Part shown: in pieces, positions 1-64,000 of the stretch
Position numbering within the stretch: the stretch's first letter is position 1
Layout of the letters: each line of letters opens with the position of its first letter
From: Marsupella aquatica
Taxonomy: Eukaryota > Plantae > Marchantiophyta
Direction of reading: 5' to 3'
Length of the DNA: 64,000 bases
Assembly (NCBI GenBank): GCA_973895155.1
Contig: OZ316897.1
Span: 6,089,327 to 6,153,326 of the forward strand
Position numbers and translations under genes: made by a program
The notes under the pieces: model-generated
What the model was told of the DNA's origin: nothing
Databases searched by the model: none
What the model saw: the letters and a program-made list of their open reading frames with translations, nothing else

Positions 1-1290
1 CTCCTCCAAGGCATTGAGATGTCTTTGCAAAGCTTCTTGAGCATGAGCAAGTAGGACCACATCATCTGCAAATATAAGAAGTTGGAGGACAAACCTACCC
101 AATTGAGTGCCAACTCCACCATGCTCCTCCAAAATGTTGTGTAGTTGATCAATGAAGATGCCAAAGAGAGTTGGTGAGAGAGGACAACCTTGGATCACCC
201 CAAGAGTGCTCCAGATTTCTTCAGAGGTTTCCTTTGAAAGTTTGATGCGCACTTCTTGGTACAATTTAGAAACAGCCAACCTGAGCTCTTCAGGCACTTC
301 CAACTCCACCATCCTATCCCAAAGCTTGGATCGGGAAACTTTGTCAAAGGCCTTGGAGAAGTCCACAAACAAGCAAATAATGGTTTATGTGGAGATTTGG
401 CCTTTTCACACAACACCCTCAAGCAGAGAATGTGATCCATAGTGCTGAATTCTCTCCTAAAACCTGCTTGTGAAGGTGCCCTTTTCATCTCACTCTCCAA
501 CCAAGAGCTTAATCTGGCTTCAAGTAGTCCTCCCAAAACTTTAGCAAAAGTATTGCCTACCATGATGGTTCTGTAGTTGTGCACATCGTCCTTGTTGCCT
601 GCCTTGAAGATAGGCACCACTCTTCTGGTCATCCAAGCTTTAGGTAAACCTAAAGCCATTGCTTGATTCAGCTCATGCACCAAGTTTGTTAGTAAAGAGG
701 GTCCTCCCCACAAAAGAAGCTCCAAGTTCAGGCCCAACAGATCTTTAGCTTTCCCATGTTGCATGTGGGAAAGATGCACCTTCACCTCCCTCTCTGTAAA
801 CTGAATGGTGTCCCCAAGGGGCAAAGGCATGCCACTAGCATCTGGAAAGAAATACAAGGATGTGACATAGGTTACCAGGTCCTGGTGATCCAAGGGGGGA
901 GTAGTCTTGCCTGATTGCATTCTCTCCCAAAAACGTTTTGGATGTTTGATGAACTCCTCACATAGTGATTGTTGATGACTCTTCAAGAAGCACCTCTTCT
1001 TGTGTTTGATGAAGTTCTTGTACATAGTGAATGCCAAAAGTCTCTTTTCCCCTGAATGTGATCTAGCTTGCATCCTTGCTCTAGCACAATCCGCGTCAAA
1101 CCAAGCCTTCATGTTTTGCTTTCTAGGGGGTTTGGTGGAGAAAGTAGAGGCTGCTGCTTGTGCTATGACTTCTGAGAGCTCAATCTGATCATCCAGGGTA
1201 TGGAGAAGATGTTCAAAGTTGGCTTTGAAGATGACTTCTCTATCAGGGTCTAGAAACAGAGGTTTGGGTACTGGCTTTCTATGCACTTTG
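1..1290 (-). mobile_element. 5'-truncated copy of RTE-X-like LINE (ORF2 fragment, runs off left edge)
   Basis: Near-identical to about 41940-43228 of the long copy; homology stops at about 1290. A 1-bp deletion near 377 (aagcaaataa vs aagcaaaataa) frameshifts the RT. Confidence 0.95.
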
Positions 1291-1675
1291 AAGGTGACAA
1301 GTACAATTGTTTTGTGATGCCACATACAGATGTTGTAAATGGGCAGACATTCAATGAGAATACAAAATGTTGGTACACTTTAAGGGAATTCTCGCAAATT
1401 AAATAGCCTTGTAACTTATATGCTCATAATGAGAAGTCCTGATTTAATTTAAGCAGTGTCATGTAAGTCGTGATCAAAATGATTGCAGAGTTAAAAAAGT
1501 TCCTAGAAGGCTTAAGGGGAGTTTTTGAAGGCATGTACCCAGGAACAAGTAATGAACTTAGGGTACTTGTTGCCTAAGCATCCTCTCCTACAGAGGTCCT
1601 TCTTCTCAAAATTGGAATGTCTGCAATCTCCAAGGTATCCACATCAGGTGCACTATGCATGTACATTATTCAGGT

Positions 1676-2356
1676 TCAAAGCCAAGAAATGTGATCGCTC
1701 ATGGGAGTGTGCAAAGTAGGATCTATGGCATGGCGATGACAATAGAAGATCCATCGATCAACACCATGTGCAGAGTGATGATAGATGTGTCTGTCACAAG
1801 CATAGCCTTCTGCTTGATGCTCCTTCAAACAATGAAAGTGCCACATGGTGGGACACCTAACACAGTGGACTATGTCCACCCAAAAATCTTCATCGTGCTG
1901 ACCACATGCCTTACACTTATGAAGTGGGCAAGCTGTGGCAAGATCGGGCAAACATGAAAAACAAAAGAACCTCACACAATATATGTCAGGGAATTTCCTA
2001 ACAAGTGGTGGAGCATCAACAGAACCCTCATAAGACCCCAACTTCCCACACTGTGCACACTTAGCCTGCTTCTCCAAACAATCAGTGCACATCCAGCCTC
2101 CTTGGTGTGCTGACGGGAGGCCCACCCCTGGACAGTTGTTTTCTGTAGCAAGGTCAGACTCCGGGTTGAGGTGGAAATGCCTCATGCAAGGGCCCTCACA
2201 TATGGCTAAGCCCCCACCATCGTCACAAATGGCACAACAATGAGCTGCCTTCTGGAAAATCTGACTTGCGGAGAAGTTACTACCATCTGGCCCAACTACA
2301 CCTATGTTGCTCACCTCTGTCCCCCGCTTCTTGGCTCGGATTTTAGGGCGTGCCAT
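1676..2356 (-). CDS. Stand-alone EDM2-like composite PHD-finger protein (about 226 aa; may have upstream exons)
   Basis: CAICDDGG..CEGPCMRHFH..C..CTDC..CAQC..CPLHKC..C..CVRCP..HFHC..IFYCHRHAIDPTLHTPMSDHI follows the Cys/His spacing and C-terminal 'IYC..H.ID..L.TP..DH' signature of the EDM2 PHD region as I recall it. The ATG is preceded by an AG acceptor-like context. Confidence 0.75.
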   Translation of the reverse strand: MARPKIRAKKRGTEVSNIGVVGPDGSNFSASQIFQKAAHCCAICDDGGGLAICEGPCMRHFHLNPESDLATENNCPGVGLPSAHQGGWMCTDCLEKQAKCAQCGKLGSYEGSVDAPPLVRKFPDIYCVRFFCFSCLPDLATACPLHKCKACGQHDEDFWVDIVHCVRCPTMWHFHCLKEHQAEGYACDRHIYHHSAHGVDRWIFYCHRHAIDPTLHTPMSDHISWL

Positions 2357-3173
2357 GCCTACGCATGAGACAGATAGTACACAGAGTGCACAGACAATAC
2401 AATTTAGCAGAGTGCACAGACAATACAATTTAGCAGTGTACAAAAAGTACAGTGTAGCATATAGACTAGAGTGGCAATTGCTACTGCAATGAAATGTTCA
2501 CACACATGTTCAGAGTAGACATACTTTTTGGTTTGTTGAGCCCACACTAAAAACTGATCCCCTCGTACAATAGCTCCACCTACACCTCAATTTTGTGGCT
2601 ATGATTCACCAAAGGAGATCTGCAACAAGATTTAATGCATTTGAATCACATATAACAATCGCGACATGTAAAACATGCATTTTTTGAACAGGATTGGTAT
2701 CAAGCAGTGTGATCAGGGTTGTAATTTATACATCCTAAATAGGCTATGATAGTGAATGAGACAAATAAGTTAGGCATAAATCACTTTTTCCAGGACATCA
2801 CATGGCCCATTAATTCCAGTCTTTGAAATGAGACTTTTAAGTGAGCTTGCTAGCCTCTTAAATTAGGATATTGTACTTAGTGCAGCCATAATAGGATAAG
2901 TTATGTACTGTTGACCGTAAACCCTGGACCCAAAATTGCTCATAATTCAAAATCTTAAGTAAATATCCTCTCTGTTCAAGTCAAAGTGTTAAGTTATAGG
3001 TCAATGGTCTCTGGTCTGTGCATGCGGTGTGACAAGTGGTCTTCTACAGCGTGTGATCCAAACATGTGTAGACACCAAAGTGACCGGTGGTGTGGTCTGG
3101 GAGGGCAGGACAAGTGACATCGCCAGGCACACTACAGGATGGCGAGTGGTTCCAGATGATACATTGTGCTCTG

Positions 3174-3195
3174 TGGTAATGGTAATGGTAATGGT
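3174..3195 (-). repeat. (TGGTAA)3 microsatellite identical to the LINE 3' tail
   Basis: tggtaatggtaatggtaatggt with no adjoining LINE 3' UTR. Confidence 0.85.
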
Positions 3196-4199
3196 GAAAA
3201 AACCGACATCCAAGAGAATGGTCATCCAACTCTAGGCCAGAAGCCCTACAGGCAAGACAGTCATACTGGCAACTGTGCACACACCCTTGGGCCCTAATTT
3301 GTGGCAGGTCATGTACGAGAGACAAAAATACCAAGGATGTTGGGAAGGGTGGAGAAGCAGGTACAGGGCGGCTGTAGTTGTTCCTGGCAACAACTGGGTA
3401 CTCAAAGTACCATGCAGACTGGGCTGGAAGGATCCCAAGTCTGACATACTCAAGGCGCAACATCTCTGCCTTGCGTGCAAGCTGCACATGTTCAGCATTG
3501 CGGGTCCTCACCATAAGTGTTGCTTTTGTGGAGTGTCGTGTGTTCACATCCTCTGATAAGCACCTTCGATCAGCAAGGTGAGCAGGAGCTGTACTTGCCT
3601 CACCAACAGCAACCAACCTTAAATTATCAGTTCCCACTCACTATGTCATTCCATTGGTTCCAGCTAGGGGTCATAGTGTAAACATAGCATGAAACACTCC
3701 TAATCAACTTGCTTACAAACTACAATATCCAGAAAGAGTGAAAGTCTCACCCTCCAGTGAGCAGCAGAGAGGTAGTTCACTGGATGTGTTGATGTGCAGT
3801 TAAACCTCCACTATTGCTTACTTCCAGTGTATGCTGCTCAGAAGAAGACATATTAGTAGCAGCAAATTGCAAATAATGGCCATAAGCAAACCGTGAGAGT
3901 TTGCAGAATGCTACGACAACTATTCATCCATCACAACAGTGCTCCACAGGAATGAAACCAAGCAAAATTTGGTGACCTCGACCAATGACAAGGCCAATGT
4001 AGTTCACAATCCTTGACCGATCAGGATATGGATTGGAATTACAATTAGTCAACTCTTCTTCTTTGTTTTCTAACTCTAGGGGAAATGAGCATGACCAGGG
4101 AATTCTCTGAGAAATAGAAGTGCACAGGGAAAATGAAATTGGCTCATTCAGCTGCGCAAGATGGACCATTGCAGCATACTTGGACAATTGTTCCGCAAT

Positions 4200-5250
4200 A
4201 CTTTTAGATCTAAACAAGGATGTAGTACCATTGATTACCTTCTTGCCTCACCTACCTCTGCCACTAGAGTGGTTCTCTTTGGAGCTTTGGTGAAACCAGT
4301 CATTCTTTATGGAGCACCAATTTGGGGAGCAGGTGTGTCTAAATCTGGGTGGCAACAGATTGAGGGGCTGCAAAAGCTATTTCTTGAGATGGAGCTTGGG
4401 ATCAAGTCACAAACCCCATATGCACTTACACTTGCAGAGGCAGGCTTGTTTCCTTTGGAGGTGGAGGCACTCTTCCACACACTCAAATACATCATGCGTG
4501 TAAGAGAGTTGGAGGAAAACAGATTTCCTTTTCATGCCTTGCGCTCATCTTCAGCTAAAGGGTGGTATGCAGATGTGTGCAGGTGGGCCCATGCTTGGGA
4601 TTTTCCTGAACATGAATGGCCAACACACCCAACCAAGCTAAGAGCAAAACTTGAGCAAAAGGCTTTGCACAAACTTTGGCATGAACCTAGCCCACGACAG
4701 CAATACTACATGAGAGATGTGAACCCCATGAAGAAATATCGAGAACAAGAATACTTATCTAGCACTATCTCAGTACAACTTAGACAACTTATTGCTCAGT
4801 ATAGACTAAGCTCACACCACCTTGAAGTAGAACAAGGGAGATGGAAGGATATTGACAGGAAAAAGAGGGTTTGTCAACTATGTGATAGCTCTAGTATAGA
4901 GAATGAATATCATGTATTCATTGCTTGCAAGTTTTATGAGGGGGTTAGGATGGCATCTCAAATCTTGGTGAAAGATTTGTATGCATTGTTTGGTCTGCCC
5001 CCTCAGCAACTTGGAAGGTATATCTTTGCGGTGGATAGGGAAAGGAGAATAGGTTTGGAAAATCTTTCAGGGCTCTCTAGGTCCATAGGGCTCTCTAGGT
5101 CCATAGTTTCTTTGAGGACATAGTTGTCCTCTTCTGAGCAATCTCTTTTGGTTGCTCTTTTCTTTGATTGCATTGTACTTTACTTTTTGTGGCACCTCCT
5201 TTGACTTTCATGGTCCCGGAGCTTATAATACATTACCATTACCATTACCA
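4200..5250 (+). mobile_element. RTE-X-like LINE copy, 5'-truncated, with a 1635-bp internal deletion and (CATTAC)3 tail
   Basis: 4200-4274 matches the EN region (about 43383-43309 reversed) and is joined to the post-RT region (41673 downward). 3' UTR and tail at 5231-5250; 18-bp duplication gggctctctaggtccata. Confidence 0.95.
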
Positions 5251-6361
5251 ATTCAAGAGATTTGGTGATTCCGTGAAGAATAAGTTCTTTCACACTATGT
5301 GGCCTTCAAAGTACCCTGACAAAGAAGATTACACCCAGAGAAACCAGAAGCGAGCGAAGAGGTTTGTGTATAGGTTCTACATACTCTTTTCGGAACCGTC
5401 ATGCTCTCCCGTATGATGAGGCTATTAGTCCTGGAGAGAAGAACATCCCTTGGATTTTCGATTCCCCTGCGCCTCCGTTCTCTAGTCGGTTTTCGTCTCA
5501 CCCGGGAGTTCTTGTTGATGGGGTACTCCCAATCGATCGAAGAGGACAAGAAATGTTCGGGCGAGTTGATTTTAAGGACAGTAATATTCCTAATGAACAT
5601 TTTACGAGGGCTGTTCGTCGAGGACCTTCAGAGGGATACGTTCGTTTGCATGGTCTCGGCTTCAAGAAAGATTGGCGGAGAGAAGCAGCAAGAGTGGTTG
5701 ATGATTGCAACTCGGAAAGCTAGATGGAAATTTCGTTTTGCTGATCGCTTTAAGCTAGCGTCGGGCGCTGCTAAAGTTTTCCGGATTTTGTGGCATTGAA
5801 GTCGACCTCAGCTCTGGCGTTAGGGTTTTCCCGGTTGTCTACTATTTAGGTTTTGGCTAGCGCCGGGCGCTATTGAAACGACAACGGATTTTGTGGGAGG
5901 GAATGGATCTTGACTATGTTGTCTGGGTTTGGACGCATCTTGTCTCCAAGAAACGACTAGTTTTCTAGTTAGTTTTTGGCTAGCGCCGAGCGCTGTTCAT
6001 GTATTAGTCGAAAACCTCCGATGGTGTCGACCGTGACTTCATGGATGGGATTTTTAGGCCAGATTGTTGATGTTGATAACTGCATTTTGTATCACTTAAG
6101 CCGAACGCGTTTTCTATTTTGCGAATGTTTTTTCCGGCCTTTCTTTTCTACTTGTATTTGTCTTAGATTTTGTGTATCTCAATTGGCAGCCGTCTTTTAT
6201 GTTTAATTTTTTTTTTTCCGTGTTGTTCTTTTATTTATCACGAGGGTTTGGTGGTTTTGTTTTCTATTCTTGTACTTTCAAATGGAGATTTTGAGACCTT
6301 TTTTTAAGATCACTGTTCACGACCATCCAAACACTGTTCACTGGTAACAGCTCCTTTTAAC

Positions 6362-7120
6362 TGGTACCAGAATCTGTTTCTTGTTACTGTTATCTGTTTG
6401 CTGTCGTTTGTAAATTCCCCACCAGTTTCGTGTTCTGGTACTATTTTTTGTACTATTTTGTGATTGGCAAGGCAAACAAATTTTTCTTTTCCGAGATTTT
6501 TTGTAGAGTTGTTTTGAGGGGAGTAGGAAACGGGCACAAAAATTGGATTAGGAAACAAAGGTCTATGGAATTTTCTCTTTAAAAGATTCTCTCAAGGGGT
6601 CCGAAATGATGTTTTCACCCTTGCACTGAATTGATAATAACTTTTGGCTCAAGTGTCCGTTTGTAGAGCCGCTCGGCATTTTGGAAATCTTACCTTGTAG
6701 GCTACATGGCGGTGAATTTCATTTCCACTTTACCAACTTTAATTTTTGGTGATTTTTGTGTGGAGGTATTTCGTTACAGATTGTGTTTCTTGTGTTTTTG
6801 TTTTCAACATCTATGACTTCACAAAAGCTTGCGGCGCCAAATTTTGAGGTGGAGAAGTTTGACAGAAGGTCAGCTTTAGCCTTTGGACTTGGAAAGTGAC
6901 TAACATTTGATCCAGCAGGGTCTTGAGAAGACCATCACTAGAGTGAAACCCTCATCTCTAGCAGATGAGGAGTGGGAAGATATGTTGTTGTAGGCATGTA
7001 GTTATTGTACAATTGAGTTGTTCTTGGTGAATAACATTCTCAAGAACGTGTTGAGGATGGATTGGAATGCCAAGAATATCTGGGATACGCTTACTTAGCT
7101 ATACTAGAGTACTTTGTCGA
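6362..7120 (+). pseudogene. Degenerate Ty1/Copia 5' region (PBS-like site plus gag N-terminus)
   Basis: tggtaccagaatc resembles a tRNA-Met PBS. From 6813 it reads MTSQKLAAPNFEVEKFD..FSLWTWKV..LIQQGL across frameshifts, the Copia gag N-terminal pattern. Weak continuation possible at 16660-17100. Confidence 0.6.
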
Positions 7121-7373
7121 CTACTCATATTTACCAATCACTAATACCAATCCCGTAATTTCTTACTAGGGAAATAATGACTATGTAGTCATTAAGTCTT
7201 TAAAAATGACTTGTAGTAATTTATTATTACTACAAGATAATCTGCGTTTACTGATGTGTGTAACATCTCTTACATACTCAGTGTTTACCTGGGTGCATGA
7301 GAAAGTAACTTCTGGATGTGAAGTAACTACTTCAAAATATCAGTGTTTATGCATGAAGTAGTCAACTATAATT

Positions 7374-7816
7374 TGTCGTGCAAGAGTGCATGGTTATCAT
7401 CGCCCATCACCATGCCCTGTGCACGCCCGCTAGGATATTATGGTAGTTTAGGTTCATCATTTAGACGCCATATATGCAAGCTATAATAGATATGCTTGGT
7501 GTTCTCTAAGCAAGCATTCTCCTCTTAGTAGCACTTTCGGCAATGTTCTTGTAGCAAACCCTGGTTGTTCTTGAAGCAAATAGTCTTTGTTAGGAGCACT
7601 CCAGAGCCAACATACTTAGATTGCTCATTGCACATTCACTTCAGTTCTTCTTGAGTCTTAGCTTTAGCATTGCAAGCACTTGGCTATGGCAGTACACTCC
7701 ATGGCACCTCCACACATTTGAGGATTGGCTATGACTCTTTAGATGCTCCCAACACATCATGGCATGCTGCTGGTTTTCTTATGTACTACTCACTCTACAT
7801 GCTACATACGTATTAC
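7374..7816 (+). repeat. Repeat A1 (443 bp)
   Basis: Matches 16022-16464 with one substitution seen (aacac/agcac). Confidence 0.97.
7641..7656 (+). promoter_or_regulatory. Predicted TSS (Inr TCAGTT, +1 about 7643) and self-primer
   Basis: agttcttcttgagt (7643-7656) is the exact reverse complement of 7815-7828. Confidence 0.65.
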
Positions 7817-7828
7817 TCAAGAAGAACT
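7817..7828 (+). promoter_or_regulatory. Self-priming primer-binding site
   Basis: tcaagaagaact starts exactly at the end of A1, is complementary to 7643-7654, and lacks the TGG start of a tRNA PBS. Confidence 0.75.
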
Positions 7829-8446
7829 ATCTTGACGGGATTACATCCGCCGATGTGGCAATCTGGTGATTGCTTCATCAATCAGATTTGGTTTTGAGTG
7901 ATAATTGTAGAGTTCACTAAAGGTGAAAGACGTTCATGAATAGAGGGAGGTCGACTTGTACAGGGACAGGTCGAACACAAACTTTCAAGTTATCGTCAGT
8001 TCTCAAAACGCCATTTTGAGCACATCCGTGATCTATTCTGGTTGTAACTCTTCAACCGTTTGACGAGAGTAGGAGCTTTTAGCATGGTTGGAAAGCTCTC
8101 ATCGAGGCGTGCAAGATCGATATAAAGAACTCCGAAAACGAAGCCCTATCAAGTGAGATACAGTCGCCGACATTTTGATTTCACCGAAATGCAATTTCGG
8201 GACAATTTCGCGAATTTCCAACTTTGATTTCTACTGTTTGCGTCAACGACTTGGGGCATGTAAGGGCTCATTAGGAGCGTCTGTGAGTGCTTCATCTCCT
8301 CATGATTATCTCACATATCGTTATCTATTACCAAGAGAGATATGTGTTGAAGAGTTGGAACACCTTCATGCAGATTTTAGGGATTTGGTCTCTATTTTGA
8401 GGTTTAGAGGAAGACTGATTGATCTCTTTGAGCATGTCACATCAGG

Positions 8447-9775
8447 ATGAGCTCAGGTGACTCTAACAGGGATCCATGGCGGCCATATCATCTCCGAAGT
8501 GACCCACGCCCATTAGAGACTATCCCTCTCAAATCATCTAGATCATTTAGAAGGAGACACACCCAGAATACTTCTTCTGGATCTGTCGGGGCAGGAAGCT
8601 CACATCAGGTGATTCCAACAACTACATCATATCAGGTTCCTCAATTGTCTATTCAACCACAATCAGGCCTGTACACGCCTCTTTCAGCTCCAACCAGCAC
8701 ATTCCCAGCTCCGCTCTCGACATCAACAATTCCACCAGTGTACGGGATGGAGGCTAGCAGCTCATCCAGCAAAATCGGGAAGTTTAGTGGTCGGCCTGGC
8801 ACCATTTCTCTACGGGAATTCAAAGCAGCATTTTACACAGTTGTGTATGAGTTGGAGCTCAAGTACTTGAGCCACTACACTGCTGCCTTTGCATTCAAAC
8901 AATTGGCAAGGTATGTGCACCATGAGGCATTGGACGTGTACCAGCAGCACTCGAGGCGGTTATTGGGTGTCACTCAAACCCCAAATCCTGCTTACGCTGC
9001 TGCCATAGCCGGTGCCCACCAGACAGCACTACAAGCTGCCATTGCAGCGCATGCTGCTGCTGCCGCTTCTTCATCTAGTAGTGCACCTTCACCAGCACCC
9101 ACTACAGTGGTATTGAGTCCAGCTGAGCTTGCTCTAGCTACTACAGGCATCTCTTCCACTGTTGATACACCAGTGTATCTTGATCCAGTGGATGAGTTCT
9201 TTCAAATTCTTGAACAGGAATTTCCAGTGAAGAGCTCAGAGAAGATAATCCAGCTTGCTACATTCATGCGGCAGAAGGATGAAACGTTGAAGATGATGTA
9301 CCAACGATTGCTCAAGTTGAAGGAGGATACCAACAGTATCACAGACCAAGAGGCTGCAAATCATTATCTTGATGCGCTTGAGAGTAACCCTTCACTCCAT
9401 TTGCAGGTGCTACATCAGGTCTTTGCACAACATGGGGATTCTTACAATCTTCTTCAAGTGTACAACATTGCAGAGAAGCTTGAGCTTGCCCATGCTCATT
9501 ACCAGGCCAGTCACTCACGTCGTGGGCCACGAACCAGGCCTTTCGTTCCTACCCCGACATCTGGTAGGTCAATAGTGCAACCCCAACGAGTTAAGCATGC
9601 CCATTCTGCACCTATGCTTGTCCCTTCTTGCAATTACTGTGGGAATCCGGATCATAAGGCTAATGAATGTGATGTTCCTCCGGATGAGCTCTACTGTGAC
9701 TTTTGTGGGAAGTCTGGACATTTGGAACCTGTATGTTTCTCCAAGTTTCCAGGGCGAAAGAACTTGAGGCACTAG
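8447..9775 (+). CDS. gag: Gag with two CCHC zinc knuckles
   Basis: CNYCGNPDHKANEC and CDFCGKSGHLEPVC; KFSG and F.RQKDETL..YQRL gag-like motifs. The frame continues past TAG 9773-9775 into ORF 9935. Confidence 0.85.
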   Translation: MSSGDSNRDPWRPYHLRSDPRPLETIPLKSSRSFRRRHTQNTSSGSVGAGSSHQVIPTTTSYQVPQLSIQPQSGLYTPLSAPTSTFPAPLSTSTIPPVYGMEASSSSSKIGKFSGRPGTISLREFKAAFYTVVYELELKYLSHYTAAFAFKQLARYVHHEALDVYQQHSRRLLGVTQTPNPAYAAAIAGAHQTALQAAIAAHAAAAASSSSSAPSPAPTTVVLSPAELALATTGISSTVDTPVYLDPVDEFFQILEQEFPVKSSEKIIQLATFMRQKDETLKMMYQRLLKLKEDTNSITDQEAANHYLDALESNPSLHLQVLHQVFAQHGDSYNLLQVYNIAEKLELAHAHYQASHSRRGPRTRPFVPTPTSGRSIVQPQRVKHAHSAPMLVPSCNYCGNPDHKANECDVPPDELYCDFCGKSGHLEPVCFSKFPGRKNLRH

Positions 9776-11300
9776 CCAACTCCCACCATTGCCCCTTCTT
9801 CCGTCGCCCAGTCTAAGAGGAGTGTTGTCGCTGCCCCTTCATCATCCAACAAACCTGCTGGTTTCAACAAGAACGCCAAGAAGAAGGAGTACCAGAAAGC
9901 TCAGAAGGAGGTTCTTCAAGCTCAAGCTACTCAGGTGCAAGAATTGACCAGCGAGTTGGAGGCAGTCCGCGCTCAATTGGCATCCCTCCAAGGCAAATCA
10001 GTACAGCCAGCAGGTCATGCTCAACCTGTGGCTGGTGCTCCTGCAAGTAGCAGTACTACACCGCTGCCACGGTCCTTCTACAACCTCCCTTATGATGCCA
10101 TGGCTGGAGAGTACGTTGTTGGTCCCACTCTCACATCTGGTCTTACTAGTGAATTCTCCAATTCATTTTTCCCCTCATACTTTGCACACCAGCAAGCTAG
10201 TGTGGCCACCCGTGCAGCTACCAATCGGAGGGTAGTCCAAACTGATGGCCTTGCCTCTGGATCTAGTCCTATCACACAATCCAGGGGTGCCAGAGCTACC
10301 ATACCACAATCTTTTCGACCACTTACTCCAACCTCAGAGGCTACCTTGTTGGCAAGGGGAGGTAGGAATGACATAGCTTCTTTGCCAACCGGTGCCTCAA
10401 ATCTGAATTTAGTAGGGGGGCATGTACAGCAACCAGATGCATCACCAAAAGCTGATCACATGGTACCATCTCCATTTCATATTTCAGGCATGGCACACCA
10501 ATTTCTCACTACTCCATTGTTTAGTTGCCAAGACCTAGAGTTGAATGCTAGAGATGTGATTACCTTGCTGGAGGGCACACTGAACTCTACGTCAAGTCCC
10601 TCATCAACTACTGTGATGCCTGTCATGGAGGTCCAACATCAGGTTTTGATTGGACCGTCCCCTTTGTTACATGCTGAACATAGTATGCATTTGTCACTTC
10701 CTAGTTCTAGTTCTAGTTCTAGTGCTACGATGAGTATTGATTCCATGGCTAGGTCTACATCTAAGTGTTCAGGGAATTCTCAGTCCCTCTTGGACATGCT
10801 CATCAGTGACAAGGTTGTGGATACTAATGTCCTACACAAGATGTCTCACAATGTGCCCAAGATTGTTCCTAGTGACAGGACTTCAGTCTCCACTAGTGTT
10901 GCCATTGTTGATAATAGGGCTGCAGCGGTACAGGTGGAGGGTCACATTCCTAAGGTGGTTATGCTAGATACTGGAGCTCAGCCTGTCATACTTGGAATTC
11001 AATTTGCCAAACAGTTGGGGCTAGTTGACTCCAAATTGCAAAAATCAGCATGGTACATAGTGGCACCGTGGAGGAGGTACTAGGTGAGAGTGCTCAATTG
11101 CTCACTCTCTCTTTCAATGAAGGTACAGATCAGGAACTCCAATTCCAGGTCAGATGTCTGGTCACCAATGCCACAAGCTATGATGTGCTCAGGCCAAGAG
11201 GCTTTATTCCCGCCAGGATTTACCATTGATAACTGGTTTGAGCATGCATACTATCGTGCTGATTGGCAAACTGATGGCATGTGCTTGGGCTACATTCCAC
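9776..11300 (+). pseudogene. Gag-pol linker and aspartic protease (frameshifted)
   Basis: VMLDTGAQPVILG at about 10958-10996; second motif YDVL-GQEAL reached across apparent frameshifts at about 11058 and 11191. Confidence 0.8.
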
Positions 11301-11617
11301 TGGATTTACATGGGGAGCATACCCCTAGTGCTCACTACTGTGTGTTGCAAGAGGTGCATACAGTCTCCTATGTCAACCATTCATTGCACGATTGGATTGA
11401 AGAAGATGAAGAGGAGTTGGCTACCACACAAGCCAATGAGAGCTTACTGGCTGCACCTACTGAGTTAGCCCCTCAACCTGAGGTTGTCCAACGGCTAAGA
11501 GCTGCCCATGGACCATTGACTATTGCTCTACAGCAATGTGAGGGCCTACAAAGCCATGGCCAGCCCATCTTCCCAGTCTTGAGCACACTAATCACTTGGA
11601 CACCTCCTCAAGATGGT

Positions 11618-12560
11618 GTTACCTTGCTGGAGCTTTTTGGTGGCATTTCTACAGGCCTAGAGGGGGTTGCAGTCTGGCATGATGGTGAAGAGGTACATCT
11701 ATGTGGACACTGACCCATATGCAAGGAAGGTGGCTCAATCACGGATGCTGGAATTTTCAGCTAGGTTCCCACAACAGTTTCCACCTAGTGCATGGAAGGC
11801 AAGCTTCACTCTCTTTCCTCCTGATGTTCAGTTGCTACAACAGAAACACATTGAGCTACTTGGTTCCTTGGACCTCATCATTGCTGGCTGGGAATGCCAA
11901 GGCTTCTCTGTTGCAGGTTCTGGAGCTGGTTTGAGTGATCCCCGGTCAGCACTCTTCATGGACCTGGTACAAATACTCAATTGGGCCCAGGCTCTTTACC
12001 CTGCTGTTGGTTATGTCATTGAGAACACACCCTCTCAATTTGCCCAGCGAAAGAACATCCAAGAGGATTTTCTTCTAGTCCAACGCTATCTTGGTCCACC
12101 GTTCTTAATTGATGCAGCCCAATGTGGGTCTTATGCGCATCGTCTGCGTAATTTCTGGACCAATATTGCACCGGTTAGCTTACTACAATTGGCTCTAAAA
12201 CATACAGTCAGGGACCCTACATTACAGGTGCACCAGATTTTGGATGCTAATAGCTCTTGTCAGCCCGTCACTCGGCAAGAGAGAGCACCTTGGTACCCTG
12301 CTAACACCATTGGGGAGCCAAGAGGTGCTTGGCCTACCTTTGTTTCATTTCCTGGCGCCCATGCCTTCCAAGGGGATGGACCAGGGCTGGTCTACCGTCA
12401 CGCTTTGGATACATGGGATGAGCCAAGCCCGGAGGAGCGAGAGCGAGCTATGGGCTTCCAAACTGGCACTACTGGTCATGTTAAAGTGACTAGGCTAGAG
12501 CGGAATTCTCTTCTTGGCAGAGTCATGGATCTTAATGCTTTAACATGGCTTTTGGTTACT
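11618..12560 (+). pseudogene. DNMT3-like C5 cytosine methyltransferase domain inside pol (frameshift about 11663)
   Basis: Motif I LELFGGISTGLE; II YIYVDTD; IV IAGWECQGFS (catalytic Cys); VI VIENT; VIII AHRLRNFWTN; IX EERERAMGF; X RNSLLGR. In frame with RT from 11667. Confidence 0.9.
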
Positions 12561-12849
12561 TGTATTCTTTTCCAGATGCATACTGTTCCTACTATGGGTG
12601 ACCCAGCCTCTCGCCTTAATGAAGTTCTTACCTGGCACCCTGATGAAGTACATTTACCCATCCTCTCCACTCTACATTTCACTCCTAGTGTTGGGGGGGG
12701 AGAGGTACCCTGTAATGTGACTGAAATTTCAAAATCAGAGCATGGCATGGACCAGATCACACCAGGCAAAGAGGAAAGCACATCAGGTTCTTCTAGTACA
12801 CCCACTAGCTCTACGCCATGCGTTGCAAATTTCCAGTTTGTGATGGGTA

Positions 12850-14250
12850 ATCAGTTGAGTAAGAAGCAACGGGATCAGGTACTGAATTTGCTGTTGAGCT
12901 ATGAAGATGTGTTTGCTTTCTCAATGAGAGACTTGGGCAAGTGCAAGGTGATGCAATTCTCCATTGAGCTGACCGATGAGAGACCTATTTATCGGCGGAG
13001 ACACCGGTTGAGCAAGCATGAGTGGCAGCTGGTGGATGAGAGATGCAAAGAGCTTTACGAAGCAGGTCTGATCCAGCCCTCCAACTCTGACTTTGCAGCG
13101 GCTACAGTGATGCCAGCAAAGAAAGATTCTAGTGGGCTATGGACAGAGAAGAGGATGTGTGGGGACTACAGGCCACTCAATCTGGTCACACCTCAAGACA
13201 GGTACCCCATGCCTATCGCTGAAGAGCTCTTTGACTCCATTGGAGATTCTGATATCTTTACCCTTGTAGACTTGAGGCAAGGCTTCAACCAGATCATTAT
13301 TCGGGCTGAGGACCGTAAGAAGACAGCTTTTCATGGGAGCAATCGATTGTGGGAATGGCTGGTGATGCCATTTGGACTGAAGAATGCACCCGTCTTCTTT
13401 CAACGGGTGATGGATCAAGTACTAGAAGGTGCTGATTTCCTAAAATGCTATATTGATGATGTGTTAGTTCATAGCAAGGGTTTTGAGCAACACTTATTAC
13501 ATCTTGAAGAGTTGTTCAGGAGGCTGAGAAATGTTAATATGAAGATCCATCCCAAGAAGTGTGAGTTTGCTGTTACCTCAGTGGTTTACCTTGGGCATCG
13601 AATCATTCCAAATGGCACTATGGCTCATTGGGCTAAAGTGGTGTCTATTCTTGAGATGCCCAAGCCTACTGATACTCACACTTTGCGAAGCTTCATTGGT
13701 CTATGTAATTACTACAGAATTTACATCCAGGACTTTAGCATCATTGCTCACCCATTGTACATGTTGCTTAAGAAGGATGTTACCTGGAAATGGACTGAAG
13801 ACACTCAGGTGGCATTTGAAACTTTGAAGGGAAAGTTATCAAGTTACCCTGTTCTCAGAAGGCCTGATTTCAGCAAAACATTCATTTTGCATACAGATTG
13901 GAGTGCTCTAGGTATTGGTACCATTCTGGGTCAATTTGATGGGGACGGGCAGGAGTATGTCATTGCTTATGCGTCTAGGAGCAATAACAAGGCTGAGAGC
14001 AACTACTCCTCTTATGAAGGCAAATGCTTGCCTGTTGTGTGGGCTGTCATACATTTCAGACCCTACCTGTATGACACTAAGTTCATGCTCTTTACCGATC
14101 ACCAGCCACTAAAGTGGTTGATGACTAATGATAAGCTTACTGGCAAGCTAGCTCGTTGGGCCCTCATTTTGCAAGAATATGAGTTTGAAGTTATTCATAG
14201 ACCTGGAATTACTCACCAGAATGCTGACACCATGTCTCGCAGTCCTTTGA
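12850..14250 (+). CDS. pol: Reverse transcriptase and RNase H
   Basis: RMCGDYRPLN, MPFGLKNAP, YIDD, YLGH; RNase H FILHTDWS..YASR..FTDHQPL..NADTMSR. Confidence 0.97.
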
Positions 14251-14432
14251 TCACTTCAACAGATTTTTCAGATGCACGACAAGATTTTGATCATGCTAGT
14301 CCTAGCTCTACACTTGGGGCCTCTGCCTATCTTGCCTTGCTTTGTTGCAGCGTTGTTGACCAACCAATTGTGGACATCTGGGAGGATTTGGACACTCTGC
14401 ATTTCTTGCAGCACAGGTAGTACCCACTAGGC

Positions 14433-15836
14433 ATGACCACTACTCAAAGGGATTGGATACAACAACGGTCTAAGCGTTACATGTGGAAGGGAGATCACCT
14501 AGTCCGCTGTTTGCCACAAGGGGAGAGAGTGGTTCCACCAATTGCTGATAGGGCTGGCTTGGTCAGAAAAGTACATTCTGAACTTGGGCATTTTGGAATC
14601 AAGTGTACTTATAGTTTGATGGCTCCTCACTACCATTGGAAGGGGATGCATGCTCAGATTCGGGATATCATAGCTAGGTGTGAACAGTGTGACAGAGTAA
14701 GAACCTCATTCTCCTCTTGACAGCCTATACTTCATCCACTCCCTATTCAGGGATTGTTTTACCGCTGGTCTTGTGATTTAGCTGGAGAATTACCTTTGAC
14801 ATCCAGGGGTAACCTCTCTATAATGATCATGATTGAGCACTTTTCTAAGTGGATTGAATTGGTTGCCTTGCCTGATAAGAGTTCACATAGCACTAGCCAA
14901 GCTTTTCTCCAGCAAGTGCTTAGCAGGTTTGGGGCTTGTGCAGAGTGCCTCACTGACCAGGGCTCTGAATTTAGAGGAGAATTTCAGGACCTCCTTGACC
15001 ATGCACTCATTGATCATCGTAGAACTTCAAGGGATCATCCTCAAGCGGATGGTCTAGCTGAGTGGATGGTACAGACCTGCAAACGAGGATTGCGGAAAAT
15101 ATGCCTCACCAAGAACAAGAAAGATTGGGACTTGGCACTGCCTTACATTGCCATGGGGTACCGCATGTCCAACCATGCCTCCTTGTCCAACTTCTCTCCT
15201 TATTTTCTACTTTTTGGTCGGCATCCAGTTCCTCCATCTTCTATTGCTTCTCAAATGCTTCAGGTGGTGGACTTGGACTCCACGGAAACCTGGTCTACTA
15301 TCATATCAGAGAGGGCTGCCTTGTTCCGTAGAGTCATGCCTATGGCTATGGACAACCTAGCAATTGCCCAACATCGTGATACACTCAGATATGCGCACAC
15401 ACTGGGAGGGAGCTTCAGGCCCAAGGTGAGGCAGTTTGATGTGGGTGATTTTGTTTACCTTCAGCGCCAACCTAGTGACACATTGGATACCTCCACCAGT
15501 CACATTATTCTCAGGGTTAAGTGCATCTATCCTTCAGGTGTGTTGGAGTTACAGGGAGCAGATGGTCGTACCCTCAAAGATCATGCTAAGAATTGTGCCC
15601 CTTGTCAATTGCCTAACTTGGACCCTACCATTGTGACTTCTACTTGGATTCCTCCGGTGGATTATCCCTGTAAGGTGTGTCACAGGATTGATGATGCTGA
15701 CCAGATGTTGTTGTGTGACCATTGCAACGGTGGTTACCATCTCTTTTGTTTGCGACCTGAGCTTCCACAAGTTCCGGAAGGGCTATGGTTCTGTCCTTCT
15801 TGTTCTCCTTCATCAAGCTCATCCTCAGCCCGTTGA
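14433..15836 (+). pseudogene. DDE integrase (H2C2 plus core) with C-terminal PHD finger; in-frame stop 14718-14720
   Basis: HSELGH...CEQC; WSCDLAG, LTDQGSEF, DGLAE; PHD CKVC..CDHC..H..C..WFCPSC at 15669-15803. Same frame as RT, separated by TAG 14418. Confidence 0.93.
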
Positions 15837-15856
15837 TCATTTCCATGCTCAGGTCT

Positions 15857-15864
15857 GGGGGGGG
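15857..15864 (+). promoter_or_regulatory. Polypurine tract (G8) directly before repeat B1
   Basis: tctggggggggatacagg; B1 starts at 15865. Confidence 0.75.
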
Positions 15865-16019
15865 ATACAGGGGTTTACTTTCATGCCCCAACATTTCTTC
15901 ATCTTGGTGTTAATGGACAACCATGTATCATCTTTCTGGTTTTCTATTTTGTTGTGTTACTTGGATGCATATGATACATGTCTCGATATCTTATGCTACC
16001 GACTCTATATGTCACGACA
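15865..16019 (+). repeat. Repeat B1 (155 bp)
   Basis: Matches 16465-16619 with one substitution (cacgaca/catgaca). Confidence 0.97.
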
Positions 16020-16028
16020 GCTGTCGTG
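16013..16028. other. Perfect 16-bp palindrome CACGACA-GC-TGTCGTG (element right end, GC, element left end)
   Basis: Read directly at the B1/A2 junction. Confidence 0.95.
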
Positions 16029-16619
16029 CAAGAGTGCATGGTTATCATCGCCCATCACCATGCCCTGTGCACGCCCGCTAGGATATTATGGTAGTTTAGG
16101 TTCATCATTTAGACGCCATATATGCAAGCTATAATAGATATGCTTGGTGTTCTCTAAGCAAGCATTCTCCTCTTAGTAGCACTTTCGGCAATGTTCTTGT
16201 AGCAAACCCTGGTTGTTCTTGAAGCAAATAGTCTTTGTTAGGAGCACTCCAGAGCCAACATACTTAGATTGCTCATTGCACATTCACTTCAGTTCTTCTT
16301 GAGTCTTAGCTTTAGCATTGCAAGCACTTGGCTATGGCAGTACACTCCATGGCACCTCCACACATTTGAGGATTGGCTATGACTCTTTAGATGCTCCCAG
16401 CACATCATGGCATGCTGCTGGTTTTCTTATGTACTACTCACTCTACATGCTACATACGTATTACATACAGGGGTTTACTTTCATGCCCCAACATTTCTTC
16501 ATCTTGGTGTTAATGGACAACCATGTATCATCTTTCTGGTTTTCTATTTTGTTGTGTTACTTGGATGCATATGATACATGTCTCGATATCTTATGCTACC
16601 GACTCTATATGTCATGACA
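16022..16619 (+). repeat. Repeats A2 (16022-16464) and B2 (16465-16619)
   Basis: Direct copies of A1 and B1, fused without spacer (tattac|atacag). Confidence 0.97.
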
Positions 16620-19600
16620 AATTACCAGAAGCAATGACTTGTAAAATTAGTGATTGCTTATCACTGATTTGTCAATGTTTAGGGATGGTGGTCAATTATT
16701 GACTATACCCTAAATTTGGTTGAATTTCTTCCTAGTGTTTCGCCCCGTCCAGTTCCCACCAAGTTTTCTCCATGGCAGAATCAGCTCTATCGGCAAGAAT
16801 TTGTGTGATTGCCGACTCCACCGAGTGCAAACTGGGTGGTCAATGAGCTGGTGCAATGGGCAAAGGTGACCTTTGGGAGCTGAGCAAGGTATGCAGCTAA
16901 GCAATATTGTTCAAGGTGTTACTAGCTGCTATTGTGGAAGTAGAGCCGTGGATGTGTTCAAGACAGAGGACAAGCATTGTATTGGATTGGAAATATTGGA
17001 AGAGGCCAAAGATGAAGAAAGTGGATTACTAGCCCGTGTGTAGATTTTTCCGAGACATTGGATGTTGAACGACACATTGTTGTGCTAGGTATTGTGACCT
17101 TGAAAACTTGTAAGTAAGCATGAAATAGTAATGCTAATAGATAGACAACTTTTGGATCTGGGTGGAGATCTGGACTTTTCTTGAGCGCACTGCTTGTTTT
17201 GCCAAAAACTTGTTTGATTAAGGGTTGTTTCTAATGTCAAGTCTTAGTTCTGGGAAGTAAGAAGCTTATGACTTTGTCAAACTCTACGTTCAAAGGACTC
17301 CACTTCGTTGCATCCCAAATGAGTGGGGGCTTTCCTCGCAACAAATCCTTCAACAGAATAGAGCTTTTGCTCTCAAGTTTTGCCAGGAAATTGACAAGTT
17401 GATCCTGCAAACAAGGTTGTTGCATGCATTCTATTAATGGGGCAGGGGGTCCGCTTGTCAACTTTCCGCTTCTTGCTGCCGCGGCGTCCCATTTTGTTGC
17501 ATATCCGGACATTCCTTTGTATCACACAACGCTGCAATTTCCACTGCAGGTGAATGATCTTCAGTGCATTGGAGAGGGGGTTGGACGTGTTGGGCCTGGA
17601 GAGCGCTGTGACCTCTTGTGTTGAGAAGATCTTCAGCAATTCTTATGGATTGATGCTTCTTCCGTATGCTTTGCCATATGCAGTGGTAGGGTTCAGTGCT
17701 TTGTCGTCACTTGTACGATGACTTACTTGCTTTGCGATAGCAAAGCTGTTGGAGAGTCATAAAGGATGTTGTGTTGCTTAGTGATGATGTGTTTGCTGTG
17801 ACGATGTTGCTCAACGCCACTCAGTGACGATGTGTTTGTTGTGTCTATGCAAGTCTCATGCGGCGAGATCATGACTATGATCTTAAGAACGGATGAGTTC
17901 TCACTCATGACTTTCTCTGAACTCTTACGGTACACAAAAGCATAGTACTTTGTCGCCTTTCCTAGACAAGGATATCCACAGCCATTTCTTCAGCCATCTC
18001 ATCTCTTTTCCTCCCTCCGCCACATTTTGGCTCAACTGCTGATGCCTACCATAATGTTTATCAAGGTGGCTAGGGGTGCTGCAGTAGCAACCCCACACAG
18101 GCGGCAGTGTTAAACCCTTGTCTGTCACTTGAATTTTCTTGCATAAACCTTTGACCTATCACTTGGAATTTAGTTGGATTCCTGGGAAATAGTTTTTTAT
18201 TAATTAATTGGGCCGCGAAAAGCCCCACGGCAAGGGCAGGCAATCAGCCAAAGAGAGCGGAAGCAGCGACAGGCAGACAATAGTCATTACAAATCACAGG
18301 GCCAAACATGTCTCATGGACCCTCAGGGGCCACACCCCTGGGGCCAGCCACGGTGTCCAAGGCCACTCCCAGACCAGCAGAACAGAAATACAACAGAGAC
18401 CGACATATCAAAAATACAGTAGCGACCAGAGGGTCGACAACTAATCTTTAATGGCTAGAGAGGCGGCCACAGCCTCGCCTGAGCCAATCCCTATGCTGAC
18501 CATCAAGCCATGCTTTGGCATTAAGGAGGCGAGAGAGTTTCCTGCCAGGAGGAGACCGGCGACTCACAGCATATAGGTGATCAGCAGTCTCAAAAAGGAC
18601 AAGTCCAAGATCAAATACCCTGCAACCCCGTTAAGGTGAGCTGAACGAGCTTGGGAGAGCGCACAGGCGGCACTCTCGGGGGCTCATTTTTTGGGTGCTT
18701 TTTCCATCTTTATCGACCTTTGTCGACAAATGCTGGTGTCGACGAGCCAAGATCGTTGAGAGGTTGGCAGGAGCACATTTCCCCGGTGGTTTAAGGGTTT
18801 TTGGAACTCCAATGCTTGCCCTATAGTGAAACTGGCCCGGGCACGACTTAGGGCGTAGAGTGGGACTGCTCTGGATTTTGGCTCAGATTGTGTTCGGACC
18901 CGGATCGACAGGCCTCCCGCGCTGCTCCCTAACGGAGGTTAGACTGGATGCGGGTGCGTTTCGTCGTCCCGTTTGGGCCTATCGCTTCCTCCTTTGACTT
19001 GGGATGCTGTACCTCGATCTAAGATTATTACTCCTGGGGAATACTCTGGAATCGCGGTGTTGCATGCCATCTCGGCGTCTGGCGCGTACTCAACCTCAGC
19101 TGCACTCTTTTCGTCCCTTGAAGCGAGCATTGGTGAGAACTCTGTAGGCGGTGGATCTCTCTGTATTGGACTGGGGAGGCGCAAGGATTTGGCGGTTGGG
19201 ACACCTTGGGCATAAATGTCGGGAGATTGGAACTATCTGGTAGAGGTCACCACGTTCTTCAAGTAGCAAATGCGGGGATAGAAGCAGAGAGATAAGGACA
19301 TTGTGGATGAATCTGAACCACTGGGACGTGAGTCGGACGCGGCTGCTTCAACTTTGGACAGCGGACTCTAGACTGCAGAGTGTCATCTCAAGATTGACGG
19401 AGGAAGAGGGAACCCTCATCAATGGATTAAGCGACTACGGTTGGGCAGAGCGACTCATGCTGGAGCAGCGAGTGAACATTCTTTACTTGTCAAGAGGGCG
19501 TGGACTGCCATCGACTCTGCTGGTTGCGGCCGAACGGGGTGCAGCAGTGGGCGGAGGGGTGACCTGCTGCTTGGTGCGACTTACTGTCACTGAATTTGGC

Positions 19601-19741
19601 GTTTCAGGCTGATTGAGCGCACGTTCGGCACTGGGTGGATCCATCGGGCTCTCGTGGTGACTAAGTTTGGCTACCCTGCGCTGGCATACTGTTGGATCTC
19701 GGATTGAGATAGGTACGTGATACTGTTAGGCATTCCTTTGA

Positions 19742-21842
19742 TTGAAATTGAGCACAATGGATGAATCGATTGACTATTACGGAACTTCTGGACCCTTAAA
19801 TCGTCGACAAAACGGACGTGGCGGTCGAGCTGCGATAAATCGAGAGGCCCGCATTGAGGAGGTTTTACCAGACTCGTTAGAAATTCAGCCGCTTAGGGGA
19901 GTCACTACTAGACATGGTGGACCCGGCCTTACCTCTGCTAGGAGTCATTGCCTTGCTGGGGGGGATGATGCTGCCACGGCTCGCTTCTCACCGCAGGATG
20001 CTCGCTCTGGGAAAGAGATGCCCTCGGCCTTTCCTGCTGGATCGGCCCACCTTAGTGGGATTCCCTCTGCTGCAGGAACGACACCAGCTCTGGAGGCCCA
20101 ATGGCCAATGGACACGGATCACACCATGGAGCTCGAGACGGAGGGGAAAGAAGTTCTGTCCGAGGAGGAGGTGTTGGAAGCCTGCATCAGGATTCTGAAA
20201 GAGATTGCCCTCAGCTCCAAGGGGGATCTGGATGAGAAGCTCTTTGCCACTGTGGAATGGAATCTACCGGAGGCCGCTCGAAATGTGAAGCAACTTTACA
20301 ATTGCGCCCTGCTATGCTACTTCACTGATAGAACCCCACTCCTCCCGATCTTTCGAGATTGGGTGGAGGAGGTTATGATGTGCCACGGGAATTGGCCTGT
20401 CTTACATATTAAATTCGTTGGAAAGAATTTCTACATGGTAGTCTTTGAGAATCCCGACCATAGGGACATGGCACTCAACCTGGCTCCTTGGTTCATGGAG
20501 CGCAGATTTGTTTACACCTTTGCCTGGGACCCGTCTTTCGATGTTAAGAGGGAATGCTTCACTAAACTCCCTGTATGGATTGAGATCCCCTTTCGTGCGT
20601 TGGCACTCGAAGGATGCAGGAGAAAGATAGCTAGCTCACTGGGAACGCTGCTCTATTACATTCAGGGGGATGAATTCAGCTCGTTCCCTCACGATCGAGC
20701 CTGCATACTATGGGACACTGACAGAGAAGTGCCTGCTAGTGTGCGCATCAAGATCAGGGATGACATAGTGATCTGGCAAAAGGTGACTTTCCGTAATATC
20801 CCATTCCATTGCTTCAAGTGCAACCGCGGGGACACCTGGCCAGGGATTGCAGAACAGACAGTGAGACTGTAGGGCTGCGTCCACCCGATGCTGTTCACCT
20901 GGAGGCAGGAGTGGATCCACCGGAAGAAAGAGACGACGAACGCCATTCCGAACCAGATCATGAGGAAGTTCTCAGAGCTGAAGCTAATACAGCCGCGCGG
21001 GCCGATTTTCGTGCTAAGACAGCCCTCAAAACACTGGCACCGGCACCTTGCACTGTGGAAGGAGATATTGCCCAAGTTGAGCAGCTCCTGCAGGTCTCGG
21101 TGCTTCCTGGGGAGGACCCCCCCTCCTTTCAGATGCTCAATTTGGGGTCTTCGGCGACCTTAATTGGTTCCTCAGCGGTTGCGATAGTGACTGTGGCTAA
21201 TGCAGGACGCGGTGTTGCAAATTTGGATGGCAAGAAGATGGATCCTCTTGTTGCAAACCCCCAAGCTGCACTTAAAAGCGCCCCTTCAGGACCTGGTCCC
21301 CTCTGAATGCTAATGCGCCCTGCTTTGGTCCACCTTGCCTTATCACTGTTTCGGGGACTCCTTCCGAACGGCGGATCTGCAGGGCCCCCTCTTCTAGGGG
21401 GGGAGACGATGCTACCTTCTCTTACCACGAGGATTCTAATGCAGAGATGTCTGAATATGAGGCCTATATCGCCCATAGTAAACAGAAGGCTAAAGCCCGT
21501 AAATTAGAGCTCCGCACGCCTCCCACTAAGAAGACTGATAAATCTGAAGGTCATGCCAAGAAACAACGATCACTCACATTCTCACGAGGTTTCCTGTCTG
21601 ACGCAGGGGGTGGGGAGCGACCTCCTCGGGACCTTAGTGATTCCCGCAGCGACCGCGGGCATCTACTATTGCTGGAATATCAAGTTACTAGCGGAATGGC
21701 AAGAGCGGCTCCACTAGCTCCCCTCCTGTTACGTAATGCGGGACCTGACTCCTCTATGGGTGTCTCCCCAACCCGGTCTGTGAGCGGATCCATTGGTGGC
21801 GGGACTTTTGGGCTGTCCCCGGGTGGACGCAACCGGATATGA
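19742..21842 (+). pseudogene. L1 ORF1 (DUF4283-like plus zinc knuckle), frameshifted
   Basis: F..VF....R..AL..APWF..R.F.YTFAWDPSF...LPVWIEIP; CFKC and GHLARDC split by a frameshift near 20825. Confidence 0.85.
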
Positions 21843-21904
21843 GGTAATTTCTGAGCAGAGCAGGGTTTTTCTATGGACTAAACTCATCGGTTCATAGGAG
21901 GAGG

Positions 21905-23535
21905 ATGGATGAAATGTTCCGAATTTCATCTTGGAACGTTTGTGGTCTTTGCGAACCCAACAGGAAGCACGTTGTCAAGAATTGGGTCAAATCATTGAAG
22001 CAGCCCTTGAGCATTCTTGCACTCCAGGAGGTGAAGGCTGACCAGTTCAGACTGGATTTGGCCATGCGAGCTATTCTCCCTGATTTTCAACATTTCTCCT
22101 CTGCACCCGATGTGGGACGTGGTGGAACTGCACTGCTAATTCACCCGTCCTTGAAGGTGGTCGCATCTGGACTGCTAGATATGGGCAGAGCGGTATGGGC
22201 AGTAGTGGAAGAGGAATCTGGGAGATTTGGGGTTGCTAGCATTTATGCCCCTAACTCCTCTAGACTAAGAGCATTGCTATGGAATGACCTGAAGGTAGTA
22301 CTGCCACAAGAGAATTGGATCCTATGCGGTGACTTCAACATGACAGAACGGAGAGAGGATTCCACCGGCAATTCTCCCCTAATCAAAGGTAGGGAAGGCG
22401 AGTTCTGGCTGTTCCTTAAAATGAGGTTTGATTTGACTGATGCTTGGGAGATACGTGGTGGGGCTACTGGCCCCCGTTTTACTTGGAGGCGAATGCGGAA
22501 TGGGGACCTGATGCAGTCAAGGCTGGATCGATTCTACTTAAGTGAGCAGGGATAGTGGACAGGCGAAATTATGGAGCTCCTACACGATGGAGGGTCGGCT
22601 CTGTCTGACCATGATCCGGTGATACTGACTTTGCGACTCACAGGGACGGTGCTGGCAGGAGAGAGGGGGAAATTCAGGTTCTTTAGGGCCAATCCGGCTC
22701 TTTTGCGAAGGGAGGAGGACTTGCTACTCTTGGAGGGTGCCTGGAAGGCTGGCATTGTGAGCGAGGACCCCCATTTGCGCTTTGCCCTAGCCAGTGGAAG
22801 GCTACGGAGGAGGTACATTCAGCTACAAGCTAAACCTCGAACGGGTGAGGAAGAGCTAGCTTTCCTAAGGGCCAAATTGCGTTCCCTGAAACTATCAATC
22901 TTGGACTTTCATTCGGAGGATGCAATTCTGGAATACATGGATGCTGAAGACTCACTGCATGCATCGGAAATTGAGGAAGCTCTAAGAGGCCGAAGATTGG
23001 CCCGAGTGAAATGGCTGGGTGAAGGAGACGAATCCACCAAGTTCTTTTTTGCCACTGTGAAAGCAAAACGCTCGAGAGAGGCAATGTCCTCTCTGGTCAA
23101 AGATGATGGTAGCGTGATTACTGATCCTCGTTGCATTCTGGAGGAAGTGGAACGTTTCTGTAAGGATCTTTACTCGCCTCCTGATCCTTCACAGGCTGAG
23201 GTGTCTAAGCAAACGAGAGAACGAACGAGACTTTTGGGTCACACACGATTTGCCATTTCAGCTGCTGAGATATCACAAATGGAAGCACTGCCATCCGCAC
23301 AGAAGGTGAAAGATGTTCTATGGATGCTACCCTGCGACAAATCCCCTGGTCCGGATGGATTGACAGCGGAGGTATACAGAGCCTGTTGGGAATTCACTGG
23401 TAAGGACCTAATTGAAATGATCCAAGCATTTTGGCTCACTGGGGTGCTTGCTGCAGAGATTGGTGACGGCATCATCAAATTCATCCCTAAGAAATCTGAT
23501 AAGCGATTTCTTAAGGACTGGCGGCCACTTACAAT
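21905..23535 (+). pseudogene. L1 ORF2 5' half (AP endonuclease plus start of RT), cut off by LINE insertion
   Basis: SWNVCGL, LQE, GDFN, SRLDRFY, SDHDPV, KSPGPDG, WRPLT; in-frame TAG at 22553-22555. Confidence 0.93.
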
Positions 23536-25222
23536 GGTAATGGTAATGTATTATAAGCTCCGGGACCATGAAAGTCAAAGGAGCTGCCACAAAAAGTAAA
23601 GTACAATGCAATCAAAGAAAAGAGCAACCAAAAGAGATTGCTCAGAAGAGGATAACTATGTCCTCAAAGAAACTATGGACCTAGAGAGCCCTGAAAGATT
23701 TTCCAAACCTATTCTCCTTTCCCTATCCACCGCAAAGATATATCTTCTAAGTTGCTGAGGGGGCAGACCAAACAATGCATACAAATCTTTCACCAAGATT
23801 TGAGATGCCATCCTAACCCCTCATAAAACTTGCAAGCAATGAATACATGATATTCATTCTCTATATTAGAACTATCACATAGTTGACAAATTCTCTTTTT
23901 CCTGTCAATATCCTTCCATCTCCCTTGTTCTATTTCAAGGTGGTGTGAGCTTAGTCTATACTGAGCAATAAGTTGTCTAAGTTGTACTGAGATAGTGCTA
24001 GATAAATATTTTTGTTTTCGATATTTCTTCATGGGGTTCACATCTCTCATGTAGTATTGTTGTCGTGGGCTAGGTTCATGCCAAAGTTTGTGCAAAGCCT
24101 TTTGCTCAAGTTTTGCTCTTAGCTTGGTTGGGTGTGTTGGCCATTCATGTTCAGGAAAATCCCAAGCATGGGCCCACGTGCACACATTTGCATACCACCC
24201 TTTAGCTGAAAATGAACACAAGGCATGAAAAGTAAATCTGTTTTCCTCCAACTCTCTTACACGCATGATGTATTTGAGTGTGTGGAAGAATGCCTCCACC
24301 TCCAAAGGAAACAAGCCTGTCTCTGCAAGTGTAAGTGCATATGGGGTTTGTGACTTGATCCCAAGCTCCATCTCAAGAAATAGCTTTTGCAGCCCCTCAA
24401 TCTGTTGCCACCCAGATTTAGACACATCTGCTCCCCAAATTGATGCTCCATAAAGAATGACTGGTTTCACCAAAGCTCCAAAGAGATGTTTCCTTAACCT
24501 CCAAGTGTGTAGACCAGCTCTTTTGCATTTATTCATGAACGCATAAAATGCTCTGTACCCATTGGCAACCCTAGATTTTACACATGAAGCCCAACTCAAG
24601 TTTTGAGAGAACTCCACCCCAAGGTATTTGTAGGTCCTCACAAATTTCACCAGATTCCCTTGGAAGTAGAGCTCTGGATTTTGTCGTGTGCCAATGCCCA
24701 AACACTTGGTCTTCTTGAGGTTGACTACCATCCCTGTTGCTTGACAAAACTCCTCCAAGGCATTGAGATGTCTTTGCAAAGCTTCTTGAGCATGAGCAAG
24801 TAGGACCACATCATCTGCAAATATAAGAAGTTGGAGGACAAACCTACCCAATTGAGTGCCAACTCCACCATGCTCCTCCAAAATGTTGTGTAACTGATCA
24901 ATGAAGATGCCAAAGAGAGTTGGTGAGAGAGGACAACCTTGGATCACCCCAAGAGTGCTCCAGATTTCTTCAGAGGTTTCCTTTGAAAGTTTGATGCGCA
25001 CGTCTTGGTACAATTTAGAAACAGCCAACCTGAGCTCTTCAGGCACTTCCAACTCCACCATCCTATCCCAAAGCTTGGATCGGGAAACTTTGTCAAAGGC
25101 CTTGGAGAAGTCCACAAACAAGCAAAATAATGGTTTATGTGGAGATTTGGCCTTTTCACACAACACCCTCAAGCAGAGAATGTGATCCATAGTGCTGAAT
25201 TCTCTCCTAAAACCTGCTTGTG
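23533..25222 (-). mobile_element. 5'-truncated RTE-X-like LINE copy
   Basis: Tail from 23533; RT motifs QGCPLSP and FADD; more substitutions than other copies and a 1-bp deletion near 23818. Confidence 0.95.
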
Positions 25223-27509
25223 TCCTCAATTCTCTCATGGTTGTGTCCTCAATGTTGGTGAAGCCAATTAGTTATCACTTGTGTTTGTGTGGAAGATATG
25301 GATTGCAGGTACATAGGTGATCGATGGGGCTCACTTGCACCCTGTCAGGAGATCTTAGCACCTAAAAAGGTGTATATCAACCTTGTAGAACTCATGGCTA
25401 GCTAGAGTTAGGGGACCTTACTCCCAACTAGGGGGGCGATTGTGGGTTTTGGACATGTGTGGACATGGGTTCCATTTGGACTCCATTCTCTTAGGTTCGT
25501 GATGTTAGATTGTGACTATGCTTGGGTGTCTGTGACAAGCGATGTATGTTGTGTAGCGATGTGTATGCACACGACACTTCTCACCTGGCCGATCAGTAGC
25601 AGTCCTCCTCTTGAATCCAACAAAAAGGGCTAAAACAAGTGCTGGCAAAATCCTTCCTCTTATTTGGCCCCTTAATGAAAAGTAGGAATCTTAGGATAGG
25701 ACAAGCTTTGGCTGTGACAATTGAGGTGACAAGTAGGAAAAGCATGGGTCCCAGTATTGTAGCTTAGGCTTAGCGATAGGTTGCTATTAATTTGCTGTTG
25801 GACATTTTGTTGTTGGCTGTAGGTTTGATTAGTACTTGGTGGCACATCCCATTGGTAGAGGCAGGGGGGACTCTAGGTGTATTTTGAGGTTACATGGTGC
25901 ATGGGAAGTCCTGACCTTGGTCAGATAGAGAGCCCTAAGGGAATTTTGGCCATGAATGAGTTTGCAAGGCACGTGCAAGGCCAGGCCTTGTTGCGATCTG
26001 GAATAAATTGTAGTTAGGCTTGCTATGCTTTGAAGTTGGGTCAACTTAGTATGCAAGAACTCAACATTCAAAAGTAAAGTCCTTCCCAACTCATTTATTT
26101 GTGTAAACATGAGACTGAATGCACTAGGCTGCAAAGGGGCCAGTGAGAGTTGTACAATGAAGTGGAGACTAATGGTTGTATTGTTGAGATTAGTCGTGTA
26201 TTGTAATTGGGTTGGTAAAGTCGGGGATGCTTGGCCAAGAAGGGACTCTTGAGTGTTGTTGGGTGCACACTTAGGGTGGTATCTGCAAGCCTGAGTGACG
26301 ACTGGGGCCATTCGAGAATTACGTGGGGTTGTGTTATTTGGGGAGCGGCCAATTATTGTCAAACCTCCACATGTTCTATTCAACATCTCCGCCATCACTT
26401 CAAGCATGTAACCTTTGTCCAGGAGTTGGCTGATGCAATCAGCGAGAAGATCCCCCCGAAGATCCTCTATGTCATCATTGGACACAAGAGTCATTTACCC
26501 ACTATTGGAATTGAGGGGATCTATGCTCACGAACAGCAATCCCCCCTTGAAGCAGAGGATACAAAATTGTGAACCGATGGAAAATTGAAGTGCAACTATG
26601 CATTCTATTCAATGGTAAGAGAGCACATACGTGCCTTCGACCTTCGCATAATTACCCTAGTTGCTGCCCAGCTCCAGGGTTGTGGCAATGTTGGAATCCA
26701 CTAGAAATTGTGTTGCAGTGTGCCATTGATATGGCAGAGCAAATTCAGCCAGAATTGTGGACAAGTTGAAGCAAAGACAAGAGCTTTCAATGACAAGATG
26801 CCAAGTCCAGATCGCAAAGGAGCGCAACCTTATGAAGCAAGATGTTCAAAATTATGGCGACTCGAGGTCAACAAACTTATGTCCAAAGATTTTCCATTGC
26901 GGAGTGGACCTCCAAGAAGAGAGGGGGCAAATGCACGACAAGCGACCACGTCCTTGCTGGAGGTGGGACGCATGTCTACTTCAAATGGCATGCACAAAAG
27001 TGGCATAACCAACGGGGCTGCCCTCAATCCCATAGAGGCTTTTGCGCACCCTAAAAAAGCAGAGGAGGTGGGCTGTATTTAGTGTATAGCACAGGCCAAT
27101 GGTGTAACAGTTCAAGATGCTGCTCCAAGGGATACGGAAATTTCATTTCCAGTGCCATAAACAGAGCAGCTTCATCAATCTACATTTTAATTACGAAAGA
27201 TATCCAAAAACCATGTGTTTTTTGCACGGGAAAAATTGTAGAAACCGGCACGTTTGTATTAAAAAATTGTGAGTAAAGAGATTTTCCGTCTGTGAAAAGC
27301 ATCGAGAAAAGTCTCTCACCACTGCCAAATTCGACGCTTCACTATGAATTCCTGTGTCCCAAAGAATAAACTCTTCTAGTTACAATATGAGCCGCACGCT
27401 ATATAGGAAAGCGAATTAAAACAGAATGCCTGGGAAGCTGCAACCATGGCAGTCCTTTACAACAACTGGACAATTTTGAACCCTCAACCTTCTACCTGAT
27501 CACTCAAAG

Positions 27510-28124
27510 TCATTTGTTGGACACGAAAGTTTCAAAGCAATGCAAACCATCGAACTGCGGCGCAATGGCCAGACCACGAATTTTGGGCACCGACTTCTCC
27601 GTTGCCATCGGCTCTGTGACCGATCTGGGATATTTCCCAGTCGATACAATTGTCTCAAAGCACTCCAGACCATCGAACTGCGGCGCAACAGACAAATTCC
27701 AGCTTTCTGTGTCTACGACTTTCACCGATTTTCTGGCATGTTTGCCAATCCTTACAATTGTCTCGAAGCACTCCAGACCATCGAACTGCGGTGTGCACGC
27801 CAGAACTATTCTTCCATCTTCTGAGGCATTCGGCTTGAAGCCGTCACGCCTAGCGGCTTCAGACAATTCTTTCTCGGCAGCTAGAGCTTTCTGCGGGAAA
27901 CAATTACCGAAATCTTAGAAGTTTAAAAAAAATTGCAGATAATTTGACACTTCACAAGTAGAAAACCACAAATTCGACTGCGAGGATAGATGCGAGAGAC
28001 CCTGCTTAACAAAATCCCGTCATCCCACCTTCCCGGCAAAATCGACTCCACTTGACAAAAATCCGGTTAAGACGGCAAAGGCACAACCGCTGCTAACACT
28101 CTTCAATCCTTGAAACGCAGCCAT
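27510..28124 (-). CDS. Small plant protein (about 158 aa) with three PQFDGL(E/H)CFET(I/F)V motifs; exons 28124-28029 and 27890-27510
   Basis: ATG 28124, phase-0 GT donor at 28028, tttcccgcag acceptor ending 27891, open frame to TGA 27510. The motif resembles the C-terminal 'P(E/Q)FDGL.CFET.V' of small uncharacterised plant proteins. Exon 1 is less certain than exon 2. Confidence 0.7.
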
Positions 28125-28839
28125 CTTCCGTTACCGGATCGAGCTTCAACAGAGCGCTGAACTTAACCCACGTTACGAGAATTCAATGTGATCGATCGAC
28201 AGTTACTCGCACTCGTTCAAGTTCCGTCCGATACGAATTCCAGAACTGAGCTTTCACTCGAGAAATCCGCGCTTGTGTCTCCACCCATACAAGACGGAAA
28301 TGTATCGAACGAACGCTTCAATTGCGTGAACCGCTAGCAGACGAGAATTCACAGAAGCTGCTGCTGAGCGACGAAATACCATAAGAAGAAAGAGTGAGAG
28401 AAGCAAGTTAAACAGATAAGAGTACGCGAGCAAGAATCAACATATGAATCGAACGTATTGGTACAAATGAAGTAGTGTAACCAGTCATGTGCTACAGTTG
28501 CGGTCACGACGGGGCAGGTCTCTAAAATGCCACTGGAGGGGATCAACTTACTCTAGCTCGTAAACCATGATCACTGACGACCTAGTTCATGGTACAGAAC
28601 TACAGATCCAAGTCACGGCACTTGGCACTCTAGTAGGGCGTCTCAAAATTAACTTTTTTGGCCCGATTTGCCTGACCGCGGTTCAGTCCGACGGCCCGCG
28701 GCCCTTTCTGGTCGGTCAGCTGTTTTAGAGTCTGCACCTACTGCCGGGACCGGGACAGACCAGCGACCGGGACAGGCCAGCCTGAGGTTACCGGACGTGA
28801 CTGTGGTTTGCAGCATCGCTGCAGCTTGAGAGTTGTGCG

Positions 28840-29260
28840 AAGCTTGTCGTCCAAGCTGCCTAATGCTCTGAATGTTGTCGATGCCCGATGCTGCTGTGAG
28901 CCTCGTGAAGGTTGTCGATGCTGCTCAAGCTGCATAGTGCTCTGAATGTCAAGGCTGCCCGACGCTGTTGTGAGCTTCGTGAATGCTGGTTGCGCCTTTG
29001 AAGGTCGTCAATGCTGCTCTGATTGGCATTGAAGCTCGCTCTGAACGTCAAGGCTGCGTGAAGGTCGTCGATGCTAGCTGCTCAACCTGCATAGTGCTCT
29101 GAAGGTCGTCGATGCTGCTCAAGCTGCATAGTGCTCTGAACAATAAGGCTGCCCGATGCTACTGTGACCCTCGTGAATCAAAAATTGCGCTTTGAAGGTC
29201 CCTGATGCTCCTCTGAAACGCTCTGAAGCTCGCTCTGAACGTCAAGGCTGCGTGAAGGTT
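28840..29260 (+). repeat. Irregular tandem repeats in Harbinger left arm
   Basis: Recurrent gaaggtcgtcgatgctgctcaagctgcatagtgctctgaa and gctctgaacgtcaaggctgcgtgaagg. Confidence 0.8.
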
Positions 29261-29619
29261 GAGGCTGCGTCGGCAGGTGATTGCTGCATCCTGCATCCTG
29301 TTCGTGAAGGTCCATGTTGCATCGTGCGGTGAAGGTTTCTTTAGCAACGACATTTAGGTTCCTGTGAAGCGAGAGGCTTCAGTGCTTTGGTGAAGCGCGA
29401 GTTGCAAGCTAGCTTCGACAACGACATTGTGGTGTGCAGTTCTTCTTGCCATTTTTTACCCAAGTTCTCCCTTGTTCTACAGTTGCTTCTACTGTGCATT
29501 GTGTCGCGCATGCTGTTTGATTCTCCACATACTTGAATGCTCTACTCTGTTCTGCTTAGTGTATTCAAATGTCTGTCATGCTCTGCTCAATGTCCACTCT
29601 CCTTTTGTTCCTCCAGGCA

Positions 29620-30252
29620 ATGGCTGAATGGACTTCACTCACAGACATCGAGGAGAACAGGGTTTCAGGGAAAGTTGAATATTTTAGAGCTAATGTTTGG
29701 GTTGGGAACTATGTTGCCCGAAATCCCTACCCTAGGAAATTCACTTATTTATCCTGCCCGTATCTAGATACTGCTACTGGTGTTCCTTGTGGAAAATCCT
29801 TGGAATTTGGACCCCGATGTGGCCATAACCTGCCAGGAGTCCATAAATTCAGGTTCCAATTGATTTTGTTTGATGCCGTCCATGCTGCTTGCAAGCCATT
29901 GCGAGCTCAAATATGGGATAGTGCATCGATTCTACTCAATTCCTCTGCACTCGACTTTTCAAAGATGTCTGAACACATTCAGATGGGGACAATCCAAGCA
30001 ATTGTGCAAAAATGCCCCAGATTGCATGTTACCATATCCGTGAAGGATCTGGAGTTGCACATCCAGAGAGTTTCGCTCCTTGATGATATCTGTCAGAGTC
30101 CTGTGCAGTACAGGCACAAGACACCAGCAAGTCCTACTCAGGTCACTCCTGCCAAGGCAGAGACTTCTCGCACCCCACAGAAACCTAAAAGTGCAAAGAA
30201 GATCTTGGCTGATCTTATTGTGGCCTTGCAGGGCACAGACTTAGAGGATTAA
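29620..30252 (+). CDS. RPA70 C-terminal-like Zn-binding OB-fold protein (Harbinger cargo)
   Basis: YLSCP..CGKSL..RCGH..FRFQLILFD..AQIWDSASILLNSSALDF parallels RPA1 DBD-C Y.ACP..C.KK..C..C..RY.L....D....F...AE..LG.SA.EL. Confidence 0.65.
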   Translation: MAEWTSLTDIEENRVSGKVEYFRANVWVGNYVARNPYPRKFTYLSCPYLDTATGVPCGKSLEFGPRCGHNLPGVHKFRFQLILFDAVHAACKPLRAQIWDSASILLNSSALDFSKMSEHIQMGTIQAIVQKCPRLHVTISVKDLELHIQRVSLLDDICQSPVQYRHKTPASPTQVTPAKAETSRTPQKPKSAKKILADLIVALQGTDLED

Positions 30253-30489
30253 ATGTACTAGTATCATATCTATGTAGTATGTAGTTACATAGTATGTAAT
30301 GTTTGAGGCCTTTGAATGAAATTGAAATTTTCCAACATTTCTTTGCTGCTTTGTTGTGAATGTGGGTCATGTGCATTTTTGAGCTTTAATTACCTTCCGA
30401 ATTTAGATGGTTGCTAGCATGAATGTGTTGTGTTGTAAAGTATGTCCTCTATGACATACAACTGTCTTGTCTCCAGGATTGTCAGCACC

Positions 30490-32009
30490 ATGCCTCGAGT
30501 ATCTGATCGCCAGAAGCACTTGAGACTGGTGAAGCAAAAAGTGCAATTAAACATCATGTTGCATAGCTCTGGGAGCGATTCCGATGGTGGAAGTAGTGAC
30601 AGCTCTTTGAGGTCACTCGAGCGCTTTGATTGCATCAACCCTCCTCAGTATTCCAGCAGCAGTGGGTCAGGAGCGAATGTGGATGATTCCTCTGACTCTG
30701 ACGAAGAAGATGATTGTGAAGAGGCACAAAATGTAGCTGACTTTTCTGAGCTTTATTTTTTGATGTATAACACTCGCTACTTAGTTCCTCGTCACATAAG
30801 TGTAAAGTCAAATGAGTTTGCAACACAGTTTTTTCACAACTTGCCTGATCGATTGTTTAGACAAATGACAAGGATGGACAAGAGGTCCTTTTTCCACCTC
30901 CTCGAATTGATAGAGCCTCACCCAATCTTCAAGAATGAGTCTAGACATTTGCAAACACCTATTGTGAGGCAGCTGGCTGTCTGTCTCGACCGTCTTGGGC
31001 ATGATGGCAATGGTGCTTGCCTGAATCACCTTATCCCAACCTGGGGCGTCAGCAGTGGAACTTTGGTGCATTTCTCAAAGCGGTGCTTTCTTGCACTTGA
31101 GGATGCACTGAAAGACCAGATTCAATGGCCAACAAGGAGGGACCGTGTAGAGATCCTGGAAGCATTTGGCAAACTTGGCTTTCGTGGATGTTTGGGCCTC
31201 ATAGATGGATCACTCTTACCACTGACTCAGCGACCACACCACCATGGAGAGTGCTACTATGATCGAAAATGCAGGTATTCCGTGAATGTTCAAGTCATTT
31301 GTGACCACAGACGGAAGATTCTCTTCATGTTCACAGGTAAGTACTTCCACTTTGTTATTACATGTATTATTAATTAGGACTTCGGGTTTAGAAGGTTGTA
31401 GCGTAAATTGTGCTCTGTATTTGTTTTGCAGGAATGCCTGGTTCCTGCTCCGACCTCACATGTTTGAGGAAATCACCCCTGTGGGGTTATTGCTCTGGTG
31501 TTGGAAGTACCCACATTTTTGAAGAAGACCAATACTTGCTTGGGGATTCTGGTTATCAAGCGTTGCCTCATCTTGTTTGTGCTTTTAAGAGGGCAGACCT
31601 TGTGTCTGACAAAGAAGACTTCAATACATGTGTTGCTAAAGCTCGTGTCACAAATGAACATTGCATTGGGGTTTTAAAATCTTGTTGGCATTCTTTGAAA
31701 GAAGTCAGAGTTCAGCTAAATGAAAAGAAGGATAGTGCATGGATGGTGAGATGGGTCACGGTTTGTGGAAAACTCCACAACTATGTCTTGAGCCAAAATG
31801 ATGAATGGACCAGTAGTGACGACGCAGAAATTGACATTACAACAGAGGAAGGTCCACAAGCAGAAGCAGAACCAGAGGGGAGGGGTCCAGACCCTCAACA
31901 CGTTTCTAGGCGTGGAGTTACTGCTGTGGGCAATGCTCTGCTAGTGAGGGTCATGGATGAGGCTCTCAAACTTCATTGTAGACCTGGGGGTTTTTTGTTC
32001 TCTGAATGA
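30490..32009 (+). CDS. Harbinger DDE transposase (HARBI1/DDE_Tnp_4 type), intron 31337-31431, about 474 aa
   Basis: GLIDGS, YYDRK..YSVNVQVICD, G-MPGSCSD across a gtaagt..tttgcag intron, LLGDSGY, RVTNEHCIGVLK. Confidence 0.95.
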
Positions 32010-32811
32010 GGTATGGGGAAGACATACTGCGACCTTTATACCCTCCAATACTTGGTTCATTATGGAAGTGGTGCCCCTGTTTTGTTACATGATATGTTGT
32101 AACAATGTGAATTTCTGACTGTTCGAGCCTTCTGGCCTTGTGCAGGTTGAGCCCGGTTGTGCCTGAATGGTATTTGAAGTTTACTTAGGACCATTCAGTT
32201 CCCAACATTCTGTTTAGGAGTATTCATATTTCATATACAGATAGGGCAGCACAGACCTATGCATACTAGACAGATATATAAGACCTCCCACTTCAATCCA
32301 GGTTAGGATATAGTTTGTCATACAAGTTTTGATGGTTCTCGCCAGTGTTCAGCTGTGAGCAAAGACATGGAGTATTTAATAAAGGGCCTTCATGCAAGTA
32401 GCATTTTTGCCAACATTTATCAGAGAGCACTGATTGTACCATGAATGGACTCGCATTTGGCTTCTAGTGTCTGCATTTGGGGACAGCCGATTGTTGAAGT
32501 ACTTTGTGAATAAACTCAATGTCAATTGAGGCACATCATACAAAGGTGTACAGGACAGCACACAGAGTATGGCAAAGTTCAAGTAGTCAACTTAATGCAA
32601 CAGCGCAAGGTACAATGAATGTGAATGCTTCACATTAATGAGCAAAATTGCACAGGCGCCTTCAAAATTGGCATTGGTCTGGAATTAAAGTAGCCTGTGC
32701 TACTAACACGAACTCTACATTCGAGGCCTAATGCTGATTACTATTCATAGACTACATTGGCATAATCTATGCCCAAACTGCATCTCAGCCTCACCCAATC
32801 TTCAGTTCTTC

Positions 32812-34181
32812 CTACAACACATCTCCAGTGTCACGAGTGTTGGTTGCAGTTGGATCTCCAGGAATTAAACTCATCAGGTCTCTGATCTCTTCTCGACTCC
32901 TATTGGACTTTAAAAGTTCAGTTAACATGAAGTTGGCCTGTTGGGTTTGCAGCATAGCCAATTGGTGTAAATGGTCCGCTCTAGCCCGTTTCTCATCTGC
33001 TCTTCTTTGGATGCGATCTCTCTTCAGGGTCTGAAGTGCTACAATCTCCCTGGCCTCTCGCCTATCAGCAAGTTCTTCAGTTCTCCACTTATCCTTCACT
33101 ATAATCATATGTTGCCGATATGAGTTCTTCTCTACTATCTTGTCTGCATATAATTCAGCCAAATTAGGCCTTGAAGTTGCTTGCGAATTGGCAGGCCTCT
33201 TACCCGGTCTCCTTGAGGCAGAAGTGTTCCATTGTGCAGTGGGATTTGGAACAGGACCACCATCCGACCCTGGAATTTCCGAATTGGCTGTTGGCACTGC
33301 AGGTGGCTGTTCAGTGGTTTGCTCTGATTGGCATGGCCCAAAGGCAGCTGGGTGAGCCTCTTCAGTGGCCTGGCTAATGTCCGGTTCTGGTCGTGAGTGC
33401 AGATGTTCAGACTCAACCTCAAAAGCCGATGTGAAATCAAATTGGGAATCAGGCTCTCCTGCACAATAAAGGCATCCATTTTTACGCCATTGTAAATGAC
33501 ACGCTTCATGCTCATCAGGAAATACCCAAAACAACAACATTCTTGGACAGTAAACATACCTATATGCTCATCATTTTCGGCAGATTCATCCTCATCATCG
33601 GATGGGTGGATGTAAAGCTCAGGCACTCCCGGTAAGCCTGCTGTTCCCGTGCTTGGAGGTTGAACATTGGCACGCTCTCCATATAGAGCATGCATACGAT
33701 CAAAGTGAGGGCAGATCTTTTCAAGCTTATCCTCCAGTGTGATTCCCGCACGTAGCTCTCCCAAGGTCACCCCTGCACCTGAATCAGATTTAATTGCCAA
33801 GGCCTCCTTGTATTTCTTTACGTAATGATTGAATCGTTTCCCCAAGTTCTCCCCTGTGGTTACAAATCGCGGAAATCCGTTGGAGTGTAAGATCACTAAC
33901 ATCAGCTTGAAGAAAGTCTTTTTGTTGGGATGTCTTACCCCAACTGCCAGACGACGACTTGACCCATTCAGCATAGCAAAATTATCAGGATCTTCAAGCC
34001 ATTCGACGATCTTAAGCAGATGCTCTGGCCTGAGTTTCTGATTGTCTCCACACTGGTTCTGATGCGCGGATGGGGGCGCCATCGTTTCCTGAGCTGAAGT
34101 TTGTTGTGAATCAGGAACAAGGAATGGCGACTGCGATGTTCCAATTTGGCCACCCTCAGCACATGACTGACGATTGTCCAT
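32812..34181 (-). CDS. Harbinger second protein (Myb/SANT-like DNA-binding), intron 33559-33459, about 422 aa
   Basis: IVEWLEDPDNF...KYKEA...SGAGVT...LEKICPHFDRMHALYGERAN; a GT..AG intron joins the two ORFs in frame; charged helical C-terminus; convergent with the transposase. Confidence 0.8.
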
Positions 34182-34267
34182 GATGCGCGCCCACGTTAAG
34201 AAGAAGACGAGAATCAAAATTGCGTCACAATTTGGTTGGCAAACTGAGAGGGGGAACATGCGATTTG

Positions 34268-34350
34268 AAACTGGCAAAAACGAGTTCAAAAACGAGACTG
34301 GCAAAAACGAGTTCAAAAACGAGACTGGAAAAAACGGCGCAGTTCAAAAG
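34268..34350 (+). repeat. 27-bp subterminal tandem repeat, about 3 copies
   Basis: actggcaaaaacgagttcaaaaacgag repeated. Confidence 0.85.
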
Positions 34351-34944
34351 AGCCCTCTGTATTGACAGGCCTCGGTCGGCAGTTTAGGGGAGTCTTAACC
34401 CAAGGTACGCTACCCACACCTGCGGCCGCAGCACCACTCAATTTTAAGTACCCCCTGGACACTGTGCCCGACACTCGTGACGCGGCCTGACTTTCGGTAA
34501 CCCCTTTTTGCCGTCGGACGTCCGAAATGCTCTTTAAATAACTTAATTTTGAGACGCCCTAGTATGCCGAGAAGACCGTGACCGTTACCAAGGTGGCAAA
34601 GAAGGCCGCGGCTCCCAATTGCTAAATTTGAATGATCCTCCAGCAAAGCACTGTGCTCTATCTAATAATCGAAGCTTCTAAGTTGTTCCTTCGTTTTGGA
34701 CTCGCAACCGTCGGTCAGTGGTGATACAATAAGCACTACGTAGTAAGCTTATACCGTGTTTTTCTGTTCCTGTAAGAGCCACCCTTCCCGCGTTGACAAG
34801 CGTCGAACGGTCTGCCGGTGGCAGGGAAGGAGCCTCAGACAGAGTAATTGTAGTCCTTCGGATTGAGCCCCATCTACGGTCATTAGTAAAGCCCAGAGGA
34901 ACTCAAAACTAACAAGGAGACTGCGGACCCATATCTTTTGCATA

Positions 34945-35579
34945 TGTTTGAAAGGTTAATGAAGAATGAAGCTCATAATTGGTATACTCTATCCCTCACT
35001 CCTGTGTACAAGGCACTTAACCAAACTTACAAAATGCTTTTAGGAAAGAGTTTAGAAAAGCAGGAGCTACGTCTATTGTGTGTCTATTGTGTTAGCTTGA
35101 CTTCAGAATTTGCGTGAGGAAGAGGGACAAGTTGAGAACTTATTCTCAGAATATTAGAAAGTTAATTCTTAAACTTAGACCCCTCCCCTGTGATGAAATG
35201 CAAACTGAGTATTTTATAGGAGGATTGCCTAGAGAAATGAATAGATATGTTAGAAGGCACACCCTGCTAATTTAGGAGCAGCCAGTGGCAAAAGAATTTG
35301 AGGATACTGAAATGTCGAGGTACACAACTTCATCAGTCACTGATTTCAGATCGCCCCCGAAACTCAGCGACGCCGCCGACATGGACTTGATTCACACTCG
35401 CAGTCAACCCTATGTCGGCGTCCACTCCGACATTGTTTTGGGTTGTGCAGTTCGGACAATTTGTAATGTCGGCTACCTCTCTGACCATCTTGGTGCCCTC
35501 TCTGACCATCTTGGCGCCCTCTCTGAGATATCCTTGGAGTGTTGTGTCCATCTCGGCTGAGCTCGCCAAGATGAAAACA
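34945..35579 (-). mobile_element. Possible solo LTR
   Basis: TGTTT...AAACA ends, reverse-strand cctataaaa at about 35212-35220, internal 21-bp repeats; no matching TSD. Confidence 0.4.
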
Positions 35580-36359
35580 TATTGAGGCTGCTATATGGTG
35601 AATGCACATTTCAGATTTTGTCTTATTCAGATTTTTATGTCAGTATTTTCATTTCAATCTGCCTTATCAAGGGGCAGCCTTTGTATTCTATACATTTATA
35701 ATTAATTTTTAGACCCCTTTAGTTTTAGGTATTCTAGAGTGTTTTGAACTTATTTTTGCAACCCCCTCTCATAGTATGTGTTTTCTTAGAGATGAAACCA
35801 AAGGCTCCACCACCACCACGAGTGAGAGAAATGATGTTGAAGAACATGAATGCATAGCCTCTTAAGTTCTCCTCATGTTTTTCTTTCCTAGGTTTATGGT
35901 TTTTATTGAAAGGAGTGTCATTCATAAGGCACCCTGAGTTAAGTGCACACATCGTAGCATCGTTTGACTGTACCTTTTCTTGGTCACTATGCTTTTTTTG
36001 GCAGAAACTTTACTTATATAACAGCACTTCTATGCTCTCATATTTTATTTACTTTCAGATCACTACAAGACAAAAAATAAAGCATGTTTCAGGATGAGCA
36101 TGCTATATTGAGCAACGTGTACAACATAGCATATCAAATAGGAGCCACATTAAGAACATTTGGATGACACACTTTTATTAAGCTTTGTACAGTTACAACA
36201 ATGTTGTCTATCTCAATTTTCTGAACTAAATTCCACTAGGCTACGTCTCCATCTTCCATCTCTACAGGCTAATTGTCAGGCAGACAAGGTCCACAACAAT
36301 CTTTTTCTGCATGATGTCTATAAGTGCAGGTTCAAAGGTCAGTACGCCGCCTCGAGAAA

Positions 36360-36843
36360 TACGCTCATGTAGATAAAGATATGTACACCGCAATTGTAAT
36401 CATCCCCTTGTGTTATCTCAATAAATGCATGGCCATTCTAATGGACATAACAAGGGACGACCCCGCAAGATGGAGAGGTCCGAAAGATATTGAGCTATAT
36501 TCAACACTTTTGCGCCATCCTGTACTTTGGGCACAAGCGGATCAAGTAAATGTAGTTGCCGCAAGGCAGTATCAACCACAACTAGTACCCAGTGTTTTGG
36601 CCGGTAGACGGGGATTAAAATGTACTCGTGGTCCCACATTTTAATGCCCTGCCAATATGCCAACGCTGCGTTGAAGTTATATTCCAGACTTGTCATCACT
36701 TGGTAAAAATGTGTTGGCAATAACATGGTCTTGGGTAAATCAAGGGTTTGTGCTCATCATTCCAGTAAAGCAACGTAAGCATTGATGACATCGCAAATGA
36801 GCCATTTTTTTGGCCTCAAGCATTTTAAATGTGCCCTTGTCAA
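36360..36843 (-). pseudogene. Ulp1/C48 SUMO-protease-like pseudogene (TE cargo)
   Basis: LKCLRPKKWLICDVINAY, ILIPV..KHWVLVVVD..LDPL and QGDDYNCGV recovered across frameshifts. Confidence 0.85.
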
Positions 36844-36845
36844 TC

Positions 36846-37315
36846 GACGGATCTCAGAGAGGCCAACCTTGATGACTCTTCTATCGATGAATCTTGGAGA
36901 GGGCAGCCAAGATTGACTCTTCAATCAACGGATCTCGGAGAGGCCAACCGAGATGACTATTCCTGAGATGGATCTCGGAGAGGCCAGCCGAGATGACTCT
37001 TTCATCAATGGATCTTGGAGAGGCCAGCCAAGATGACTCTTTGATTGACGGATCTCGGAGAGGCCAGCCAAGATTGACTCTTCCTGAGACAGACAGATCT
37101 TGGAGAGGCCAGCTGAGATGACTATTCTTGAGACGGATCTTGGAGAGGCCAGCCAAGATTGACTATTCTTGAGATAGATCTCGGAGAGGCCAGACAAGAT
37201 TGACTCTTCTTGAGATGGATCTTGGAGAGGCCAGCCAAGATGACTCTTCCTTAGACGGATCTCGGAGAGGCCAACCGAGATGACTCTTCCTGAGACAGAT
37301 CTTAGAGAGGTCAGT
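36846..37315 (+). repeat. About 40-bp minisatellite, about 12 units
   Basis: gacggatctcggagaggccagccaagatgactcttc consensus with unit-level variation. Confidence 0.95.
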
Positions 37316-38389
37316 CGGGTACTCAACAATGTCAGCCGCAATGGACTTGTCATTGCATGTAGAGGAATGAATCTTGGCGAGGTCCGCCAACATGCATCTC
37401 AAGTTAGGACTTGCCCTTGCTTGTAGAGGAGGCCAAACGCTATGCATGTTGGCGGGGTCCACCAACATGCATCTCAAGTTAGCACTTGCCTTGCTTGTAG
37501 AGGAGGCCAATGCTATGAATGTCAGCAAGGTCAGCCGACATGCATTCATCTCGGTGAGGCCGCTGACTTGTATTTCTCTACTGTCAACCATTGCGATGAG
37601 CAAGCAGATATGAAATGAACAACATCAAACGCCAGAAAACTTACATGTTGTTGGGAATACTGCCAGCTTTTTCTTCTTGCACTTTTCTGAATTGGCTTTT
37701 GAACGGACCACCAATACCTCTTCCTCCTCCGGGGAGAGCACTCCAACCAGTTCTGCCAGTTGGTCTTGTGCACAAGTTTTGAAGTGCCGACAGGATTTAG
37801 TCCCAAACACCATCCGCCCGTAGTTCTCACCTGCCTTGAATATTGCCCCAAATTGTGCGGTGAAAGTGAGGATATTGCCCCGCTATGTTGTATATTTGAT
37901 GTTACATTGGAGCGTTGCTGGTGTGACGCCACCAGCACAGCTGGTAATGAGTAATACAGCTTAATCCGTGTTAAGCACGTATGAAGTAGACATAGGAATT
38001 CATAGTTATTAGTATAACGACACAAACTTAGCTAGTCAAGATGCTTAGGATAGGTTTAGTAATAATGGGAATGGGAGTTCACACTCGGGCTGGCGGCACA
38101 GCACCTGACATACTACCGGATTAGGAGCGCGTTATGGCTGTCAATCTCGGCCGTATAACTATGCCGATAGCCAATCTTTGGCACGCTCTGACCCGGACTG
38201 GAGGAGTGATCGATAAGCCTTGAGCATGATAAGCTCGGCCTATCACAGGCCAGAGGGGCAAATTGGTCAACGCACAGTAGGGGTATAAAAGGAAGGCTCT
38301 TCCCCGTCTTAGGCTACCAGTTCTCTCCTGGCGCAAGCTTTGAGCTTGCCCCCTTCTTGCACTTAGTAATTTAGCCAGCCCTTAACACC

Positions 38390-40555
38390 TTGCCATATGT
38401 CTGTCATGGTTATGTCCCGTTCTGCTATTTGCTATTGGTATCAATTCCTAGGCATCTTGCGACCTCACTTGCCAAACACAACCTGCGAAAGTATGAAGCC
38501 AAAAGGCATTACAAACGGCTTATCCATTTGAACGGGCGCTCTTATTACAACAACGACCTCAACCTTCCGTTTGAGAGCAAGTACTGTCGAGACAAAGAGA
38601 TTTCTGAGTTTTTCTTTGAGGGAATCAAGTACATGGGTTTTGGAGGAGCCCTCCTCCAACTCCCGGACAAAGTTTTCAAGATCCTTGGCACGGTGGACTT
38701 ACAACGTCATCACTTTGATGACATACCCGCCAAGGTACAGGCCTTCCTCGACTGTTGGTTTGGCAATAGTCCAAACCCGGGAGGACCTTCATCAATTGCA
38801 GCATCGCTTGGCTTCCCATCTGGAACTCTGGGTCCCACGGCACCTCCTCCAGCAACACCTACGGCCAACTCACCAGTGTGAGGACAGGCGCAAACACCGC
38901 CCCGAGCACCCTCAAGGCGCTCTCCACCACCGGTCGCACCCCCCTCTTGGATGCGATCTGTGGTAACGCGGTCAACTTGAGCTTGGAAGACAAGGAGGCC
39001 CCTTCCCTTGTCCATAATCCACCGGGTACTCATCAACACGTGGTAGGTACCTTTCCACTGCACCAGCAAGCCCAAACCTGGGAGGCAGCCCCGGTGGACA
39101 ATACCGTGACGGTTGCAGCCCCAGCACCAGTATGAACAGTGGTAGCAATACCGACCCCATCGGAGAAAGAAGACGGGGAGATGTCCCCCTCAACAAGCCA
39201 TCCAAGGAACCATTTTTGGGGTAAGAAGAGGAAGGAGCCAGCCTCAGTATCCGGCTTACCCATGGCCACCGTTGCAGTGGCCAAATTGACCATGCATCCA
39301 ATTGGGGAGAATGTCCAAAAAAACATTCTCCACCCAAAGCATGCATGTTACCTAAAGACCCGAAGGTTCAAGCACCTCACCACCCTCCCTTGGAACACTT
39401 GCAAGTATTACGGGCAAGATATGACGGAGTTCATCTAGAACTTTGACGAGGCCCGTCAACAGACCCATGCGCACGGACAAGTAATGTCCCTGAACGAGGC
39501 ACGGCTTAAACTCATCTTTGGCCTCCAGCTCTGGTAGAGAGTATCAAAACTCCAAAACCAAAGACTAAGGTGGCTCTAGAGCCATGGGATCCTAAAGATT
39601 ATGTGAAGGATGCAAAGTATTTCCATGTCACATTTGGTCTTCCAAATGAAGGTGTTAATCCTCATAAGATCAAAGACATTTCCAAGGAGCAATTGGCTGA
39701 AGTGTTTGGAGAAAGACAGGAATGGGTATAAGTTGAGTCTCTGTGTGGGCCTCCCAATTGAGGAGGTTTTGCAGCTATCCCAAGTCGTGGATGGTTATGA
39801 TGCACCAGTGAATGGATTCTTGTCTTTCACTTTCATCAAAGGGGCATATGCAGAAATGATCCAAAGGAAAAAGGTGGACTGGTGTGTGTATGCGGTGTCA
39901 AAGCTGAAGGGGCAAATTGCCCAGTGGGAGCGAGATGGCAAGGGTAAGCCAAATGGACCTCCTTGCATTAGGAGGTTGCGTCTGTATTTGCCACCAGTGC
40001 CTCAGGAATTTAGTGAAGATACTCAGAATCGGGTTAGGAAAAAGATTTGTATCAAGCATCAAGCACCAGGGGACAAAGCTCATCCGGGGACAGCTGATTC
40101 AGGAGCGGATTTTGGTAGCAAGGGAAGCGCATACGAGAGCGCACATCCCAAACCATTGGAGGCTGCCCTTTCTGCCCCCGCAACAACAGCCTATTTCTCC
40201 TGTTGTCCCTATATTGCCAAGATGTCTTTTGCTTGCTATTCTGGATGGGCAAATAGTCACAATCAAATGCAGTCTTAGAGACACCCATGAGAGCATCAGT
40301 AAGATTTTGAAGACTGTGCAAGACTTGGAGGCAGCAAACTAGGAGGATCATCCAAGACTCAGCTCTGATCTGGTGGACCAACTTCAGAAACTACAGCAAG
40401 AATTGCAAGATGTGAGAATCAAAGTGAAGGCCGCAGACACCTTGTATGATGACATATCAACAGAAATAGAGCTTGAGGAGCTCAAGGGAGAGAAAGTTGA
40501 GGAGGTACAATGTCAGACCACATACCTGTCCCTGTGTCCATCAAACTATTTGTAG
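38390..40555 (+). pseudogene. Degenerate TE accessory ORFs, unknown function
   Basis: Interrupted protein-like frames (KDRNGYKL...KKVDWC, coiled-coil tail) resembling extra ORFs of plant LTR elements; TATA-like at about 38284. Confidence 0.4.
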
Positions 40556-40842
40556 GCTGGATATATATGTTTAGTTGAGATGTTGGATTCAATTTAGCAG
40601 GACGAGGCATTGATGCATTGACGATGAGCTGCAAATAATGTTGTTGTGTGCATATCGTTTTTTTGGGGGGGGGGGGGTGGGGGGCAGGAAAGCTATGTTG
40701 TTATGGTAATGGTATTGGTAATGGTAATGGTAATGTATTATAAGCTCCGGGACCATGAAAGTCAAAGGAGCTGCCACAAAAAGTAAAGTACAATGCAATC
40801 AAAGAAAAGAGCAACCAAAAGAGATTGCTCAAACGAGGACAA

Positions 40843-43800
40843 CTATGTCCTCAAAGAAACTATGGACCTAGAGAGCCCTGAAAGATTTTCCAAACCTATT
40901 CTCCTTTCCCTATCCACCGCAAAGATATATCTTCCAAGTTGCTGAGGGGGCAGACCAAACAATGCATACAAATCTTTCACCAAGATTTGAGATGCCATCC
41001 TAACCCCCTCATAAAACTTGCAAGCAATGAATACATGATATTCATTCTCTATACTAGAGCTATCACATAGTTGACAAACCCTCTTTTTCCTGTCAATATC
41101 CTTCCATCTCCCTTGTTCTACTTCAAGGTGGTGTGAGCTTAGTCTATACTGAGCAATAAGTTGTCTAAGTTGTACTGAGATAGTGCTAGATAAGTATTCT
41201 TGTTCTCGATATTTCTTCATGGGGTTCACATCTCTCATGTAGTATTGTTGCCGTGGGCTAGGTTCATGCCAAAGTTTGTGCAAAGCCTTTTGCTCAAGTT
41301 TTGCTCTTAGCTTGGTTGGGTGTGTTGGCCATTCATGTTCAGGAAAATCCCAAGCATGGGCCCACCTGCACACATCTGCATACCACCCTTTAGCTGAAGA
41401 TGAGCGCAAGGCATGAAAAGGAAATCTGTTTTCCTCCAACTCTCTTACACGCATGATGTATTTGAGTGTGTGGAAGAGTGCCTCCACCTCCAAAGGAAAC
41501 AAGCCTGCCTCTGCAAGTGTAAGTGCATATGGGGTTTGTGACTTGATCCCAAGCTCCATCTCAAGAAATAGCTTTTGCAGCCCCTCAATCTGTTGCCACC
41601 CAGATTTAGACACACCTGCTCCCCAAATTGGTGCTCCATAAAGAATGACTGGTTTCACCAAAGCTCCAAAGAGATGTTTCCTTAACCTCCAAGTGTGTAG
41701 ACCAGCTCTTTTGCATTTGTTCATGAATGCATAAAAAGCTTTGTACCCATTGCCAGCCCTAGATTTTACACATGAGGCCCAACTCAAGTTTTGAGAGAAC
41801 TCCACCCCAAGGTATTTGTAGGTCCTCACAAATTCCACCAGATTCCCTTGGAAGTAGAGCTCTGGATTTTGTCGTGTGCCAATGCCCAAACACTTGGTCT
41901 TCTTGAGGTTGACTACCATCCCTGTTGCTTGACAAAACTCCTCCAAGGCATTGAGATGTCTTTGCAAAGCTTCTTGAGCATGAGCAAGTAGGACCACATC
42001 ATCTGCAAATATAAGAAGTTGGAGGACAAACCTACCCAATTGAGTGCCAACTCCACCATGCTCCTCCAAAATGTTGTGTAGCTGATCAATGAAGATGCCA
42101 AAGAGAGTTGGTGAGAGAGGACAACCTTGGATCACCCCAAGAGTGCTCCAGATTTCTTCAGAGGTTTCCTTTGAAAGTTTGATGCGCACTTCTTGGTACA
42201 ATTTAGAAACAGCCAACCTGAGCTCTTCAGGCACTTCCAACTCCACCATCCTATCCCAAAGCTTGGATCGGGAAACTTTGTCAAAGGCCTTGGAGAAGTC
42301 CACAAACAAGCAAAATAATGGTTTATGTGGAGATTTGGCCTTTTCACACAACACCCTCAAGCAGAGAATGTGATCCATAGTGCTGAATTCTCTCCTAAAA
42401 CCTGCTTGTGAAGGTGCCCTTTTCATCTCACTCTCCAACCAAGAGCTTAATCTGGCTTCAAGTAGTCCTCCCAAAACTTTAGCAAAAGTATTGCCTACCA
42501 TGATGGTTCTGTAGTTGTGCACATCGTCCTTGTTGCCTACCTTGAAGATAGGCACCACTCTTCTGGTCATCCAAGCTTTAGGTAAACCTAAAGCCATTGC
42601 TTGATTCAGCTCATGCACCAAGTTTGTTAGTAAAGAGGGTCCTCCCCACAAAAGAAGCTCCAAGTTCAGGCCCAACAGATCTTTAGCTTTCCCATGTTGC
42701 ATGTGGGAAAGATGCACCTTCACCTCCCTCTCTGTAAACTGAATGGTGTCCCCAAGGGGCAAAGGCATGCCACTAGCATCTGGAAAGAAATACAAGGATG
42801 TGACATAGGTTACCAGGTCCTGGTGATCCAAGGGGGGAGTAGTCTTGCCTGATTGCATTCTCTCCCAAAAATGTTTTGGATGTTTGATGAACTCCTCACA
42901 TAGTGATTGTTGATGACTCTTCAAGAAGCACCTCTTCTTGTGTTTGATGAAGTTCTTGTACATAGTGAATGCCAAAAGTCTCTTTTCCCCTGAATGTGAT
43001 CTTGCTTGCATCCTTGCTCTAGCACAATCCTCGTCAAACCAAGCCTTCATGTTTTGCTTTCTAGGGGGTTTGGTGGAGAAAGTAGAGGCTGCTGCTTGTG
43101 CTATGACTTCTGAGAGCTCAATCTGATCATCCAGGGTATGGAGAAGATGGTCAAAGTTGGCTTTGAAGATGACTTCTCTATCAGGGTCTAGAAACAGAGG
43201 TTTGGGTACTGGCTTTCTGTGCACTTTGTTTGGGATTGTGGCCAGGTCAAGATGGAACAACAAAGGCAAGTGTGAAGACTCTGGTTGTTGATCAAGTATT
43301 TGAAAGTCAACCACTCTAGTGGCAGAGGTAGGTGAGGCAAGAAGGTAATCAATGGTACTACATCCTTGTTTAGATCTAAAAGTGTAACCAGATGATTGGG
43401 GAAATCTCTCAAGCCCATTCAATATTCTTAGACTACAAGAAGCTCCCAAATGCAAAAAGTGACATGTCATGTCATTTGTTCTGGTGTCAAGAGCCTCTCT
43501 CACCCAAGGTATCTCTTCACTACATGATGACCAAGGTAAAGTTCCTAAGTCCTCACTTTCAGTAAATTGTTCATTAGATACCCTGGCATTAAAGTCCCCC
43601 ACTATCCATGTCTCCCCTAGTGGTGATATATCATGAATGACTTGGATTAACCTATGAAATGGATAATGTGCATCAGCAATTCCCATCTTATAGACATTCA
43701 TATTAAGGGGAGCAAAGTAGGTGACAATCAGAAATGATGGAGTACCTCTGGTATGAAGTCTCACCACCATGAACTGCTTGCTGGGATCTTCATGTTCAAT

Positions 43801-44046
43801 AGAGGTGATGTGTTGAAGTTGATTCTTGGTGTAGACAGCAATGCCTCCAAACCCTCTTCCCCGTGTGGTCTTCTTCTCATTGAAGATGGATTGTATGCAA
43901 GTAAAGCCTTTAATGCTAGGTAGAGCATTTCCCTCATATTCCCAAGTCTCCGTGAAAAGCAAGATGTCAAAATTCTCAAACAAAGGTTCCCCTCCAATTG
44001 CTGTTTCTATGGAAAGTCCTAAAACATTCCATGCCATGACTCTCAA
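40843..44046 (-). CDS. LINE ORF2: AP endonuclease, RT, C-terminal CCHC finger (1067 aa, uninterrupted)
   Basis: AWNV.GL, TETW, GDFNAR, IDY, ESSH.P; QAGFR, VDFSKAFD, QGCPLSP, FADD, YKYLG; CQLC..ENEYH..C. Confidence 0.97.
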   Translation of the reverse strand: MRVMAWNVLGLSIETAIGGEPLFENFDILLFTETWEYEGNALPSIKGFTCIQSIFNEKKTTRGRGFGGIAVYTKNQLQHITSIEHEDPSKQFMVVRLHTRGTPSFLIVTYFAPLNMNVYKMGIADAHYPFHRLIQVIHDISPLGETWIVGDFNARVSNEQFTESEDLGTLPWSSCSEEIPWVREALDTRTNDMTCHFLHLGASCSLRILNGLERFPQSSGYTFRSKQGCSTIDYLLASPTSATRVVDFQILDQQPESSHLPLLFHLDLATIPNKVHRKPVPKPLFLDPDREVIFKANFDHLLHTLDDQIELSEVIAQAAASTFSTKPPRKQNMKAWFDEDCARARMQARSHSGEKRLLAFTMYKNFIKHKKRCFLKSHQQSLCEEFIKHPKHFWERMQSGKTTPPLDHQDLVTYVTSLYFFPDASGMPLPLGDTIQFTEREVKVHLSHMQHGKAKDLLGLNLELLLWGGPSLLTNLVHELNQAMALGLPKAWMTRRVVPIFKVGNKDDVHNYRTIMVGNTFAKVLGGLLEARLSSWLESEMKRAPSQAGFRREFSTMDHILCLRVLCEKAKSPHKPLFCLFVDFSKAFDKVSRSKLWDRMVELEVPEELRLAVSKLYQEVRIKLSKETSEEIWSTLGVIQGCPLSPTLFGIFIDQLHNILEEHGGVGTQLGRFVLQLLIFADDVVLLAHAQEALQRHLNALEEFCQATGMVVNLKKTKCLGIGTRQNPELYFQGNLVEFVRTYKYLGVEFSQNLSWASCVKSRAGNGYKAFYAFMNKCKRAGLHTWRLRKHLFGALVKPVILYGAPIWGAGVSKSGWQQIEGLQKLFLEMELGIKSQTPYALTLAEAGLFPLEVEALFHTLKYIMRVRELEENRFPFHALRSSSAKGWYADVCRWAHAWDFPEHEWPTHPTKLRAKLEQKALHKLWHEPSPRQQYYMRDVNPMKKYREQEYLSSTISVQLRQLIAQYRLSSHHLEVEQGRWKDIDRKKRVCQLCDSSSIENEYHVFIACKFYEGVRMASQILVKDLYALFGLPPQQLGRYIFAVDRERRIGLENLSGLSRSIVSLRT

Positions 44047-44058
44047 GGTCCCAATCCA

Positions 44059-44725
44059 TCATTTAGAAACAACTCTCTTCTTATTGGTAACAACAGCTTG
44101 TCCATTGCGCAAGTAGGCTACCAATCCTTGGTCTTTGGCTACCCTCACCTTCTCAAGCTCAATTTTCCTTGCTTGGACTTGTGTGGGAGTCAGATCATCA
44201 TCCAACCAAATCCTTAGCCCTTTAAGCATGCTCCTGTTAGCCATCACTCTAGCTTTCTCAGATTCAGCTGCAAACTTCACCAAGATTGGACGTGGAAGGT
44301 TCCCGTTCTTTTGCCCAATCCTATATGCTTGCAAAATGATAGGGTCATGCACTTTCATCTGAGATTGGAAGAATGAAATTGCTACCTTCTTGGTGTCTTC
44401 CTTCTCCTCCTCAACAAGGCCTGATATTTTGCAGTTGCTGACTCTTGCATGCTGGTTCTTGTGTTCTTCCTCTAGTGCTCTCCTCTCCTCCTCCTTGGCT
44501 TGGACAAATTCCATATGTGATTGTTTTGCAGCCTGTGCAAAGGTTTTGAGCTTCTCCTCAATCTCCCCTACAGCCTCATGTATCACTGATTTCTCTGGGC
44601 ACATACTCTTCTCCATGTCTCCAAAACACGATGCAAGCAATGAGAGTTGCTTACCATTCTCCTGAGTTTGAGATCGAAGATCACTAATCAACCTCTTTTG
44701 CTTGACATTCTCATTCTTTAGCTCC
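44059..44725 (-). CDS. LINE ORF1 (coiled coil plus RRM/CTD-like), N-terminus missing
   Basis: N..ISGL.EE..ED, AYRIG..PRPILVKF, IWLDDDLT. Confidence 0.85.
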
Positions 44726-45336
44726 GTATGCAGATGTGTGCAGGTGGGCCCATGCTTGGGATTTTCCTGAACATGAATGGCCAACACACCCAACCAAGCT
44801 AAGAGCAAAACTTGAGCAAAAGGCTTTGCACAAACTTTGGCATGAACCTAGCCCACTGCAGCAATACTACATGAGAGATGTGAACCCCATGAAGAAATAT
44901 CGAGAACAAGAATACTTATCTAGCACTATCTCAGTACAACTTAGACAACTTATTGCTCAGTATAGACTAAGCTCACACCACCTTGAAGTAGAACAAGGGA
45001 GATGGAAGGATATTGACAGGAAAAAGAGGGTTTGTCAACTATGTGATAGCTCTAGTATAGAGAATGAATATCATGTATTCATTGCTTGCAAGTTTTATGA
45101 GGGGGTTAGGATGGCATCTCAAATCTTGGTGAAAGATTTGTATGCATTGTTTGGTCTGCCCCCTCAGCAACTTGGAAGATATATCTTTGCGGTGGATAGG
45201 GAAAGGAGAATAGGTTTGGAAAATCTTTCAGGGCTCTCTAGGTCCATAGGGCTCTCTAGGTCCATAGTTTCTTTGAGGACATAGTTGTCCTCTTCTGAGC
45301 AATCTCTTTTGGTTGCTCTTTTCTTTGATTGCATTG
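44726..45336 (+). mobile_element. Inverted tail-less 3' fragment of the same LINE family
   Basis: Matches 4565-5175 including the 18-bp duplication that the adjacent long copy lacks. Confidence 0.95.
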
Positions 45337-45361
45337 CGGAGTGGACCTCCAAGAAGATTTG

Positions 45362-45717
45362 CCATTGCGGAGTGGACCTCCAAGAAGAGAGGGGGCAAAT
45401 GCACGACAAGCGACCACGTCCTTGCTGGAGGTGGGACGCATGTCTACTTCAAATGGCATGCACAAAAGTGGCATAACCAACGGGGCTGCCCTCAATCCCA
45501 TAGAGGCTTTTGCGCACCCTAAAAAAGCAGAGGAGGTGGGCTGTATTTAGTGTATAGCACAGGCCAATGGTGTAACAGTTCAAGATGCTGCTCCAAGGGA
45601 TACGGAAATTTCATTTCCAGTGCCATAAACAGAGCAGCTTCATCAATCTACATTTTAATTACGAAAGATATCCAAAAACCATGTGTTTTTTGCACGGGAA
45701 AAATTGTAGAAACCGGC
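45362..45717 (+). repeat. 356-bp direct copy of 26894-27249
   Basis: No differences seen by eye; preceded by a 26-bp partial copy at 45332-45357. Confidence 0.95.
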
Positions 45718-48700
45718 CTTTATGCCTTAGGGGTCTGTTGCAGAAGCCTGTTTGTAATGTGATCATGCGACTTAGTGATGTGTTTCGCCGTATTTGTGTA
45801 AAGGTTTGGGATGAAACCCACTTCCCACAACTGACAAAAGATGTTGCACAGGTGATGTGTGACCAGGAGATTTATTTTCTCCAACATTTTTTGATGTCAT
45901 GACTCACCTACTTGTCCATGTTGTGGAAGAGCTACACCAATTTGGGCTTGTGAGTGCTCGTTGGTTGTACCCTTTGGAATGGTACATGCAGCTACTCAAA
46001 GGTCACGTGAGAACATATTACACACTTGAAGCAAGCATGGCTAAAGGTTACATAAAGGACGAGACTCTGGAATTTCTGACCGAATACATAGTACAATTAT
46101 ATGAGCATGTGAAGACCAGGGTGTGGAATTCTGATAAGGAGGAAGGGGTGATAGGTGAAGTACTGGAAGGTTCTGCAACCACAAAGAACCTGACCATACC
46201 TATGAGAGACTTGGCACATGACTTTGTATTGCACAACACTGTGGTGATGGAACCCTCGATACAGTGAGTGCATACATGTGCTAAACTCCAGTTGACGAGC
46301 TTAAATGTTGTGTGCATGTGATTTTCTCCTTCAGCTTGACTGTTCATATTAGCCAAGCTAATGCTGTGTGGTTGTTTGTTCAGGGAGTATGAGTCATTGA
46401 AGGCGGCCCATCCCACTGCAGGAACAACTTTTCCAGGTTTCATGGAGTGGATCCCCGAGTGAATCAGAGTGGCAATTAGAGAACATCACGAGACCCACCC
46501 AAACATGGATGCAGACGTTTACCTACTATCTAATGCCCCTAGCTTGAAAGTAAAGAGTTACAAACGGATGAGAGCATATGGGAATCACTTTCAAGTGAAG
46601 GATGGTGATAGTGCCTATGTGATAATAGGGCTATGGCCAAAGAAATTAAAAAGTGAAAATTTTCAAAAAAAATTGCGCATTACCAGGTTAATGGAGTATA
46701 ATAAACCCAAAAAATGACTACAAAGTCTAGTTTGCAATATGACATCCGGAAATATCCAGATAGCACTCTTTTTGGAACTTGCAAATACCAGTACAGTCGC
46801 ACCACAAGAGGAGGCGTACGAGAATGCCGGCTAAAACCATAAGTCTGACATCCGATCGGAGACCGAAAGTTGGTGACCAAGTTCTTAAGGCCATTGTGAT
46901 TGAGCATTCCTCACACCACCAAACTGTTGCGGAAATCTTTCGCAAGAAGTCACAGGAGTGAATAGAGCCGGACGAGGCTGCCAATTTGAGGCATTAGTCA
47001 TGAGGAACTGGTTACGGGGGAAGTGGATGATTGTTCAATTGAGTGGGGAAGTGACGATTTGATTCCAATTTCCGGATTTGAGATTTCCAGAATTTTGTGA
47101 AGGGATTTTAATTTGGTTTCTTTCTCTCCCTTGTTCATCATGGTGAAGAGAAAGGATCAGGATTTTGCCCCAGAAAAATCCAGAATCCGGACGCTTCCAA
47201 AGCGGACGACTAAGGAGCGGACAATCATTGTTAACGAGAAGCCGCTGCGTCCGGAGATTCCTACGGATCCGAAAAGGAAGGACCGTTTACAAAACAACCT
47301 TGAGGCCATGGGTTGCGCGAAGTTGATGGAGTTTCCATGGGGATATCAGAGTGCAGTGTTTGTGAAGGAGGTCTAGAATCGTGCCACCCTTGCTTTGGAT
47401 TTTCTGGATTCTATCACAGGAAATCCGGAAAAGTGGACTGTGGCTGGTATCTCCTCATTGCTAGATGTGCCATTGAAAGGAGAGACTTTTCTAACTTTGA
47501 AGGAGAATTAAGCTGAAAATTACTTTGATGGTGAGGTTGATCCAAAGGATGGCTAGAAGATGTCTCAGTGCCTGCATGAAGAGTTCTTTGATGTCCTAGC
47601 CTTCTTGTTACCCATTCTATCCCCTGCCAAACCTCGTCGAGTGACAATCCGGATTGGTAATACCATTGCTGCTTCCTACGTGGGTGAGAAGAAGATTTCT
47701 TGGGCAAAGGTGTTGGAGGAAGTCATCGCTAAGGAAGTCCGAAATCTTCACTTGAAGACTCCCACCTCCCTTTTGACCTAGCGAACCTGTACTCCATGGA
47801 CCGGGTTATGACAGATGAAGAGGCAGAGGAATACAAGAACCAAGCCATGTTGGCTCAACTCGGAGATCTGGATCGACAGCCATCTGAGGGGACTGAGTCA
47901 GAAGAAGAACCTGTTGTTGAAGTCCGACCCCTAGGACTCGGAAGAGGTTAGTTCAGAGTCCGAAACCAGATCATGTTGAAGATCGGAAAACAGAGGAAGT
48001 CTACCAGGCGTGACATCAAGTTTGAAGTGGATGGCATCAGCAGAGTTGGAGCATGTCCGGATTTTTGTGGAGAGTGCAACCGGAAAGACAAAGCAACTAG
48101 AGGAACTGGTTGGGAAGGTTGCCGAGATGCTCAACTGCAGTCCGGTTGTCATCATTTCCACTCTGGATATGGTGATTAAAAGCCAGGCCAAGAAGAGGAT
48201 CTGGGACTTGGAGGATTAGACAGTCAAGGATAGACAAAAGATTGATTCCTTGGTGGACCAGTTGGATGCCCGGTTGGATGTTGCACAAAAGAAGTTGGAG
48301 GAGCATTTGAAAATCCAGAAATTACTAAATGGAGCTGTCACTACTGTTCAGGAAGCGCTTCGTGTTCCGACCTTGGACTTGGTTGAGACCAACCTAATTG
48401 ATAAGTATTTAGCCACAGCCAACCCAGGTTCCCTTGCCAAGGTAATAGTGTAATAATCGGTTTGCTAAGAAGATCATAGGAGCATTCAACCAGATGGAGA
48501 AAGTTATTGCGAATGTGAAGTCAATGCTTGCACTTGCTCGATTCTGGAAAGCCGGAATGTCTGATGCAGAGGGCACTCCACTCGGATTTGAGAAGGTTGA
48601 GTTCCATTTTCCGTCCTTGTCGCCTTCGACTATCAATCCCACACGCAGCTTTACTTTGGATTTGAAGGATGTGGAAGCTAGTACGAGTTTAGAGACTCCT

Positions 48701-51700
48701 ACTTCCCAGAAGCCGACGAGTCTGGTTGATGCTACACATGAGCCAGTTAGAGTAGAGGTAGAAGATGATTCTTCAGTAGCTTAGTAGTTTTTGTTAGTTA
48801 GTTAGCATTTCCGGATCCGGCTAGGATCTAAATCCGGATTTAGTAGTAGAACCAAAAATCAATTTCCGGATTTTGCCTTACACTCATTTCCGGATCTTCC
48901 TTTGTTATCATTTCCGGATTTTTGCCTCATACTCATTTCCGGATTTTAATGACAGTTACTTTTTTTTCCCCATGAAACCGGAAATGACACTTTGTCTTTT
49001 GGGATCTTTCCCCATTTTCCTCTAGCATCTTAAGTAGGATGACAGTTAACTTTCTTTTTCAGCTTTTCAGTTTATGTTGGAAGCCTCATAGCTCCTCCTC
49101 AGGTGCTCCTGTTGAGCCTGGACCTGTTAGGAGTAGAACTGGAACTCCTTCTCCTGTTGAGAAGTAAAGACCTTAGTTGGTAAAGACCTTAGTTGGTAAG
49201 ATCTTATTTGTTCTTTTCAGTACCAATTTGTTTTTCATTAACTCTTACAGGGAACGAATTTAGGACTTTAGAGGTTAAAGTGTTATTTAACAATCTGACC
49301 ATTCTACCATAGCCTACAGGGTGACAAATGACTGTGGGCTCATCACTGTATTTGAGCAACAGAGCCACAATCACGATAGGGCCTAGATGGAGATGGGATA
49401 TGTGGGAGAATTAGTTGACATATGGGCTCTGGACTAGCTGTGGGGCAGTGTCTAGTCCCGTGATTCTTATGAAAGGTTCATGGGTGCGGTAGGATCCGCT
49501 TGGTAACAAGGCTACCATGAAGAGAGAAAATGACGGTTTCTTGCTTGCCAATTTCAGGGGGAAATTGCTCGAATGGTCTGAGCCATTTGTGTTTCCCAGT
49601 CAGGTGGAGCAAGCTTTCTTCCTGGATGTGGAAGACTCCCCAGGTTGGCATGTAGTGTGTCATAAACAGGCCAGACAATGTCGGATGGAAGGATCAAACC
49701 TTGAGTTTCATTTACACTCTCATAGTGCCTTTGATCGTCGACATTCAGACCAAGTGCTTGTAGTTCATGATAGCGGGGACTTCATTCCTGTGACAAGGGT
49801 AGAGGCATTTGCTGAAGGAGAAGAATTCAGAGATGCAGATGCCAACAGTGTGCATGTGCCCTGAGTGATGTGAATTGTTTGCATGGACATTAGTGAGGGG
49901 AAGGATGTGTAATAAAGTAATTGTCAAGCAACGTTAACAGAGATATATGGATGGATGCCTGGTGATTGTGGTTGCATTGTGTTATACAGGGTGACCATAG
50001 ATGACATGTTTTTGTGGTCCAGTAGGATGGAAGAGAGTGACACAAAGATGTGTGAGTATGAAAGGAAAGCTATGGAACATCGAGCATACGTGAATGCCAA
50101 AGTTGCAGAACTGGAAGCCTCCCTGAAAAAGATGTGGCTGGATTGTAAGGGAGCAATTCTCAACCACAACCCTCTACTAAGTTTGTGTGACATGAATAGT
50201 TCAATGTGGCACTGAAATTGTGACTGTATTCTCATATTGGAATGTTGCAAAACCACAGAAATTTCAAAGAAACGAAAGGAGTACGCAAGAAGGGTGACCT
50301 GGGCCTGTGCGTCGGAGTGAAAGGTTGAGCAAGAAGGTCGTACCTACAATGGCAGAATGTGGAGATGACATGGATCCAACATAGGTGGGTGTAGACACTA
50401 GACAAGAAGATGCAGATGATGAGTATTTTCCAGAGGAAATGGATGAGGATGGGGGTTATGAAGATGAATACATTGCAGAGCAGCCCCAAAAGAAATAGGT
50501 AAGTAGTTTTCCCGACAAGTAATTGAGTTAAACTCTAGATTTTTTTATAGGTTTGATATCTTCACTACACATATGTACCTTGCTTAGTTTGTGACATTGT
50601 AGTTGGTGATGTGATGCAGCGTCCTGTCAGTTCTGCTTTGCCTGCAAAGCCTGTGCATGCACCAGGGGGCTGACCTCTGATCAAGGTTGGCGAGGTGGTA
50701 GTAGTGGTAGATCCCAGGCTAGTGCCCAATACTATGGCACGGGGAAAAGTCAAGGTTATGCCCGTGGTAGAGGCAGAGCAGGTCCAAACCCACAGTCTTG
50801 TGGGTATGGACGTCCACCTCAACCATGGGGATGTAAGTATATCTATATGCCAGTTCTTTGTTAAGGCATGGCACTTATGAAGTTCAGACTGCATATCAAT
50901 TTTTGACATTGTTTGGGATGTATTGGATTCATACAACATGAAATTTTGTCCACCTACCAGTGCATGCAGATTCTGCCCAACCTGATTGGGCAAATGCTGG
51001 CAATGATCAGTTTCAATGTCCACAAGGACAGACATGGGTTGAACCAGGTTGGGAGGATGGTGGTGGGTCCTGGAATCAACAAGGTTGGGAAGGTGGTGAA
51101 GGTAATTGGCAGGGATTTCAAAATACAATACCTACAAACGCTGGAAGAGAGGCAGGTAATGTCTGAAGTAGTTGCAATGGAAGAACTCATTCTATCTATA
51201 GTCCATTCATGTGGGTATATTCTGAACATGTACAATGATAGCAAATGTATGTGTGCAGGTTGGACAGTCAAACCATCGACTCAAATATTTACTAATGCCC
51301 CTATGCAGATGCAGCACGGAAGGGGGGCAGGTATGTCAGTGAATGTTCACTTGTTTTCCTATAGTTTGTACTTAGTTTTCAGTACATATGTTTGCACATG
51401 CATACCTAGAAAGTGACAACATCCGGCCCCTGTACTAGGCTAGATAGGTGGTCCAGGGTCGCAACAATTCCAGAGTGCAGTCCTTGCAGGCAGGGCTACA
51501 AGTATATATGTTTGAAGAATTTTTGTTGAAGTGAAGCATTGAATGCTATCAACATTTAATCTGGTGTATGTAGACCTTCTCAAGCATGAATGGCATTGTA
51601 TTTTCCCAGGTGACTTTAGAACCCCAGGTAGGGTGAATCAGGGGGTGCCCATTACATCGCCTAGTACTACCAAGAGCAGTGCACAAGGGGAGGTGACAAA

Positions 51701-54052
51701 GAAAGGGACAGTAAAGTTGAATGAGAGACAATGGGTGGATGTTGAGTGTCCTCGCAAGAACCGATGACATGCTAATTTGAAAGCTGAAGTATTGCGATGG
51801 TTAGATGTGAGTGTTATTAATTTTTAAAAACAACATCCAAAAGATTGGAAGACTGTATGTGAAATTGTTGTTGCCAAATGGAATTATGTGAGCAGTGATG
51901 ATGGCATGGACATAGGTTGCCTACAAAGTACAGCAGGTAAAATCATCAAGCAAGAGAGATGGAGAATGCATATATAAGGCTTGGAAGGAAGGTGGGGAGA
52001 AGCCAGATATGCCTCCACCAGCAAGTTGTGATCATGATAAAGTGGGCAAGGTTACTAGCTTATTTTGTGACAGATGTTGCGAAAAAGAAGAGTTCCCAGA
52101 TGACCAAGGCCAGGTTGAGTGTTCAGAACCCTAATCTGGCACGAAGGACCAGCACTGCACCGCAAAACGCTTGGTAAGAATCAATGGTTAATTATGTAAT
52201 TCATGCTACACTATGTCCTATTCACTTTGTATTTGAGTGTACGTTCATTGGAAAATGATAACCTATGTTTGTCATGCATGTGCAGAAAGCCCAATTGGGG
52301 CAAAGCCCTTCAAAAGAAGAGTTGAGGGCTAAATTGTGAACAACAGGGCATGTGAGGCATCTGAATCCTCCAAGCACGTAAGTTAAATGAGTTCTAATTG
52401 GTAATTGAATGACCTGCGTTGAATTTGAGGTGTACACATATCATTGATTGTGCATATATTGCCCAACATTTCATATGTCAGAGTGATTCACTATTGCCCT
52501 GCGTCATGTAGGGAGGTGGATCTTCACTTACGGAGATAAGTGATCATTTGAAGGCTGTGGAAACTTGTTTTCCAGAGATCAATGAACGTTTGAATTCATT
52601 GACTGACTTGTTCCATGTGAACTTCAAGACATTAATGGAAGCCGTTGTGTTGGTGAGAGATAAAATTGATAAATTCCAATTCTACAAGAGTTCCACCATC
52701 ACCACTTGAGGTGGCAAAGTCTATGCACTCTTCTGGCATGCCAACTCTAGGCTTGAAGGTAAGGCCCTTATAACTTTGTGGGATATGATTATAAAATCTA
52801 TTGTTTGTATTGAGATAGTGTTTGAATGTGTTATTTTTAGTAACATATATTGTTGTTGTGCCCATAGAGAACAAGACAGGTGCTGTAGAGAAGAAGTATG
52901 ATCACCTGGTAAAGAGTTGCTGCAATTTAGAGGCAACAAAGTTGCAATCTGTACATGCAACTAATCTGACAGAGGGCAGTCAACCATGTTTCGTTGAGGA
53001 TGAGATTGACAAGGGATTGAATGATATCAATGTTGGGGCAAAGGAGGATATCAGCAAGCGTGACAATGATACCATTGAGCCAGATTCATGTGATGTGGAG
53101 CAAGGTTTGTGCTATGTAGATCTTGATCCCATTGCAAAGATAAATGATTTGCAGAATGTGTCATTGTCAATGATAGGTGTGCCTCTTGTTGCGATAAATC
53201 CAACCAAAGAGTTAGTTGGTATGGCACTCCCAGGTGAGGAACCTGCTACTCTGATAGTCTCAACAAAGGAACCTATTGAGCCTAGCTTCACTACTGTGAA
53301 GAGAGGGAGCATGTGCACACGAAGCAAGTCTACTGGGAGCAGAGCCACGTCAAAGGTTTCATACAAACCTCCAAGATCGGTGCTGGCAGAAACATCTAAG
53401 GTGGATGTCAGGAAGGTACCTAATGTAGAGGGACAAAGTGGCTTGTTAGATGTTGATGAAAGTGGAACACGAGTAAGATTTGGCAAAATGCAAGTCAGTT
53501 CTACAACGTTCTATGGCAAGAGGATCTCACCAGGTTATTCAGTAGTGTTAATCACGTTACTAGTGAAACCTAAAGCTGTCTTTCCCATTCTAAACACAAA
53601 TGATGATCCTTCTCAAAAGACACTTGGAGATACTGTAGGTTCTTCAAATGGTATTATGGCCAAACACTTACATAGAGGATCCATAACTCTGGTTCAGGTC
53701 ATTATTTGTTTATAATTTTAGTCATGCTTTGTAGATTAAAGAATTCAAGAAGCAATGCGCAATCATGTTTGATAATTGATAGTAATCAGCATGCCATTGG
53801 TTCTTGACTCTCTTTATACCCATATGTGACTGGAGTCTAGCCTTCTGTATCATCATAAGGCTAGACTCCATGATGGACTCCATTGATTGGATCGTGAGTT
53901 TCTGTATCAATAGTGACTTCTATTTTTTGGTCTCAACTTTTGCAACTCCAAGGGTCAAAGCTTGGGTCACGTCACGTTGAGTCACAATGAAATCACATAA
54001 GCCAAAAGGAGTCACATATTGCAGTCTCAGATTACTTCGGATTCTTCTAGTG
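45718..54052 (+). mobile_element. Degenerate CACTA (En/Spm) element, right portion
   Basis: DUF4218-like MTHLLVH..RWLYPLEWYMQLLKGHVR..EASMAKGY (45720-46620); DUF4216-like EPFVFPSQVEQAFF..GWHVV (49321-49864); terminus ttcttctagtg at 54042-54052 with gtcaca-type subterminal repeats. Confidence 0.8.
46620..49320 (+). mobile_element. Nested insertion splitting the CACTA transposase; degenerate extra-ORF and ttccgga repeats
   Basis: CACTA frame stops at GDSAYV and resumes VTNDCG at 49321; internal LLPILSPAKPRRVTIRIGNTI..KISWAKVL; boundaries approximate. Confidence 0.6.
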
Positions 54053-54539
54053 GGTGCGGGACAGTGGCGCTCTGTAAGCTTGGGTTAAGCTACTGCTAGC
54101 TCAGAGGACAGGTCAGGAGATGCCTCTTACAAAGGCGGCTCTAGGCCGCGACAGGACAAGAAGACAACCCCAAGCTAGGATGGCAGCATAATACAAGTGA
54201 GGGTAGTTGAGACTGGGGCGGTGAGTCAATGACGGTGGACAGTAGGGTGACAGTGTGCATCTCTTTGTGACTTTTAGCGGTAGACCAGTCCTGCCACTAG
54301 GCAGGCACCTAGTCGAAATAAAATTAGGAGGAGAAGATGCGGATTAGCAACCCAATAGATAGAATTAGGAGGAGACTTGATTAGGACTTAGAGTAAAATG
54401 CTAACTAATCAAAGTAGTATAGGATATTAGATTCTAGGGATGGGAGTCGATGCAAGTCAACTCCAAAGTACTGGCAGTCAACTACTACAGTTTGAAGGTA
54501 TGAAGTACTTTTGAAGGTAGGAACTAGTTAGTGAATTAG

Positions 54540-55260
54540 GCAGCGACTGCTTGCCTCCGATGCTCACTTAACATCAACGAAGATATCATGCATTGCTTGT
54601 GGGCCTGCCCCCAATCTGCGTCTGTGCGACAATGGGCACTGGTCCCGGCACTGGTCTCATTCATCTGCTCACACCGGGCCCCTAACCTGACCCTGCCTCG
54701 GGCATCGTTGGGAGTCCCAATCGCGAGTCCCCCGCGATCTTACGAGCGAGCTCTGCTACAGGTTGGAACATCATTCGGGCAACTATCTGCTGGAACATCT
54801 GGGACGCAAGGTTCTGTTCCTTGCACAGCCGCATCGATCATTGCTAAAGCTTGGTAGAGAATTAAATTGTACTTACACATTGAATCGTGGAAGCTGGGGC
54901 GCCGGCTCGGCCCTAAGATTGATAATGGCTCCTTGACTGTTGATACAACCGTCCTTAGGTATGTTAGAGAAACTGAACGACTCAAACAAGATTATTGGTC
55001 CCGGAATGGGCGGCTGGAGACTGCTCTATCTCCTCAACCCCCGTGAGCCCAATGTAAATCGTTTGTTTAGATAATGGTCCGGGTAATGGTCCCAGTTAGT
55101 CTCCTCAGGTTCGCATGCCATATTAATCTTTGAACTCTCTTGCTGTGCTCCTCTAGGGTTGCATTTCTGATTTAACATTGGACATCTGTTTGCTCCCGGT
55201 TTTGCTCCCTGGCCCCCAGGTTTGATGCTCACGAAAGTTTTAGTTTAACGCAAAAAAGAA
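54540..55260 (+). pseudogene. L1 ORF2 3' end fragment
   Basis: CLRC..EDIMHCLWACP.S..V..W and WNIIRATICWNIWDAR in adjacent frames. Confidence 0.75.
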
Positions 55261-58200
55261 GAAGACAGTACTTTTGTGACAGGATGGTAAGGAGTCCATC
55301 CAAGTTTTCACGAAGGTTGGTGTCTGTGCTTTTCTTTTGTGCAGGAGCTGTAATGTTGGGGTAATCGTTGGCCAGGATAGAAATCGTGCGATCGGTACCA
55401 CAACAGAGAATACAGCCGTCAATTCGTTCCTGCATGGAGTAACCTGTCTAGTGGAGAAACTGCCAGGTAGACACTCCGTGGTGCTCCGATAGACGTGCCA
55501 CGTCTGCCCGTGCTTACTGCAGTTGGTGGATTGCAACAGTGCTCTTTATTTTGTTACTCACTAGGATAGACTGAGGCTGGTCAGATCTGACCTTTCTATG
55601 TTGCCACCATTGGCTATTCTTATGCCCGCTTTGGATTTATTGCTCGGAAAAGTGTTGACTTTGAGGCAAAAGAAGCTGCCAGGAATTCCCTTTAGCAGTT
55701 GAGCTGCCACTCCACGTGGGGAGCTCCCCCACCCCAATCCCGTCAAGAACAAAGTCTAGTTCTGACCAGGAAAGTTTTAGAAGCCGCTCGAAAGGAGGAT
55801 AAGCACATTGCTGTGTGAGTGAATTTCGCGATTAATTTCAGCATTTCCTTTCAAGAAAGAAAGAAAAAAGGATCGGCGCCGGCAGGCCATACGTGCAACA
55901 GGTAGTCAAGTCTCTCTCGCTGGTGATTCCTCGACCTTCAACTTACTGCAGCCGTGACAGGTACAATATCTCTTTAAGTAACAGGCTTGCCACCTGCAAG
56001 TCTCGTCATCATGGCAGACCGAGTCTGACGGTTGTAGTAAGATACTCTGTAGGTACGCTAGACTGATTTTTCCTTAGAACTTGGGGAACCAGCTAGATCG
56101 GCGATTAAGCAAAGGTCGAAGGATCCAGAAATCTTATTCCAAAGTCAAGTCCAAAATGCATAGAAAGTCAAAGCCTCTGCGAGTCAAGCTCAAGTCGTAC
56201 CAAACGATTTGACTCGGGTCATTATTGAAACTATTATGGAAGACTTCACCGAGTCGAAAGTGACGTCGTTTCATGCTAGTTCCTTATCTCTACCTTGGAA
56301 TGGATCGACTCCTGCTACTCGATCGTCTCCGCTGATTGAAAACGATCGAGCAGAAGGTGACATATTGGCAATTCTGATCGATGATGCATTGCAATCTAAT
56401 GAATGCAAGCGCAGCTAAGCTGAGCTGCCTGAGGCCACCAGGTGAATAACTCCAGTGAACTCAATGAGCAGATTTACTAAGGAGTAGTATACCCAGCAAT
56501 ACTTCCACCACTACACCCCACACACATACCCTCCACGTACACCCCTTGCATGTGGAGGGATTGAAGCTGGGCCGAGGTATGCAGGTTGGGTCAATCGCCA
56601 TTTCGTCCATTCAAACAATATTTGGGCACTACGGCAGTATTTCATGGATTAATTGCATGGCAATTGTACCTCGCATGCAACCTCTATCGGTCATGAAAAG
56701 CATTATTAGGAGTCTCGGCGATGGAAGCAGCCTGAGAGATTTTATATTTAATGAATGACTGAGATTCATTGGCTACCCTGCATATATGTCTCAGATTGAC
56801 AACAGATTGACTCTTCAAACAATGTATTTACAGTTGCCATAGTTGAATTGGCAAGGAGGAATCGGTTTGACTTTGGACCCGGTCTCTCGCTTTCTTGTTG
56901 AAAACCAAGTCTGAAGCAACCCAGTACAGCAGTTGTAATCAGTTTCTATAACCTAACCGCGTAAAAGGATATCCACTTTTCGGTGTTCAACCGCAAATGT
57001 CAGTTATTGAGCTTCCGGGAAAAAGAGGAGCATTGTGTTCCAGGCCGGCGAGTCGCATGACAGACCCAACCACGAGGGACGAGCACAATAGTATTGTGGT
57101 GACAGAAATTAATCCAAATCGTGAGACCAAATTCATGAAGCTCCAGGAGCACATGCATGAGGCACGGCCAGCTGTCAAGTGATGCGGTCAAACTGAACTG
57201 ATCATACCGGACTATCAAGTGACTGCCTTCAGCTAGCGCGACTCATCATTCATGAAAATTGTAACTGATGAGTTTTGCTTGTTGTGACACACTCTCCTGT
57301 GCCAAGAATTTTGGAAAGGGACCTCTAGGGGTCCATAAAAATAATCACACTCTCATAGAGTGAATTGAACGTGAAATAGAACCTTGACATGCCAGGCCGG
57401 TAACAAAAGGTCAAGCCGTCTCAAGCCATACCACAGCAATAGTCCAGGGCAATGCGACTATGAGGCTGGGAATATAGGACAATAGCAAGTAAGGTACACT
57501 AAATCATTGATGGATGGTGGCGCGGTCTACCCCTATCTTGAAGTACCAGCATCAGATCAAGACTCCCACCTTCTTGGACAAGCCACAGTTCTGACTTGTC
57601 CAGCTTCTAGAGCCTCTTGGTCCACGGTCCTTCTTGACTTCCTTTTGACCATGTCATCCATTCGCTTGCGAAGGAGGAGTTCAGTCGTCGAGCAACGCCT
57701 AATTTACGGCGATGCCTGCGGACCCTAACGACCCACCCACCTCCTCATTGGATTTCAGGTGCTCATACTCCTATAAAGACCGTTCTAACTTGCTAGTTAG
57801 AAGAATAGGTTAAGCGTTCACTGCTCCGGATAGACTTACCCGCTCGGCAAATGCGTAGTCATTCGTGATTTATTTGAGTGCCTACGGATTGATTTGCAGG
57901 ATCGTTTCCATCCGTTAGATTCTGACAGCCCAGCAAAATCTCTTGAAGGATTTCAATCCTTTTTGTCTGCTGGTCGTGAGATTTTGTTATCAACGTATGC
58001 CGATCCCATCATGCCCTGTTCGTTTCAACTGCGCTCAGCCATGGTTCTAGGCTAACATTTTGTGATGGATGACGCTACAGGTATCGATCGGTCTGGTATA
58101 GATGGACGTCATCAGTTGCGAGTTAACCTTACTAGGGCCAGCAAATGGAGCTGCAGAATGAGTTTTTGATTGATTTATGTTCTGAGTGACTGAAATACTG

Positions 58201-59544
58201 CAACTCAGTCATTGCGCTTTACTGTCTCCAAGCAATTCTAACCGACCTGCCTAGCCGGCTCCAATAGGCCATCTTCCTCGCTGAAGACACTCAACTCAAT
58301 GTGTAAGTAGCTAGCCTTGTCAACAGCTACCACTGCCAATCTCAAGCAGCAAACTCATTAAGAGGATGTCAAGCCAAGGCATAGTCGGCATAGGTACCTG
58401 AACCTTGGGCTCAAATTCGAAGTCCACGATAGATGCTGCTCATGCCAACTATGCCTGGGTTAGACTCTCTGTTAACAACTCGAGTCAGACAGTGGATCCT
58501 GCACGGGATCCTGCAGAGCAATCGTATTTACGTAAGGGGCATCTCTAATGCGTGGGAGCCGGTCACTCGGAAATATACAGGCTACCAAGTAAGACTGCTG
58601 ACGGGCTAGAATTATTTTTTCTCCTAAAATCTCAAGCAGCAGTCAAATCTGAAGATCGTGAAAGATTGTCCGGTTAGGGTAGTGGGGATCAGGAAGCCTT
58701 CGATTTTGATAGTACTTTGCAGATTCCTTATCCCCGTACTAGGAAGCCCTTCTTAAACATTCCGCATTCCTGTTGGTAACTTGTGGATTCTTGCAGATGG
58801 GATGAGCTTGTCCGACGTACCCAACTTCAACATAAGCTGCCCCTGGTTTCCTGATTTTTCGACCCTGGTCATGCCCACCTGCAATCTATTTTGTACAGTA
58901 TAAACCTCAACGAATGTGTCCTCAATTATTCTGACTTGTTCGTCTCCATTGGAGGGGGAAATCTATCGTCATAGCAACAGTTACCATTCATGACATTTTG
59001 TAACGCGTTTCACAATTGAGAACGTATTATTGGAAGGTTAATAATTTCAAGCTGCGTTTCCGACCTGTGTCGCACTGCCTTACCGTTACTCTTAAAAACC
59101 ATCAAGTACGGACATTTTGCAAGTTTGGTCACTATTTAACTAACCCAATATGATATTGTACGGTTTCGCGATTTGTTTGGAAACTTCCAGGATAGGAAAG
59201 TGCGTAAATGGTTCGCGGTGCGCCACATGAGTTTCGATTGACACTCTGTTGAGATGCGGGATTGAGTCGATCCAATGATCGGGAATAATCAAACTGAGAG
59301 TCCAATCTTATGGACGAATAGCTCCTGGAGAGTGCGCCGAGTTGGGTAATGGTCGGCATGTGCAAGTCCATGTCGTTCAGCTGGGGCAGCGTGATGTAAG
59401 TTGGAACTGCTCATGCCGACAAATTCCCAGACCTGGCACACTTTCCATGGTTTTCTAAACGCCAAGTTCAATCTCGATATAAAGATATTTCTACTGTGGG
59501 CACTGTGGAGGGTTTCTTTCCACACATCGCGAGCTTTTCTGTCG

Positions 59545-59692
59545 CACCTCCGACGAAGCATAAAATCAAAGCGTGGTAAGAACACGACCAATAACGAGCG
59601 TAATGTGGGCCCTGTCACACCTCCGACGAAGCATAAAATCAAAGCGTGATAAGAACACGACCAATAACGAGCGTAACCAATAACGAGCGTAA
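59545..59692 (+). repeat. Local 59-bp direct duplication plus partial third copy
   Basis: cacctccgacgaagcataaaatcaaagcgtg.taagaacacgaccaataacgagcgtaa twice. Confidence 0.9.
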
Positions 59693-60939
59693 TGGCCCTG
59701 TAAAGTTATATGCATTCAGCACTGTCCATGTCTACCAAATCTAAGAGTCGCCAATCGATTTACTTCACGATAGAGTCAATACTTTTGTTGGCCCTGCCCC
59801 AGTAGTGGTCTTTGCCGGAAATAATTTTAGCATTTTAAATCTCGCATCGAAACAATCGACTTCTAGTGTAACCGAGACCCTACATCCAGGCAGTCCATGA
59901 TTTGAATTGTTGGCTGCATTAGTACCATTAGTGCGAGTAAGGCGAACTTGGCCGAAGGATTTTATGATCTTGCCTTTCTTTCAACGAATTAGAGGGCAGT
60001 TAGTTCCAGTACCATAGAGTTCCCAAATGTCCACAAAAAAATCGGTGGCAGCAAGTCCCTGATGGGACAGGGGAAAACGACCCGGCAGCACAAACTTCCA
60101 ACCATCCCGTGCTCCCTTGTTCAGGACGCTGACGTACTTGTTCGGCACAAAATCGCACGCCGACGGCGGCTCCGGACAAATGCCCTGGAACATTCACTAC
60201 ACTTTCATAAACTTGCACGACGAATTTGACCAGAGGTCTCGTTAATCACAGCAGTGCTTCTACAAATGTAACCACTACAATGAAACTGACTCAGCCGCCT
60301 TCATTCTATCATAAACCAGGCGAGACGGGATGGAGTAATACAATTTTACTCCACTAACCAGCAGGAATTCCAAAACAAATTCTGGAACCATTTGAATTAA
60401 ATCTTACATAAACGCCAATGGCAGCGGGGAGCTTGATTTAATTTGCAAGAAGACAAGGGATGGAAACCTAAATGCCGAGAGGTCCTCACAATGAAGATCA
60501 AAAACAGTGTCTCTTTTTACGATCAAGGATACTCAACGTTCTATTTGTTCGTTCATATATGGTAGAGCTCACGTGGAGAGAAGGATATCTGACCTGCCAA
60601 TTCCAAATGCCAGAGCTGCGCCCATAGCATTGCCAGAATAGACCCAGACGACTCCCCTGAAATCGAAAGAGAAAAGCGGGGCCGGCTTTGCACGCCACTG
60701 CATGGCGGGGACCATGTTTTTGAGAAATGTCGCCTTCCGAGGAACAAAAAGGTGTATTGCGCAGTCCCGACCATTGTGTGTGAAGTGACACCATCCGTGA
60801 ATGCTATAAATAAAAATTTGAAGTAAACATGCCCCATTGATTCCATGTCTGAGCATATAACCAACGACAAATAAACGACGCGATAATATGCCTGGGTCAA
60901 GTTAAACAAATTCCACTGGGGCCAGTGGCAGGCGAGCCA

Positions 60940-62748
60940 TTACAATCTCGCCAATTCTCCAGCCTTGGTATGCCATCGCCACCCGTTATCACAGCTATTG
61001 TCTTCAGGAACTTCCTCATCGTCTTCGAAGTCAGAGTCATCCGTCTCAGAATCAGAACTTCTACTGTGGCGCTTCCTCTTTCTATGCACAGCATTTGTCT
61101 CTGCAGCACGTTGTCTGGTAGTCAAGTCAATCTTAAGTAGAGTGCCTTCAGTTCTAAATACATAAGTAGCTTTAAAAGCAAAAAGAGAAAGTTCAGTGTA
61201 GACAATTTCCTTGTCGAGTAATCTGTACAATTCCGTCTCCACCAGTTGCATGAGGCGACATCTTGCATGGAAAGATTCTTGCCCTGGTGTCCCCTGCTTT
61301 GCCTTGGTCTTGTCCACAAAACTCTCCACAACATATACCAAATACCGGCTGTGGGCAACACTATCATAGACAGCCCAAACCTCGTCTTTGGCAGGGAAAA
61401 TAAAGTAGAGGTCATTGAACTTCCAGTAATTATCGATCCTATGAGAGAAAGCAACCCAGGAGCTCTGGTAGTCAGTCACCGTTCTGACCCGAAATAGGCC
61501 GGTACCACGAATTGCGTCCCATTCGTCGACTTCCTCAGCAGCGTAGGCATCTGTCAATTCCATGAACCTCACTTCAATATGAATAGGAGATTTCTTTCCC
61601 TTCACTGACGTACAACTGAACCGGTCTCCAGTTCGGCTTACAATGAGAGCATACCAGTTCGGTCGTTCATGATTGTTGTACAAAGCCCAAACCTCGCCTG
61701 GGTCCATGGCTGAGCAATCTTGTTCTCTTACTACTGATGGAAGAACGATTGACTTCGAAATCTCTCCAACCGGACGTACAAGAAGTGGGCTTAGCAGATA
61801 AGCAATAACGTTCACAGAAAATGTGTTCCCCAAAAGACTCCATCGAATATTCAGATTTGCTCCACTTGCTACTGGCATTGATTGCACATTGGTATACCCT
61901 GCAGGGTATCCCATTGCCTTTTCAACTTCGGTGATACCAATGTACCGCAGTGTACATGTCGAATTGTCCAGCACCAAGTCTAAGGACGTTTTGTGGCCTT
62001 TCGTACGATTTTGGGACAAAATACACCCAACTTTTGCATTAAGCGCCGTGCCATGTTCAAGTACAATCTGAAGAGATGTACTTTTGTGTTCCCTTAGTCG
62101 ACGGAGTTGTTTGGGATATGGTATATTTGACCAATACAGCCGCCGCCTCCTGCTAGGACTAAGCTCTTGTGAATCGATTTCAATCGGTATTGTCTTGAGA
62201 TGCTTTGAAATCTCATCCCGATCTTGCCATGCCATCGATGCCACATTCTCTGCAAGAAACCAAGTGGGATTGAACAGCTTGATAATCCGCAGCATCTCAA
62301 AAAACAGTTTGCTTCGCTGCCCATGCAATCCAGCCTTGTGCCCCAAGCAGGTGAGGTCCTGGCAAGGAAAGCCACCTACAATTAGGTCAACCTTTTCGGG
62401 TATAGAGTCGAGTTGAAGCGTTGAGATATCGCCAACATGCAAAACCATTGGGTGCCTTGCCTTAACCACCTGACTTGCAGCGTTATTCACCTCACAGCTG
62501 TATCCGATGAACGGTATACCGAGAAGAGATAGAGCTGTCCAGATGCCACCGATCCCATCAAACAAGCTGAGGACAACCAAAGGTCTGGCTGTCCACCCAC
62601 GAGCTTTCGTTCTCAACTCCGTTATCCAACGTCCAAAACAAAACACGTCTTCTGCAATCGAAATATTCTCAGCATCTCGATATTGCAGCTTAGCTAATTT
62701 ATCTGCTTCCTCTTGGAGCTCATGGATCTTAATAAGCAGGTTCTCCAT
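60940..62748 (-). CDS. DNMT3: Plant DNMT3-type cytosine methyltransferase with C-terminal DUF3444 (602 aa ORF)
   Basis: Unpermuted motifs LSLFDGIGG, GGFPCQDL, AENV, RRRLYWSN, EVEKAMGYP.GYT, LLGNTF; then GEVWALY..P.WYA.I, FSHRI, IFPAKDEVWAVY (DUF3444). Upstream exons possible. Confidence 0.92.
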   Translation of the reverse strand: MENLLIKIHELQEEADKLAKLQYRDAENISIAEDVFCFGRWITELRTKARGWTARPLVVLSLFDGIGGIWTALSLLGIPFIGYSCEVNNAASQVVKARHPMVLHVGDISTLQLDSIPEKVDLIVGGFPCQDLTCLGHKAGLHGQRSKLFFEMLRIIKLFNPTWFLAENVASMAWQDRDEISKHLKTIPIEIDSQELSPSRRRRLYWSNIPYPKQLRRLREHKSTSLQIVLEHGTALNAKVGCILSQNRTKGHKTSLDLVLDNSTCTLRYIGITEVEKAMGYPAGYTNVQSMPVASGANLNIRWSLLGNTFSVNVIAYLLSPLLVRPVGEISKSIVLPSVVREQDCSAMDPGEVWALYNNHERPNWYALIVSRTGDRFSCTSVKGKKSPIHIEVRFMELTDAYAAEEVDEWDAIRGTGLFRVRTVTDYQSSWVAFSHRIDNYWKFNDLYFIFPAKDEVWAVYDSVAHSRYLVYVVESFVDKTKAKQGTPGQESFHARCRLMQLVETELYRLLDKEIVYTELSLFAFKATYVFRTEGTLLKIDLTTRQRAAETNAVHRKRKRHSRSSDSETDDSDFEDDEEVPEDNSCDNGWRWHTKAGELARL

Positions 62749-62780
62749 TAGGGGAGAGTTCTGATTTCAAGCACGCCCGC

Positions 62781-63855
62781 TTAAATCCTTCTTTCTCTGT
62801 TTTGCCCCGCTCCTCAAGCTTAAAATCTAGTTCATGTGCTCTGTGCTTTTCTAGTTCTCCCCTACTCACAGGGACACATAGTCAACGGATTCATCTGCAC
62901 GTAGTCAAAGGATTAATGTCAGATTATTTAAAACAACACAGAAAAACTTCTAGCAATTTTCGACAGGTCCAATATGCAAGGCAGCTGCATCTTTGGAGTC
63001 GTGCTCATTGGAATTATAGACCTACAAGGTTCCACCTTCATTGATGTGTTGGGGGCCCTTTGAACGGGAGACACTTTGAGCATGGTTGACGTTACGCAAA
63101 TAATGCTCGCAGATACCATTAATCACAACGTTTGCCACGATTTGCAGCTATCATCAATTCTTCAGATAAAATACAGTACATTGTATCAGCGCATCATTGC
63201 TATTGAGGCCATATCCCAAACAAATATAGCGAAAGTTGAGAAGAGCCTAGGATACACAGGGAATTGAGTACGTATACACATTCACACTCACCAACCGGAA
63301 ATCCACTACTGTCCAACACCTGTACTCTTCCGACCCTGTTTCGCTGCAAAGTTGAACACCAGAATGCTCCAGTCACCAGAACCATGTCACTGACGCAACA
63401 AAGTTTCACTTCCTGCAAAATCAAGGTACAAAGAAGGTCCAGGCTACGGAGTTGATTTCAACATTTCAATTCAGTACTCAGGATTTCGATGATCCACAAC
63501 GAGACTACCCAGCTTTCTAACCCTTCTGTCTGATAAGAGCTAATCGTTCTGAAAAGCAACGAAGCACAGATACTCAAACACAAGACGTGCATTTAATATC
63601 CTCATGCCCAGCTTATCGACAATGACAAGCGTAACACATGGATACATATCCGAGAAAGTGAATTTTTAAGAAAATCCTTGTCATGACAGTATATCACAAC
63701 AAGGGAATCCTGATTTGAAGCACATCTACCTAAATCCTTCTTTGACTGCTCTGTTTTACCCTGCTCCTGGAGATTTAAATATCGTTCATGTGCTCTTGCT
63801 CTTCTAGCTCTTCCCTGCTCAAATAGAACACGGAGTCAACGGATTATTTGCAGCC
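62781..63855. repeat. Diverged about 120-bp duplication (62781-62900 vs 63730-63855) upstream of DNMT3
   Basis: Shared taaatccttcttt, ctctgtttt, gttcatgtgctct, ttctag, agtcaacggatt in the same order. Confidence 0.7.
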
Positions 63856-64000
63856 GTGGAGTCCCGAATCTCAAATAACATTCGTTTCCTCGTAGCTTTC
63901 CTGACTTAAGTTCACGGAAACAAACGCTAACAAATCTTACTATCGGAGGACACGATAACGGAACATTATCGTCGTTAATACAAATCCCTGGACCTGTATT

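Follow-up and report, generated by a model that had tools for sequence, protein, structure and literature searches.

A Ty3/Gypsy family of streptophytes with split direct repeats that probably integrates from joined cDNA ends

According to textbooks, LTR retrotransposons and retroviruses insert linear cDNA through its ends, and 2-LTR circles are seen as dead ends. In the IS3 family (IS911-type), the element ends abut across a short spacer in a circular intermediate, where they are acted on by a DDE enzyme; these elements are bacterial DNA transposons that move without reverse transcription, and their spacer stems from flanking DNA. Retroviral integrase cuts the CA..TG palindrome of a 2-LTR circle on both strands, resulting in two processed ends (PMC1180852, PMC1905944, PMC4372172), and cleavage of such palindromic LTR-LTR junctions has been described for PFV (PMC1180852) and HIV-1 (PMC1905944). 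In retroviruses the palindrome arises when the cDNA ends are joined, and this route has a minor or disputed role.

For KnitGypsy-Dnmt3 from Klebsormidium nitens, a DIRS repeat structure with Gypsy domains has been reported (de Mendoza et al. 2018, PMC5890265, Fig. 4c legend). The layout is given there in one legend sentence, while the register of primer site and polypurine tract, the palindrome, target duplications and the mechanism are not discussed, and our literature search found no published explanation of how a split Gypsy layout arises. The element described here resides in a 64-kb window (the whole stretch of DNA that was analysed) from a liverwort. A preliminary description knew of no Gypsy element with such an architecture, which has to be corrected in view of the 2018 publication. 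The window element and KnitGypsy-Dnmt3 share a DNMT3-like domain in a Gypsy Pol and the repeat order A-coding-B-A-B; they differ in their hosts, and their repeat sequences are unrelated. An integrase-PHD protein from K. nitens (P0039) is 54% identical to the window protein (E 3.8e-163), and its contig shows the order G-run, B, CACGACA-GC-TGTC, A, as does the window. The element can be assigned to Gypsy-DNMT3 by the methyltransferase in Pol, the repeat order and homology to the K. nitens element; the closest named proteins are from Calypogeia fissa.

The layout A1(443)-internal-B1(155)-GC-A2-B2 could be verified to the single base, and coordinates and repeat comparison also confirm the TG..CA ends and the AATT duplication of the preliminary description. 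All oriented features are on the plus strand. The two copies of the target-site duplication AATT are found at 7370-7373 and 16620-16623. A1 (7374-7816), the integrated left end, starts with TGTCGTG and consists of the 3′ part of U3, followed by R and U5; it is identical to A2 (16022-16464) at 442 of 443 positions, with 1 difference. B1 (15865-16019), the 5′ part of U3, ends with CACGACA and is separated from A2 by a GC spacer (16020-16021). B2 (16465-16619), the integrated right end, terminates with CATGACA and differs from B1 at 1 of 155 positions, a C>T exchange within the CACGACA motif. In total, the repeats show 2 differences in 598 positions. The window copy is a young member of an old plant-lineage Gypsy family, and no further copies of the element were found within the 64-kb window. 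At the A2|B2 join (tattac|atacag, 16459-16470) the U5 end is flush on the U3 start, and the sequence equals the end of A1 joined exactly to the start of B1. A conventional Gypsy element has two identical TG..CA LTRs, the 5′ one followed by the primer-binding site and the 3′ one preceded by the polypurine tract; here, an intact TG..CA unit (A+B) is present only on the 3′ side of the integrated copy.

In Tf1/sushi elements and in Tcn1, the first ~12 nt of the transcript pair with the primer-binding site (PMC6317226; Lin and Levin 1997 cited there). The predicted 5′ end of the window transcript is likewise complementary to the primer-binding site. The segment AGTTCTTCTTGA at 7643-7654, the predicted transcript start and 12-nt self-primer, pairs in the minimum-energy fold with 7815-7828, and the primer-binding site TCAAGAAGAACT (7817-7828) is located immediately 3′ of A1. 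The complementary 12-15-mers of self-primer and primer site show compensating changes in four lineages, primer site and 5′ end come together in the RNA folds (z = -2.8 and -4.9), and TATAAAAG occurs ~30 nt upstream in the metagenome lineage. All 25 visible 5′ ends (25/25) have A adjoining the primer site. The polypurine tract ggtctgggggggg (15852-15864), including a run of 8 G residues (15857-15864), directly precedes B1; the same tract is found before B1 in related loci, and wherever B could be recognised after the integrase, it is adjoined by the G-run. Judged from its sequence, the primer site is of the Tf1-type self-priming kind, the transcript start and the poly(A) site being predictions. 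With the self-primer site next to A and the polypurine tract next to B, the LTR that results from reverse transcription is B-NN-A, as had been proposed. The window Pol is distantly similar to that of Tf2 (35% identity). However, Tf1/sushi elements and Tcn1 have conventional LTRs and a chromodomain, whereas the repeats of the window element are permuted and its proteins include a PHD finger and a methyltransferase.

The integrase ends, GACA-NN-TGTC, sit within the B-NN-A LTR. In the window they are part of a 16-nt perfect palindrome, CACGACAGCTGTCGTG at 16013-16028, which has no orientation and is composed of the B end, the 2-nt spacer and the A start (CACGACA-GC-TGTCGTG). The spacer has 2 nt in 33 of 33 resolvable relatives (32 by pattern match and one, L082, read by eye), which upholds the earlier interpretation of the integrase-type ends as an internal palindrome with a 2-nt spacer. 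CACGACA-GC-TGTC also occurs 3′ of the G-run in a relative with 43% identity (L087) and in a Klebsormidium nitens locus (L088). Unlike the retroviral palindrome, that of the window element lies within U3, and the joined ends persist as an internal scar.

The gag-like ORF (8447-9775), which codes for a Cys-His knuckle near the C-terminus, has no Pfam match. The protease region (9935-11713) shows weak aspartyl-protease matches, carries an in-frame stop (11081-11083) and is followed by a frameshift ahead of the next ORF. This Pol ORF (11667-14420, closed by an in-frame stop at 14418-14420) codes for a C5 cytosine methyltransferase-like domain (PF00145, 7.3e-08; also in the relative L001), reverse transcriptase (PF00078) and RNase H (PF17917/PF17919). 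The H2C2 zinc-binding domain of the integrase (14433-14720; PF17921, 2.9e-15) ends with another in-frame stop (14718-14720), and the catalytic core with a C-terminal PHD finger follows (14754-15836; PF00665, PF00628). The D,D,35E residues are found in the translation, and the core matches Ty3 Gag-Pol (7q5b) and PFV integrase (3oyi). The domain order on the plus strand, protease (weak), reverse transcriptase, RNase H and integrase, is that of Ty3/Gypsy elements, and the window copy, although young, carries three in-frame stops and one frameshift. No match to a tyrosine recombinase (PF00589) was obtained for any ORF of at least 80 aa from the window element and L001, in agreement with the preliminary description. 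Ngaro, PAT-like and TOC1 elements as well as SymbioDIRS-Dnmt3 have the same A1-internal-B1-A2-B2 order and imply a joined-end intermediate, but they use a tyrosine recombinase and lack a target duplication. Neither of these two DIRS/Ngaro/PAT characteristics applies to the window element, which differs from Ngaro, PAT and TOC1 in having a DDE integrase, TG..CA ends, a 4-bp duplication, a primer-binding site and a polypurine tract.

Related loci (85) were collected from bryophyte-associated metagenome contigs, Calypogeia fissa and Klebsormidium nitens. Copies with conventional AB-int-AB LTRs, the finding that would have contradicted the preliminary description, were looked for in all 85 loci and none was encountered. 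After removal of duplicate loci, 38 have the order genes-B-NN-A-B, 27 have genes-B only and 13 are undetermined. Both ends are visible in 22 copies, with 13 being A-int-B-A-B and 9 being A-int-B. Flanking duplications are perfect (4/4) with differing sequences in 15 cases, match at 3/4 positions in 7 and show no match in 2. The expected independent copies with distinct 4-bp duplications do occur, as do the A-int-B by-products and a solo A-B. The other predicted by-product, A-B-A-int-B, has no representative among the 22 copies in which both ends can be seen (0 of 22), four of which are young and come from long reads, and this absence may be a new result. The comparison copies are mostly from short-read metagenome assemblies, and in principle some members of the B-only class could be collapsed assemblies; the 4-19% divergence between B1 and B2 in copies keeping both argues against this. 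Terminal branch lengths are equal for the A-int-B-A-B and A-int-B classes (p=0.96). The layout is also found in long-read Calypogeia fissa assemblies (L003, L004). The split layout is a family trait and not a rearrangement.

The A|B join shows length changes in 12 of 34 copies, compared to 30 indels across 9844 aligned nt as background (p ~1e-11). Additions include +T and +TC, corresponding to the first primer-site bases, a loss of 2 bases occurs at an AT microhomology, and larger deletions are of 4 and about 8 bases. Join variants are scattered over the integrase tree, indicating that each join has been made afresh. The exact join in the window and the heterogeneity in the family support the earlier proposal that A|B is a fusion of two cDNA termini, to which the sequences add that it is formed anew for each copy and is sometimes imprecise. 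The end-joining scars may also be a new result.

We consider it likely that the streptophyte Gypsy-DNMT3 family represents Ty3/Gypsy elements in which the registers of reverse transcription and integration are offset and which integrate from joined ends. By sequence, transcription is predicted to start inside A, at a stretch of 12-13 nt that can pair with the site immediately following A, and plus-strand synthesis begins at the G-run just before B. The LTRs of the cDNA therefore have the form B-NN-A, with termini other than TG/CA, and the integrase recognition ends (..GACA, TGTC..) lie back to back inside them, 2 nt apart. The cDNA termini would be joined, the simplest route being a 2-LTR circle closed by host end joining. 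The DDE integrase may then nick after CA on both strands, at the palindrome of the LTR copy next to the primer-binding site, which would leave two 3′-recessed CA ends with 2-nt 5′ overhangs, and insertion of these with a 4-bp stagger would result in A-int-B-NN-A-B. Only this form would keep a downstream A with R, and so only this form could be recopied; the palindrome route appears to be obligatory for replication-competent copies. Unit-length A-int-B could be produced by the same machinery, via a 1-LTR circle, outer half-sites of linear cDNA or immediate repeat-mediated repair, and such copies would be dead on arrival.

In a symmetric circle model, A-B-A-int-B and A-int-B-A-B should be equally frequent. 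As A-B-A-int-B was seen in none of the 22 copies, random cutting of the circle at either palindrome is not the whole story, and a polarity that is as yet unexplained must be added to the model. From the circle-integration reading of the preliminary description, the reverse-transcription register, the palindrome, the fusion of termini and the lack of a recombinase are retained, while the A-B-A-int-B by-product and the undescribed architecture had to be given up. On balance, we favour the view that this is an ancient DDE lineage, extending from Klebsormidium to liverworts, with obligatory and polar integration via an internal palindrome after joining of the cDNA ends.

The family structure seems to make sense only when joined termini serve as a productive intermediate, with the integrase acting on an internal palindrome, and this would explain the DIRS-like look of a Gypsy element. 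Every insertion would record its own end-joining event. The family offers a natural system in which the action of integrase on palindromic junctions is tractable, and the missing A-B-A-int-B class poses a concrete problem. If our reading is true, the family is a natural counterpart of the long-disputed integration from joined LTRs, and the split-direct-repeat architecture of tyrosine-recombinase elements would follow generally from joined-end intermediates, independent of the enzyme involved. Programs that require two TG..CA repeats and a duplication would probably miss this family or assign wrong boundaries in bryophyte and charophyte genomes.

An identical product is obtained whether the circle is formed first, the ends are joined after integration or the join results from a template switch. 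In the second case, integrase would assemble on the palindrome in linear cDNA, cut it and insert both halves, the original cDNA termini would remain as free ends within the chromosome, and host end joining would close A|B, leaving the same scars; use of the palindrome of the other LTR would be followed by single-strand annealing on the long terminal A homology and lead to A-int-B. This could explain why A-B-A-int-B is missing and why A-int-B-A-B and A-int-B occur at close to 1:1 (38:27), the equal terminal branch lengths (p=0.96) are consistent with it, and tetrameric integrase does cut internal palindromes in vitro (PMC1905944). However, a chromosome break would be needed for each insertion, and end joining should still give some A-B-A-int-B, none of which is seen, so that we regard this order of events as unlikely. 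In the third case, the plus strand would jump end-to-end from the U5 terminus to the completed U3 terminus, B would be copied up to the palindrome so that only the right side is extended, and integrase would take the first TGTC and the last GACA. The observed polarity would follow, as the left LTR becomes duplex first and only the late plus strand finds an acceptor, and the microhomology and the 1-2 added bases at the join would fit as well. Against this, no precedent for LTR elements was found in the literature searched, the deletions of 4 and about 8 bases look more like end processing, and the scheme is purely conjectural; we judge it quite improbable.

Mobility of the DIRS/Ngaro/PAT type, with a tyrosine recombinase supplied in trans and an irrelevant DDE integrase, is suggested by the repeat layout, which equals that of split-direct-repeat tyrosine-recombinase elements (PMC5890265). 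The 4-bp duplications and TG..CA ends are a DDE integrase signature, though, the integrase is conserved (70-88% identity across the family), the recombinase domain is absent, and primer site and polypurine tract agree with reverse transcription of the standard LTR type, which makes this explanation very improbable. The idea of a conventional AB-LTR Gypsy element that was rearranged in a single event, took up a nested insertion or was misassembled, for which it might be argued that no contig from the public runs, nor any single read, spans the whole B-A-B at the window locus, is already refuted by the family census and has a negligible chance of being correct, given that the layout is found in 38 independent loci from several hosts with differing target duplications and in the long-read Calypogeia fissa assemblies, that AB-int-AB is found nowhere, and that other family copies, in contigs from four public runs, break exactly at 16019, 16022 and 16464. 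The B2|flank junction of the window locus is present in contigs from 4 public runs (2 studies), and contigs from three runs cross 16590-17000.

The split-repeat arrangement of the Gypsy-DNMT3 retrotransposon at 7374-16619 is a real, family-wide architecture, which we write as A-int-B-NN-A-B (A and B, repeats of 443 and 155 nt; int, the gene-bearing interior; NN, a 2-nt spacer). The repeats map exactly as in the preliminary description. The copies of A (A1, 7374-7816; A2, 16022-16464) differ at 1 of 443 positions and those of B (B1, 15865-16019; B2, 16465-16619) at 1 of 155, the repeats being 99.7% identical. A lone GC (16020-16021) separates B1 from A2, and AATT is found on either side of the element (7370-7373 and 16620-16623). 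Each repeat can be delimited without ambiguity, since the flanking base differs between its two copies. Since A starts with TGTCGTG and B ends with CACGACA, positions 16013-16028 form a perfect 16-nt palindrome; the sole mismatch between B1 and B2 is a C>T change, which converts CACGACA to CATGACA in B2. At the A2|B2 boundary, referred to as the A|B join, the last base of A1 is fused flush with the first base of B1. The 64-kb window holds no further sequence similar to A, B or the interior. The idea that B is a remnant of the 3' portion of A was rejected, as local alignment was no better than that of shuffles.

All coding regions are on the plus strand, in the order gag-like ORF with a Cys-His knuckle, aspartyl-protease match (weak), 917-aa ORF, H2C2 zinc domain, rve integrase core with D,D,35E, and PHD finger. 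The 917-aa ORF combines a C5 cytosine methyltransferase-like domain with reverse transcriptase and RNase H, and the integrase core matches the solved structures of Ty3 and PFV integrases. As noted before, there is no sign of a tyrosine recombinase: no ORF of at least 80 aa from this element or its relative L001 gave a match. An exact-protein look-up of the gag returned no record. The coding region is interrupted in frame by stops at 11081, 14418 and 14718 and is shifted in frame near 11700, and therefore this copy is non-autonomous despite its 99.7% repeat identity. The methyltransferase-like domain (11667-12000) retains the ..ECQGFS.. motif with the catalytic cysteine and the ..ENT.. motif, while the Pfam match to PF00145 covers only about 55 residues. 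The PHD finger (15669-15803) occupies the chromodomain position of chromoviruses, resembles those of WSTF, CHD4 and ATXR5 (E down to 1e-15) and is conserved among the relatives from Klebsormidium nitens, the liverwort Calypogeia fissa and metagenomes.

The element belongs to a family that has been published, but whose mechanism is unexplained. While the preliminary description knew of no Gypsy element with such an architecture, a DIRS-like repeat arrangement with Gypsy domains is given for KnitGypsy-Dnmt3 in the legend to Fig. 4c of de Mendoza et al. 2018 (PMC5890265). This legend is the only place in the literature searched where the layout was found, and no discussion of its mechanism was found there or elsewhere in that literature; a 2026 preprint (10.64898/2026.05.21.726589) mentions Gypsy-DNMT3, not the repeats. 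The analyses added here concern join scars, polarity and class ratio.

The closest named proteins are from C. fissa (86-88% identity). For a census we retrieved, with an integrase-PHD alignment, four C. fissa loci, one JGI contig and 80 bryophyte-associated JGI metagenome contigs, and mapped A-like and B-like segments in every one; loci assembled twice were removed before classes were counted. The series integrase, G-run (the polypurine tract directly before B), B-NN-A-B is found in 38 loci, so that the predicted independent A-int-B-A-B copies exist family-wide. In 27 loci, the series stops after B and gives way at once to unrelated DNA; another 13 are truncated or rearranged. The 5' end is visible in 25 loci, all of which have a single A adjoining the primer site (the self-primer-binding site directly after A). 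No census locus has B upstream of the genes, which means that the sample contains neither A-B-A-int-B nor the conventional AB-int-AB copies that would have marked the window element as a one-off. The metagenome contigs (JGI Ga0116226-31, Ga0209611, Ga0209208) are clearly bryophyte host DNA, and plant transposon copies can be drawn from such contigs; in L001, a PPR-DYW editing-factor gene adjoins the element. Loci from Closterium (L085) and Sphagnum (L086) gave no information, nor did two further ones from C. fissa, of which L089 is heavily nested and L090 lacks repeats. L089 (200-13400) carries a 470-615-nt sequence five times at 99% identity, one copy being inserted within B of a Gypsy-DNMT3 element; this looks like a young small mobile element.

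The family is also multi-copy in public runs of the window's organism, where the sequence of other copies changes to unrelated flanks precisely at 16019 and at 16022, and to the primer site precisely at 16464. A family variant of A, present in contigs of three runs, lacks 44 nt at 16106-16151 and has GA instead. The 1,601 nt searched there matched short Logan contigs only, with no spanning read, RNA run or transcript ends.

The site formed by the 12 nt that follow A is complementary to a self-primer segment within A; the two co-vary between lineages: AGTTCTTCTTGA inside and TCAAGAAGAACT after A in the window, AGTTTTTCTAGA and TCTAGAAAAACT in the metagenome lineage, AGTTCTGAAGTG and CACTTCAGAACT in C. 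fissa L003, and AGTCTTTCTTCAG and CTGAAGAAAGACT in C. fissa L004. In the predicted fold of the RNA from the self-primer segment to the primer site, these two ends form the closing stem; in the metagenome lineage, TATAAAAG is located about 30 nt upstream of the self-primer segment. The pairing is of the type by which Tf1/sushi/Tcn1 elements self-prime (PMC6317226). It places the predicted transcript start (7643) inside A and the end of U5 at the end of A, while the G-run places the start of U3 at the first base of B. The poly(A) site, too, is predicted within A rather than B2. The reverse-transcribed LTR is thus B-NN-A, the register which had been proposed and which the co-varying pairs and the G-run bear out, and, relative to its cDNA, the integrated element is circularly permuted.

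The A|B join lies outside the predicted transcript. It is flush in 22 of 34 unique copies; six have lost 2 nt at an AT/AT microhomology, T is added in two and TC in one, and single copies show an extra A, a loss of 4 nt or a loss of about 8 nt. The added T and TC match the beginning of the primer site, which is what primer removal would leave behind if incomplete. Given the background of 30 indels per 9844 nt in A1/A2 and B1/B2 alignments, 12 length changes among 34 joins would arise by chance with a probability of about 1e-11. As these variants are dispersed over the integrase tree, they are not inherited, and a reading of them as subfamily markers was rejected. The join is formed anew at each insertion. 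Such a pattern, which retroviral circle junctions are known to show, supports the view that genuine cDNA termini are fused.

The end of B and the start of A are spaced by exactly 2 nt in all 33 resolvable copies (32 by pattern match; metagenome contig L082 was read by eye). Spacers consist of GC or a variant thereof, mostly with single-transition changes, and the core GACA-NN-TGTC is kept or changed by transitions only. CACGACA-GC-TGTC is found downstream of the G-run even in L087, a relative just 43% identical in Pol, and in a K. nitens contig, with an integrase-PHD identity of 54%. The latter (L088, DF238545.1) has, at 1-1581, a 760-nt tandem duplication (94% identity) within the integrase region. 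Nicking of both strands after CA at the palindrome would leave a recessed CA-3'OH and a 5' overhang of 2 nt at both resulting ends, which is the normal substrate for strand transfer. Palindromic LTR-LTR junctions are cleaved by PFV integrase (PMC1180852) and reportedly by HIV-1 integrase (PMC1905944, PMC4372172). The last ~30 nt of B in the metagenome lineage (e.g. L001 14375-14405) hold two ACGTCACGACA motifs about 11-19 nt apart, which could be subterminal integrase-binding repeats; B of the window has a single one.

The proposed mechanism, by which cDNA with B-NN-A LTRs circularises and integrase cuts one palindrome, is right in outline but incomplete in one of the predictions tested. As a 2-LTR circle has two identical palindromes, the other one should be equally cuttable, giving A-B-A-int-B. 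Both ends are visible in 22 copies (13 A-int-B-A-B, 9 A-int-B), none of which is this predicted by-product, and each of the four young long-read copies (window; C. fissa L002, L003, L004) has the B-A-B form. The other predicted by-product, A-int-B, does exist (27 loci versus 38). Its members are interleaved with A-int-B-A-B copies on the integrase tree, and their terminal branches are no longer (p = 0.96), which indicates that A-int-B arises at or near integration and not by slow deletion; older A-int-B-A-B copies that lost A-B are thus unsupported as its main source. Candidate explanations for polarity and class ratio are a kinetic preference for the LTR that first becomes duplex, integration before joining followed by repeat-driven repair, or a one-sided template switch.

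Distinct 4-bp target duplications, which had also been predicted, are perfect at nine A-int-B-A-B copies (GGTC, AGTG, CACC, ATGT, ATAA, CCTT, TGTG, TTTA, AATT), at five A-int-B copies (CCAA, TTTT, GTAT, TCCC, AACT) and at one solo A-B (CAAT). Seven older copies agree in 3 of the 4 bases, and two copies show no match. L021, an A-int-B copy (2235 and 11305), has no 4-bp duplication as read; its flanks become tcta/tcca if spacer bases (gc left, ac right) are counted as kept overhangs, and it may represent a rare insertion with overhang bases retained. In C. fissa L002, one B2 is followed by gctgt (13942-13950), which corresponds to the spacer and the initial 3 nt of A, and a nearby inverted A-B (3807-4375, minus strand) has an extra AC at the A|B join and no matching duplication, which suggests rearranged or concatemer-derived copies.
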